Shown: piece after piece, positions 1-64,000 of the stretch | How positions within the stretch are numbered: position 1 is the stretch's first letter | Layout of the letters: the number at the start of each line of letters is the position of its first letter | Assembly: GCA_964016885.1 (NCBI GenBank) | Contig: OZ024741.1 | Location: 107,508,001 to 107,572,000 of the forward strand | Length of the DNA stretch: 64,000 bases | Origin: Eledone cirrhosa | Taxonomy: Eukaryota | Direction: 5' to 3' | Notes under the pieces: model-generated | The model's input: the letters and a program-made list of their open reading frames with translations, nothing else | Database searches by the model: none | What the model was told of the DNA's origin: nothing | Program-made: the position numbers and the translations under genes

Positions 1-734
1 CTCTTTATATATATATATATATGTGTATATATATACATGGGTATGTGTTTTTTCTTTGGTATTCTAATTAGTCCACGTACAGAATCGGAAAAATCAGCGC
101 AATTATCTGCCATGGATTGATATTTCATTTTATTGATCGCAAAATAATTAATGGCAAAGTTAGTTAACATTAATAATAATATTCGATTCGTTTGCAAATT
201 AAAAATAAGGTTTTAATTCATAGCAAGAGGCTTTCAAATGCTTATTCGTAAAGATACGCAATATCATTAGGTATACAAAATACAGATACTTATAAATATA
301 CAGCTAAGCTGGAGCGAACACTTTAATTCTATATCTTGTTCAGGCCGAGCCTTCCTACAGATCCATAAGCAAATGAGGCTAATTAGCCCATGTACATCGG
401 TGTCAAAACTATATGTTTTCGCCTATATTCAGTTCGAAACACACGTGATAATACACACACACACACACACACACACAATGGCACGCACTCACACACATAG
501 AAAGAACAGAAATAAGCCTCACACACGCACACACACAAGATCAAGCCACGCACATCTACCAATTTCTTCCCTTCGGCACACATATAGAGAACTACACCTA
601 TGGCACTCCTATACTCTCCACTTTGGCCTTCCAGGCCGAACCTTTCACACGCCTCCTCTTACCTATCTTTCCTAACATCCTTTCCTAACCCTCACACACT
701 ACTCATACATCTGCCTGTTCTCTCCCTATCTGAA

Positions 735-772
735 TTTTCTTGATGAAGAACTTCGGCCCGAAACGTTGAACT
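735..772 (+). ncRNA. Degenerate HHR in a PLE-like 3' remnant (same family as 45511)
   Basis: TTGATGA-agaac ttcg gccc-GAAA-CGTT; downstream caagcgt.aacctaatata is shared with ~45562. Confidence 0.4.
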
Positions 773-859
773 CTCCTCCACTTTCTTCAAGCGTGAACCT
801 AATATAACTGCGTATTTTATTTTTGCATTCCTGTGTTTGTTTTGTTTTGTTTCATATAA

Positions 860-1045
<186 letters not shown>

Positions 1046-2468
1046 ATTATATTTATATTTATTTATTTATAACTGTTGGTCAATCAATAATAAACATGTC
1101 TTGCCAGCTAAATTATTTATATGAATATAATAAAGCAAAAATCAAACCAAACAGTGAGTGTGTTTTACTATTTTTTTTCCAATATTAGAACAACATGACC
1201 CTCTCCAACTATACCAACATAGTATATAGCTATGTCGGAGCACTAATACAAATTCTGAATTAAATGAGTTTTCTCAGCTCATGAATACAGGCTGGGTATC
1301 TATAAGATTCAAGCTTACATTATCCTCAACAAAGATGAGGATATACGTAGACTTTATAACAGCTAATAAGCTACAAATGCGTCGATTACTTCCCCGGTTT
1401 TCGCTGAGGCTGTGTGTGCGACGATGATCACAACCTGAATAGAGTTATTCAAAACAACGAACAGCAGAGGACACGTATCGATCCTAACCGACAGATACCC
1501 CCCACCCCCCCGGAAAACCCCCCCAGTTGATGGATGTGAATCCGAAATATAGGGACAATTAAATTTCTCGTGTTATTATTTTTATTTTTTACGCTCTTTC
1601 CTACGTTCTTCTACACACTATACATCTCAATCTACATTCACTTACATCTCTCTCTCCACCACCGGATCTTGTTACCCGGAGAATTACCCACCTGCATTGT
1701 TGAGGCTTCCAAAACGACCTAAAGAAAATATATCTTATTATTCCACAATGCTTCAAGCAAACTTCTATACTCTCTTAAGTAGCCTTTCCCCACTTAAAAA
1801 ATCTTCAAAACTCAGGCATTGGTTGTTCAGGATATGTTACAGGTTCGTGTGGCTGGCCGTAGCCTAGAAGTGCACCATTTTCTGTAATCTGACGAGCGAT
1901 TTCAATACTTTTAGCAGAGTTTGTAGCCATCATATACATATATATAATTGCCACTAACACTAAGATATCGTTGTACATATCGGTGTATATGAAAACATAA
2001 ACGATATATTTATGTACAACAAACAAGTGAGCCTCAATATCAATAACATAAAATAAATAATACATTTTTTTATATGAAAAAATAATTTTTCTCTTTTGTT
2101 CTGTGAACATGCCACATGCATCTCAACGCCCGTTGAGAATGCCAGACAGCTGTTTCAAGATTTTTAGTCTCACATCAATGACTTTCGCTCAACCGGTATT
2201 GACATGGGAATATATTAGAGCCTATATAGATTTTGCGCATTGAACTGTTACTGGGGATGCTCATTTGCAAATAACATATCCGGATGGTGTTTGAGTGTTC
2301 GTTGTGTGTGCTTGTGTCTGTGTATGTGTGTGTGTGTATGTGTCTGTGTGTTGTAGTGTACAGCCCCAAACATCAGTTAATGCATGTACTCACTCACAGA
2401 CATAGACATATATATACGGAACATATATAATGCTTAGCCTATCTCTCTCCTCTCTCTCTCTCACTCGC

Positions 2469-2592
<124 letters not shown>

Positions 2593-3077
2593 CATATATG
2601 TATGTGTATATATATATATATATATGTGTATGTTTGTGTGCGAGTAAATATATGCATATAGATACAAATATAACTATATATATTCATAAAGATGTCTATC
2701 TGTTTCAACAAAATATAGATGACTTAATACCAAAGTGAATGTTACATAGATAAACAACAAGAACAACACAACCACAATACAACAATAAAAAGAAATAAGA
2801 AACGTAAAATATGCCTAAAATATACCTAGGAAAGAAACATTGTTAATGCAAGATCCAGGAAATTAATTCGAGCAGTTCACGTTTTTCATATATTCATACA
2901 ATGGAAGGGAAAATATGGCGCTTAGAGACGAATCTTCTAAAGAGGACAACTGATGTAACATACGAAACACACAGACACCAGACACAGGCATACTCTCATA
3001 CACACACAAACACTCACATACACATACACACATACATACATACACACATATATATGTACAAATAAATATATACCTAT

Positions 3078-3138
<61 letters not shown>

Positions 3139-3144
3139 CACACT

Positions 3145-3177
<33 letters not shown>

Positions 3178-3336
3178 GTCTCTGTGTGTGTGTGTGTGCG
3201 TATCTGTGTGTGTGCGTGTATGTATATATGTTTTCTGTCTGAAGACAAGGAGCTTCCGATTAGCCAAGCGCAGTGGTAAAAGAAAAGAAGTAGACTACCT
3301 TTTCGTCTGTCTATTCATATTTACCAATCACAAAAA

Positions 3337-3398
<62 letters not shown>

Positions 3399-3504
3399 CT
3401 ATTTAAATAAACAGACACACATGTTCATATATATATATATATATATATGAATGTATTTATATATATAAATGTATTTATGAGTTTTATAGCGAATATTAAT
3501 AAAA

Positions 3505-3895
3505 ATTGTTTCTACTTTTGGCACAAGGCCAGAAATTACCCCAGTGCATTACTGGTACTATATTACATCGACCTTGTAAGGATGAAAGGCAAAATTAACC
3601 ACGGCGGGATTTGAACTCAGTCTGAAAAGGGACGTAACTCTATGCTGGAAAGCATGGCATCCGACCCTCTACCGATACTGCCAATCCACCGCCCTTTATT
3701 ATTATTAATAATAATTGTTTCTACTTTTAGCACAAGGCCAGCTATTACCCCATGCATTACTGGTACTTTATTTTATCGACCACGTAAGGACGAAAGCCAA
3801 GATTAACCTCGACCGGATTTAAACTGAGACCGAAAAGGGACGTAACTATGCTGGAAAGCATGGCGTCGACCCTCTACCGATACTGCCAATCCACA
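3505..3895 (-). mobile_element. Two tandem tRNA-derived SINEs (3505-3693, 3714-3895)
   Basis: A box TGGCAGTATCGG, B box GAGTTCAAATCC, central GCCTTTCATCCT..GGTCGATAAAATAAAGTACCAG (Meta-domain-like). Confidence 0.85.
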
Positions 3896-4178
3896 ATGAT
3901 AATCGATTCAAACAGCCTCATTACGCTATGTTTTTAGATGACTATCGTCATCTGTTCGTTCTAGCAGTGGCATAGAAAAACTGTCATCATGTGTTTTGTT
4001 CTTGCCCTCAAGACCGTGTATTTCTCTGCCACTCGCTTGAATTGTTGAAAATATATATTTTCTAATGTATACATCGGCTGATTAGATTCATTCGCACACC
4101 GAGCGATTTTACCACTCGCTTTGCCGAATGTATATATATGTATGTATATATGTATATATGTATGTAAATATATATATA

Positions 4179-4213
<35 letters not shown>

Positions 4214-4218
<5 letters not shown>

Positions 4219-4657
4219 TATCCACATGACCTCTACCGACCAATCAAAATTGTTTTGACCAATAATTTTTGCTGGCGCCACTTTTCTAACATTTTAACAT
4301 AAAAACAGTCTTGGCGCAAAATCAACTTTTTACATTCACATGACCTCTACCGACCAATCAAAATTGTTTTGACCACAAGCATTTTTGCAACACAAAAATA
4401 ACGCTGGAGCCATTTTTTTAACATAAAAACAGGTAGAATTCCCAAAACTAATCAGATCAGAGCAAACAACACGGACACTCTATCTCAAAATTATTTTTGA
4501 AAAGCATTTAGAAATGCGCAACCGGTAAAAACTTAAAAACTTAAAACCACAACTGAATACTAACCCATACAATCACTAATACTCTTTTATTCCTAATTAA
4601 ACCATTTTTCAACTGTGAACAATTTGTCAGCATTTTCTATTCCGTTTACCAATATAT
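4214..4657 (+). repeat. 5' pseudo-LTR with internal ~114-bp tandem duplication
   Basis: cacatgacctctaccgaccaatcaaaattgttttgacc occurs at 4223 and 4337; the whole block recurs at 9057. Confidence 0.9.
4494..4530 (+). ncRNA. Variant minimal type I hammerhead-like motif (copies at 9337-9373 +, 11104-11140 -, 11229-11265 +)
   Basis: TTT-TTGAAAA-GCATTT ag AAATGC-GCAA-CCGG-TA-AAA. Confidence 0.6.
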
Positions 4658-4719
4658 AATAACTTGTGTGTTACACCTCTATTCTTTTAACTATCATATC
4701 CTCACACGAGATACAGAAA

Positions 4720-6030
4720 ATGCCAACAAAAACGGATACAACCCTCATCAACTCAAATGAAGAGATCCTACAGGAACTCAAGAAAATCAACACCAACCTA
4801 TCTTTGCTGGTCGACAAACTTGACTCCACAAATAAGGAAACCGCCACCGGATACAAACCCTCCGAAATCGGCGACAAACTCCAAAACCTTTGCGATACTA
4901 TCCAAACTATGTTCACTACTACCAACCCAGGAAAAACCAACGAAGAACCATGTGAGATTGATTCACACAAAATGAAAATTCGAACAATTCCAAAATGGAA
5001 CAAATCCCTCAGAGACAGAAAGTTCTCATTCTGGAAGATGATACAAAATCACAACAAAGCAGAGATATATGAAAAATGGCTTAACTCAACCCCTCTAACT
5101 CTCCCCCGTAAACTACAAATAAAGTCCATTCCAAATGAACCCGAACCTCAAAGACACCTTAGGGAAAGAATGGCATTGGAAAAAATGAAGACAGAAATTG
5201 AACTTCTTAAACTGAGGGCCCAGACAAATGAGGAAAAAATCAAAACCATCGATGAAGCGATCCTCCTGGAAATCAACAACAAAACTGAAGGCCCCAAGGT
5301 AGAGAAGATCTCCAAATTATGGAAAGGGGACTGCAACAGAGAAGAACTGAAATCCCTTCAACGCTGGGAAAAAAGTGCCGCTTGGTTCCTACACTATGAA
5401 TCGACTTTTCAAACGGATTACACCTCCAATAACCCGTTCATAAAAATAGGAAAACCCATAACTGAACCGCTCAACAACTTCTCAAACCCCCAAGCCTCAA
5501 ACAAACGAAGAAGGAAGCACCACACCGAAGATGAACTTCCCAACCTCGCTACCATAAGAAGGAACAAAAACCCAAGAAATCATCTCCCCCAGAATGACAT
5601 TTACAACTTTCCCCCTTCAAGGAGACACCATACCAAATCACTCAACTACTACGCGGATTCCTCATCGTCAAACATAGGGAAAAGATACCACCGCCATGAT
5701 AGATGCAACAACTTCCCCGCCTCAAGGGGACAGCAAGGTAATTACCATTTTCTCAACTCTCACTTCCACAATACACAACAAACCCACACCACACGATACA
5801 ACCAACAACGTAGGCCACTTATAACACCACAATACAACATGGCACATAGAAACACACACCCATACTCGCAGTACAGGAACACCCCATTCAATCTACAACC
5901 ACCAACACGAACCACATTTTACAACAACAAGGAATATAACAAACACAGGAGACCACTTAACATCAGCAGACAACCCCTCTACCCCAACCATTTTTTAGAC
6001 ACAGCACACAGATACAGGCAAACAAAATAA
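4720..6030 (+). CDS. PLE ORF1: predicted coiled-coil N-half, basic/H-N-R-rich low-complexity C-half
   Basis: Uninterrupted ORF (track 4666-6030, first ATG 4720) directly after the pLTR and overlapping the RT frame; function not recognisable. Confidence 0.75.
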   Translation: MPTKTDTTLINSNEEILQELKKINTNLSLLVDKLDSTNKETATGYKPSEIGDKLQNLCDTIQTMFTTTNPGKTNEEPCEIDSHKMKIRTIPKWNKSLRDRKFSFWKMIQNHNKAEIYEKWLNSTPLTLPRKLQIKSIPNEPEPQRHLRERMALEKMKTEIELLKLRAQTNEEKIKTIDEAILLEINNKTEGPKVEKISKLWKGDCNREELKSLQRWEKSAAWFLHYESTFQTDYTSNNPFIKIGKPITEPLNNFSNPQASNKRRRKHHTEDELPNLATIRRNKNPRNHLPQNDIYNFPPSRRHHTKSLNYYADSSSSNIGKRYHRHDRCNNFPASRGQQGNYHFLNSHFHNTQQTHTTRYNQQRRPLITPQYNMAHRNTHPYSQYRNTPFNLQPPTRTTFYNNKEYNKHRRPLNISRQPLYPNHFLDTAHRYRQTK

Positions 6031-8314
6031 CACAAGACAGGAGGAGAAACCGATAGTAATAAAAATTATCAATCTTACTAGTGCAGAACCAACACCCAAC
6101 CTTATCAACTTACTCTCCAAAGGTCTTAAATTCACACCGACCCCACTACGTCCTAACTACTATGAAATGAAGGAAGACATCACAGACTTCTGTAGAAAGT
6201 TACGACTTAGTGAACAACTATTCGACCAGTACAATGAGGATGAATCATTAGCCAGAAATAGAAGCAATTACACCCCTTCAAAAGGTAGAAATAAAATCCT
6301 GGACGAATTCTGTGAACACATCACAAACTTCCCTTACCAACACTTGCACAGACAAAAACACAAGCCAAACCTCAACAAGAAAGAATGGGAAGAATTAAAT
6401 AGATTAAAAACCGACAGAACCATTACAATTAAAGAGGCTGATAAAGGGAGTACAGTAGTCCTAATGGAGACAGAATTCTATATCAACTTAGCGCTCTCCA
6501 CTTTGGAAAACGAAACATACTACGAAAAGGCTGAACACTACAATCAACAGAAAATTATGAGAAACCTAAAAACTCTAATCAACCAATACAAAGAAGGACT
6601 CACTAACAAGGAATTCAGCTTCATCACAGACTTCACAAGTAAATCCAGCCTTTTCTACGGTATCCCTAAAGTACATAAAAGCGAATCAATCAGTAAGGCA
6701 TGCAAGGAAGCCACAGACATAGTCATCAATGTCCCCTCACCCAATGATCTCAAATTAAGACCTATAATAGCAGGCCCCGCTTGCGAAACGCACCGTCTTA
6801 GCAACTTCATTGATACCCTTCTCAAACCCTTCCTCAAGCACATCAAAAGCTATATAAGGGACGACCTAGATATGCTCAATCACCTCCCTAATATGCCACT
6901 TTCTGAACAAACCCTACTAGTGACGTTCGATGTAGTCAACCTATACTCCAACATCCCCCACAACCTAGGAATAGAAGCTATCCAATTCTGGCTGGATAAC
7001 TTCCACAATGAACTCCCACAACGCATCAAAAAAGAATTCGTGATAGAGGGACTCAAATTTATCTTGGAGAACAATTACTTCGTTTTCAATAACAAACCCT
7101 ACAGGCAGAAATCCGGGACCGCTATGGGAACGAAAACAGCCCCTACGTATGCCAACCTAGTCATGGGATACCTGGAAATCACCCTCTACACTAAAGTCCT
7201 AAACAAATTTGGAAACACCCTCCACTTACACATTGAAAGGAACTGGAAGCGATATCTAGATGACTGCTTCATCCTTTGGCACGAAAACATCGAAAAACTT
7301 AAAGAATTTCACACCCTTATAAATGGGCTCAACACAAATATTAACTTCACGATGGAATACAGCCATCAACAACTCCCCTTCCTCGACATCCTCATTAAGA
7401 TCCATAACAAAAAAATAGAAACAGACATATACTACAAGCCCACAGACTCCAAGCAATACCTCCCCTTCAACTCTTGCCACCCTAGACACGTTAAAATTAA
7501 TATTCCCTACAACTTAGCCAAGAGAATCTGTACTATAGTCTCCAATAAAAACATCTGCTACTTACGTCTACAAGAACTAAAGGACACACTCATAGGCAGG
7601 GACTACCCTGCATCACTAATTGACAATGGAATCCAACGTTCCCTAAAACTCAGTACCCAGGACCTTAGACACCCTAAAGTAAATCAACCAAAACTAAAAG
7701 CTCTTCCATACATCTCCACACACAACCCCCTCAACAACGAGGCCTTTGACACCATCCTCCAGAACATCCCTGTATTGAAAAAGGACCATAGAATGAACCA
7801 AATTCTACGAACACACGATATCATAAAGAGCAAAAGACAATCCAAGTCAATGAAAAACATCTTAACACATGCCAAAGTACTGCCAACCACAACAACGAAA
7901 CCCACAGTAAAAAAATGCGATAGACCCAACTGTGGCATTTGCATCAACCTAATAGAGGGTTCGGAATTCTATTTCAAAGATGGACAACGTTTTATAGTAA
8001 AACACAATTTCACATGTGCATCGGAAAATTTAATATATGTATTAACTTGTTCAGGTTGTCGAGAACAATACATAGGCCAGACCAAAAACAGCCTCCGCCA
8101 ACGCATGACTGTCCATAGATCCCAAATTAAAATACGGGAATACAGGAAAATACCACTGAGTGAACACATTGATACCTGCGCCGCCCAAAATCATCCCAAC
8201 TTCAGAATCTTTCCCCTCTACAAATTTAAAGATAATGCCACCCACACCCAGCGCATCAGCAAGGAATCTTACTTCATTAACAAATACAGACCCCGTCTAA
8301 ACACTTCTCCCTAA
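5999..8314 (+). CDS. PLE reverse transcriptase + GIY-YIG endonuclease
   Basis: Frame open from 5999 (IINLTS..LLSKGLKFTPTP), first ATG 6167; IKEADKG, LVTFDVVNLYSNI, GTAMGTKTAPTYANL, WKRYLDD, LPFLD, CxxxxCxxC, NLIY..C..C..YIGQT..R. Confidence 0.95.
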   Translation, partial: TQHTDTGKQNNTRQEEKPIVIKIINLTSAEPTPNLINLLSKGLKFTPTPLRPNYYEMKEDITDFCRKLRLSEQLFDQYNEDESLARNRSNYTPSKGRNKILDEFCEHITNFPYQHLHRQKHKPNLNKKEWEELNRLKTDRTITIKEADKGSTVVLMETEFYINLALSTLENETYYEKAEHYNQQKIMRNLKTLINQYKEGLTNKEFSFITDFTSKSSLFYGIPKVHKSESISKACKEATDIVINVPSPNDLKLRPIIAGPACETHRLSNFIDTLLKPFLKHIKSYIRDDLDMLNHLPNMPLSEQTLLVTFDVVNLYSNIPHNLGIEAIQFWLDNFHNELPQRIKKEFVIEGLKFILENNYFVFNNKPYRQKSGTAMGTKTAPTYANLVMGYLEITLYTKVLNKFGNTLHLHIERNWKRYLDDCFILWHENIEKLKEFHTLINGLNTNINFTMEYSHQQLPFLDILIKIHNKKIETDIYYKPTDSKQYLPFNSCHPRHVKINIPYNLAKRICTIVSNKNICYLRLQELKDTLIGRDYPASLIDNGIQRSLKLSTQDLRHPKVNQPKLKALPYISTHNPLNNEAFDTILQNIPVLKKDHRMNQILRTHDIIKSKRQSKSMKNILTHAKVLPTTTTKPTVKKCDRPNCGICINLIEGSEFYFKDGQRFIVKHNFTCASENLIYVLTCSGCREQYIGQTKNSLRQRMTVHRSQIKIREYRKIPLSEHIDTCAAQNHPNFRIFPLYKFKDNATHTQRISKESYFINKYRPRLNTSP

Positions 8315-8497
8315 GACGAACCCACAACATACACACGTCAACATACATACCTACATCAGCACACATCTCTACCCACATATAAACACAATGACACACGTAA
8401 ACACACATGCTCTATGGTGCAATACAAAAAAATATATGTGCATATATATGTATGTATATATGTATATATATATATATATATGTAGTGAAAATATATA

Positions 8498-8533
<36 letters not shown>

Positions 8534-8823
8534 GTGAATATCATTTCACACCTTTTATTGTTAAGATTGTTGATGTTCTATTAAGAGAATCGATTTTACT
8601 GAAAAAATCGAATAATGTACACCATTTTACCAGGGGGGAAAAAATACTGGTCCACCCACACACGCACACACACACACACACACATATATACACAAACACA
8701 TACACACGCGTACATCAACATACAAAGAGACTTATACACACACACACACACACGCACTTCTCCGTATAAGACAAAAGCTGAAAAATATCTTTTGACCTTC
8801 GAATGACTCTGCTGTGTGTATGT

Positions 8824-8867
<44 letters not shown>

Positions 8868-8948
8868 ATCTTAATAGCCATTTGACACACATCGCTGGTG
8901 GCTATTGTCGCAGCATCGAACACCTTACTACTACTACTACTACTACTA

Positions 8949-9014
<66 letters not shown>

Positions 9015-9056
9015 TTGTTGTGAAAGAGTCATTTCTCAATCTTGGCGCAAAACCAA

Positions 9057-9491
9057 TTTTTTATCCACATGACCTCTACCGACCAATCAAAATTGTTTTG
9101 ACCAATAATTTTTGCTGGAGCCACTTTTCTAACATTTTAACATAAAAACAGTCTTGGCGCAAAATCAACTTTTTACATTCACATGACCTCTACCGACCAA
9201 TCAAAATTGTTTTGACCACAAGCATTTTTGCAACACAAAAATAACGCTGGAGCCATTTTTTTAACATAAAAACAGGTAGAATTCCCAAAACTAATCAGAT
9301 CAGAGCAAACAGCACGGACACTCTATCTCAAAATTATTTTTGAAAAGCATTTAGAAATGCGCAACCGGTAAAAACTTAAAAACTTAAAACCACAACTGAA
9401 TACTAACCCATACAATCACTAATACTCTTTTATTCCTAATTAAACCATTTTTCAACTGTGAACAATTTGTCAGCATTTTCTATTCCGTTTA

Positions 9492-9496
<5 letters not shown>
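9057..9496 (+). repeat. 3' pseudo-LTR
   Basis: Near-identical to 4214-4657; ends in (TA)n. Confidence 0.9.
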
Positions 9497-9573
<77 letters not shown>

Positions 9574-9594
9574 CACACAAACACATGTATATAC

Positions 9595-9668
<74 letters not shown>

Positions 9669-9990
9669 TAAAACATGTCTATAGAATCCCCAGATAAAAT
9701 ATATACCATTTCCTCTCCCAATTAGCACAAATAACCATATAAAAAATCGAATAGACCAGGCTATAAGAATAAGGCTTCTATGAAGAAATCTCCAACAAAT
9801 AACCGAAACCAGCCTTTCGCGCCGGCTGCGACGGAATATTTATCGAATATTTCGACAGCGTAATCGCCCAGATATACAGTCAATTAAACAGAATTAGGTG
9901 TAAAATATACTAGGAGAAAAGAGAATACATTTATATACCTCGACCATGGTTTCGTCCGCATTTTAAGATTTCCGATAATTTTAAGATTTC

Positions 9991-10073
<83 letters not shown>

Positions 10074-10837
10074 TATATATATATGGTGCGTTATGGTCCA
10101 TCTGGTTCCTTACCACACTTCCTTCGTTATATATATATATACAATTATAAGTTTGAAGAATAGTCAGACAAAATTTACCCAATCTTTTCTTCTTAGTCCG
10201 TACAAATCAACTAGATGAATAATCATTTAAACGGAGCTATGTTTAAAATGTAACTTTGAAGAAATAACAGATAAAGGTTATCGATATTCCTTTATGAGGA
10301 ATAGTCAGAAAAAATTTACCTTGTCTTTCTTCTTAGGCCGGAGAAATTAACCAGACAAATAACAATTAAACGGAGCTAAGTCTAAAATTTAAGTTTGAAG
10401 AAAAAAATAGATAAACGTTACCAAAAATTCTCCCAGTCCGGACTGTCGATAGTTTCGCTCGTACTTTGTGGAAATGTCTAATCGTTGCATTATCTTTTCA
10501 AGGGACTCCCTCATTTAGGACTGAACATTCGAAATTGATCGCAGTTAGTAACGAATTCAAATGGGGTAAACACATCACGTGGTTAGCGGTCAAAATAGAA
10601 GTGTTGTGAAGGGTAGGCCGTTGGCAAGTAAGTTCATTGCTAGAAGAAGCAGTTAGTTACCGCCTACGGTGTACTCAAAGGTTTACTCAAAGTCATAAGG
10701 ACATATATATATATTTAAAAACAGTCACAGATACATATATGAGTGTTGTCTACCTTCAACGGTGTGGCTCGATAAGTGAATTAAGTAAATAATTATTAAT
10801 CAGAGCTATATAAAATTATAAGTTTGAAGAATAGTCA

Positions 10838-10880
<43 letters not shown>

Positions 10881-10894
10881 CATATATATATGTA

Positions 10895-10940
<46 letters not shown>

Positions 10941-10942
<2 letters not shown>

Positions 10943-11392
10943 GTTAAAAGAATAGAGGTGTAACACACAAGTTATTATATATTGGTAAACGGAATAGAAA
11001 ATGCTGACAAATTGTTCACAGTTGAAAAATGGTTTAATTAGGAATAAAAGAGTATTAGTGATTGTATGGGTTAGTATTCAGTTGTGGTTTTAAGTTTTTA
11101 AGTTTTTACCGGTTGCGCATTTCTAAATGCTTTTCAAAAATAATTTTGAGATAGAGTGTCCGTGCTGTTTGCTCTGATCTGTTTGCTCTGATCAGAGCAA
11201 ACAGCACGGACACTCTATCTCAAAATTATTTTTGAAAAGCATTTAGAAATGCGCAACCGGTAAAAACTTAAAAACTTAAAACCACAACTGAATACTAACC
11301 CATACAATCACTAATACACTTTTATTCCTAATTAAACCATTTTTCAACTGTGAACAATTTGTCAGCATGTTCTATTCCGTTTACCAATATAT
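10941..11392. mobile_element. Head-to-head inverted pair of pLTR 3' halves from the intact PLE
   Basis: 10941-11180 is the reverse complement of ~4454-4693; 11190-11392 is a forward copy; (TA)n on both sides. Confidence 0.9.
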
Positions 11393-11424
11393 ATATATAT
11401 ATATCAGACATTATATATATTATG

Positions 11425-11485
<61 letters not shown>

Positions 11486-11510
11486 TATATATATATATAT
11501 ATATATATCG

Positions 11511-11539
<29 letters not shown>

Positions 11540-11542
<3 letters not shown>

Positions 11543-12525
11543 AGAAAGTGAGGTTTTTTTTACAAAATGAAAAATAACCGAGGTGTCCTACACGAGTGGA
11601 AGTATAAAGAAAAAGGGATGAAATCGAAAATGCAACTGAAGTCTTATTTTTTTAAAAAATATATATATTTATTTGGTTCCTTTACCGGTTTCGCAGTTCT
11701 TCTGCTTTTCAAAAGGTGAGTTGAGATGGAGGGTCTGTGGTTTTTCTCACATCTGGTTGCTCTCTAAATGTTACTTGTTTTATATGGAAAAAGTGGCTCG
11801 AAAACCAGGTTTTTCGAGAAGTAATTTGATTGGTTTGTCAATAATTATAATAAATTTCGCGCCAGTTCGCGTTACAATAGTTCTTCAAATATGAGAGGGG
11901 GGGGGGGTTGTCACAGGTTGTTTTTTCATATATGAGTGTTTGAATTTCTTTTTACTTGAAAAAATGAGGCTCACGAAGGCTTTTTTGGGGTTGGTTATAA
12001 ATGAAATTTGGCTGTCACGTGAACAAGTTTTCATTACATTTTTGCGCCCTTATTTGGAAAACTATTCTGTAGTCTTTATAGTGAATGTTATGACAATGGA
12101 GAGATAGTGGTCAAGGGAAAAGGGATTGGGAGAAATGTTCTGGTTCAGTGAATATGGCCAGCTGTCAGAGTTCAGGTGTCAGAGTTCAGATTTTCTATTG
12201 AGACTGAAGATATGTCTTTATTTGTGTGCTTGTGTGTGTGTATATATGTGTGTGTGTGTGTGTATGTATGTGTGTATTGGAAGATGATTCTATTAGTAGA
12301 GATGGGGGAGGGAGTTGTGTGTGTGTGTATATGGGTGTTATGTGTGTGTGTGCGAGTATGTTAGATAGAGAGAATATATATTTTGTGTGTGTGTATATAT
12401 ATATATGTGTGTAGGAAAGTGGTTCTATTAGTAGAAATGGGGAGGATGTTGTAGGTGTGGGGGTTGTTATGTGTGTGTATGGGTGTTATGTGTGTGGGAG
12501 TATGGTTAGCATGTTAAGATGAAGA

Positions 12526-12562
<37 letters not shown>

Positions 12563-13930
12563 GTGTGTGTATGTGTGTGTGTAGGAAAATGATTCCTTTA
12601 GTAGGAATATTTTTGAATGAACATATTTTCCTGACTTTTTCGTGTTTGCTGTTGTATTGCCAGTGCAAACGTATGTTTAAGGTTTATTTAGTTCGGGTTT
12701 TTATTTTCTAAAGTAGAAGGTGTTATGTGTGTGTGTGTATGTCATATTGTGGTGTTGACATAATGTATATTAAACCTTATTTAATGTTGGTCTATATTTT
12801 TGAATAAACATATTTTCCTTATTTATTCGCATTTGTTCTGTTGTATTGTTAGCGCAAAGGTAAAATGGGAAGACTTGGAAGTTGGGTGTCTTATTACTTG
12901 CGTAAATGTCTAGATGTGCACTTAGTGGTATCTGTCTCGTGGTTGGATCTCGTAATTGTTGGCGATGAACTGTCATTCTGTTTCTGAGTGTGAGTTTAGT
13001 TTGTCCTATATAATCTTCATTGCATCCTTTACATTTAATGGCATAAAGTAGATTTTTTGATGAGCAAGTGAAGTGATTTTTTATAGTAAAATTTTGTCCT
13101 GATTTAAATGTATACGTGTTGCCTTCAATGAGGTGAGTGCAGGTTCCACAATTAGAGCGACCACATTTTTTGATACTTGGTTGTGGGTTTGTGGTAGGTA
13201 ATTTGGCATTGGTGAGTAATGTTTTCAGTGATTTTGGTTGTCTTTTGCTTTTGATTATTTTGTGTGTTTCAAGGGCTTTTTTCATTCTTGGGTTTTGTTT
13301 TAGTAGTGGGATGTTATTGTGAATAGTGTTGTAAGCTTCCGCATTTCTTGGGTTGTGTGTTGAGATATATGATAGAATATTGGATGTACCTTGAATTTGT
13401 TTCTGTTTCCGTAATTCATCAATGCCTATTGCTTTAGCCCTTTCTATTCCATTATTTATTAGTAATTCGAATTTCCTTTAATTCTTGAAGTCTTTTATTT
13501 CGCGTTTCATAATTGGAGACAATTGTGCAAATTCTTCTTGCTAGGTTAAAAGGAATGTTCGTCTTCGTGTGCTTTGGATGGTTGGAGGTGAATAGCAGAT
13601 ATTGTTTGGAATCTGTTGGTTTGTAGTGTATGTCAGTTTCGATATTTGTGTCTTTTTTTGTGATTAAGATTGTGAATTGGATGTGGTTATTGATGCCGTT
13701 TATTAAGTTTTTGAAATCCTTCAGTTGGTCGAGTGTGTGGGACCAAAGAATGAGGCAATCATCCAAGTAGCGTTTCCAATTCTCTGATAAATATTTGTGG
13801 AAGTTCAATCCGTATTTTGATTTGGACTGTTCATATATCTGGACTTCTAAGTATGCCATGACTAAGTTGGCATAAGTTGGAGCGGCTTTTGTGCCCATCG
13901 CAGTCCCCGATATTTGCTTGTAAGTATTGC
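11540..13930 (-). mobile_element. 5'-truncated, frameshifted Neptune-like PLE (second family)
   Basis: GTAMGTKAAPTYANL, WKRYLDD (13452-13925); CGRSNCGTC, NLLYAIKCKGCNEDYIGQT (12770-13285); 3' UTR runs to a TA tract. Confidence 0.9.
11679..11716 (-). ncRNA. Minimal type I hammerhead, U3/A8 core variant
   Basis: Minus strand reads CCTT-TTGAAAA-GCAG aagaa CTGC-GAAA-CCGG-TA-AAGG. Confidence 0.75.
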
Positions 13931-13967
13931 CATATATATATAGTGATAAGTATTGCCATATATATAT

Positions 13968-14176
13968 AGTGATAATAATAAATTTGAAGACTAAAATCCA
14001 AAGAGGGCTCGATAAGGATACATATATATCAAATATATAAGAACCGCAGAGCAAATATTTATTAAAATAACAGATTAAAGTTTAAGCAAAGAATCGCTGC
14101 TTTCACCCCTAACGGGATCTTCTGAAACCCGTTAAGGGTGAAAGCAGCGATTCTTTGCTTAAACTTTAATCTGTTA

Positions 14177-14183
<7 letters not shown>
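13968..14183. mobile_element. Short non-coding fold-back element; relatives at 38040-38112, 45683-45860, 47418-47620
   Basis: Arms 14060-14116 / 14128-14183; shared motif cccgttaagggtgaaagcagcgattctttgcttaaactttaatctg. Confidence 0.75.
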
Positions 14184-14239
<56 letters not shown>

Positions 14240-14346
14240 ATATATATATGTGTATGTATGTATATATATATATATATATATGTGTATGTATGTATGTGTG
14301 TGTCTGTGTATATATATATATATTTATATATGTGTGTATGTATGTA

Positions 14347-14436
<90 letters not shown>

Positions 14437-14656
14437 TATTGGTGCTCTGAAATAGCGATGTATACATGAATATATGTATAGCATATTTGGAAATATACTG
14501 TATGTTTAATTAAAAACATGTTGAAGACCATTCGCTATGAGTTTTAAAGTAGTGACTATGTCACTTACTTATTTTCGGCCCAAAGAAAGGGAGAGTGATC
14601 GACAGTATGTTTCTCGCTTGTTGGCGTTTATCAAGACCATACATAGATATATATAT

Positions 14657-14802
14657 AGGAAAAAGATTGACCCAGATGGCTGTTTCGACGGCTATTTCTG
14701 GACGGGGTCAAACTTTTTCCTATTACCCACTCTACTACCCTAAGTATTGAGTACTCTGGTGCGTTATGGTCCATCTGGTTCCTTACCAAACCTCCTTTGT
14801 TA
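14657..14802. mobile_element. Short hairpin-headed TA-associated element; relatives at 10085-10130, 37683-37864, 38352-38547, 57918-58100
   Basis: Shared tail cctattacccactctactaccctaagtattgagtac..gcgttatggtccatctggttccttacc. Confidence 0.8.
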
Positions 14803-15000
14803 CACACACACACATATATATATATACATATATATATGCATACATACAACACACGCACACACACACACACAGTTATATATATATATATATACATATATAG
14901 GTATACACACACACACACACACACACACAGTTATATATATATATATATATACATATATAGGTATACATACACGTACACACACACACACACACACACACAC

Positions 15001-15087
<87 letters not shown>

Positions 15088-15591
15088 TACATGTATATAT
15101 ATAGGATGCCAAGCATAAGCTATCAAGCATCTGTGTCTTCCAAGTAGCTTGGTGTGTGTGTGCATCTGTCTTCCTGCCTGCACGTACGTCTGTGGCTCTT
15201 CGGCGATACATACTATTAATATGACTTTTTCAAATTACCGACAATAGTTCATTCACCCCTCTTTACTATCTCGTTTTGTCGATAATGGACGATAGAAGAA
15301 TGCATTCATGTCTTGGCGAATAATTTCTATCTATTTGTAACAAAAGGATATCAATGACGTCAGCATAAATTCATTACTGCAGGCAATCATAGAAAATATC
15401 TGTGTTTTAGCATCCTGGATATGTCAAGTAATGACGTCAAATGTTCCAACATTCTAACGCGTTATCGCTGTATAAAAGACATTTTCTATAAGAAGAGCAA
15501 GTATTAACTTGACTTCAAAGATGTACCAATACCTGTACCTATAGTTATATACATATACATGTTTAAGCAAATACATATGTACATATACATA

Positions 15592-15644
<53 letters not shown>

Positions 15645-15871
15645 ACAGACACACACTCACACACATGTAGGATCCTAACCACTCTCTCACCCCCCCCCCA
15701 AAAAAAAGGTACTCATACGTTAGTAGATTAATTAATTATAGGATTAGAAATGTTTCATTCGTAAGATCAGATTTTACAGATGATTTCTTAAAATGGAAAC
15801 AGATCTAGTCCTGTAGAAGTCGTTTCTGCAATAAAATGAATATTATATACATATAGTCCCTCCCCCCCCAC

Positions 15872-15931
<60 letters not shown>

Positions 15932-15934
<3 letters not shown>

Positions 15935-16490
15935 AGAACCCCTACCGATGCGCTGAACGAGTGTGACTTTTTAGTCCAGCCAGCGACTTGAAAACTCTGG
16001 TACAAACACTACAGCTGTGACAATCATTGACAGATAGTGCTGGGCCCATGGTACCATGTGACGACAAGTGCAGAGAGATCTCCAGATATAAAGCAATACC
16101 TGTGCCGTGAAGCTTTTATAGTGAGCAAAGGCACTGCACAAAGCCAGTCCCACTCTCTTAACCAAGATGATATTTACCAAAAAGAAGAACAAGTCAACAT
16201 CATTGGATACCATCAGGGTTGCAGGTGTTATATCAGAGTTTTCCTTCTCCTAGGATTCTGCCTTGACAAAGGCTAAGGGGTCATCTCTCCCGGTGATTTT
16301 GGATGGCCATTGACTCTTAAGAGCTCCTTTGCCCTTTGACAGGTTCTGTTGTTAGTCCTGCAGGATGTCCAAAGTCAACCTCCTCACCAAGAAACCTTGG
16401 TGGGGTTGCCAGTTTAGTCGCCAACAACCCGACCATGAGACAGATTGTACTGGAATACATGTTACCAGTAGCACCAACTGGTGACCATTC
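15932..16490 (-). repeat. Probable RTE-like 5'UTR-derived repeat (related motif at ~58594 +)
   Basis: Minus strand ctaggagaaggaaaactctga resembles ctaggagaaggcaactcaga at 58594. Confidence 0.35.
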
Positions 16491-17177
16491 ATATATATAT
16501 ATATATATACATATATACAAATGCATATAATCCACAGACATATCTTCGCGAAAGTTTGATGAAGAAACAGATTATTATTTATTAGTTCAGTAAAATAATG
16601 GGTTATTAAAAAGTTTAAAAAAAGATAGGAATATTTGCAATATTCGTGAAATTCCCAAGAGCACTGACTACACAAATGATGTGAAATTGTTATAACAAGC
16701 AATTGAATTCCTAGTGCATATTTAGCTTTTGTATTACATTCTCTACTTCTCAAATACTTCAATACTATACATTATCAGGTGAGCTAGCCAAATGTTTATT
16801 CCATTATAGTCAATCTAGAGCAAGCAATGCATAAAGTGTTAGCTATGCTGGGGGATAAAACATTAGGCAACATTGGAGATTATATCATATATTTGCGCTG
16901 TATATTTCAATTTACAAATAATAATCGTTGAAAGCAATATTAGACCAACTTTCACATTCTCAAGCAGTTGACAATGGGAGAGATGGCTATTTCATTTACT
17001 AAACCCCAATCAATAAATTTAGTTAGGTATACTGCTTTACAGAAGCTACCTTCTACGTTATATGATATGATTCATGAAATAAATCAAACAAAACAGAAAT
17101 AGTTAATCACCATTTCCTTCCCAATGATTCTATACTTTTTGAATCGTTGATATATACCGATGCTAGATGATTTAAAT

Positions 17178-17721
17178 CCGGGGTCTCAAAAACTTGGCCC
17201 ACAAACTACTGTTCGCGGTAGAACAATTTTCGCGACTATATTTTCTTAAATCTTGGTAATTTGTCCTTTGCTTCTTGCGCTTGCATGCTATTTGATGAGC
17301 TATTGTTGAAAATATCTGCTGTTTCTTTAACTGTGATAAAACTTTGAATATTACTGTTTTCCCTATTTTAATAATATTAATAATACATTTAATGCAATGT
17401 ACCCATGAAATACATTAACATTTTAACAAACAGAATTTATCAAACGTTAAAATATAAAAAGGGGAATTTACCAAAAGTAAAAACGGAATTAAGAAAAATT
17501 TGAAATGAAAAATGTATCCCTCTACATTTTGGACTAATTCACATGTCCCACTTACTATCATATGTATATTCGTTATGATGACACAAAACATAAATAGCAC
17601 CCTATCAGCTGTATTGCAGATTATCATTATAACTGGTGGAAATCAGGCTCCAAAAATTCACTTATGGCCCGCTGAGCCAAGATAAAATGACACTTTTGTG
17701 TCCTTGAGTTTGAAAACCACA
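17178..17721. mobile_element. Old hAT-type MITE
   Basis: Degenerate TIRs ccggggtctcaaaaac / gagtttgaaaaccaca; 8-bp TSD atttaaat / ctttaaat. Confidence 0.6.
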
Positions 17722-17734
17722 CTTTAAATGGATG

Positions 17735-18060
17735 CAGGCATAGGTAAGATTTACGAAATTCTATTCGCACTCATGAGGTCCTGTGTTTAATCATCCTGCA
17801 TGTTATCCTGAGCCAGTATCTTTTCCTCAGACTTAGGTCGATTCAATCACTGGCAGTGAAATCGGAGTGACAGAAACTGTGTGTGAGTCCATCGGCTGTA
17901 TCGTGTTTATATTATCATGTTATGCTGTTTCTGTCTGAAAATTACGTTAACGTTACACGTGTCTGTGGAATACTCCGCTACGGAAACGGTAATTCATGAT
18001 CCAGACATTCTGTTGATCGAATGTTTAAATGCTCATCGTCGAGACCTGGGGTAGTTCTAC
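17735..18060 (+). mobile_element. Diverged old SINE (similar to 27851)
   Basis: Decayed tRNA-like head; 3' part resembles 28020-28130. Confidence 0.4.
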
Positions 18061-18487
18061 CATCTAAGTTAATCTCCTTCGATTAATTTGGGAGACATTA
18101 TCTAACGATCAAGTATTAAATATATTTCAACTAACTTAGTAGAAATTAACGTATATTCGGAACGAGTTTGACTCACATGTAGTGTGTATAAGGAAAATGC
18201 TTGACGCATAGAATTGGGTGTATATTAAAGATAGCTTGATTCACAAAAAATTGGTGCATATTTATATTTGGAGAGAGTTTAACTCAAATGAATTAGTGTA
18301 TTTGGGGAGAGTAAATCACTTACCGGAATTGGTATATTGACTAATAAAATTGAGTTTATAATTGGAGAATGCTTAAAAGAGTGCCTTGCAGCAATTCGTT
18401 TTCTCATTTTTCTTTGAATGTTCTACTCTGTAAAATTCATGCTTCCTTAATCCATTCAATTTAAAGGAAAATATACACATATTATAC

Positions 18488-18567
18488 CTTGTGATATTTA
18501 CAATCCTCTCGGGCTCTCTATTGCAAACATTGGCCAAGGCCGAGTTGAAAACAGAATCGGCAATTGA
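18488..18567 (-). CDS. Candidate host exon (SIADSVFNSALANVCNREPERIVNIT)
   Basis: ccttttAG acceptor, open 80-bp frame, AAG|GTATAA donor, non-repetitive context; no homology recognised. Confidence 0.3.
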
Positions 18568-19165
18568 CTAAAAGGCATTATGAATCGGATAATAGATGTT
18601 TGTTTTAGTTACATTAGATTATATTGTGTATTAGCCTAACTATCGCACAATCGTTGTGCCTCTCACAGCACATTGATCTTTCAATGGTTCTATCTATAGA
18701 ATAACCTGAACTCAGCTAGTTGAAGTGCTGAACTGTACATTATCATTAGCAAAGAGTCATTGTATATTATGATTAGCAAAAAGTCATTTTGTTAAGCTAC
18801 ACACTATTTCAGATGGCGTTATAGAACTTGTTTCTTATTAAAGAGGAAAGATCAGCGTGGTTCAAAGTGATTCTCTAGGCAACAAAGCTTTGATGAGAAA
18901 AGTCAAGAGTTCAGGTTATAGAAATGACATTACTGTTTGACAAATATCCGAAACAAATCATAAACTTACTAAACCTTTCTCATTGTCTCTCCTCTCTCCA
19001 TCCGAAACACATTGTTATTGTTGTCGATGTATAATGTAAACATCTGTGTACGATGTTTAACATGAAATATAGCCTCACCTCAGGGTCTTTTTTAAAACTC
19101 TTTCTCCCTCTTCTTCTCCCATTATATGTGTGCGTGTGTGTGTATGTGTATGTGTGTGTGTGTGT

Positions 19166-19215
<50 letters not shown>

Positions 19216-19359
19216 ATGTGTGCGCGTGTGTGTGTATGTGTGTATCTGAGTGATTGTTCTTTTAGTACCATTGACCCATAAATAATATATCACCGAATCA
19301 ATCAATTTATCCATTTATCGATCAATCGATCTATGTATTTGTATGTCTGTTGATCTGTT

Positions 19360-19990
<631 letters not shown>

Positions 19991-20596
19991 CTGAGACTGA
20001 AACCATTGAGCATTTCATTTATTTCTTTGTCTTACTATCTTTACTTTCCTCCTGTATAATGAACTTTATTTAACATTATGCACCGAAAGCAAAATAACAT
20101 TAAGAAAGAAGCATAAAAAGAAAAAAAACAATTGCAAAATATATTTTATTTGAAAAACCTATTAAATACAAAATGAAATGACGTATGGATTTAACTTTCT
20201 TTTTGGAGTCTTATTTTTTTTTAAACTTCAAACTCCAGGAAGTTGAAAACGTTCATTAATATATTAATGTTAAATTAACTGTCCTAAGATTACGAAAGCA
20301 GATGATTAAAATGTGTTGGAAGTAATCGTACATTTTATATAATCAACTTGTATGGATTCTATGAAGTGTTAGGTCCAACGTTCACTTTCAAATATTGAGA
20401 TATACGTTATACATTTTATTCAGTTTTTAATTGAAATTATATTTTATCACAATTGCCCAAGGCTAATTATGTGTTAAATAATGGAATAAATAGTAAATTT
20501 ATTTCTTATTGTGGCAATTATTAATTTCATATAATGTTGGTGATAGATTATATATATACATAATATTGGTGATATATATATATATATATAATATTG

Positions 20597-20637
<41 letters not shown>

Positions 20638-20684
20638 AAATACAAATATTAATAAAATAGATGTTCTTTTGATCAATTACATTT

Positions 20685-20730
20685 TATTATACATATTTCG
20701 GATGTACAACACTACGTCCTCATCAGACAA
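20685..20730 (-). ncRNA. HHR-like motif in the Naiad 3' end (second copy at ~24793-24838)
   Basis: TTGT-CTGATGA-GGAcGTA gtgttg TACaTCC-GAAA-TATG-TA; stem I register imperfect. Confidence 0.6.
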
Positions 20731-22056
20731 CATATAATGATACATGACATACCCTGAGATGTTAAATGGTTAAGATTTAATGAAGGTAGTGATTAACCTG
20801 AAAGAAAATTTAACATTTATACCCTAATAATGAGAAAATGGGAAAATATAATAAATTCAATAGAGAATGTGTGAGTAACAAAAACGTTGCTTAACGTAAC
20901 AGTTATAGAGATTTTAAAATGTATGATACTACAATTTATTTTTATCTGGGAAAACAGTCAATGAGAGCCACTGGAATAGGATATATAGAGAGGGAAAGAT
21001 AAAGGGTAATATATGTAGAAGGAGATTTTACGAAAGTTAAACGGTTAAGTTTGAAAATATTTAATTTATGCTATTTTAGGGTGAAGAATCAAGAATTTAG
21101 TTGTTTTTTTTTAAATTGCTGGTTATTTATATTTAATTTTGTAAATTCTATAAGTGTGTTAACATTTCTAAACTTCGGAATTTTATGAGGATAACATTTA
21201 AAGGATTTAGCTGGCCAGCGGAAAGGAAAGTTTACACTGTTGAATATTTTCCTAAATGTAAACTTTACCGAAGATAATCATTGTCAACAAGTTAGGTATG
21301 TAAATCTTATGAAGTACTTATTGTTAGAAATATTTAAATAACGATTGTGTATATAGATATATATTAATGAGCCAGTATATTTTAGGTAAATGATAACGAA
21401 AATAAAAATAAAATAATAGATTGAGGCATGCTAAAGTTAAATATATACCTATATATAACAGGGTGTAAATGCATTAATTATTCATAGTTCGAAATAAATA
21501 ATAATCAAGAAATTTAGAAGTTAACTAAAAATTATGTATAGAAAGATACAGGGAGGTATATATGGATATAAATTAGGTATTATTGATACAGTATACTTTA
21601 GAAAAATGATAACGCTTATAATTTTATATAATAAAGTTCGAACGTGTTATAGTTAAATACATATATATATATATGAGAAAAGCAATAATAAATTCATGGA
21701 TAATTCAGAGTTCAAAGTAAGGTCTATAATAATTTATAGTCTGTATATTTGCTATATATTTGAATCATGGATATAAAAATGCAGTAGGTATATTTAAAAA
21801 AAAAAACGTAGAAAATATAATTACATACATATTATAAATAAGAGATCAAAAACACATGAAAGATTCACAGTTAAAAATATGTTCCGTAAAAATGTATGGG
21901 TTGGATATTAAACTAAAATTTAAAACATAGATAGGAAGATAAAGATAGAAAAATAAAGAAATAATGGTATGGATCAAAGTTAATAATATTATGTTATGTA
22001 TATCAATGTTCCGGCATGTTATTGAACAAGTGTCTTTCATTCGAGCGTTATTGCTT

Positions 22057-22231
22057 TTGGCAGTATCGGTAGAGGGTCGGACGCCATGCTTTCCAGCATA
22101 GTTACGTCCCTTTACGATCTGAGTTCAAATCCCGCCGAGGTTGACTTTGCCTTTCATCCTTACGGGGTCGATAAAATAAAGTGCCAGTAATGCACTGGGT
22201 AATTGCTGGCCTTGTGCCTAAAGTAGAAACA
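22057..22231 (+). mobile_element. tRNA-SINE inserted in the Naiad 3'UTR with a 10-bp TSD
   Basis: TSD gttattgctt at 22047-22056 and 22232-22241; empty site in the paralogous repeat at ~27172. Confidence 0.92.
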
Positions 22232-22359
22232 GTTATTGCTTCTATAAATAGATTATAAGATAATGCAATATTAAAGGCCATTAATGTTTTTCCCTGTTGA
22301 TTATATACGTCTGACAACCAAGTTTTTAATGGTTAAGTGTTTCTCTCTCTTTTTTTCTC

Positions 22360-24582
22360 GTTTTGTGGGAGGCTAAGAATGTGGACGTAGCTTTATGGAG
22401 GCAACGAGAGAATAATTCACTTTTTTTGTTAATTAGGGTCTCATAGTTATTAATAATCCACAGGGTCACCATTGTACAGAACGCGCAGTTATTTGATATA
22501 CTAGAGTTGCGGTAAACTCCACAGTTCCGAAGTTTAGTCCAAAGAATGGATATTTTAAATTCCTCTCTTTAATGACCATATGAGCTGTGATAAAGATGTG
22601 GATGATTTCCTCTTGGAGTTCGAGAAAGAGCATTTATGGTTCGCAAATCTGGCTTTAAATGTAGAAGAAGTCGATCCTATGTAGTTGTATGTGTTGTGAT
22701 CAGTTTTTACGGTGCATTTATAAACCAAATTACTATCTAGACAGTTATTTTGCAAAGGGCAATAAGTTTTATTTCTACAACTACATTTTGGTTTAGTATC
22801 ATTTATGTTAACTCTATTATTAAGATCATTATGCTGGTTTTGTTTTAGGATTTTAGTGTTTAATTTGGCAATGTTTTGGGCCATGTTCATAGTTGTAGAA
22901 TACGAGAATTTAATGGTATGTCTATTAAAAATGAAATGGTATTTATGTTGAGTAGGGAAAGAGGTGTCCAAAGCGTTAAAGAATAATTTTGCAATTGGTG
23001 TTTTGACTGCGACCGAAGCGGGGAGGGGGGGGACCATATGACTGATTTAGTTCTAGTTCTTATCCTAGATTTATTTGGCGTATGGGTGTTTGAATTATAA
23101 TTATTAGAGTTTTTCTCATATATATGTTATTATTTTTATTAAGATTAATACTTGGATTATTATTATCAACATATTCTATATTATTCATATATCCTGCTCT
23201 TTTTAACGCGTTGTTGTAGTATTCAGCGTTTTCATCGAATATAGCTTTATTGGCTGATATTTTATTGATTCGTTTTTGCACACTATTTACTATAGCTTTT
23301 TTTTACAGATTGGAATGGTTACTAACATAGTTTAAGTTTTTACTGGTCTTATTAGAAGGGTAATAGACGCCAGTGTTTGAGTTAAAGGTAACGTCTAGGA
23401 AATTAACTATTTTGGTACCATTTTCTACTTCTAACTTAAGGTCGTACTTTTTAAAGAATTCTATTATACTTTTCTTTACTGTATTTAGTTCTATATTATT
23501 GTGTTTGACCACGGTAAATAAAATGTCGTCCCTATATAAACCACCGGTAATCTCCGGCAGTTTTCTATTTATCATATTTAATATGAAAATTCCCAGAAGA
23601 TCTGTGATTTGCGCGGAATCGGATGCCCCCATAGTGATATCAAAGTTTCTATCTCTATCTGAGTGGGTCCAATATTCGTTGTTGAAGTTAATAAGAGTTC
23701 TTCTGGCTGTTAGTATTATGTCTATTTCATCCGTGGTTATATCAGTATGCTTATAAGCATATGAAAGAGCCTTATTTAGAAGGTTAGGTGTTATGGAAGA
23801 ATAGTAGCTAGTAATGTCCATCTGGATGAATTTATGGTTTTTCTTATATTCTATATTCTTGTACCATTCTATCACTTCGTTTGTATCTTTCCATAACTCA
23901 AATTAAATCTCAATTTAAGAGTGGGTAATATTCTATCTATGATGTTTTTACTGATTACTCTAATATCCGATTTCGATGGAGCAATCAGTCTAACTGGCAT
24001 CTCTTCCTCAAAGTTTCTTTTGTGATCCTTCAAGCTAAAAATGTCTAGGAAAAATGGCTCGGTTCTTCCTTCTATTCCTAAATTGGTAATTAATTTGTAG
24101 GCTTCTTCATTAATTTCAGTAAGATCATCAGCCGGGGCTTTTTTGTAATTTTTCCTAAGTTCTTTTAAAATCAAGTTGTTATATTCGTCTTTGTTTATCC
24201 CATATAAATTATTAGTTTTGTCAGATTTAACCAATACTTTGTTAAAAATTTTTATTTCCGTCATTTTTCTTTTAGAGTTCTAAGGTATTGGTGACCTATA
24301 TATGGGTTTCTCCTAAATTTAATTTCTTTTTATTATACCGAGCATTTCTGTTTCAAAAACCTCCAGAAGTTTGTTGTATGGAGGATTCTTTCTTGATTTA
24401 AGTAAAGATTCAAAATGATTGTTGTTGGTTTTCCTTTCAGCATCTTTATTTTCAAAACGAAAAGCTCTCCATCTCAATCTTCTAATAAAAGAGTTTGTCT
24501 GTTCGATAGTTTTCCTCATGTATTCTTCATTTAAAGGTATGGGTACATCTTTGAGGGAAGTTGGGAAGTTTAAGAAATCCAT
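22360..24582 (-). pseudogene. Frameshifted Naiad RT + GIY-YIG ORF
   Basis: FIRRLRWRA, KSDKTNNLY, FIQMDITSYYSSI, FDITMGASDSAQITDLLG, GLYRDD, VNFLDVTF, CSCRNKTYCPLQNNCL..LVY..YIG, terminal RCLHK; split over five or more frames. Confidence 0.88.
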
Positions 24583-25637
24583 ATTTATTGAATATGTAAT
24601 CTATTGTATTGAAAAGCGCTCTACCAGTAGGGAGCAGTATATATTAAAGAGTTAAACAATATTGAATGAGTATATCAAAGAATGAGTTTTACAGTAGATT
24701 GGAAGCACTCTATGGAAAATAATTTTCTAGAGTTATTAATATTAAAATACAAATATTAATAAAATAGATGTTCTTTTTATCAATTACATTTTATTATACA
24801 TATTTCAGATGTACAACAGTACGTCCTCATCAGACAAAATATAATGATACATGACATACCCTGAGATGTTAAATGGTTAAGATTTAATCTAGGTAGTGAT
24901 TAACCTAAGAGAAAGTTTAACATTTATACCCTAATAATGAGAAAATGCGAAAACGTAATAAATTCAATAGAGAACGTGTGAGTAAGGAAAAACGTTGCTT
25001 AATATAACAGTTATAGAGATTTTAAAATGTATGATACTACAATTTACCAGGGAAAGCGGTCAATGAGAGCCGCTGAGAAAATATATATAGAGAGATGGAA
25101 TATATGTAGGAGTTTGAAAATATTTAAGTTTGAAAATATTTAATTTATGCTATTTTAGGGTGAAGAATCAAGATTTTAGGTTTAAAAAAAAAAAAAAAAA
25201 GATTGCAGGTTATTTATTAGTTTTGTAAATTCAATAAGTGTTTTAACATTTCTAAACTTCGGAATTTTATGAGGATAATCTTTAAAGGATTTAGCTGAAA
25301 ATAAAGTTTACACTGTCGAATATTTTTCTAAATGTAAGCTTTACCGAAGATATTCATTGTCAACATAAATGGTATGTAAATCTTATGAAGTATTTATTGT
25401 TAGAAATATTTAAATAACTATTATGTATATATACATATATATATATATTAATGAGCCTGTATATTTTAGGTAAATGATAACGAATATAAAAATAAGATAA
25501 TAGATTTAGGCACGTTAAAGTTAAATATATACGTATATATAAAAGGGTGTAAATGTATTGATTATTCATAGTTCAAAATAAATGATAAACAATAAATTTA
25601 ACTAAAAATTATGTATAAAATGATACATGGAGGTTTA

Positions 25638-26550
25638 TCTATATATATAAAACTGTGGTTGTCTGTCTGTCTATCGATTTTTGGCACACATCTCCTCTTA
25701 GAATCTCTCACGGAATTGCACCGAAATTGCTATACTTGTACATTGAGCCCTAGCGAAGACATCGGAAAAAAAAATTTCAAATTGACCCACCCTATGTGAC
25801 GAAATCGAATATAATGTATCGATTTTTGAGCGTAAGTTATCAGTTATTTCCCTTTGTTCTGTTTACATTGAGCGCCTTACGTAAAAAATTACGCTGGCTT
25901 TAACAGTTGTCGAGCCAGCAAAATATTGACCTGCAAAATTCATCAGTTCGAACACTAAGCTTCCGTTTTGCTTCATTTCCATTTAAAAGCATTTTAAAAC
26001 AATATTTTTACTTGAAAACAAGTCTATTTAAAGACTACGTAAAACAAGCAAATATTTCGTCGTTAGGCGTGCAGACAGACAGTCGTGCAGACAGACAGTC
26101 GTGCAGAGAGGTGATATACGCGTGCAGACAGACAGTCGTGCAGAGAGGTGATATAGGCGTGCAGACAGACAGTCGTGCAGAGAGGTGATATAGGCGTGCA
26201 GACAGACAGTCGTGCAGAGAGGTGATATAGGCGTGCAGACAGACATAACTGATAATTTGGTTACGCTAATGTTTTTCTCTGCGTTGCAGTGTTTACATTT
26301 TCGATCTTTGTTAATAAATAACCAGTGCAGTTTCTATCCCCAGCATCCTCTTTTGTTATAACATTCGGGTTATCGTTATGTTTTCTTAACTTCATAAGGC
26401 ATATTGTTGGTTGAGGGAATATTAATCAAAAACACCACATGCAAGTCTGCACAGTAGACACTACAGTTTTTAAGCCAAGAAAGAAACTTAACATTGTAAC
26501 TTTAACACAGCTACTGAGCGACCCCGAGCAACGCCGGGCTTTACTGCTAG
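25638..26550 (+). mobile_element. Non-autonomous Helitron
   Basis: 5' TC, 3' CCCGagcaacgcCGGG hairpin + CTAG, A^T target with no TSD (empty site at ~21560); second copy at 62992. Confidence 0.9.
26065..26245 (+). repeat. ~37-bp minisatellite inside the Helitron
   Basis: aggcgtgcagacagacagtcgtgcagagaggtgatat repeated about four times. Confidence 0.9.
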
Positions 26551-26664
26551 TATGGATATAAATTAGGTATTATTGATATAAATTAGGTATTATTAATACA
26601 GTATACTTTAGGTAAATGATAACGGTTATAATTTTATATAATAAGGTTTGAAACGTGTTATAGT

Positions 26665-26702
<38 letters not shown>

Positions 26703-27507
26703 GCAAGGAAAGTTTACACTGTTGGATATTTTCCTAAATATAAACATTACCGAAGATAATCAATTGTCAACATATGGTATGTAAGTACTTATTGTTAGAA
26801 ATATTTAATTAATGATTATGTATATAGATATTTATTAATGAGCCAATATATTTTAGGTAAATGATAACGAAAAAAATATAATAGATTGAGGCATGCAAAG
26901 TTAAATATATACCAATATAACAGGGTGTAAATGCATTAATTATTCATAGTTCGAAATAAATAATAATCAAAAACACATGAAAAATTCACAGTTAGAAATA
27001 AGTTCCATAAAAATGTATGGGTGGATATTAAACTAAAATTTAAACCTTATATAGGAAGATAAACATAGAGAAATAAAGAAATAATGGTATGGATCAAAAT
27101 AAATAATTATAATATTATGTTATGTATATCAATGTTCCAGCATGTTATTGAACAAGTGTTTTTCATTCAAGCGTTATTTCTTCTATAAATAGATTATAAG
27201 ATAATGCAATATTAAAGGCCATTAATGTTTTTCCCTGTTGATTATATACGTCTGACAACCAAGTTTTTAATGGTTAAGTGTTTAACTCTCTTTTTTTCTC
27301 GTTTTGTGGAAGGCTAAGAATGTGGACGTAGCTTTGTGGAGGCAACTTGAGAATAATTCCCTTTTTTTGTTAATTGGGGTCTTATAGTTATTAATAATCA
27401 ACAGGGTCTCCATTGTACAGAGCGCGCAGTTATTTGATATACTGGAGTTGCGGAAAACTCCACAGTTCCGAAAGAATGGAGTATTTTAAATTCCTCTCTT
27501 TTAATAA

Positions 27508-27598
<91 letters not shown>

Positions 27599-27610
27599 TA
27601 TATATATATA

Positions 27611-27683
<73 letters not shown>

Positions 27684-27715
27684 ACTATATATATATATAT
27701 ATATATATCTTTTAA

Positions 27716-27799
<84 letters not shown>

Positions 27800-27850
27800 T
27801 TAAAAGAGAGGAAATTAATAATTACCACAATATACTATCCATATTCTGAA

Positions 27851-28140
27851 GGCGCGTGGGTTGGTAGTTAGGCTATTCGACTCAGGATCATTAGGTCATG
27901 AGTTCGATTCCCGGTAGCACGTAATGTCTTTGAACAAGGCAATTTATTCCACGCTGCTTCAATCCACGCAGCTAGCTAATATGAGTTATAACTGTAATTT
28001 GAATGGCCAGCCTTATCACAGTCTGTGCTACACTGAATCTCCCCGAGGACTACGTAAAGATACGCGTGTAATGCTCAACCATTTGCACGACAATTTCGTG
28101 AAAAAGCTGTGCCGTTGCAACCGCCGGAGTGACAATTATA
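27851..28140 (+). mobile_element. Older tRNA-derived SINE
   Basis: GGCGCGTGG head, B box GAGTTCGATTCCC, tgtctttgaacaaggcaattt core. Confidence 0.6.
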
Positions 28141-28299
28141 ACATGTGTTGTTTGTAGAGCTTTAAATAATGATCACCGATCACATGTTTTAAAAAGATGT
28201 ATGTAGATAAATGTATATATGAATACATGTAGCTTTTTATCTATTTGTATCTAATATTTGTCATGTTCATTTTTATGCACACACAAAAAACAAGAACAC

Positions 28300-28380
<81 letters not shown>

Positions 28381-29445
28381 TATGTACATGCACATATATA
28401 TACTCCCACACATATAGATATATACATGTGTGCACGTATACATGTGTGTGTAAATGCATACATATAACCACTCGCACACATACATGCATACATACATAAA
28501 TACATACCTACATACACATGTGCACGCATTCATACATACACGCATACATGCATATTTACGTAAACCCAATAAAGTATACATTGATACATGCATACATACA
28601 TAAATACATACATACACGTGTGCACGCATCCATACATACACGCATACATGCATATTTACGTAAACCCAATAAAGTATACATTGATACATGCATACATACA
28701 TCACACTGTAAATCTATTAATAATATCAACAATACGGTATTACTGTGCATGAATACGTATATATAATCATGTCCATATATTTAGTCTTCCTTTTAAAACA
28801 ACAGGCGTTTCATTTGAGTGGAAAGAACAGTGTGCATCAAAATTCAACTTTCCAGGAACACCAAGAGGAAAGGAAGTCGTCATCAAAACAGAGATGTAAC
28901 TGAAATGCTTCTAATAGTGATATCTCCGCTAAACGCCCCAGGTGTCTAGATAGTTATACTAAATCTGGTGACCGATTACCTCTACCACACAATATATAAA
29001 ACTATATTAAAAGATCTTCCATCATGATTTTATCTAAGAACCGTTGTTAAACAATAAGAATGTTAGTGTACAATTTACAACTTTACAAATCTAGAAATAT
29101 GTGGCATATACTGCAATTCAGCATCGCTTTTCCAGTAATGCGGGCTTTGGTGAAGTGGGAGAGTATTCTCTTATAAAAAGATTTATGAACAGGTTACAGA
29201 TCATTTCTTAACTAAAAGTATATTTTCCTAATCAGTTTAAATACCTTATTTAAAAAAAACTGTATATCATTTCTTCAAACCATTTAAGGTTTAAAAAAAA
29301 TTAATCCCGTCCTTGCAATATGTTTCCTTACAAGGTTCATAAGACGAGTGCAAACAACTTCGATGTTTTCATATGAAAATACATGTGTCGGTCAATCCAT
29401 CACACTTTGATAGGGAAGATAATATAACAAGCCACATACCCCAAT

Positions 29446-29621
29446 CAGGGGCGGTGGTAGCATTTCTAAAATGGGGGGGGGGGGACAATTTAGTTATAGT
29501 GATTAGTTTAGCTCTTTGCACTATAAAATGGTCAGAAAACTACGATATGCGATAATAGTTTGGGGTGAAAATATAATTATTGGAGGGGGACGTAGCCTCT
29601 CCCCCAGTTCCACCGCCATTG
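29446..29621. mobile_element. Short MITE-like element
   Basis: TIRs CAGGGGCGGTGG / CCACCGCCATTG; no TSD visible. Confidence 0.5.
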
Positions 29622-30059
29622 TATATATATAATTTAAAAAAATATGCTCTGTGCCCTTTTCTAAGGGGTTAGTATATCGAGCTTCTTCGCATTTGTTAAG
29701 AAACTGGTATTATACCCTATTTATTCATCTCCTATATATATATATATATATATATGCATTCATTTATTATGGCTATTGTTGATCTTTGTTACTCTAAAGC
29801 TTTTCACCTGTGTACTCACAGAATCTCCAGTATTGTCTGGTGAGTACGCAGGTGAGACTCTACTTCGGTATTGAGTTTCCATTCTTACCTCCGTCAATAA
29901 ATCACGTCCTCTCAGGTCCTGAATAATTGTCCCCACCCTCTGCTTATTAATTTGTCAAATCCTCCCCACCGGTTTTTATTCCACCCCTACCCCAACAAAC
30001 TTATTCAATTTTGCTAATCTATCTTCAGCGAAATACATATTGGTACAGCAGCTGGAAAA

Positions 30060-30410
30060 TCTAATAATAATTATATATCTAATACACGGTACTCTCTTCC
30101 AATCCCCCTCTCTATATCAATTAACACCAAACTCTCCCCTCTCTATATCTACTATAAGGAACTCTCTCCTAATCCCCCTTCCTATATCAATAAACATCAA
30201 TCTCTCCCCTCTCTATATCTAATATACAACACACTCTCCCAACCCCCTTCTCTATATAAATTATCACCAAACTCTCCCCCTCTCTATATCTACTATACAA
30301 CACTATCTCTCATTCCCTCTCACTCTATCCATCACTACCAAATTCCCCCTTTCTATATCTAATATACAACACACCCTCTCAACCTTCCTCTCTATATCAA
30401 TTACCACTTA
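30060..30410 (+). repeat. C/T-rich degenerate tandem repeats upstream of the LINE ORF1
   Basis: ctctcccctctctatatc units. Confidence 0.7.
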
Positions 30411-30576
30411 CGGATTGTTGTAAAAAACCCAAAAAACTGTGAGTTTATTGATCAATTTAATAACATTGTTTGGTTTAGCCCCTTGCCTTGGCCGTCAGAC
30501 GTTAAGTCAACAAACTTTCGCCCCTTTCTGGGGCGAAATTTTCAATTTTCATCTAAAAACTGTAGACTTGGTGGCA

Positions 30577-32332
30577 ATGGATGCCATTTCCACCTCGCAC
30601 ACTGTCGTGAGTGCCACGACCACTAAGAAAAGTGGTGGGGGGAAGGTAGGAGTACAAAGCTTGCAGCCGTCCCCCCTCGCATCATCGAAAAACGTGGGAA
30701 ATATCGAAACCGCGAAACCAAATCCGGCAAATAATACCAGCACCAACAACAAGAACAATGACAACAACACCACAACCAACAACTGCAACAATAGCAACAC
30801 CAATATTACCAACAGTGACAGTAACACGAAAGACAACACCAAAACAACATTTGCACAGACCGTAAAACAAAACGAACTATACACGCCAATAGACATAACA
30901 AATGCTAAACAACTATTACAAGACGCAAAACAATTCGTGACTTTTGGCGAAAACGGTGCTTTTAGCATTAATTCTCCACAGGAATTACGTAGAGAGGCTG
31001 TCCTGAAAACTGTGGTTTTCAGGACAATATCGAACGTAACAAGAAAACGAGTTCAATTATCACAAAATGAAATTGAGCTGGTTCTAAAAGACGCAATGAA
31101 GGACTTAACCTTCATACAAAAAGGTAAACTGTTTGGTAGCATTTCGGTGCTGATGAACAACCAGTCAACAGCTCAAAAGTACTCGATAGCACCCATTGTG
31201 TCCCCCCACTTCACCTTTTACCCCACATACAGGGGAAAAAGGACACAAAGAATAAAAATAATGAGTATCACACCAAATGTAAACATTTGGTGGATACTAT
31301 GTGGAATAATAAACTTTGACGAAGACAAGATCATTTCAATAGGAAAGTCCTCCGGAGGTGTATTTGGTGGGACCACAGTAGAAGTTCTGGTGCAAATGAG
31401 CCCAGAACGAATAGCGAATATCCCACAACGCGTGCCTCTGGACGGGCTAACTTATATAAACATTTCAGTGGAGGGAAGGCGGCCGTCATGTTTCCACTGC
31501 TTAAGCAGGGGTCACCTGAGGGCTGCCTGTCCTCAATTAACGAGTCAAAAAAAAAAAGGCTCTTCTGCCAAACCCGAACACAACAACACAACCACCACCA
31601 CCACCACCACCACAACAACAACACGGAAAAATAACAACACAAAACACTGTTCCACCCAACCCCTCCCCACCTAAAACAAATACAAAAGCAACCACAACAA
31701 GACCCCAAAATATACCCCTCCCAAACAACACGGAAGAGGACTCCGTATCAACGTCACCCAGTTACGACGAGGGAAACCCTTTCAACAGGTGAAAAGGAAA
31801 AAAAAAAAGGCACCACATTAACAAAAATGCCACAAACACACAGCCACCAGCACAAACAGAACAAACATCACAAATAAAAAAACCCACCCCGCCCCAAAAC
31901 ATAACACGTACTATAAAACGCAAACACCCGCAAGAACAACAAACAAAAACAAACACAACACAACAAAAACTCTATACATACATTAACAAGAACAATAAAA
32001 CGTTGATGAAAGCGATAGAAAATAACCCTTCGGTGGAAACCGAAGAGATCACTTTCACCTACGCAGCGAACAAACCACACCTAATGATGATTAGGGTCCC
32101 AACGGAAAACTATGTAACTTTGAAAAAGAACCATCCAATGCATGTGGGGACCAACTGCACCAAACCACATAACAGCGTCCTATTGAGATGTTTCCCCACC
32201 CCCACACCAGACACCCACACCCCACCAAACACCCTAATCCCACCACACACTGATGTCCTCACCCCACCAAACAACCCTTCCAACACCCCCATGGAAATTG
32301 TGCAGCCTGGCCCCCAGGAGACGAAGAGGTAA
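30577..32332 (+). pseudogene. Tx1/L1-like LINE ORF1 (gag-like, zinc knuckle), broken in its low-complexity tail
   Basis: TFAQTVK, VEGRRPS-CFHCLSRGHLRAAC (CX2CX4HX4C); frame breaks after ~31550 near A-runs. Confidence 0.8.
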
Positions 32333-32374
32333 GTAATTTCCTTTCCTCTTCCTTTTTACCTCTTCAGCACCAAC

Positions 32375-32690
32375 ATGGCCAATGTAAGAGTTGGATGTGT
32401 GAATGCACGCGGCTTGGGGATGTCCTGGAAACAGGGCAAACTCTTAAATGACCTCAGATCGCACAGAGTGGATGTAATGGTTATTTGCGAGTCCAGGATC
32501 AGCAGCGAGCTGAGATCTTTGAGATCTACGCATCTCTCTGTCAGCCGAGGGGTGGGGTGGGGGTGGGGGTGTCTTTCTGCTGCGAAAATACCTGGGTCTT
32601 GCTACACAGAAGGTACACCTGGACCCGGCGAAGCATTCGTCGGTCCAATCGTCCAGAGCTGACTCCAGTTTCCGGGACACGACAGGTTCT
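32375..32690 (+). pseudogene. N-terminal fragment of LINE ORF2 AP-endonuclease
   Basis: VGCVNARGL..DVMVICES matches the APE N-terminal NxRGL / D.....QET pattern. Confidence 0.75.
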
Positions 32691-33420
32691 GACGTCTTTC
32701 GGGGGACCTCGCTAAAGAGAATGCGATTGGAGAAGATTGATGAGAGATAAGCCGGCAGTGCCAGATCAGACGTGGATTGGAGACCGATGCCATTGAATTT
32801 CTGGGAGTTTTTAACCTGTTGCCAGCCGGCGCTGTCAAAACTAACATTGCATATGAGTTGAACACAGCGTCAGATTGTGGCTTCAAGTTTGGCGAGACGA
32901 TGTTCGTGAGGGTGACATGGCACACCGCGTTGTGTGAAGCGGAGTTTGGGGAAGGCGAGGCAGTTCCTCAGCAGGAAGAGTGCACGTCAGTGAGGCTCAA
33001 TCTCCCCAAACTCCCCGACAAATCGGCATGTGTGGTGTTCAGGTACTCACGTATGGTTTTCGGAATGATTGGTGAACCGTGAATGCAGAAGGCGTCCTTC
33101 AGCGTTTCCAGGGGCCCAGTCATGGCAGCTTGATTTCTGCGTACATTGTCTTGAAATTCAACTTCACCGTAGCTAAAATATTAGAGCTTGGATTTAGAGG
33201 GGTTGATCTCTCGTTCGAAGAGCTTTCGAGCTGGGAAAACCTGCTGAAGTTCCTCGTAACAATCTTATCCGAGCCACCGAGTCGCCTCATCCAGACACCA
33301 GGTATTGAAGAGTGAGCGGATTGAGTGGGCAATGTCATCGACAGTCAATGCTAAGCGGTGGTCAAGTGGGTCCCCTTGCCTAACACATCTGTGAGAAATG
33401 ATCTTGCTGTCAGCTGCCAT
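32690..33420 (-). pseudogene. Decayed RT fragment of a CRE-like non-LTR element
   Basis: Manual translation across frameshifts: VRQGDPL..ALTVDD..FNTWCLDEAT..INPSKS..GSPI..ALFLLRNCLAFPKL..WQQ..GIGL..DLALPAYLSS. Confidence 0.7.
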
Positions 33421-33784
33421 GGGTATGATGGATCTCTCAAAATGAGAGGCGGAGTAAAAAAAGGTTGATTGGAGGATATTTTTACCCTATTTTTATACTT
33501 TATCCTCCAGCCTTTAAACCTAAACCTACTTTTAGTCCCCCACCCGAATACAAACCCAACAATAAGTGTATATAGATGACGGGAGCTCTGCCAACAGCTA
33601 AGATGTGTCTTTGCGCATATAAGCTCGCATAACTGACGCGATGTCGAAAAAGAGTCGGGCCCTGCCACCTTCATTATACCCGGAGCTGATCCATATCTAA
33701 ACAATTCTAATATGCACATAAAGTTTCTGCATATGCTGCAACACTGATTTCGATTCTTTTAACCCCCCCCCCCTCTCTCTCTCT

Positions 33785-33870
<86 letters not shown>

Positions 33871-34056
33871 TTACATATATATATATATATGTATATATAT
33901 GTATATATAGGTATACATATATATATGTATATATATGTATATATACGTATATATATATATGTATATATATATATGTATATATGTATATATGTATATATGT
34001 ATATACGTATATATATATGTATATATATATATGTATATATGTATATATATATATAT

Positions 34057-34894
34057 CTTTCGTTTGACCTGTTTAGCTTGCTTCGGTTTTTTGGCTCCGG
34101 TGTCTGATAGCTTCATGACCGCCGTTTCCAGTTTGTTTGGCCTCTATAACCTATGTTTATTGCTCTGGTCTTCTTTTAGTCCATTGAGCGCTTGCCGCAT
34201 ATCTCGAAAATTGCGTTTCGCCTTGTTTTTGACCACTGCCGAAATTCGATCTCGCTGAAATTATATTTGTATTAATCTCGCGTGTTTAGCAATTAACCAG
34301 TTAATTCTATTAGATAATTCTGTTGACTGATTAACTGCTTAAGTTTATTTTAAAAACAACCCGGTCGCGAGATTAATTCGATTTGTGCAGTTTTTGCAAT
34401 TCTTGAATTAATTTTACACATTCTGAATCCATCCGCCAAAAACAGTGGTTACCTCCCTTGCAGGGTAATACACGCAGCGTAATACACGTGGGGTAATCAC
34501 TCCAATACAACTGCTAGGAGCCCGCTCGCTGGCTGAGAACAAAATACCCGTTGACGAAGTGGCAGCCTTGTTCGATCATTATACCAAATGTTTAATATGG
34601 AAGCAGGCAGTATAATTGATTTAGGTGTCGCAGAAACCTTTCACTGGATTATACCATCAATTCTAGGGGGTCCAGGTAAATTCTTTCGTTTGACCTGTTT
34701 AGCCTGCTTCGTTTTTTTGGCTTAGGTGGCTGATAGCTTCATGACCGCCGTTTTCAGTTTGTTCGGCCTCTATAACCTATGTTTATTGCTCTGGTCTTCT
34801 TTTAGTCCCTAGGTGCGCTTGCCGCATATCCCGAAAATTGCGTTTCGCTTTGATTTTGACCACTGCCGAAATTCGATCTCGCTGAAATTACATT

Positions 34895-34898
<4 letters not shown>
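34057..34898. mobile_element. Non-coding element with ~210-bp direct terminal repeats between TA tracts; diverged relative at 48660-49105
   Basis: 34057-34270 resembles 34682-34898; ttgatttagg.gtcgcagaaacc..ctggatt is shared with 48824. Confidence 0.7.
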
Positions 34899-34962
<64 letters not shown>

Positions 34963-34968
<6 letters not shown>

Positions 34969-37432
34969 TTCGAAATGTTAACAAATCAAAAATATTCTCA
35001 TAATCAAAATATATACTTTATTATATATATTTCAAAGGTACTATGTTGTTTTTTCAGTACGTCCTCATCAGACAAAATATATGATTTGATATATGACACA
35101 CCGCTATGGTCTTGATTATTCAATTCCAGTATTGTCAGTGATTTATTTAATCAAATCTCAACGTTTTTATACCACGAATAATATGATAAACTTAAAGAAG
35201 AAAAGGACGTAGAGCAAATTAGAGATATAAGAGGGGGTGTAAAGAAGAGGAAAGGCAATAAATAAATAAATAAATACTTTCATAAATAGATAAATGAATA
35301 CAAAAATAAATGGATGAATGAATAAAAGAAATATATAAAATAGAAAAGAGGATAACAACAAAAGAAAAGGAAGTTGTGGGGAAAGTAAACAGGAACAAAG
35401 GGGGAGTAAAGTAAAATAAAGAAAAATAAGGGAACATCGAATAGAGGGGGATAAAAAAACCGTTGTTTTCAAATGCTAGATCAAATAAGACGTCAAATCT
35501 ATTCACATAAACAATTGAATATTTCTTTATTTGATTATGTTTTAGCTAATTATATCAAAATTAATCAGTATATATTACTTTCTATAGCAATCACATATTT
35601 AGTTTAATTATACATTTATATAATTTAATTTAACTCATTATAGATTATTATAACTTTTAATTTTAAGGTAAGATATTCTATAAATATTTTGTTACAACTT
35701 TAAAAGGAGTAATCTTTAAAGCGTATTTAAATAATTATTAAATATGTATTAAAATATAATACCATGCATATATCACCATCAATACATATAATATATTTAG
35801 ATCAGTTATTACCCAAATTATTTTATTTTATTAGGATATTCACTTTATAAAATCTTTACTATTCTTTAATTTTCATTTAATTCCTAGGATTAAACTGTAG
35901 TTATATTTACTCTCAAAAGTTTTATTTCATTAATTTAATGAATGGTTATATTTACTTCTGTATTTACTTATTTTGATATATAGATTCCTTTTAATGATAG
36001 TCAATATATTATTAATCTACATATTTCATATTTAATATATTTTAGCAAGCTAGTCAAAAAGAAAATAAATTTTTACGGACAATGTAAACAAAAGGAAGAT
36101 AACTCATTCACCATATACAAACATTTATAACTAATCTCTACTCTCACGTCCAGCGATATTTCGAAAACAATAAATCGTCAATTGTAGATATCATAATTGA
36201 TGTCTAGTTAAATATTGAACTGGCCTAATTAAAGCATAGGGTAACGAGACTATTAATGAAATTATTCTAATACATATAAATATCAATTATTACCACAATA
36301 AGGCAAAACCTATATATATATTTAAATGTCAATATTTTTTCGAAACTTGTACATTGCCTGGACAGTTTTACCAATTTTATGGTGACAACTACTAAATAAT
36401 TTTTTTTTGTTGTTGATTAAATTGTCATAATTTGTAATTATCTGTAGAATCTCAAGGTTACAAAGATTGCAAATTTGCGAAATAGTTGTGTTCCGATAGG
36501 AAGCAACATTCTTTAATTTCGTCCAAGAGATGGAGTATTTAATATTATTGTCCTTTAAAGACCATACTAATTGTGAAAGTGAAGTTGAAAATTTCTTTAT
36601 TGAAAGAATGTCTATGATTATACCACCGTTCCTTAAATTTAGACTAAGTGGCACCTATGTAGTTATACTCTTTTACCTGTTTCAGCCATCCGGCTGAGGC
36701 CATGCTGGGGCACCGCCCTTGTGAATATGGAACGCTTCACGAATTTGCGTGTCATCCTTGCGCAGTTATATATAATATTATTTGTCTTAATGGTACATTT
36801 GTATACTAGATTCTTGTCAAGGCAATTATATTGTAAAGGACATTCAGACCTCTTTCTGCAATTACATTTCTTCTCAATGTTATTTACAGACCCCAAACTA
36901 TACCCATTATTATTTAAAGGTGTTCTACTATTATTCGTGTTTAAACTATTATTATCGTTATTCCCATTAACTAATGTATTGTTATTATTATTGTTATTAT
37001 TGCTAATTATAGGTTGGTTCAAATTAAGATTTTTATTATTTATTTTTGCAATATTCATAGTTGTTGAAAAGAAAGTTTAACTGTGTGTCTATTGAAGTTA
37101 GAATAATATTTATGTGACCAAAGCTTTACATAATATATGTGCTACAGGTGTTTTAATAACTTATATCACTAATTTGCACTACATCCTTTTCTTCTTTAAG
37201 TTTATCATATTATTTGTGGTATAAAAACGTTGAGATATGATGAAATAAATCACTGCCAATACTGGAATTGAATAATCAAGACCGTAGCGGTATGTCATAT
37301 ATCAAATCATATATTCTGTCTGATGAGGACGTACTGAAAAAACAACACAGTACCTTTGAAATATATATAATAAAGTAGTATATATTTTGATTATGAGAAT
37401 ATTTTCGATTTGTTAACATTTCGAATAATATT
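34963..37432 (-). mobile_element. 5'-truncated Naiad PLE with inverted pLTR
   Basis: CNCRKRSECPLQYNCLDKNLVYKC, CNLCNLE, SCHHK; 34963-35165 is the reverse complement of 37225-37432, each arm with a CTGATGA..GAAA core. Confidence 0.85.
36668..36764 (-). pseudogene. U6: U6 snRNA 3'-fragment fused to a retroposon-like 3' tail
   Basis: Minus strand TGCGCAAGGATGACACGCAAATTCGTGAAGCGTTCCATATT matches the U6 3' end (36724-36764); TSD AGTTATA at 36661 and 36764. Confidence 0.9.
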
Positions 37433-37547
37433 AAAAACTCCAGGAAAACCTAATTGTTGAGTGCTTCTAATCTATTGTAAAATTGTATTCGTTGAGTAAT
37501 CAACGAACCATACTGATCTTTGGTTCTATATATATATACACACACAC

Positions 37548-37685
<138 letters not shown>

Positions 37686-37860
37686 CGAAGGAAATGTGGT
37701 AAGGAACCAGGTGGACCATAACGCACCAAAGTACTCAATACTTAGGGTAGTAGAGTGGGTAATAGGAACAAGTAACACCCCGACGGCTGAGCTCAAGCCG
37801 TTTCGACGGCTGATTAGCCGTCGAAACGGCTTGAGCTCAGCTGTCGGGGTTTTACTTGTT

Positions 37861-37920
<60 letters not shown>

Positions 37921-38137
37921 TCGTTTTTTTCCGTTCTTTGCAAGGGGACGTTACCACGAACCAAAGTATCGTCTTCCTGTCTTCCTTCGGTGGCAACGTT
38001 TTTCGAAATATCTACTTGTGCGTTCACAGATTGATATTTTAGTTTCAGAAGATCCCGTTAAGGGTAAAAGCAGCGATACTTTGCTTAAACTTTAATCTGT
38101 TATTTTAATAAATATATATATATATATATATAGAGGG

Positions 38138-38237
<100 letters not shown>

Positions 38238-38291
38238 TAAAACATGTCTATAGAATCACAAGATATATATAAATATATATATATATATATA

Positions 38292-38354
<63 letters not shown>

Positions 38355-38555
38355 CGAAGGAATTGTGGTAAGGAACCAGGTGGACCATAACGCACCAAAG
38401 TACTCAATACTTAGGGTAGTAGAGTGGGTAGTAGGAACGAGTGGGACCCCGACAGCTGAGCTCAAGCCGTTTCGACGGCTAATTCTGGACTCCAGAATTA
38501 GCCGTCGAAACGGCTTGAGATCAGCCGTCGGGGTCCCACTCGTTCCTATATATAT

Positions 38556-38783
<228 letters not shown>

Positions 38784-39141
38784 GTGTATAGTTAACTATA
38801 AATTGATATGCTATACGGGTGGCATAGATCAAGTAGTACATTCACAGCTCTCACCTGTTCTTAATAATTACAGATTCAAAACACGTTAACGGAAAATAGG
38901 TATTTTTAGCCTCCAATCATATGATTTGACACTTGACATTTTAATCATGACACCTCAAGATATGGTTTAATACATGATTTTCTATCATCACCAATCTTAG
39001 AGCCGGAGTGGGGAATATATAATTCTATTACATGCACGATGTTAATTAATCATGACTTTCTCTTTCTTCCTTTCCTTCTCAATCTTTCTGCGCTCACACA
39101 CTCATATTTATATATATATTGTTATACTTGGGGAGGGTCAT

Positions 39142-39685
39142 ATTTGTGTAATATTGCCAGAATTAATAACAGAACACACTCACTCTTTGGTTGGTTTTCG
39201 CTTTTCGCTTCTGTGTCTTTTATATCGGTTAATTTAATTTATTCGGTCCTCAAAGTTGCCATTTACTGACCAACGGTCAAAAATACAGATACAATGTAGA
39301 CACAAACACATATATATAGTTTATGAAAGTTCTTTCGTTGCACATCTGCAATATCGTCAGTGGTGCTATTGTTTCCTACCGTTGCATTGTATTTTCTACG
39401 CAATCTTTATTTAGTCTGTTTATATATTTATTTACTTGTTTTTGTTTTTTTGTCCTCTTTGCGCATGCGTTTGCGTGTGTGTATAGTGTTTTGTTTGATG
39501 TGTGTTCGTGATTGGGTGACTGTGTATTGGTTAATGTATTCTATCTTTACTAGTGTGTGTTTATATGTGTTTGTTGTTATTGTGCTTGTGTATGTATTTA
39601 TTTATTTATTTATCTATTTATTTATTTATTTATACTTCTCTTAGGTCAGTGTTGTTTGTGTGGGTGTTGTTGTTATTCCATTGAT
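39142..39685. repeat. ~540-bp repeat with an inverted, diverged copy at 43660-44209
   Basis: Reverse-complement match; ORFs 39323+ and 43694- are near-identical. Confidence 0.9.
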
Positions 39686-39805
39686 TTTTTTTCATTTTTT
39701 CTGTTTAGCGAACTAATTCATCGCCGTTATATATATATATATTTATTAAAATAACAGATTATATATATATATATATGTTTAGCGAACTAATTCATTATAT
39801 ATATA

Positions 39806-40185
39806 TATATACGATATTAAATAAATGGAAATTATATTTATAAAACCATATTTATTTCATTATATATATTTCAGGGATATCATATTAAAAATATGTTATG
39901 CCTTCTTCAGACAAAATACAATATAAACAGTCTTATAAATAGATAGATTCGACCAAATCAACTTTTCAAATGCAAGTCGAAGTTGAAAAGGCATGTCGAA
40001 TCTATCTATTTATAAGACTGTTTATATTGTATTTTGTCTGAAGAAGGCATAACATATTTTTAATATGATATCCCTGAAATATATATAATGAAATAAATAT
40101 GGTTTTATAAATATAATTTCCATTTATTTAATATCGTATATATACTCCAAATACTTGTTGAGTGCTTTTATATCAGTTATAAATA
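39806..40185. mobile_element. Perfect ~148-bp fold-back with an HHR core in each arm; relative at 63685-63795
   Basis: Arms 39806-39953 / 39995-40143; TTGT-CTGAAGA-AGGcATAaCAT..ATGaTATcCCT-GAAA-TATA-TA. Confidence 0.8.
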
Positions 40186-40222
40186 TTTACTCGTTGTAAC
40201 CCAACAATTTAAATATAACTTT

Positions 40223-40265
<43 letters not shown>

Positions 40266-40564
40266 CACACATACACACACACATACATAAATATATACAT
40301 ATGCAGAAAGTAAACGGAAATAACAAAGTGAACAACAAAGTACAATGAAGAAATATTTAGTATAGTAAGTAAAATATGAAATAGAAAGTTAGAGAGTGCA
40401 AAGAGGAAGGAACGGAAATGTTTTTGAAAAAAAGCACGTTTGTATTTCTTAATATATATATATATATATATGTGTGTGTATGTGTGTGTGTGTATGTGTG
40501 TGTGTGTATGTGTCTGTATATATAGATGTGTGTGTGTATATATATAAAAAGAAATGCCATAAAA

Positions 40565-41050
40565 TTTACAATTGTCAGTCTCCTCTTGTACGTGGCTTCC
40601 AAATCCGGCCCAATGTTGATATAACCGGCCACATTCTTTACTTTTTAAATCAACCTGCATGCGAAGATACTCAGGTAACCAAACACAATGCACTTACGAG
40701 TACACCACTTGAGTAGGTCATGCTCAACATGGGTTCTTTTAAATTCTCTCCTCCCATCATGCACTGCCTTCCCCGTCTGTCATTCTCCGATATTTCCATC
40801 TTCCTCAGTGTGCTTTTAATGCAATCCTTGTACCTCAATTTTGGTTTGTGGGCCGGTTGTCAACCTTCGATCAGCTCTCCATGCAGGAACTGTCTAGTGA
40901 TCAACCATTCTCACTACATGACCACTCCATCTTAATCGACACTGTTGGTGAAAGTGTTCCAACTTTTGAGATGTCTTCGGTAAGTGACCCAAGTCTGAGA
41001 TGCATACAACAAAGCGGACAAAACACAAGCATTATAGACTTTGAACTTTT
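40565..41050 (-). pseudogene. RTE-like LINE 3' remnant
   Basis: VYNACVLSALLYASQTW..YRRHLK; FLHGELIEG..PKLRYKDCIK; ECGR..AGFGSH. Confidence 0.7.
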
Positions 41051-41177
41051 TTCAATAGAAAAATTTTACATGGTGTTCGATATTTAATCTAGACCCCATC
41101 TGAGCAACCCTCAAAAACCCTCAAGAAAACCATACCAAAGTACAACACAAACAAATATATATATATATATATATATA

Positions 41178-41955
41178 TGAATAAAGTTAGTCATTCATCA
41201 GTGATCTTCCAACCATCATTGTTATTTCATCGCTTTAAAGACCATATACTTCCGGTTGGTGCGAGCAACGGCTAAAGAAAGTCGTTGGGACACGTAAATA
41301 AGAGGAACGAGCGAGAGTGTAAATAAACAAAGATGGTAAAGCAACGAAAAATGAGGAAGAAAGAGTCAAGTCCCAGATTTCCATGAATAAATGTTCGGTG
41401 AAATCGTGAACGAGAGAGAATAAAGACCATCAAACCTAGTCGAAATGTGAGCAAGGAAGGAATTCCGCACAAGTCAAACGGGAGGAAGAAGGAGTCCAGT
41501 CCGTGAATTCGGTAAACATAAGTTCTGTGAAATCGTAGACAAGAGAGAGAAAAGGGGAACCAGCCTGGTCAAGCGTGCGAGAGAAAAGAATTACGCACAG
41601 GTCAAACGGTAGGAAGTAGGAGAGGTAGTAGCAGAGAGTGAGTGAGTGAAGGGTGAGGAAGAGGCTAACAGAGAGAGTGAATGTTAGAGAGGGTAAATAT
41701 ACAGAGAAAGACGAAGCAGTAAGAACAAAATAGACGAGTCACAGCGGTGGAAAATATATGTGTGAATATGAGAACAAACGTGCTGCGTGGTTGCAAATGG
41801 GTTACATATGAATAAAGTTAGTCCTTCATCAGTGATCTTCCAACCATCATTGGTATTTCATCGCTTTAAAGACCATATACCTCGGAGGTATATGGTCTTT
41901 AAAGCGATGAAATACCAATGATGGTTGGAAGATCACTGATGAAGGACTAACTTTA

Positions 41956-41961
<6 letters not shown>
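41178..41961 (-). mobile_element. Miniature PLE-like element with both direct and inverted ~78-bp terminal repeats
   Basis: 41178-41255 resembles 41807-41883; perfect palindrome 41806-41962 centred on 41884; (TA)n on both sides. Confidence 0.75.
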
Positions 41962-42000
<39 letters not shown>

Positions 42001-42443
42001 CAACTACACAGCCATTTCTATTCTCAATATATTTCATCATGTTTTTCGCTGTGACCATTCTTCTCTCCCCTTCTACCTACCTATTTCGCCACTTTCTACT
42101 CTCACCCCTCTTTCTTCCCCTATTTTTCTCCCTATCTACTCTTACCCCACTTTCTTCCCCTCCCTTTCTCCCTCTCACTTTCACCCCCTCGTCTGACCGT
42201 TCAGCAATTCTCTTCTCACTTCAACTGCAGCGATCGGACGTGTGTCTCTCTCTTTCCTTTCGACCACTCAGTCTTGAACTTCAGTTCTCTTATCGAGTGG
42301 TCTTGGTTTTCCTACCTATAGTTGCTCGCATATTGCTCGGTTTGCTGTTGTTTTTCGCTGTTTTGTAACTGTTTTTCTTTTATTGCTCTTTATTCCCACT
42401 GTATTTTAAGTTACCTTAAATGGCAACTACACAGCTATTTCTA

Positions 42444-42505
<62 letters not shown>

Positions 42506-42530
42506 CTCTCTCTCTCTCTCTCACTCTCTC

Positions 42531-42611
<81 letters not shown>

Positions 42612-42778
42612 TTCCAAGAGTGTCATAAGAATGAATTGTGATCCAGAACCTAACGAAACTTAAGTACCTGTTTATGTCACTGTTGTAATTATTTATACTA
42701 AACTCGTCCTATGGACTGAGTGCTCTTACCCTTGGATATTTCTACCAAACTTTTACTATAGTATATATATATATACAT

Positions 42779-42830
<52 letters not shown>

Positions 42831-43023
42831 GTGACCACTACAGCTAGCGATTTCAGTTTGTAGCAATCCTCCTCCCTGGTATACCCTTCAGAAGACTAGC
42901 TACATACAAGCCGATACCGATAGGCATCACGGTCGAGGTTTATACCCTCCTTTTAACCCACTCTGCACCTATAACATGCATAGAGTATTTTTGGTCCTCC
43001 CGGTTTCGGAACCGCAAACTTTC

Positions 43024-43103
<80 letters not shown>

Positions 43104-43242
43104 CACACACATTTATATATATATCCAAGGAGTTTAACGTGAAGTTAGTGTAGGTTCACCCAGGTGAGCACTTGATGTTAAGGTTCACGTCAGCGGTGAG
43201 GTGTAGAGCTAAACAGAGTGTAATATAATAATACAAGGCCGA

Positions 43243-43488
43243 TTTGTTAAACCTTCATTACGTTTATTGATTGGTGACGCGCGTTTCGCTATTGATCAGC
43301 TCAAGGTTCGATCCGTATCGATCTGCCCCGACTCTGGAATGAAAAGCTCATCGGACATCATTACTACCACAGAGGTCCGACAAGCTTTTCATTCCAGAGT
43401 CGGGCCATATCGATACAGATCTAAGCTTGGGCTGATCAATAGCGAAACGTGCGTCACCAATTAATAAACGCAATGAAGGTTTAAACAA
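43243..43488. repeat. Imperfect ~110-bp-arm hairpin
   Basis: Reverse-complement arms with several mismatches and a ~17-nt loop. Confidence 0.85.
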
Positions 43489-44226
43489 TCCCCCTTGAAT
43501 TATTATATGCGAACATGCCAGACAACAACACGACGGTAACATAGACAACATAGAAATTAGAATAATATCTAAACATAGAAATGACCCAGCAGATAGGCAA
43601 ATCAGAGAGGCCAGTGAAATAGAACTTAGAATGCCAAGGCGAAACAGAAAAAATGAATGGAATAACAACAACACCCAAACAAACAACACTGACCTAAGAG
43701 AAGTATAAATAAATAAATAAATAGATAAATAAATAAGTAGATAAATAAATAAATACATACACATGCACAATAACAACAAACACATATAAACACACACTAG
43801 TAAAGATAGAATACATTAACCAATACACAGCCACCCAATCACGAACACACATCAAACAAAAAACACTATACACACACGCAAACGCATGCGCAAAGAAGAC
43901 AAAATAAATTAAACAAATAAATAAATATATAAGCAGACTAAATAAAGATGGCGTAGAAAATACAATGCAACGGGAGGAAACAATAGCACCACTGACGATG
44001 TTGCAGATGTGCAACGAAAGAACTTTCATAAACTATATATATGTGTTTGTGTCTATATTGTATCTGTATTTCTGACCGTTGATCAGTCAATGGCAACATT
44101 GAGGACCGAATAAATTAGATTACCGATATAAAAGACACAGAAGCGAAAAGCGAAAACCAACCAAACAGTGAGTGTGTTCTGTTATTAATTCTGGCAATAT
44201 TACACAAATTTATATATATACAAATA

Positions 44227-44408
44227 ATTGTTTCTACTTTTGGCACAAAGCCAGCAATTACCCAGTACATTACTCGTACGTTATTTTATTGACCCCGTAT
44301 GGATGAAAGGCAAAGTTAACCTCGGCGGGATTTGAACTCAGATCGTAAATGGACGTAACTATGCTGGAAAGCATGTCCGACCCTCTACCGATACTGCCAA
44401 TTCACCAC
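44227..44408 (-). mobile_element. tRNA-SINE (same family as 3505; partial copy at 63845-63953)
   Basis: Direct similarity. Confidence 0.88.
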
Positions 44409-44680
44409 AAATAATGAATCAAAACATCAAATATGTTTAGAATTTTGTGTTTCTCAATAAGCAAGCTCAATAGACATTATCTAAAGTAATACTTACCAAA
44501 TAAAGAGATGTATGTGTATACAGAGAGAGGAGGAGCCATATATCGCACAAGAAATGTGGTATATTTTATATATATCAAATACATATTCAATAGAAGAATA
44601 TGTACAAAGGTGGAACCATAAGTGAAACCTTATAGCGCTCTTTCATACTGGAGTGTATGGCTAAAAATAAATCTATGTAA

Positions 44681-45273
<593 letters not shown>

Positions 45274-45305
45274 AAATATATATCTATATATCCTATATAT
45301 ATAAT

Positions 45306-45341
<36 letters not shown>

Positions 45342-45510
45342 ATAGCAAGATATCGTTATAAGTAATCCAATTAGAGGTTGTGAATTTTTTTAATTATATA
45401 TATATATATATATGATGTCAACATGAATGGACCTGTTATTTTTATCTAAAGACATTTTTTCCAATTCCAACCCGCGCGTCCGCTCAATCTATCTTATTTC
45501 TCATTCTTTC

Positions 45511-45544
45511 TTCTGATGAAGGACTAGCGTCCGAAACGTTAAGG
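45511..45544 (+). ncRNA. Minimal type I hammerhead ribozyme
   Basis: CTT-CTGATGA-A-GGAC tagc GTCC-GAAA-CGT-TA-AGG; palindromic AACGTT helix III. Confidence 0.75.
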
Positions 45545-45628
45545 CCCTCTTCCTGCTATATCAAGCGTTAACCTAATATATACCTTCTATATACTGTACC
45601 GATTGTGTTGTTATTTCTGTTTACCTTT

Positions 45629-45682
<54 letters not shown>

Positions 45683-45858
45683 TTATTAAAATAACAGATT
45701 AAAGTTTAAAGGGTGAAAGCAGCGATTCTTTGCTTAAACTTTAATCTGTTATTTTAATAAATATTTGCTCTACGGTTCTTATATATTTGATATATATTTA
45801 TCCTTATCGAGCCCTCTTTGGATTTTAGCCTTCAAATTTATTATCATTACTATTATTA

Positions 45859-45947
<89 letters not shown>

Positions 45948-45953
<6 letters not shown>

Positions 45954-47416
45954 ACAGGAGGTTGGACTGGTGTAAATCCTTGAAAGGTTTATTATACTAT
46001 GATCATTTCAATGACCGGGTTCCATATGAATCCGGTGATATCATCAGGTATTGGAATATAACAAAGGAATATGTAAAAAAACCAAGGGTCCGAAAAATCA
46101 GAGACAGAGACAAAGAGGACGACTGACCAACTAGCTGCCTTCACCTCGTCCAGTCGCCCTCAAAGTGATGGCAACTGAATCTACTAATGACCATTTGGTG
46201 AGAGGGCGAAGGCTTATAATGCACTACCACCTCTCCGTCAAAGAAAAAGGGGAAGAAAGAAAGGAAGAAAGAAGTCAGCGTAAGGGTCACACTACATTCA
46301 TGTTAGAAAATGCCGCGAAAAATACTACTCCAAAGAATCTATATTTAACAAAGGTATATATAATGTGTGTCTGTATGGTCTAATGTGTGAACCGAAGATT
46401 GGAACGTTAAACTTATGTTACGAGTTATAGGATGAAATTAAATTAAATAAAAAAATATTAAATTGCAAAATGATAAATTGAAAAATAAATTATTAGAAAA
46501 TTAAAGATTAAGGTAGCGAGATTTATTTAATGAAATTACAGAGAGAGTCTTATATGAAAAAATTAATCTCGATAAGATATCAGGATGGGATATAGAGTAA
46601 AGATTTCGATTGCGAGTCCCAACCAACACCCCCAACCATGAGTCAGCCAGTTTCGAGTGGTATCGTCCAGCGAAAGAAATGGAAATTAATTTTTCCGAGT
46701 ACTCTAGGAACGTAGCTACCTTAGGCCCCGGGGGTGCTAGCGGGAAGTCTACAATTTCGACAGGCCATCGTCTATACCAAATGAATACTATTAAATCACA
46801 CATGAGGGGTTCAGTTACGTGCCAGTAGAGGCATGATACAGCTAATAGTTATGCCTAAACCTGGAGTTTATAGGTATAAGTATAATATGGCGGCCAAAGC
46901 AGGCGGCGCGGTGGGACCGAGGCAAAGCAAGTCGCTCCGAGTAATTTCGTTTACCGAAAGAGGGGAAATTTATTTTTCCGAGTACTCAAGGAAGGCTGAA
47001 CTTTCCGAGTGCCCAGCGCACAGCCGGGAAAAGCCACCACATAAGTCGAAGGTAGCAACCCAATGAAAAGTGCAAATAGACCATAATTATTTTAAAGTCC
47101 CAGTTAGTCCGGGTTATAAGTAGCGTGGTTCTTTGGTGGGTAGAGACCTATGAAAGGTGCATTATGACCTGAGTAAGGTAGCAACTGAATCTACTAATGA
47201 CCATCTGGTGAGGGGGCGAAGGCTTATAATGCACTACCACCTCTCGGTCAAAGAAAAAGGGGAAGAAAGAAAGAAAGGAAAAAAGAAGAAAAAAAGGAAG
47301 AAAGAAGTTAGCGTAAGGGTCACACTACATTCATGCTAGAAAATGCCGCGAAAAATGCCACTCCAAAGAATCTATATTTAACAAAGGCATATATAATGGG
47401 TGTCTGTATGGTCTAA
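45948..47416 (-). mobile_element. Non-coding PLE/retrozyme-like element with ~215-bp direct repeats
   Basis: 46170-46383 resembles 47180-47416; HHR ~45 nt from the TA-anchored end. Confidence 0.6.
45994..46051 (-). ncRNA. Type I hammerhead ribozyme
   Basis: ATAC-CTGATGA-..ACCGG..CCGGT..-GAAA-TGATCA-TA-GTAT. Confidence 0.75.
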
Positions 47417-47615
47417 TAACGGGATCTTCTGAAACTAATTTCAGAAAGATCCTGTATTAGTATCAGAAGATCCCGTTAAGGGTGAAAGCAGCGTTTTTTG
47501 CATGAACTTTAACCTGTTATTTTAATAAATATTTGCTCTACTGTTTTATATATTTTATATATATATTATCCTTATCGAGCCCTCTTCGGATTTTAGTCTT
47601 CACATTTATTATTAT

Positions 47616-47666
<51 letters not shown>

Positions 47667-48336
47667 CCTTTGCCTTCCTGATCCTGCGTAAAGGCATTTT
47701 ATGTTTCACTATACTCTTCTGTGAAATATTGAGAATTTCATCTCAATAAGTTGTTCATATTGCCCATTTTTCTTGTCTCTCAGAATCCTGACTATCATCT
47801 TTTACGGCCACTTGTAGCTTATATGAAATTCATACAGAATTTGTTGTCACTCATCCGGTAAGTCTGTCCAATCCCATCCACCACACAATTCCCTAAAATT
47901 GTAGCTTCCTGCAGATATTGGAAATCAATAATATACCTGCTAGTATCTTCGATTCTTCTATCATTGTCCACATTTCTCATTTATATCTGACTTCCTACTA
48001 ATTCTCTCTTTAGAATATTCCAATCAAATATCTTTGTCGATAGCAACGACTTGAATATATATTGAATCTATGCCCAAACCAAATAAAAAGAGATATCGAT
48101 TATTGAAAATTGTGAGCAGGCAATTGAATGATTACCAATTTATTGGTCATTACTAATTTGATGCTATTTAGTTTTGTACTGAAATGATCTGAATCGATGA
48201 CCCTGATTCAATCCCCAATTAGGTTAATTTCAATTTTCTATGATCGTAAATTACAAGTGTGCACGTCGAGAATGTCCATTCTAGATCGTTTCTCTCTATC
48301 ATTCTCTCTATTGCTCATTCTTTACACACACACACA

Positions 48337-48451
<115 letters not shown>

Positions 48452-48602
48452 ACACACACATATATATATATCGTAACCAAGTGGAAATGTGGGATAAATA
48501 CATTTATTAATTGTACACGAATTATACTAACAGCGTTTCACTGATTGTACACACACATACAGTGGCCAAATCTTAACAAATTGTTTTCCCATCTCGCCAA
48601 AC

Positions 48603-48661
<59 letters not shown>

Positions 48662-49102
48662 ATCCGCCAAAAATAAGGGTTGCCTCTCTTGTCGAGCCCC
48701 ACGTGGGTATCGGTAACGGTCATTCCTTTGCCTGGCACTTGAACTAAAACCTGTTGAGAAAGTGACTTCCTTGTTCAATCATCTTACCAGAAGCCTAACA
48801 TTATTTGTCTAAGCGGACAGTACTTGATTTAGGAGTCGCAGAAACCGAAATGCTGGATTTTACCAACCATCCAGGGGTCCGGGTAAATTTTTCAATCACA
48901 TACTTTTTTATTTGTTTGACCCGAATTACTTGGTCGTTTCTGTGGCTGTGCGGATGACGGTTTAACTATCGTCTCAGTGTGTTTGGCCTTTAACGTATGT
49001 TGTAGCTCTGGTTCGTCTGAATTATTGAGCGCTTACCACACATCTCGGAAGTTGTTTTAAGCTAATTCCGAAGCCGAAATACGATTCTCTCTAATTTATA
49101 TT

Positions 49103-49142
<40 letters not shown>

Positions 49143-49304
49143 TGGAAGCTTAATAGAATTGAAGCTTTGGCTGTGGCCAAGCTAACGACCTACAATTAGG
49201 AATGAGCAGCAAAGCACTCAATAAGGCTGCAGGCTTTAGAGTAATAACATACCTTTAGACAGCTTGACAAATTGGAATATATATAGGCGTGTGGCTAATA
49301 ATAT

Positions 49305-49880
49305 ATATGCATATATATTATTATTATAATGCTCAGTATTTTATACTTGGAGCTTAATAATTACAGGGTTTCAATAAGAGTTATTAACTCGAATTTTCAT
49401 TTATATTTCGGCTCCCTCATGAGGTGAGCTTATTACGTTGCGTGTATTCGACTGTTGTTTCTAACCAATACACGCTTACCACGTTTGACTTGCGGCGCAC
49501 GAGGTGATAAATTCATCTTTCTGTGTGAACGTTGGTACATAGTGTTTGTCGCATTTAATCAGATTCTCTCGCTGATGATGCCCATGATTATCTGTTGCAA
49601 ACACACTCAGGGCGAAACAGATTAGGGATAATCTGTCCGAGAGATATAATTGTTATTGAGGCGGTTTGTATAATATAATTTTATTTTATCATTCTGTCTG
49701 CTTCTTGGTTAAATATTTCAAACAAATGTGGTCTTTCAACCCTTGTAATATTAGACACGGTTTACTGTGTTTCTTACTGCATATATATATTATTATTATA
49801 ATGCTCAGTATTTTATACTTGGAGCTTAATAATTACAGGGTTTCAATAAGAGTCATTAACTCTAATTTTCATTTATATAT
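49305..49880 (+). mobile_element. Partial-tandem miniature element with a central HHR (49565-49628)
   Basis: ~100-bp direct repeats 49308-49407 / 49778-49880; CTGATGA-T-GCCC..GGGC-GAAA-CAGAT-TA-GGGA. Confidence 0.7.
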
Positions 49881-49923
49881 ATATTTATATATATATATAT
49901 ATTAAAATAACATTATTTCTATG

Positions 49924-49997
<74 letters not shown>

Positions 49998-52900
49998 CAA
50001 CGCTTTTCCTTCTATACCTGTGCTCTTATAGACACAACTAACGTTGCGTTTCTTTTCTTCAGTCATACCTTCTGGTGTTTTCTAAAACACATTCTCAGTG
50101 ATTCCCAAGCATTGATATCAAGTATCAATTCCAACCATACTACACTACACACCACACAATAAAGCTAGCTCGGAAAAAAACTAACGGCAACACATCTATA
50201 TTGTACAGACATCTGAACAAAAATAGGTGATTAATCGCAATTTGCCACCAAGATCTATATCCAGTACAAAGCTGACCACACTAGTAATATACACACGTCT
50301 TCTTCTTCTTCTTCTTCTTCTTCTTCTTCTTCTTCTTCGCCCAGTTTAATTTATAGTGTCGAAACAGAGTGTGGTGGATTGGGAGATTTCATAGAGCGTC
50401 GAATAAAAATACCATTGTGTTATTTATTCTGACTCTTTATATTCTTAATCCAAATTCCTCCAAGTTGAGCTTTGCCTTTCACCCTACCATTATCAGTCAC
50501 TATGCAAATTCAATCATAGCTACCTCTCATAGTAATTACCACATGACATCTAGATCCCTAAATTCATATATATTCTCAAACCAAACATTTAATTATCACT
50601 CACACATAATACTATTAATACCTCAATATACTATATCACTACTTATTTCCATTATCAGTTCTATTCCTTTAATATTTAAATATTTACTATTTCAGATTTG
50701 ATTTAATCAAATATATCCTTCTCCAAATTTGCTGGCCTTGTGCCTAAATAAGAACACATTATGAGTTTAGACACAAATATCTTGCACATCTACAATCCGT
50801 GTTTTCCGTGCGTCAATTTACACCAACGCACTTTCAATGCCCACACACAGATTAACGAAGACAAAAAAAAAAAAAATAATCATAACAGATAGTTTTCAAT
50901 ACAATCAGTTTATATTCCTCCTACTACAAAGACTATTATTCATTATCATTTTATATCCAAAATTTACATTATTTTGATATCTGTGTGTATTATCTAGTCG
51001 GTTAGAATTTATGAGAACCACATCAGTATAATATATTCTGCTCGTAGTTTTAGTGGCAAATATTTAGAAATTTATGGTGTTGCAGTAAATGATATTCCTT
51101 GATCATATATAGTAATGACTTTGTACGTTCTGATTTCAAATCTCACCGGGGTTATGTTCGATTCTCATTCTTTTTGTGTGAATAAATTAAATACCAGTCA
51201 AATGCTAGGGTCGATATAATCAAAGATTTCTTCCCTGGCGTTTTGCATATGTAATAAATCTTATTTGACAAAAATTCTCGCTTGATGTCCTTGATTAAGT
51301 ATTTACAGCTTGATAAAGACAGGCTGAGTTCAAAATCCGCTGAGAACGACTTCATCTTTCATATTTTCGGTATGCATAACAATAGAATACCAGTTTGATT
51401 TGGTGGCTGGGGGATATACCTGGCGATTCTTCCTTCTCTGTATGGCTTGTCACTCAGTTACGAAAAAGGTGATGAGTAGTAAAATCTGTAAAGGCGCGAT
51501 TCGGTTATTTCTTTATTTTTAGTGCGCAGTCTCCAATTCGATAAAATAAGTAAAACTTTGGTCATGTTACAAACATTTATTACTCTTTGGTCTATTAGAT
51601 ATAATCGATCACCATTCTACACAACATTCTTTGCCTCGCGTTAGTATTAGGTCTTTCTTCCCGATCTCAATAAATGATAAAATCAATAAACTGAGATCTA
51701 TTTAACCGAGTATAATTATCTAGTATATTTATCTAGAATTTAACCCAAATTATTTTTAACTCACCTAAATAGTTCTAGCCAATATCGACATTTTTTCTTA
51801 CTTCTTTAATCTGTGTGTAGCCATTGAAAATGTATTGGTATATAGTAACAGACTGTAATAAACTGACTAAAGGTGAAAGTTGTGTGGACACTCCTATTAA
51901 TCCTTGGGTGTTATGTTACCCATCTGTATTTCTACCCCAGTTGTCTCAGATGCCATAGAACGTGTAATGGCATCACTTCTCGTCGTTGATTAAATTATAT
52001 AAACGAATACAATTGTAATGATATCATTAATATACCTAGTTCTATTGCCAAATATAAGGTTCTACTGAGACTCCGGATGTCAGCTTCAGGGTTAATACAT
52101 CAGCATATAAAGGAGCATGCTGTACATCCAAAAGTAAAGTCGATAGAGCATAACTAATAGCATATTTCTAATCAACGAGGGAGTGAAATGACAGGATGGT
52201 TAGAGCTTTGGAAAAACTGATTTATAGTTGAAATCCTGTTGAGATCTTTTCATCATTCCGAGGTTGATAAAATATTTTACCAGTAAAATACAGGATCCAG
52301 TATGATCGTCTTTACTTTCCTCTCAGAATTGCTGGCTTTGTGCCTATATGAGAAAATATAGGCAAGCAATGCCTCATATTTGTCTACAAATAAATCTAAC
52401 GTTCAAAGCAACGGATTATTAATTTGTTGGCCAATGTTACCATAAATATAATGTGTTATATCACAGCAGACACATATGAAGGTGTCAAAATGCTGCTATT
52501 TGACACGAAAATCAAACAAAGGGACTCATTTCCATTAAATCCAATGTGGAACTCCTATATTAAAGTTTCCTAGAATAACATGTATATATGTATCTATAGT
52601 ATGCATACAAACGCACATACTACGCATGCATACTCACAAGCACACAAACGCACACGTACGTACACACAGGTTTAAAATGTAACCCCATTAAACTTGTGTA
52701 CTAAAGGAACAATGCACACATCCATTCAATGAGAATAAATATATTCACACACACACACATATATATATATACATACATATATTTCTGTGTGTGTGTGTGT
52801 GTGTGTGTGTGCATAATTGCGTATCTATGCACGCATGCATGTGTATGTGTGTTTCTGCCTGCATAAACACAACCCCCCCCCACACACACACACACATATA

Positions 52901-53925
52901 TATACATATATACACACACAAATACATATGACATGTTGATAGTACATTTATGATGAAAATCACACTAGATCTAAAGGCAAGATTAAATGTCTGGTACTAT
53001 ATTGGAACCAAGAAATCTATGATAACGCAATTATATTTAAAGTGCATGAGACCAAAAATATGTTGGTACAATCTGCATAGTTAATTAATATACCAACCAA
53101 TAGTAGAAGATCTTGGCAAAATGGAGAAAAATCTGACTTGGAAATTTTATAAATATTTCCTTTATCAAATTATATGAGTCCAATAGAATTTATTCTAGCT
53201 AATTTCTTTCACTCTTTGTTTATCTAATCATCTTTTGTTAGTTTGTATACATATGTCTGTTGTTGTTCTTTCTTCATATGTTTAGTGAAATTTGTTTTGA
53301 ATGTGGCATATTATTTGTACAGTGCCTTATTGTCAAACTGTCGGGAGACAAATCACATATAATTGCCTATTAATCAAGTGAGTTAGACTTAACGTGTTAC
53401 ATCCAAGGGGAGCCTCTATAATTTCAACAGCCTTGTTAGTAGTAGCAACCAGATATTCTTCAAATCTCAACTATCGTCTTTAAAAAATTGTTTTCTTTAG
53501 GACATTAAGGATTGGTCAAAGGAAGTTATCCTTAAAAAGAAAATCTTGACCGATTGTTTGCAATAAAATGAACGCTAAAGCTGCTTAAGGCAACCAAGGA
53601 CGATCTAGTGGTGAATACAACGGAGTCAACACAATAAAGTACCAGTAAATTGATGGGATTGATATAATGTACTGTAAATTTCTGACCCTGTGCCTTACTT
53701 AGAAAATAATATTTATGTTATATAGCATATTATGGAATAGATGTTATATAGCCTATTGGATATATAACATCTATTCATGAGGTGAATGACATGGGTGTGC
53801 TCCTGCTAGAGTGGTTGAATAAATGACTCAAAATAAATGACTTGAAAGCAAGGATCTTTCTCGTTGATATATATATCTTTCACTCGTATATACACTCACA
53901 CACATACACAAACATTCAGAGGTAT

Positions 53926-53999
<74 letters not shown>

Positions 54000-56830
54000 C
54001 TATCTTATATATAAAGTGAAGTTGGGCGTTGTTTCTTTGGTGTCCCGAACTTGCAGGCTACACCGTTCATTCGATTTTCTTGAAACTTGACACATGTATA
54101 AAACTGATTGGAACATATATAAAACTGATTGACACATATATAAAATTGATAGGATTGACACATATATAAAATTGGAATAGGCTACTTGAAATTTTCGAAA
54201 AATCGATATTTTCAAAAATCGTCCGATTTTGATGAAACTCGATGCAAGTGTGTATTTTGATCCGGGGATGAACGTGGGCTACATTAAATTAAAAAAAAAC
54301 TCGATAATTGGATCACCAGAGGCAAAAATCGATAGTTACGAAATTTTTCCGATTCCAATGAAATTTGACGCAGGTATGTATTTTGATGTGGGGATCAACG
54401 TGGGGTACTTGATAATCGGACCCCCAGAGGCAAAAATCCGGCAACCGAAAAACGCCATTCTTCTTGCTTCCATTTGTCGCGACTCCCGCTATGCAAAAAA
54501 CGTTCAATCTATCAGGATTATCCACCGTAAGTCTCTTTAAATTAACGCTCACCATATTCAGCAAACCTATTATGCCGATTCTTCCATTTCTTATATAAGG
54601 ACTATCAAAACTATACCGCCGCGCATCATCCTGTATTGCACCCAGTCTTCTCAAGCGATCATCGTGCCTCCATGCGCTCTCTTCATTCCCGTGGTCCCAC
54701 TACCGTAGCATAATGAGGCATCCGTCAACCCCTGCCCTCTCCCTCCCCTGCACGCTGTCGACCCACTGCATCGTTGTGCATCACCATGAGCATCTCTGTC
54801 TTGTCAGCCGCAATTCATTCCCCGGCCCTTTCCATTGCCTGCCTTCCGTGGTCCCTAAGGACTGCCACGGCTCAACATGCCGAATCCCTGCGACCGTCCA
54901 CTCCTGCCTATTTCCATTGCCTACACTCCGGGAGAGCTCAAAACTTCCAGGCCTGACCAAGCCGCATCCCTGCCACCGCCAACCCCTGCCCTCTCCCTTC
55001 CCTGCACGCCGTCGTCCCACTGCATCGTCATGCCTCACCATGCCGCATTACTGCCCTGTCGGCCACCATCCCCTCCTAATCCCTTTCTTTTGCCTGCCCA
55101 CCATGCTCCTTCAAGACTGCCATGCCTAACCAAGCCGCATCCCTGCCACCATCAAGTCCTGCCATCTCCCTTCCCTGCTGGCCGTCGTCCCACTGCATCG
55201 CCATGCCTCACCATGCCACATCCATGCTCTGTCAGCCGCCATGCCCTCCCCTGCCCTCTCCCTTACCCGCACGCCTTGGTCCTTCACGAGTGCCATGGCT
55301 CACCATGCGGAATCCCTGCAACCCTCAATCCCGGCCATCTCCCTTCCCTGCACGCAGTCAACCCACTGCATCGTTATGCCTCACCATGCCGTATCCATGA
55401 TCTGTCAGCCGCCATCCCCTCCTCAGCCTTTTATTTTTCCTGCCCGCCGTGCTCCTTCAAGACTGCCATGCCTAACCAAGCCGCATCCCTGTCACCGTCA
55501 ACCCCTGCCCTCTCCCTTGCCCGCACGCCTTGGTCCCTCACGACTGCCATGGCTCACCATGCTGCATTCCTGCCCTGTCAGCAACTTGTTCAAATATCAT
55601 CAGCATGGTTTATTCCTGCGCCGCACATAACCGCCCATTATTTCAGACCGAAGACAGCACCGAATATGAAGACGATCCTGTGTAAGTCTTTTTACATTCA
55701 TTTTGAACATATTTAACAAAATTAAACAAAAATTCATCCCTTTCTCCTCCAAAGCCTACCGATCATGTATGGCCGATAAACATTCTGCCTTTCACCCGGT
55801 TTTCTCAAACAATCATCGTGCCTCCCGGTGTTCTCTACATTCCCGAGGCGCAACTCAATTGATATGCTGCATACACGCCCTGTCAGCCGCCATGCACCCT
55901 GCCCTTTCGTCATGCCTCATCATGTTGCATCCCTGCCCTGTCAGCCGCCATCCACTCCCCGACCCTTTCCACTGCCTAGGCATGGCAGTCTTGAGGGACC
56001 AATTCGCATCCCTGCCACCATCAATCCCTGCCCTCTCCGTTCCCTGCACGCCGTCGTCCCACTGCATCGTCATGCATCATCATGCCGCATCGATGCTCTG
56101 TCAGCCGCCATCCCCTCCTCGGCCCTTTCTTTTGCCTGCCCGCAGTGCTCCTTCAAAACTGCCATGGCCACCATGCGGCATCCTTGCCACCGTCCACCCC
56201 TGCCCTCATCCTTACCTGCTGGCCGTCGTCCCACTGCATCGTCATGCCTCAGGATGCCGCATCCATGCACTGTCAGCCACCATCCCCTCCTCGGCCCTTT
56301 CTTTTTCCTGACCGCCGTGCTCCTTCAAGACTCCCATGGCTATCTATGCCGCATCAATTCCTTGCCACCCGCTTAAACGACATCAGCATAGCTTATTGTT
56401 GCCCCATTTGACCACCGATTTTCGCAGGCTAAACACAATACCAACGCGCACGATAGTCCATCGTAAATCTTTTTAATTACATGTTCATCATGCTAAGCAA
56501 AGGATGAATAGCAACTCTTTCATTTCTCCTGACATGCCTTTCTGTCAATTATGGCCGAGAAGCATCCTGTGTAGCATTGCGTCTTCTCAAGCGATCAGCG
56601 TGCCTTCCACTGTCCTCACAATTGACACACAACGCCGCATCCAATCCCTGCGACGCCCCTGAACATCATCAGCATGGCTTATTTTTCTGCCGCGTTTAAC
56701 TGGTCCTCATTTTAGACCATAAACAACAAAACCGCTCGATGATGCTTCGTAAGTCTATTGAAATTAATGATCAACATGTTCAGCAAAACAATTGTACCAA
56801 TTCTTCCTCTTCACCTCCAAGGCCTATCCA
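54000..56830 (+). repeat. Complex GC-rich satellite with higher-order spacers, possibly inside a Helitron-like element
   Basis: Degenerate ccctgcc/catgccgcatcc units at 54720-56370; spacer gtaagtct..cagcaaa recurs four times; 5' end TCTATCTTATATATAAAG resembles the Helitron start at 25638. Confidence 0.6.
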
Positions 56831-57634
56831 TTATATCTTAGAGGTCGGGATTCGCAATTTCTACGATTTCAATATTGACACAACTGTCCGTCAGGTTTTT
56901 CGGCACATGTTGCTCCGATAGGAATATCAAAGTGATTTTCACTTAATTCGTAAGTGTTCAGTCTTCCGTATGCTTTTATTTTTTATTGATACAACACCGA
57001 CTACAATCATCTAACTTCATTTTGTAGGCTAGACGCGAAAGGAAAACAATCCTCTGATATACAACCCCACCAAATTCTTTGGTCTACCTAGATTTCAATG
57101 GCTATATCCTTTGCTTTTGTACGGTTGTACATTTGACAATGTAGAAAAACATTATTCCACTTGATTCTTACCTTTCAGCTATGAATGGGGCAGTGCCTTA
57201 AATCCCGGTTTATTTGCGTGCAATTTTTTGGTATCTTATGAATGGAGAATCGCAAACCCTTTTTCTCATAACCTGATACATGCGTTACACATGTTCCATG
57301 GATATTTGTGGACTATTTTTTCCAAAAACCGATAACACAGATTGGAGTACAAAAAGAAACGTTTGTTCTTCATTTATTTCGGTTAAAGAATCCTGCTGGA
57401 ATTTAGCGCAGACCCGTTTAAATCCAGCGCCTTATAACCCCGAGTGTAACCGGATACACCAGCTAGAAAGACAAATGGAAACATTGGTTCCTCGGTCCGA
57501 TTTGACGAAAGTCGATTTAGTTCCACAACAGTTCACGTATTGGTCACGTTTACGGGTCCATTCGATCCTGCACTAGCTAGCTGAAGGCAATATATTTGCC
57601 GGCTGCGGGACTTTATGTCCTATATAAGGGAAAA

Positions 57635-57715
57635 TGCTTTCTGAAGAGCCGGACTATCCAGTGGAAGTCCCTTGGATTTCAAATCTTTTGTGAGGAGAAA
57701 CCGTCGGTAAAAGCA
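57635..57715 (+). ncRNA. Type I hammerhead with an enlarged, branched stem II
   Basis: TGCTTT-CTGAAGA-GCC[GGACT..AGTCC][GATTT c AAATC]..GGA-GAAA-CC gtc GG-TA-AAAGCA. Confidence 0.7.
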
Positions 57716-58275
57716 ATATGGATAGGTAAATATTTAAATTATATTTTTTGAATTTATTTTGAAAGATTGTTTGAATTTTACTTGTTCCGCTTATCTCAAT
57801 TGTATAGTTCTGGTATGTCAAATTAATACCATTGAACAACAACTGTATCATAGACACCATATACATTTCCGAAGGTACTTAGTACCTGTGGGGATATTGA
57901 TCTCATTTTATATATATATAACAAAGGAGGTGTAGTAAGGAACCAGATGGACCATATGGCACCAGAGTACTCAATACTTATGGTAGAAGAGTGGGTAATA
58001 GGAAAATGTTTAACCCCGGCGGCAGAGCTCAAGCCGTTTTGACGGCTATTTAGCCGTCGAAACGGCTTGAGCTCTGCCGTCGGGGTTAAACATTTTCCTA
58101 TATATATATATATGTGAAAACAGGGAGAAAAAGACGATTATTAGGAAGAAAAATATATTTTTTCCCCTTTTTATTTATTTCTTTTTTTCTAGGTTAGAAA
58201 ATGATTAAAACGACATATTTTACTTTGTGTGAAGTGTGTAGGTATTAGTTGATTTATTTATTAATTAACAATGGC

Positions 58276-58352
<77 letters not shown>

Positions 58353-59139
58353 TGTGTGTATGTATGTATGTATATAGATAAGGGCGGAAGAACTCATGAG
58401 AGTCAACGGCCATCCACAAGTGTGTAAATATGTATATACACATGTACATATGTATGTATATGTATATGTGTATATACATGGGTGCATGTGTATATATATG
58501 CGCAGGGACATAACAAAATTCGGTCTGGACACCCGATCGCGCAGTTAAACCACTGGGAGTGAAGGACCCGTAGCCTTTGTCAGGGCATTCTTCTAGGAGA
58601 AGGCAACTCAGAAAACTGGGATAACTCCGATATAAAACCTGCGGCTCAGTAGTTACCGATGACGTTGATCTTTTCTTTTTATCGGGTTATAGCTACTGTC
58701 GCTCAGAGAGTGGGATTGGCTCAGTGCACAGTCTTTCTTCACTTTAAAAAAATATCTTCACGCACAGGCATTGCGCGATAGAATTAATTAATAATTATTA
58801 ATAATGGTATATCGTGCATTGGCCATACTCGATAACGAGGGGGCAGCCATCATATACATATACACCCAATGTGGTGTACTATCATTGCCTTAGTCAGGAG
58901 GGATTAAACAAATTTAAGGAATTACATATTCACAATGAGGGTGTAAACGCATGTACTCAAAAGACATGTAAACCCATTATAGAAGTGTAATTATGTCGAA
59001 AGCACTTGAGTGCGCACAGAACCTCTGCTGAAATAGCTAGCCATGCGTGCTGCAGTTGTTTACAGAGATTTTAGCTAGAGATATTCACGATAAGAATAAA
59101 TATTAACGTCGCAGGAGAATCTTAATATATAGCAAAACA

Positions 59140-59578
59140 CCACCTCACCACTACCATCTCCACAATCACTACTAACACCACCACTACTAACCTCCAGCAC
59201 CTCACCATCACCACCAACAATAATAACAATAACAACAACATTAACACCATTATCACCAGCACCATCACCATTACAACAACCATCATTACCATTAACACCA
59301 GCAACAACACCATCAGCAGTAGCACCACCACCACCAAAACCAGCACCAGCACCAGCAACACCACCATCCCACCACCACTAGCAGCACAACCTCCATCAAA
59401 AACAACAACAAAAATATCATCACTACGAACACCATCACGCCCACCAACTACACCAACAACAACACCATCACCACTACAACAATCATATTGACCATCAACA
59501 CAAACAACAACACCACCAGCAGCAACGCCAATGCCAACAAAGATACCATCACCAGCAGCAACAACAACAACAACAAGA
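59140..59578. repeat. (CAC/CAA/CAT)n low-complexity tract
   Basis: Direct inspection. Confidence 0.9.
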
Positions 59579-59978
59579 AACGAAGCTTTGTGTTTGTGAA
59601 AGTGTCGAAAATAATGTTTGTGTGGGAGGCTAACTACACAATATCACATGAAATGATTTGTGTGGGATATTAATTTCAGTGTATCACATGATATTAGGCT
59701 TATAATATTCAAATATCTTCATATATCATACAACAAACGTATACACATTGAAGCTATTATTGCATACACATACTCTGTACAGCTGACACACCAACTCATA
59801 ATATCACATATGGAGACACGCACACTAAAAAACAAATATATTTGACTTAGTACAAAAGAGCTAATTATACATTTCTTCATACACAAACTGCCACCCACTA
59901 GCACACACACATACGATGTATACATACATACAGATATATATAAATATATATATATATTATTATAAATATATATATAAT

Positions 59979-60041
<63 letters not shown>

Positions 60042-60044
<3 letters not shown>

Positions 60045-60142
60045 GGAGTCCCCCCAAAATGTATACATGCTTCAACTGCATTCTAATAAATATTACCTGT
60101 ACAGGTAATCAAAGTGTGTATACATTTTTCGGGGGCACCCTG
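60042..60142. mobile_element. Tc1/mariner-type MITE, 101 bp
   Basis: TA-CAGGGagtcccccc aaaatgtataca ... tgtatacatttttcgggggcaCCCTG-TA. Confidence 0.75.
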
Positions 60143-60165
60143 TATATATATATGTATTTATAAAT

Positions 60166-60209
<44 letters not shown>

Positions 60210-60699
60210 CTATATATATATATATTTCGTTTTTGTATTTGTTTTGCGAGATTATTTTCTCTGAGAACTCGTGTTGAAACAGATATTATTCTACTTTTGG
60301 GAGTGTCAGGCTGTCAATACAAACACACGCACCTGTTGGGTTTCGCTTCTATTAATCGTAAACTCTCAATGGGTTAGTTAAATAACCAGATGGTTGTTTA
60401 GTTGATTTTCAAAGCTCTTTCACCACACATTCTGTGACCACCTCAGTGACTACTTTTGTTGTATTTTATGTCTCCTTTCTCCTGTCCTACCCCATCTTGT
60501 TGTTGTGAGCGGTGTACTTGGGCTGCGCATGCGTTATATCCGGGTTTGTGCGTGTGTGGGTTTATGTTTGTCTTTATTCATTTATTTATTTATCTATTTT
60601 AATCTATTTATTCGTATATTTAGTTATATGTTTATTTAGATATGTTGTTACTGTCGAACACGCTGGTCAGTTGGACGTCCACCATGTTTATACCATCGA

Positions 60700-62870
60700 T
60701 CTTATCCTGAACATAAAAAAGAAAATCTCTTCTGAACAAAGCCAGCAAGAAAAAGGGAAACATTCTAATACAAGAAATAAATATGATCACTTCATCAAGC
60801 GGAAAAACGGGATATATTAACATTATACAACAAAAAGAAAAATACTTCACACAGAAATGCAACAAACATTTTAGCAAGAAATTAGCGTGGCTCAAAAAAA
60901 AGGAAACTAAGACAAGATAACAGAAGGAAATACCCAGAAAAGGTGTCCATTCCACTGACAGGCGAGTTCAATAGTAACAACACAATCATATATCATGACC
61001 GTCCTACAGCTACCACCAAAATATGCCATATTACCGTTAACAAAAGAACCTGTAACCTATCATAAGCCGATGACTAAATTGAAGCTCAATTTACAATAGC
61101 TAGGGCTAATCTTAGAGAGAATCCGGAGCAGAATGGGGGTCCAGCAACTTGGTGAAAAATCTGCAAATAGCTTATGTAAGCTTATACAGCGCTCCGGAAA
61201 TCGAGATATATTATGCTTTCCAACAGACAAAATATCAGTTAACGGCTTTCTAAACTACATACAGGCAATGCAACCCCACATCATCAACATAAAATAAACA
61301 ATACCTCAAGAGTGTGAGGAAAGGGAAAATGGCTTCAACGCCCACATGATGATGCGGTATAGCATAATGCATCCTAATAAGCATGCAACTAACAACTTCC
61401 AGGCCTGGGACAATGACATATGATGATGTATGAACTTCGAAAGACCACAAAACAAATAGTGACCCAGTTACAGGATCACCAACATGGCCAGTCTGTAGAG
61501 CCAACATTGCCAGCAACTACAGACTCCTACTTCCTTTGCATGATCATACGCCTCATAATTCAAATATCCCCACATATATATGACAGAATCGAAGATCTCT
61601 GCAATATATATCCGGGCCTGACAGGCTGTACAATAGGTAGCTTGGATGTGGTGTATCTACAACTATCCATTGACATTAAATTGTACTAAGGAAAAATGCT
61701 TGGAAATGAATAACGAGAGGGGGGTAGAATTCCGTGGAATTGACACCAGAAAACTGGAACTCCTATTTAGACTTATGCGGGATAATGAATACTTTGATAG
61801 ACATGATCTTAGCAGCCTCTGTCCCAGGAAGAACCAGATCACCTACCATTAACTAAATAGCCAAAAATGTCCGAAAACCACGACCAAGCAAATAAAATGA
61901 TCGCACATGCGGTGGGGGCCAGTATAAAACTAACATAAGTTCAATGGTAAAACATATATCCAAGAGGAGAGGACGGCCATTGGCGCCAGCGTTATTGGCG
62001 ACTAAGCTAAACTTTTAATGATATGATGGCACATGAGACTTAAAGAACATTTAGATGAGAACTCTATAACCCTTACTATGTACCCCCGCTACGTAGATGA
62101 CATCAATATCGTAGTTATATCATCCCCACAGGTGAACAGCTAGGAATTAGAAAGGAACACCATGGAAAGTACCCAGCAAGTAGTTCAGTCTATCTAACAG
62201 AATGTTACGTAGACCACCCAACCAAACATCCCAACCATAGACTACCCGTACTAGGCACAGAACTCAGGTTAGAAGCCCTTAGTAATAAAAAACAAATTCT
62301 CCATTTATATTATGCCAAATCCATGGCCTCCAATTACCTGCTTCACCAAAACTCAGCCATTTCAGATAACATGAAAGTCAACATACTAATTTCAGACTTA
62401 GTATGAGTATTCGTCAATGCAACCCTAGAGGCGAACTAGCATACATATTTGGAAGGGCCCTAGACAAACTTAAATTAAATATTAAGATAGAAGAAAAGCC
62501 AAAGAACTAGTTAGTAGAACACACGCTTTTAAGAACATCCCTGCAGTGATAAAAATATATCGTCTGCAAATTAGGCCCCCAAATTAACTGTAAAACTAGC
62601 AACGTATTATATAAGATGAAGGTAGGATAGTGTAGGAATAGGAACGCGAATTACATAGGAGAAATAGTGTGTAAAAGGAACACTATCGAGAACACCAAAA
62701 GGAAAACAACCTCATCAGTACTCCATCAACATGCTATCAACATGCCAGAATGGAACATCTGAAGGAACAACGAGAAGGAAATCATGTCAACACAGGATAT
62801 CAAGTCCACACATAGAACTGACGCAACACTCCAACGGATTACAGAAGCAACAATTAGTAACTAAGGGTAC
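60700..62870 (+). pseudogene. Heavily decayed PLE ORF of a further lineage
   Basis: IGSLDVVYL..SID, KFNGKTYIQ..TAIGAS, RYVDDINI, RLPVL, YIGE, SVLHQH across many stops and frameshifts. Confidence 0.7.
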
Positions 62871-62991
62871 GATAAAAACATACAGACACACACAAAAACT
62901 AAACTAATAAGGCAAACCAAACAAACACAAATAGAACAAGTAGTCAACAAGTAACAACTAAATAATGTATAATAAAATAATAAATATATTA

Positions 62992-63515
62992 TCTATATAT
63001 ATAAAGCTGTGGTTGTCTGTCTGTCTATCGATTTTTAGCACACATCTCTTAGAATCTCTGACGGAATTGCACCGAAATTGCTATACTTGTACATTGAGCC
63101 CTAGCGAAGACATCGGAAAAAACATATTTCAAATTGACCCACCCTATGTGACGAAATCGAATCTAATGTATCGATTTTTGAGCGTAAGTGACGAGTTATT
63201 TCCCTTTGTTCTGTTTAGATTGAGCGCCTTACGTTGTTTTTCTCTGCGTTGCAGTGTTTACATTTTCGATCTTTGTTAATAAATAACCAGTGCAGTTTTT
63301 ATCCCCAGCATCCTCTTTTGTTATAACATTCGGGTTATCGTTATGTTTTCTTAACTTCATAAGGCATATTGTTGGTTGAGGGAATATTAATCAAAAACAC
63401 CACATGCAAGTCTGCACAGTAGACACTACAGTTTTTAAGCCAAAAAAGAAACTTAACATTGTAACTTTAACACAGCTACTGAGCGACCCCGAGCAACGCC
63501 GGGCTTTACTGCTAG
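62992..63515 (+). mobile_element. Non-autonomous Helitron, shorter copy
   Basis: A^TC...hairpin-CTAG^T; highly similar to 25638-26550 but lacks ~390 bp. Confidence 0.9.
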
Positions 63516-63566
63516 TAATAGATAAATAAATGAAGACACACACAAATACATATATATATGCACACA

Positions 63567-63633
<67 letters not shown>

Positions 63634-64000
63634 GTGCAGAGGCTATGTTTAATTTGTTGGGATTCAACAAGCTTAAACATTTTTTTATAACTGATATAAA
63701 GCACTCAACAATTTAGTGGAGTAAATATACAATATATTAACAAATGGAAACTATATTTATAAAACCATATTTATTCTATTATACATATTTCAAGGGCCAC
63801 CAAGGCAAATTATGGTGCGCTTTCATAAGATTAAATATAAGTTTTTTTTCCTACGTTAGGCACAAGGCCAGCAATTAACCAGTGTATTACTGGTACTTTA
63901 TTTTATCGACCCTGTAAGGATGAAAGGCAAAGTTAACCTCGGCGGGATTTGAACAGATTAGTTTTATAAATAAATATTGACATACCATATCCAGGAAGCT

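What the first reader, a model, noticed from the sequence alone, without database searches (positions are those of the whole stretch)
4494..11716. Two PLE families share a UUGAAAA (C3U/G8A) hammerhead core with covarying stems
Seen: both Neptune-like families carry TTGAAAA-stem II-G(A/C)AA-CCGG-TA about 125-140 nt before their TA-anchored 3' end. Stem I (TTT/AAA vs CCTT/AAGG) and stem II (GCATTT/AAATGC vs GCAG/CTGC) differ in sequence yet both pair. Known: C3-G8 is a tertiary pair in HHRs, so U3-A8 is compensatory, and minimal PLE HHRs with a palindromic helix III are thought to act as dimers. Inference: a conserved ribozyme variant that CUGANGA searches would miss.
Basis: partly seen in the sequence, partly recalled or inferred. 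Interest (0 to 1): 0.8.

Follow-up and report, generated by a model that had tools for sequence, protein, structure and literature searches.

The report
Variant hammerhead in frameshifting Penelope elements
This animal genome holds about 33,000 copies of a predicted self-cutting RNA fold with an already published core swap (U3-A8) at the ends of Penelope-like jumping genes; a young branch of about 11,000 copies carries a further core change that likely weakens cutting, and these elements likely make their enzyme by a one-base ribosome slip.

Summary
Observation confirmed: five U3-A8 hammerhead-shaped motifs lie in the pseudo-LTRs of two Penelope-like families. Genome-wide there are 32,732 matches against 26 for the control, and stems I and II covary across related families. 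The U3-A8 core is not new: PMC3088659 reports it, and PMC4209133 lists the same UUGAAAA core in Schistosoma PLEs. The two families are not independent witnesses, because their pLTRs are homologous. (1) Family A has fixed A13C in 11,007 copies, many of them young, and is predicted to be a poor ribozyme. It is a natural test of whether cleavage matters for PLE mobility. (2) These endonuclease-bearing elements have two ORFs joined in the -1 frame at U UUU UUA in four families, and 58 of 71 distant ORF1 homologues keep the matching Phe-Leu. The scan noted such a frameshift earlier on other DNA (e1-7582939). Cleavage and frameshifting are untested; no RNA run was listed.

The parts
4214..4657 (+). 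5' pseudo-LTR of family A element (444 bp), after a TA microsatellite
   Evidence: 99.55% identical to 9057-9500; ends read
4494..4530 (+). U3-A8, A13C minimal hammerhead motif; predicted cut after 4527
4720..6030 (+). ORF1: coiled-coil/helical domain (about residues 97-252 of the stop-to-stop frame) plus a disordered Arg/Asn/His-rich tail
   Evidence: no Pfam match
5991..5997 (+). Slippery heptamer T TTT TTA in the ORF1 frame, candidate -1 frameshift site
5999..8314 (+). ORF2: RT (YLDD), CX4CxxC linker, GIY-YIG endonuclease. This copy is one base short near 6040 relative to 29 of 29 other copies, so here ORF2 is not in the -1 frame of the slippery site
8315..9056 (+). 3' UTR containing microsatellites
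9057..9500 (+). 3' pseudo-LTR of family A, ending at a TA microsatellite
9337..9373 (+). U3-A8, A13C hammerhead motif; predicted cut after 9370
10940..11184 (-). Truncated family A pLTR with the optional tail (about 40 nt); left arm of a head-to-head inverted pair; hammerhead at 11104-11140
11187..11393 (+). Truncated family A pLTR, right arm of the inverted pair; hammerhead at 11229-11265
11679..11716 (-). Family B U3-A8 hammerhead with intact GAAA and 4-bp stems I and II; predicted cut after 11683
11541..14081 (-). 5'-truncated, frameshifted family B element (RT and GIY-YIG fragments at 12770-14081, 3' UTR, pLTR)

Best explanation
The motif is a type I minimal hammerhead fold with the known U3-A8 core, inherited in the pseudo-LTRs of a group of TA-targeting Neptune-like retrotransposons, that would cut slowly and only as a dimer through its palindromic ACCGGU helix, with family B likely active and family A (A13C) likely much weaker. 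Shown: motif, copy numbers, pLTR location, stem covariation, element anatomy. Inferred: a transcript holding both pLTRs (motifs 4,843 nt apart here) pairs its two ACCGGU palindromes; a minority is cut after GUA and could be circularised. Reverse transcription starts about 130 or 170 nt downstream of the cut site, so the template is uncut tandem RNA or a circle, never a linear 3'-cut RNA. Cleavage is therefore probably not rate-limiting, which would let A13C spread. Also inferred: ORF1 is made in excess as an RNA-binding coiled-coil protein, and ORF1-RT-EN arises by -1 slippage at U UUU UUA.
For: 32,732 pattern matches vs 26 control; the unpaired or C3 versions are rare, C3 223 and U3.G8 162. 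Stems I and II were not part of the search pattern yet pair in five families with different sequences: stem I first pair U-A, A-U or G-C; second U-A or A-U; third U-A or C-G. On 12 chosen representatives 83.3% of cells pair vs 59.1% shuffled (0 of 500) and 28-36% when slid. Family B dimer fold -21.1 kcal/mol vs -15.0 for two monomer MFEs; hammerhead monomers are unfavourable, -0.4 to +8.7. Copies found through the ORF junction, not through the motif, also carry it (10 of 10 long A copies). Variable 5' partial tandems and two 3' ends, at 9500 or with a tail of about 41 nt, match PLE anatomy (PMC3846280, PMC11167929 passages). Frameshift: 29 of 29 other A copies and 26 of 30 pattern-found loci have the RT N-terminus in the -1 frame; 58 of 71 full-length ORF1 homologues have FL in the last 45 residues vs 4 of 71 in two control windows and a shuffle maximum of 15, always after a residue that can end in U; a distant element (39% RT identity) has T TTT TTG with the same -1 overlap.
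Against: No cleavage or expression data. Core and helix III invariance in the alignment are fixed by my search pattern and are no evidence. Part of the stem II 'covariation' is a register shift from an extra U.U pair in families D and E. Stem I is weak in C and D (third pair formed in 4 of 20 and 1 of 20 copies; one D subfamily has 1 bp). Predicted hammerhead dimers of C, D and E are less stable than two monomer MFEs, and A is marginal (-8.7 vs -7.6) with a competing hairpin over the core. In a pairwise mutagenesis of a hammerhead only the C3G/G8C swap rescued activity (PMC9901934 passage). No stimulatory RNA structure follows the slippery site in 4 of 4 families. 4 of 30 loci are not in the -1 frame, and one family E copy has an AUG before the conserved RT motif.
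Confidence: 0.62

Rival explanations
1. All families, A included, are active dimeric ribozymes. C13 is tolerated or rescued in the dimer or by ORF1 protein as a chaperone, and double cleavage plus circularisation is the obligatory route to the template.
For: After A13C arose, the core stayed intact across A, A' and A'' subfamilies while downstream flanks fell to 73-77% identity. In a flank-anchored search 99 of the 100 listed copies keep TTGAAAA and 98 keep C13. A13 changes are said to cost only 10-100 fold (PMC4075628 passage). Partial tandems with a tail fit a circular template.
Against: Two core departures plus a 3-bp all-AU stem I and a competing hairpin. In an Anolis PLE, hammerhead mutants did not affect insertion in vitro and no RNA ends mapped to the cut site (PMC11167929 passage).
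Confidence: 0.2
2. The motif no longer cuts in any of these families. It is kept as a non-catalytic RNA element: a dimerisation palindrome or a binding site for RT or ORF1 that positions reverse-transcription start sites.
For: Weak stem I in C and D, poor predicted dimers in C, D and E; U3-A8 not rescuing in one screen; the same ACCGGU palindrome in all families found.
Against: The shared palindrome is partly my search bias. Family B has good stems and a favourable dimer. U3-A8 is reported active in vitro (PMC3088659).
Confidence: 0.13
3. The shared motif is only inherited sequence, a decayed relic with no present selection.
For: A and B pLTRs are homologous; copies within a family are near-identical through recent amplification.
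Against: Between A and D, E or C the flanks are at shuffle level (46-54% vs 52%) while stems still pair with different sequences.
Confidence: 0.05

Closest known systems
U3-A8 minimal hammerheads of Schistosoma mansoni Cercyon PLEs (family Sm3 and row S. mansoni(4); Cervera and De la Pena 2014, PMC4209133)
   Same: Type I fold in pLTRs, U3-A8 core, one listed row with the identical UUGAAAA, short stem I, predicted dimer, thousands of dispersed copies
   Different: Here helix III is a 6-nt palindrome (ACCGGU) rather than absent; copy number is about 25-fold higher; family A adds A13C, which none of the rows of Fig. S3 shows (all GAAA)
PLE hammerheads with a small palindromic helix III (Drosophila, Aedes, rotifer, shrimp; PMC4209133; Lunse et al. 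2017, known to me only by title and through a review)
   Same: Palindromic helix III, stem I as short as 2 bp, dimer model
   Different: The listed ones have canonical C3-G8 and GAAA
Neptune clade EN+ PLEs (Craig et al. 2021, PMC8557442)
   Same: RT with C-terminal GIY-YIG, CX2-5CxxC linker, CCHH motif, TA microsatellite targets, partial tandems, inverted pLTRs, optional tail
   Different: Described as single-ORF; these have a separate ORF1 of about 440 aa joined in the -1 frame. The Fig. 1 legend mentions an ORF1 frameshift with pseudoknot for some PLE types; I could not see the figure
Athena/Terminon two-ORF PLEs and retroviral gag-pol -1 frameshift (U UUU UUA of HIV-1 type; recalled)
   Same: Coiled-coil ORF1 upstream of RT; identical heptamer class
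   Different: Two-ORF PLEs are described as lacking the endonuclease (PMC6431247 passage); no pseudoknot or stem-loop is predicted here

Membership tests
Type I minimal PLE hammerhead | Position 3-8 Watson-Crick pair (C-G or covaried U-A) in a YUGANRA box | tested here: met
   U3-A8 32,732 vs U3.G8 162 and C3 223
Type I minimal PLE hammerhead | G12-A13-A14-A15.1 box | tested here: met
   Families B, C, D, E: A13 in 38 of 38, 19 of 20, 20 of 20, 12 of 12 copies
Type I minimal PLE hammerhead (family A only) | Invariant A13 | tested here: not met
   C13 in 11,007 matches; 44 exact family A copies with another base, 10 of them A; 98 of 100 listed in a flank-anchored search
Type I minimal PLE hammerhead | Stems I and II pair and covary | tested here: met
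   stem I only 1-2 bp in C and D
Type I minimal PLE hammerhead | Palindromic helix III and NUH cut site | tested here: met
   ACCGGU then A in the 5 window motifs, found without fixing the palindrome
Type I minimal PLE hammerhead | Located in the pLTR of a PLE | tested here: met
   A, B, D, E linked to RT/EN in the same orientation; a C subfamily in an inverted pLTR beside an RT; the main C family had no RT in the 7-kb stretches fetched
Type I minimal PLE hammerhead | Self-cleavage as a dimer | not testable with these tools
   Energies only
Rfam hammerhead families | Score against covariance models | tested here: not met
   No hammerhead model at E<=10 on either motif
Neptune clade PLE | RT plus C-terminal GIY-YIG with CCHH | tested here: met
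Neptune clade PLE | CX2-5CxxC linker between RT and EN | tested here: met
   CDRPNCGIC at residue 640; in 120 of 120 listed relatives; Nematis shares it
Neptune clade PLE | (TA)n targets, pLTR partial tandems, inverted repeats, optional tail | tested here: met
Neptune clade PLE | Phylogenetic placement with named Neptune rather than Nematis references | not tested
   The tree holds no named reference
Canonical EN+ PLE | Single ORF | tested here: not met
   Two overlapping ORFs in A, B, D, E and in L352
Programmed -1 frameshift site | X XXY YYZ heptamer in the upstream frame with the downstream ORF in -1 | tested here: met
Programmed -1 frameshift site | 3' stimulatory stem-loop or pseudoknot | tested here: not met
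   70 nt downstream fold no better than shuffles in 4 of 4 families; pseudoknots and long-range pairing not modelled
Programmed -1 frameshift site | Fusion product in translation | not testable with these tools
   No ribosome or reporter data

The most novel reading that the evidence does not exclude
A widespread, undescribed two-ORF lineage of endonuclease-bearing Penelope-like elements uses a retrovirus-style, structure-free -1 frameshift. In this genome its young family A amplified to about 11,000 copies with a catalytically crippled hammerhead (U3-A8 plus A13C) taken by pLTR exchange from family B, showing that the PLE hammerhead is kept as a dimerisation or recognition element rather than as a cutter.
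Probability: 0.3. Interest if true: 0.75.

Novelty: new variant of a known kind. Interest (0 to 1): 0.5.

Why it matters
The role of hammerheads in Penelope-like elements is stated to be unclear (PMC8557442 passage). Sister families with near-identical folds, one with GAAA and one with GCAA, both at more than 10,000 copies, make the question testable with a few short RNAs. The U3-A8 set is missed by CUGANGA and Rfam searches, so hammerhead counts in such genomes are underestimates. The two-ORF, -1 frameshift layout extends a translation strategy known from retroviruses to endonuclease-bearing PLEs, and its ORF1 family (536 clusters at 50% identity) has no Pfam model.

Tried and rejected
RNA evidence: no RNA holder listed; laying 3 contig runs of unrecorded kind only confirmed the extra base near 6040 and the two 3' ends. 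Metagenome pattern scan: 119 loci, 0 with an RT or ORF1 hit, 1 of 121 matches with both stems, so chance hits; the pattern was too loose. No relative in viral contigs. Rfam on the whole window: 202 matches, 150 shown, none a hammerhead. ORF1: no Pfam family common to 100 homologues, PDB sequence hits only to coiled coils, no Foldseek match at E<=0.001, best VIA Z 8.8 to generic helical bundles, atlas best score 0.75; no fused ORF1-RT protein of 798-2275 aa, weak evidence. I first took the window's ORF1/ORF2 offset for a possible one-off defect; other copies showed that the two-ORF layout is the rule and the window copy is the deviant. I first read family E copy L133 as -1; one search showed it is in frame 0, while L345 and L350 of family E are -1. 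An alternative register using the GAAA in loop II of family A was rejected by eye: no stem II forms. A small CUGAGGA..GCAA set (5 of the 100 listed) lacks convincing stems and was not pursued. Literature searches with no hit: hammerhead+C3U+G8A, hammerhead+A13C, hammerhead+A13+C13+mutational+catalytic core, Penelope+Neptune+ribosomal frameshift. Searches listed no paper describing a frameshift in EN+ PLEs. Lunse 2017, Arkhipova 2006 and 2017, Gladyshev 2007 and two hammerhead reviews could not be read, so absence from print is not established.

Full report
1. Observation. 60 local dinucleotide shuffles gave a mean of 0.017. Stem I is 3 bp in A and 4 bp in B; stem II is 5 bp (not 6) in A and 4 bp in B. 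The predicted cut lies about 127 and 142 nt before the TA-anchored end. Rfam names no hammerhead at either site.

2. The elements. Family A is a full-length element at 4214-9500 with two 444-bp pLTRs, ORF1 (4720-6030) and ORF2 with RT, a CX4CxxC linker and GIY-YIG. A head-to-head pair of truncated pLTRs lies at 10940-11393, one arm with the optional tail. Family B is a 5'-truncated, frameshifted copy on the minus strand, 52-55% identical to A in protein. Ten long A copies elsewhere show variable 5' partial tandems and 3' ends at 9500 or about 41 nt further, the known PLE anatomy (PMC3846280 and PMC11167929, passages). The linker and TA targeting fit Neptune; I did not test placement against named references. 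The 29 best-matching other A copies differ from the window copy by 7-50 substitutions over 1.1-3.4 kb. These were chosen as the best of 1,516 candidates, so they show that young copies exist, not the age of the whole family.

3. Genome-wide. In the 3.0-Gb assembly G000 the pattern TTGANAA N9-24 GMAACCGGTA has 32,732 matches against 26 for the reversed control. 3,043 have a non-A at position 7 and reveal families C, D and E. The C3 form has 223 matches (control 28) and U3.G8 162 (control 15); most listed ones are point mutants of the same families. One group of canonical CUGANGA hammerheads counts 5,699 (control 108); other canonical groups were not counted.

4. Covariation. Among 114 distinct copies in the fetched loci, the first stem I pair is U-A (A-D), A-U or G-C (E); the second U-A (A, B) or A-U (C, D, E); the third U-A (A), C-G (B, E) or unpaired (C, D). 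On 12 representatives that I chose, 83.3% of cells pair against 59.1% in shuffles (0 of 500) and 28-36% when slid; all 7 stem I and II pairs show double changes. Caveats: the core and palindrome were fixed by my pattern; the families are related; part of the stem II signal is a register shift; and two of the five measures did not beat the shuffles (105 and 140 of 500). A and B are not independent: their pLTRs are 72% identical over 123 nt up to the motif. By RT, A groups with D and E (100/100) and not with B, yet its pLTR aligns only with B. I infer a pLTR exchange; this was not tested further.

5. A13C. Family A and its subfamilies read GCAA for GAAA in 11,007 matches. Only 44 exact A copies have another base there, and 98 of the 100 listed copies from a search anchored on the flanks (10,149 matches) have C13. 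B, C, D and E have A13, so C13 is likely derived. A13 changes are reported to cost 10-100 fold (PMC4075628, one passage citing earlier work). The family A dimer is marginal (-8.7 vs -7.6 kcal/mol for two monomer MFEs) and a hairpin competes for its core; the B dimer is favourable (-21.1 vs -15.0); C, D and E dimers are less stable than their monomer folds. The motif stayed 94-97% identical across A subfamilies while downstream flanks are 73-77% identical. This suggests continued selection, though these copies were picked by the motif.

6. ORF1 and the frameshift. 29 of 29 other A copies have one more base near 6040 than the window copy, which puts ORF2 in the -1 frame over T TTT TTA at 5991-5997; contigs of two of three public runs show the same base. 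A pattern for the junction found 114 sites (control 0). Of 30 examined, 26 have the RT N-terminal motif in the -1 frame (23 without a stop), 2 in frame 0 and 2 in +1. Families B, D and E share the site. In A, B and D the first AUG of the -1 frame lies after the conserved motif; one E copy has an earlier AUG. ORF1 has 536 relatives at 50% clustering. Of the 151 retrieved, 71 are 330-480 aa; 58 of these have FL in the last 45 residues (controls 4 and 4; shuffles mean 6.3, max 15), always after a residue with an NNU codon. A distant element, L352, has ORF1, T TTT TTG, a -1 ORF2 and a canonical C3-G8 hammerhead, so the frameshift is wider than U3-A8; L353 has one long ORF and canonical hammerheads. 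No structure follows the slippery site. AlphaFold2 gives a confident helical domain at about residues 97-252 and a disordered tail with no specific fold match. An earlier AI note (e1-7582939), read after my own tests, reports the same signal in a coral-associated PLE; it is not independent evidence.

7. Mechanism. Shown: anatomy, counts, covariation, frames. Inferred: dimerisation of two pLTR motifs through ACCGGU and slow cleavage after GUA. Because inserted copies end 130-170 nt beyond the cut site, the RT template must be uncut tandem RNA or a circle. In an Anolis PLE, hammerhead mutants did not affect insertion in vitro (PMC11167929, passage). I put 0.62 on 'B likely active, A weak, cleavage not rate-limiting', 0.20 on 'all active and required', 0.13 on 'non-catalytic in all' and 0.05 on 'relic'.

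8. What is known. U3-A8 in natural hammerheads: PMC3088659 (section 8 and passages). In PLE hammerheads: PMC4209133 (main text parts 1-2 of 4, supplement parts 1-2 of 3), with about 1,300 hits in S. mansoni and a UUGAAAA row. Dimer model: the same paper and PMC6765202 (passages). Only the G-C swap rescued in PMC9901934 (passages; its supplement gave legends only). EN+ PLEs are described as single-ORF (PMC8557442 passages and supplement search; PMC6431247 passage), but the Fig. 1 legend of PMC8557442 mentions an ORF1 frameshift for some type, and I could not see the figure. ORF1 esterases are noted in some PLEs (PMC3905857, PMC5408684 passages), so upstream ORFs in EN+ PLEs may not be unheard of. 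bioRxiv 10.64898/2026.07.22.740005 (part 1 of 5), PMC6155905 and PMC11014351 (term searches) added nothing. Lunse 2017, which by my recall lists about 150,000 PLE hammerhead variants, was not held and may already include this variant.

9. Verdict. The motif is real and abundant, and the headline variant is published. What I did not find in print is the fixed A13C in a young high-copy family and the -1 frameshifted ORF1 in EN+ elements. New variant of a known kind; interest 0.5.

Noticed in passing
window 20688-20726 -, 24795-24833 -, 35022-35071 -, 37320-37369 +, 39861-39910 -, 40038-40087 +: Six canonical CUGANGA type I hammerheads with TATATA or TATGTA helix III in other repeat families, some in inverted pairs; 5,699 similar pattern matches genome-wide; no RT hit near them in the window.
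   Followed up: partly
window 9250-9372 vs 11681-11799: Family A has D/E-like RT but a B-like pLTR, suggesting exchange of the hammerhead-bearing module between PLE families.
   Followed up: partly
window 4514-4526: A13C creates a second palindrome (TGCGCA) next to ACCGGT in family A; it could offer another dimer register or a DNA motif.
   Followed up: no
L306, L308, L339: Another repeated canonical hammerhead family (CUGACGA ... GAAA CTAG TA) lies near these PLE copies.
   Followed up: no
L351, L352, L353; proteins P0178, P0210, P0215, P0226, P0233: PLE contigs and proteins are filed in bacterial MAGs and symbiont assemblies, probably host DNA carried along.
   Followed up: no
window 14064-14189: A long perfect inverted repeat of another repeat family abuts the truncated 5' end of the family B copy; related pieces lie at 38042-38115, 45709-45883 and 47460-47655.
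   Followed up: no
window 30424-31674 +: A 416-codon stop-to-stop frame with no Pfam match.
   Followed up: no
L140-L155: The main family C motif had no RT in the 7-kb upstream stretches fetched; it may be an old or non-autonomous family.
   Followed up: partly

Follow-up and report, generated by a model that had tools for sequence, protein, structure and literature searches.

A U6 snRNA retrocopy with a LINE tail in an old Penelope-like element of Eledone cirrhosa, and its likely origin by template jumping

The question raised by this locus is how part of a small nuclear RNA, and the end of a retroelement, came to lie side by side within the endonuclease region of a different mobile element. 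The window, meaning the whole 64,000-nucleotide stretch of DNA that was analysed, contains a copy of this arrangement. The window copy was compared with its uninterrupted paralogues, with the LINE that owns the tail, and with other fusions in the same genome.

Parts of the chimera

The insert lies on the minus strand, at 36668-36763, and is 96 nt long. It comprises 40 nt of the U6 3' end, one C and a 55-nt tail. Reading along the minus strand, TATAACT (36770-36764) is followed by the U6 part (GCGCAAGG...CCATATT, 36763-36724), the C (36723), the tail (ACAAGGGCGGTGCCCC...AACAGGTAAAAGAG, 36722-36668) and a further TATAACT (36667-36661). The two heptamers can be read directly and, in the orientation of the element, are the 5' and 3' copies of a target-site duplication. 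The U6 part is truncated at its 5' end, has only two T at its 3' end, and is identical to positions 65-104 of U6 genes in the same genome (loci L079 and L067). In E-value mode, cmscan called U6 (RF00026) at 36766..36721(-), covering model positions 61-105, with a score of 30.9 bits and an E-value of 8.3e-06. Note that this falls under the U6 gathering score of 44, because the copy retains no more than the 3' part. At gathering thresholds, Rfam produced no match anywhere in the 64,000-nt window.

The tail (36668..36722, minus strand) consists of ACAAGGGC, a 32-nt core (GGTGCCCC..GGCTG), AAACAGG and one TAAAAGAG unit. It is identical to the 3' end of a 3.6-kb LINE (loci L036 and L051), and the unit terminates as LINE copies do, in the TAAAAGAG unit of the LINE's own 3' terminus. 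The U6 is in sense orientation and is joined, through its 3' T end, to a LINE 3' part of the same orientation. At the joint, the LINE has A in place of the extra C (36723, minus strand), which is either a non-templated base or a variant of the tail. At the other end of the U6 part, the CT at 36765-36764, which ends the 5' TATAACT, matches positions 63-64 of U6 as well as the target. It is, therefore, a 2-nt microhomology. The first-pass annotation had described a U6 3' end carrying a retroposon tail other than poly(A), and both points hold in the composition given here.

One insertion in a Penelope-like element

The chimera interrupts a decayed copy of a high-copy Penelope-like element (36330..37080, minus strand), delimited from repeat matches, open reading frames and domain order. 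Paralogues of this host repeat (87 matches from 40 scored of 1745 candidates) provide the empty site. They match the flanks in two pieces (query 1-317 and 414-751) that meet with 7 nt shared, and exactly 96 nt are absent. In 10/10 aligned paralogues there is a single TATAACT and no insert. Uninterrupted paralogues read ...KNLVYKCTIKTNNNIYNYIGATSSKFKERW... where the window copy carries the insert. Hence, the insert splits the GIY-YIG motif, at IYN/YIGAT. The 7-bp duplication and the position within this motif, both proposed from the window alone, are thus confirmed by the intact copies.

Both parts of the chimera are within one target-site duplication and represent one insertion event. Chance juxtaposition of a U6 pseudogene and a separate tail-only insertion would draw on the abundance of tail-only units, which make up about half of the 5313 tails in the genome (31/60 sampled). 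However, one 7-bp duplication encloses both parts, paralogues are without exactly both, and the same pairing is seen again at least 40 times, alike in orientation and joint. For the window copy the empty sites refute two separate events, to which we give next to no credence.

The host region spans an N-rich linker and the C-terminal GIY-YIG endonuclease region. Reverse transcriptase motifs (DKT, FIQMDIASY, FDITMGSSD and YRDD) are upstream of the endonuclease, the open reading frame ends ~40 codons past it, and there is no reverse transcriptase within 1.5 kb after it. The linker sequence CNCRKRAEC conforms to CxCX5C. Between GIY and YIG there is no cysteine pair, and LVYKCTIKTNNNIYNYIG contains one C. 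The DKT motif can be seen, for example, in locus L152 (...VKSDKTNN...). Pfam had no match to the host fragments. In the description of PMC8557442, Naiad elements place GIY-YIG N-terminal to the reverse transcriptase, have a CCHH motif whose two cysteines fall between GIY and YIG, and possess a linker of the form CX2-5CxxC. Section 11 of that paper gives the Hydra clade a C-terminal endonuclease, a CxCX5C linker, no CCHH, and DKT in place of DKG; the host displays each of these Hydra-clade features. The label Naiad, used in the first-pass annotation, is ruled out by the domain order and by the missing CCHH and CX2-5CxxC. As far as sequence hallmarks can define it, we class the host as a Penelope-like element of Hydra type, its GIY-YIG being C-terminal. 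Because it has no promoter, and is located in a dead element, the window copy of the chimera is predicted to be inert.

The tail-owning LINE and its recurrent partners

Across the genome, the 32-nt tail core occurs 5313 times, and a reversed control sequence 0 times. We sampled 60 tails, in list order, and 26 of them extend by 150 nt or more into the 3' end of one and the same LINE. This abundant LINE is 3.59 kb long, with 97.5% identity between copies, and has one 1074-codon open reading frame with Exo_endo_phos and RVT_1 domains (Pfam). The 3' UTR is ~74 nt and the tail bears 1-4 TAAAAGAG units, with (TA)n at the 3' flank of 41/60 tails. The owner of the tail, which the earlier annotation had suggested seeking, is therefore a LINE encoding both endonuclease and reverse transcriptase. 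Nor is the tail the genomic flank of a U6 gene; downstream of the array gene L079 comes T7, beyond which the sequence is unrelated.

The closest named relative of the LINE open reading frame is from Argonauta hians (54% identity). Among 8000 proteins scored, 3500 were homologues at E <= 1e-10, and no clade name was found among these or in Atlas; Pfam, similarly, returned domains and no clade. The arrangement agrees with that of RTE-type elements (~3.2-3.6 kb, a single open reading frame, AP-endonuclease then reverse transcriptase, and a short 3' UTR ending in repeats), and we describe the LINE as RTE-like in architecture only. Its C-terminal motifs, such as FKKHLD, may resemble those of the CR1/L2 group. 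An octopus element, RTE-2_OV, is treated in PMC9115989.

The window copy is one of many. At least 40 other U6-tail fusions are present in the genome, and 41/41 scored matches to the 96 nt cross the U6/tail junction. The copies align almost without gaps outside the junction, with U6 start points ranging from position 1 to 85. At the junction itself, 32/33 strings are distinct, and at least 13 classes are left when the length of the T-run is disregarded. Two U6 gene variants and two tail variants (GAAAC/GGAAC) are found in all four combinations. In nearly all copies, a T-run of 4 or more, the Pol III terminator, is between U6 and tail. Since the junctions differ, the variants combine freely and a terminator lies between the parts, we conclude that the U6-tail copies are recurrent independent chimeras and not a U6-headed SINE. 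Target duplications of the other chimeras had length distributions similar to those of mismatched-pair controls; because most targets are (TA)n, these duplications cannot be separated from chance.

Membership of a U6-headed SINE family had been the alternative offered in the first-pass annotation, together with a genome-wide search of the junction, and the variable junctions just described decide between the two. In such a family, one founder chimera would have given rise to master copies, transcribed and then amplified by the LINE. Dozens of copies do have the same parts in the same order, and some junction strings are common to several copies. Thus, the junction of L018 equals that of L029, CTA follows the T-run in 4/33 copies, and C directly precedes ACAAGGG in L001, L002 and L028. 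From these recurring strings, some copies may share a source. SINEs with snRNA heads are also known, in the form of SINEU with U1 or U2 heads (PMC4494074). Nevertheless, the shared junction and subfamily structure expected of amplification from founders were not seen, and the T-run is at odds with transcription through head to tail. Furthermore, snRNA genes have their promoters upstream and, according to PMC4494074, none has been reported inside them, and many other Pol III RNAs carry the same tail. Taken with the individual junctions and free variant combinations, these points make a U6-headed SINE very improbable.

The same tail module is fused, at T-runs, to several Pol III RNAs besides U6. 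The combination of TTTT, 0-2 nt and the tail start occurs at 62 loci. Among the 49 examined were 7 U6, 1 tRNA-Sec, 3 5S rRNA and 7 tRNAs. ARAGORN calls six of these 7 tRNAs (His, Asp, Pro, Ala, Glu and Arg). Each tail-fused tRNA retains its 3' trailer and T-run and, by eye, a short 5' leader. At L208, an 18-nt duplication surrounds a tRNA fragment with its tail (also by eye). A Pol III RNA gene was seen at none of 14 tail-only copies without a T-run, and ARAGORN found no tRNA at five tail-only loci. Dispersed U6 copies are, by eye, joined at the T-run to at least 7 other repeat families, among them tRNA-like SINEs, which are attached by their 5' ends.

Joining of the two RNAs and comparison with known chimeras

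The tail has a sharp 5' boundary. In the sample, 31/60 tails were tail-only units, cut at the 5' end within 0-8 nt of one place, and this zone is the same 8-9 nt where U6 is joined. Of 33 U6-tail copies, 27 have a tail start 6-9 nt upstream of GGTGCC, and about half have extra bases at the junction. The hot spot of tail starts begins 12-13 nt past the LINE stop codon. A reading of this hot spot as a ribosome toeprint is left as speculation, because target-primed reverse transcription is taken to be nuclear. A predicted two-hairpin fold of the tail was no better than those of shuffled sequences (z -1.6 and z -0.1). One divergent tail copy, L093, has CCAGT..ACTGG where other tails have CCAGC..GCTGG, the remaining tails being too alike for covariation.

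We consider it likely, with a probability of roughly 0.7, that the LINE reverse transcriptase jumped from its tail RNA to the U-rich 3' end of U6, so producing the 96-base retrocopy of U6 and 55-base LINE tail, with its 7-bp duplication, in an old Penelope-like element. Briefly, the LINE endonuclease would nick a TA-rich target (here ATATA/TAACT). Reverse transcription would then be initiated at the (TAAAAGAG)n terminus of the tail RNA, recognised by the enzyme through its 3' module, as expected for a 'stringent' LINE. At (A)CAAGGGC, where the module has its 5' boundary, the RNA would end or the enzyme would leave the template. Following addition of 0-4 bases, synthesis would resume on a Pol III transcript close by, in this case U6, from its 3' oligo(U) end. 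Copying would halt after 40 nt, with the cDNA being joined to the target at the CT microhomology.

The sharp boundary could also mean that the RNA was cut, and ligated, before reverse transcription. Here, cleavage would give a tail RNA whose 5' end is defined, and this RNA would be ligated to the U6 3' end, by an RtcB-type route (U6 2',3'-cyclic phosphate and 5'-OH) or another ligase (3'-OH and 5'-P), and the LINE enzyme would copy the chimera. A discrete RNA end is what ligation predicts, and the tail-only units are cut at the place where U6 is joined. For human U6/L1 chimeras, moreover, joining by RtcB is shown in PMC6789731. Against this, cmscan searches with E up to 10, of window positions 36400-37000 and the LINE 3' end (L051:6700-7135), detected no known ribozyme at or around the boundary and only low-complexity matches of miRNA type. 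In addition, the same module is joined to trailer-bearing tRNAs and 5S rRNA at terminator T-runs. Pol III primary transcripts of this kind have 3'-OH ends and are, therefore, not RtcB substrates. The extra bases at about half of junctions also fit non-templated addition. On balance, we regard prior ligation as unlikely, and favour the template jump.

The closest precedents are the chimeric pseudogenes of platypus (U6/L2 and U6/Mon-1) and anole (U6/L2, U6/RTEX-2 and U6/AnolisSINE2) presented by Doucet et al. 2015 (PMC4476161). For stringent L2/RTE LINEs, that account lists 5'-truncated U6, a short LINE piece and target-site duplications of 1-9 bp, and ascribes the chimeras to template switching. 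The resemblance extends to sense U6 whose 3' end adjoins a short segment from the 3' part of a stringent LINE, or of its SINE, closing with a simple repeat, to U6 that is mostly 5'-truncated, to target duplications of 1-9 bp, and to many independent events. Unlike those cases, the host here is an invertebrate, the LINE module is fixed at 55 nt rather than variable in length, and the same module is also found on 5S rRNA, tRNAs with trailers and tRNA-Sec.

Mammalian U6/L1 chimeras are catalogued in PMC11838501, and the RtcB ligation model for them is that of Moldovan et al. 2019 (PMC6789731). As in those descriptions, U6 is fused here to the 3' part of an active LINE inside one target duplication. 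Junction points in U6/L1 chimeras are variable, and the L1 tail is poly(A); in contrast, the LINE-side junction here is within 4 nt and the tail ends in (TAAAAGAG)n. SINEU elements (Kojima 2015, PMC4494074) likewise combine a 5' part from an snRNA with a 3' part from a LINE. Unlike SINEU, which are described as amplifying in families, the copies here each have their own junction and contain a terminator, and are therefore dead on arrival. Human pre-tRNA retropseudogenes (Schmitz et al. 2004, as cited in PMC4476161) share the reverse transcription of unprocessed Pol III precursors by LINE machinery, whereas the precursors here are fused by the U-run to a LINE tail module. The chimeric retrogenes of Magnaporthe grisea, as outlined in PMC2104539, also involve a non-L1 LINE enzyme that jumps from its template to small cellular RNAs, though in a fungus and with other partner RNAs. 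In the literature searched, we found no U6 or Pol III/LINE chimeras from cephalopods or other invertebrates.

With our data, U6/LINE chimeras, known from vertebrates, are seen also in an invertebrate and with a LINE whose tail is not poly(A). The window copy is an inert fossil. The surrounding family is useful, with a short LINE module of constant extent bearing dozens of independent junctions, and the same module on the terminator U-runs of several classes of Pol III primary transcript. Such a union of U-run and LINE tail has long been proposed as the way in which tRNA-headed SINEs acquire LINE tails. It is open to study here with a defined enzyme, from the 1074-codon open reading frame, and a 55-nt RNA. 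We tentatively raise a wider reading, possible but less than probable, in which the tail exists as a separate 55-nt RNA with a defined 5' end and serves as a universal 3' adapter. The enzyme, once it arrived at that end, would then jump preferentially to the oligo(U) 3'-OH of unprocessed Pol III transcripts, including U6, 5S rRNA, and precursors of tRNA and tRNA-Sec with leader and trailer. If so, the genome would preserve, as a natural archive, the first step of SINE birth, and nuclear reverse transcription beside Pol III transcription.

A U6 chimera within a Penelope-like element

The insert lies within a decayed copy of a Penelope-like element (36330-37080, minus strand) and, read on that strand, its layout is evident directly from the sequence. 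The 5' copy of a target duplication, TATAACT (36770-36764), precedes 40 nt of U6, GCGCAAGG...GTTCCATATT (36763-36724). A single C (36723) then separates U6 from a 55-nt tail, ACAAGGGC-GGTGCCCCAGCATGGCCTCAGCCGGATGGCTG-AAACAGG-TAAAAGAG (36722-36668), which is followed by the 3' TATAACT (36667-36661). The U6 part matches positions 65-104 of the resident U6 genes without a single difference. Note that the CT directly 5' of it is compatible with U6 and with the target alike. The Rfam U6 model matched 36766..36721 of the minus strand (model positions 61-105, 30.9 bits, E 8.3e-06). The gathering score is 44, which the window copy does not reach because it has just the 3' part of U6; at the gathering threshold, Rfam found zero matches in the whole window.

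The insert flanks are a high-copy repeat, with 1745 first-look candidates and at least 87 matches from the 40 scored. Paralogues of this host align to the window in two pieces (query 1-317 and 414-751) that adjoin with a 7-nt overlap, and the missing stretch, the insert region, is exactly 96 nt. In 10/10 aligned paralogues the site is empty, with a single TATAACT. We conclude that the window insert arose in a single event and that its target duplication is genuine. Undisturbed paralogues read ...KNLVYKCTIKTNNNIYNYIGATSSKFKERW... at this position. Hence, the insert splits a GIY-YIG motif. The layout, the empty sites, and the U6 match thus bear out the first-pass annotation, which had proposed a U6-tail chimera with a target duplication interrupting this motif. 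One host paralogue (locus L138) has an unrelated SINE close to the insertion site.

The same annotation had labelled the host a Naiad. In better host copies, of which L152 is clearest, the open reading frame runs from DKT, through the reverse transcriptase motifs FIQMDIASY, FDITMGSSD, and YRDD, to an Asn-rich linker, CNCRKRAEC (a CxCX5C motif), and GIY-YIG. The frame ends about 40 codons past the GIY-YIG domain, and no reverse transcriptase was found within the next 1.5 kb downstream. A Pfam search of host fragments gave no match. In the sections of PMC8557442 on these clades, Naiads are described as having an N-terminal endonuclease with CCHH retained, whereas the host endonuclease is C-terminal and without CCHH. 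The Naiad label does not hold, given the upstream reverse transcriptase, the C-terminal GIY-YIG, the CxCX5C motif, and the one cysteine, only, between GIY and YIG. The same sections list a C-terminal endonuclease, DKT, CxCX5C, and no CCHH as hallmarks of the Hydra clade, and mention only a few additional Hydra families across four phyla, including Mollusca. All four features are shared by the host, so that its copies (36330-37080 and paralogues L139-L152) carry Hydra-clade hallmarks. Upstream of the host endonuclease, window 37450-38800 holds several copies of a (TA)n-ending retroposon, a family to which U6 is fused elsewhere (L078, L085).

The LINE tail and its recurrent junctions with U6

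With up to 1 mismatch allowed, the genome has 5313 copies of a 32-nt core of the tail (reversed control, 0). As a sample we took 60 of the first 61 core matches, in list order, on contig C1 (L031-L050, L097-L136); L002 was omitted because its U6 chimera was already in hand. The tail's owner is a LINE, since 26/60 tails extend at least 150 nt upstream into one common sequence, the LINE 3' end. Three others end 17-65 nt upstream, one of them probably an internally deleted LINE copy, and 31/60 are 'tail-only', without the rest of the LINE. Two LINE copies, L051:3512-7093 and L054, are 97.5% identical across 3590 nt. In L051, a single open frame of 1074 codons (L051:3757-6978) has Exo_endo_phos, Exo_endo_phos_2, and RVT_1 domains; in this copy, the sequence preceding the endonuclease domain lacks an ATG. 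The frame stops 12-13 nt upstream of CAAGGGC, leaving a 3' UTR of about 74 nt. Each tail has 1-4 TAAAAGAG units, most commonly 2 (37/60), and (TA)n is the 3' flank in 41/60. The architecture is RTE-like. Among the matches scored, the nearest named relative of the ORF comes from Argonauta hians (hypothetical protein, 54% identity).

We also considered whether the tail is simply the flank of a U6 gene. An array of 33 tandem U6 matches, spaced by about 1.8 kb, is located at C19:31777332-31840319. A TATA-like box precedes the array genes by about 30 nt. The flank explanation is ruled out by the array gene in L079, which continues from T7 into unrelated sequence.

Searching with the 96-nt insert gave at least 41 matches (40 of 240 candidates scored), all across the junction, with 84-100% identity. 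Among 32 parsed copies, the first U6 base is position 1 in 4, 7-10 in 8, 15-57 in 8, and 63-85 in 12. Such a spread is expected for 5' truncation, and the excess of short copies is partly because the query was short. Alignments are nearly gapless save at the U6/tail joint. Here, the string from CCATA to GTGCCCC differs in 32/33 copies, and there are at least 13 junction classes even with T-run length disregarded. The tail starts 6 nt (7 copies), 7 (11), 8 (7), 9 (2), or 3 nt (1) upstream of GGTGCC, and about half of the copies have added bases (C, CC, G, A, CT, CTA, ATG etc.); five were left unparsed owing to substitutions. Similarly, an exact-match pattern spanning the joint returned 13 matches and 13 different strings. 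A few joints are repeated (L018 and L029 are the same, CTA follows the T-run in 4 copies, and C + ACAAGGG occurs in L001, L002, and L028). Hence, some copies could have a shared origin.

The junction search, proposed in the first-pass annotation to separate recurrent chimeras from a U6-headed SINE family, therefore favours the former. The two U6 gene variants, array type (CTACGG..TATTC) and singleton type (CTTCGG..TATAC), are each found with both forms of the tail (GAAAC, GGAAC). In nearly all copies, at least four T, a Pol III terminator, separate the U6 head from the tail. According to PMC4494074, snRNA genes have upstream promoters, and an internal promoter has never been reported. The variable junctions, mixed variants, and intervening terminator argue against a SINE, and support the U6-tail fusions being recurrent chimeras.

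U6 is also joined to other repeats. We examined 53 of 58 dispersed matches to a 31-nt U6 stretch: 16 bear the LINE tail and 2 a divergent relative of it. By eye, the T-run of dispersed copies (L057-L096) leads into at least seven other repeat families, each seen at least twice. Two tRNA-like SINEs are among the partners, joined precisely at their 5' ends (L062; L068, L069, L073), and some U6 copies join straight to (TA)n (L058, L095). Two or three resemble extra U6 genes (L067, L070, perhaps L089), L067 and L070 being singleton candidates of the CTTCGG..TATAC variant with TATA-like boxes. Inverted U6 fragments are immediately upstream of sense copies in L065 and L086, and L010 has two U6-tail chimeras head-to-head, about 100 nt apart (1301-1398 minus, 1501-1596 plus). 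Twin-priming-like inversion or local inverted duplication may account for these arrangements.

A discrete module fused to Pol III RNAs

The 31 tail-only copies start 0-8 nt upstream of GGTGCC, including 10 at CAAGGGC, 6 at ACAAGGGC, and 4 at AGGGC. Their 5' ends thus cluster at (A)CAAGGGC, 12-13 nt past the LINE stop codon, and only 3/60 tails end within the next 140 nt. The U6 joint falls in the same 4-nt interval. Since tail-only and U6-joined tails share this narrow boundary, the 55-nt unit acts as a discrete module. No known ribozyme was found at the boundary and the tail fold is unremarkable. Possibly, the hot spot is an RNA end, from processing or from protection of enzyme-bound tail, or the point at which the enzyme quits the template. 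Snap-back of the cDNA at the GGGCGGTGCCC palindrome is another possibility.

In L119, a random tail-only copy, the tail is directly 3' of tRNA-Sec (47.7 bits), with a trailer ending TTTT; by eye, the 5' acceptor strand is absent. The pattern of TTTT, 0-2 nt, and tail start gave 70 matches at 62 loci (reversed control, 0). Nine were previously known (7 U6, L119, and L040), and we read the first 40 of the 53 new loci, in list order, so that 49 were examined in all. With cmscan, 5S rRNA was identified at 3 loci (L156/L193, L175/L197, L181/L198) and tRNA at 7 (L157/L194, L167/L195, L168/L202, L169/L203, L186/L199, L187/L207, L185/L206), all at or above gathering scores. ARAGORN identities are tRNA-His, Asp, Pro, Ala, Glu, and Arg. 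Each fusion has a trailer of 4-17 nt and a T-run, then the tail; by eye, each is preceded by an apparent 5' leader, 4-11 nt distinct from both (TA)n and mature tRNA. Judged from these sequences, the 5S, tRNA, and tRNA-Sec fusions seem to be retrocopies of Pol III primary transcripts that had not yet been processed. Four further loci (L158, L160, L170, L177) resemble 5'-truncated tRNA 3' ends, by eye only, and in L208 an 18-nt duplication flanks the entire unit. Overall, a recognised Pol III RNA is present at 18/49 T-run loci; as a control, 0/14 tail-only copies without a T-run had an upstream Pol III gene. A hairpin and T-run, GACCC(N)TAAAAAG(N)GGGTC-TCATTTT, is upstream of the tail at two loci (L119 161-185 and L153/L201), just one of which has a recognisable tRNA-Sec upstream of the hairpin.

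Probable template jumping and its meaning

The data fit a model in which the LINE enzyme would begin target-primed reverse transcription on tail RNA and, at the 5' boundary of the module, switch to a nearby Pol III transcript, which it would enter at the oligo(U) 3' end. Several Pol III RNAs would serve as acceptors, U6 among them. Primary transcripts with trailers have 3'-OH ends. Hence, RtcB-type ligation, which PMC6789731 presents as shown for human U6/L1, would not be needed, and joining by another ligation route is possible. The account in PMC4476161 describes 40 platypus U6-L2 chimeras, mostly 5'-truncated U6 and a short L2 piece, with target duplications of 1-9 bp, and anole U6 chimeras with L1, L2, RTEX-2, and a SINE. 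All are attributed to template switching by stringent LINEs (PMC4476161, Doucet et al.). The window copy agrees with that description at every point; it is inert and unexceptional, a known type of chimera in a new host. Within the library searched, we found no report of U6/LINE chimeras in cephalopods or other invertebrates. The fixed 55-nt module may be new, as may the joining of this module to trailer-bearing tRNAs, 5S rRNA, and tRNA-Sec at U-runs. Such fusions are a snapshot of the step whereby small RNAs are thought to gain LINE tails, and the genome-wide pattern around the window copy merits a proper census.
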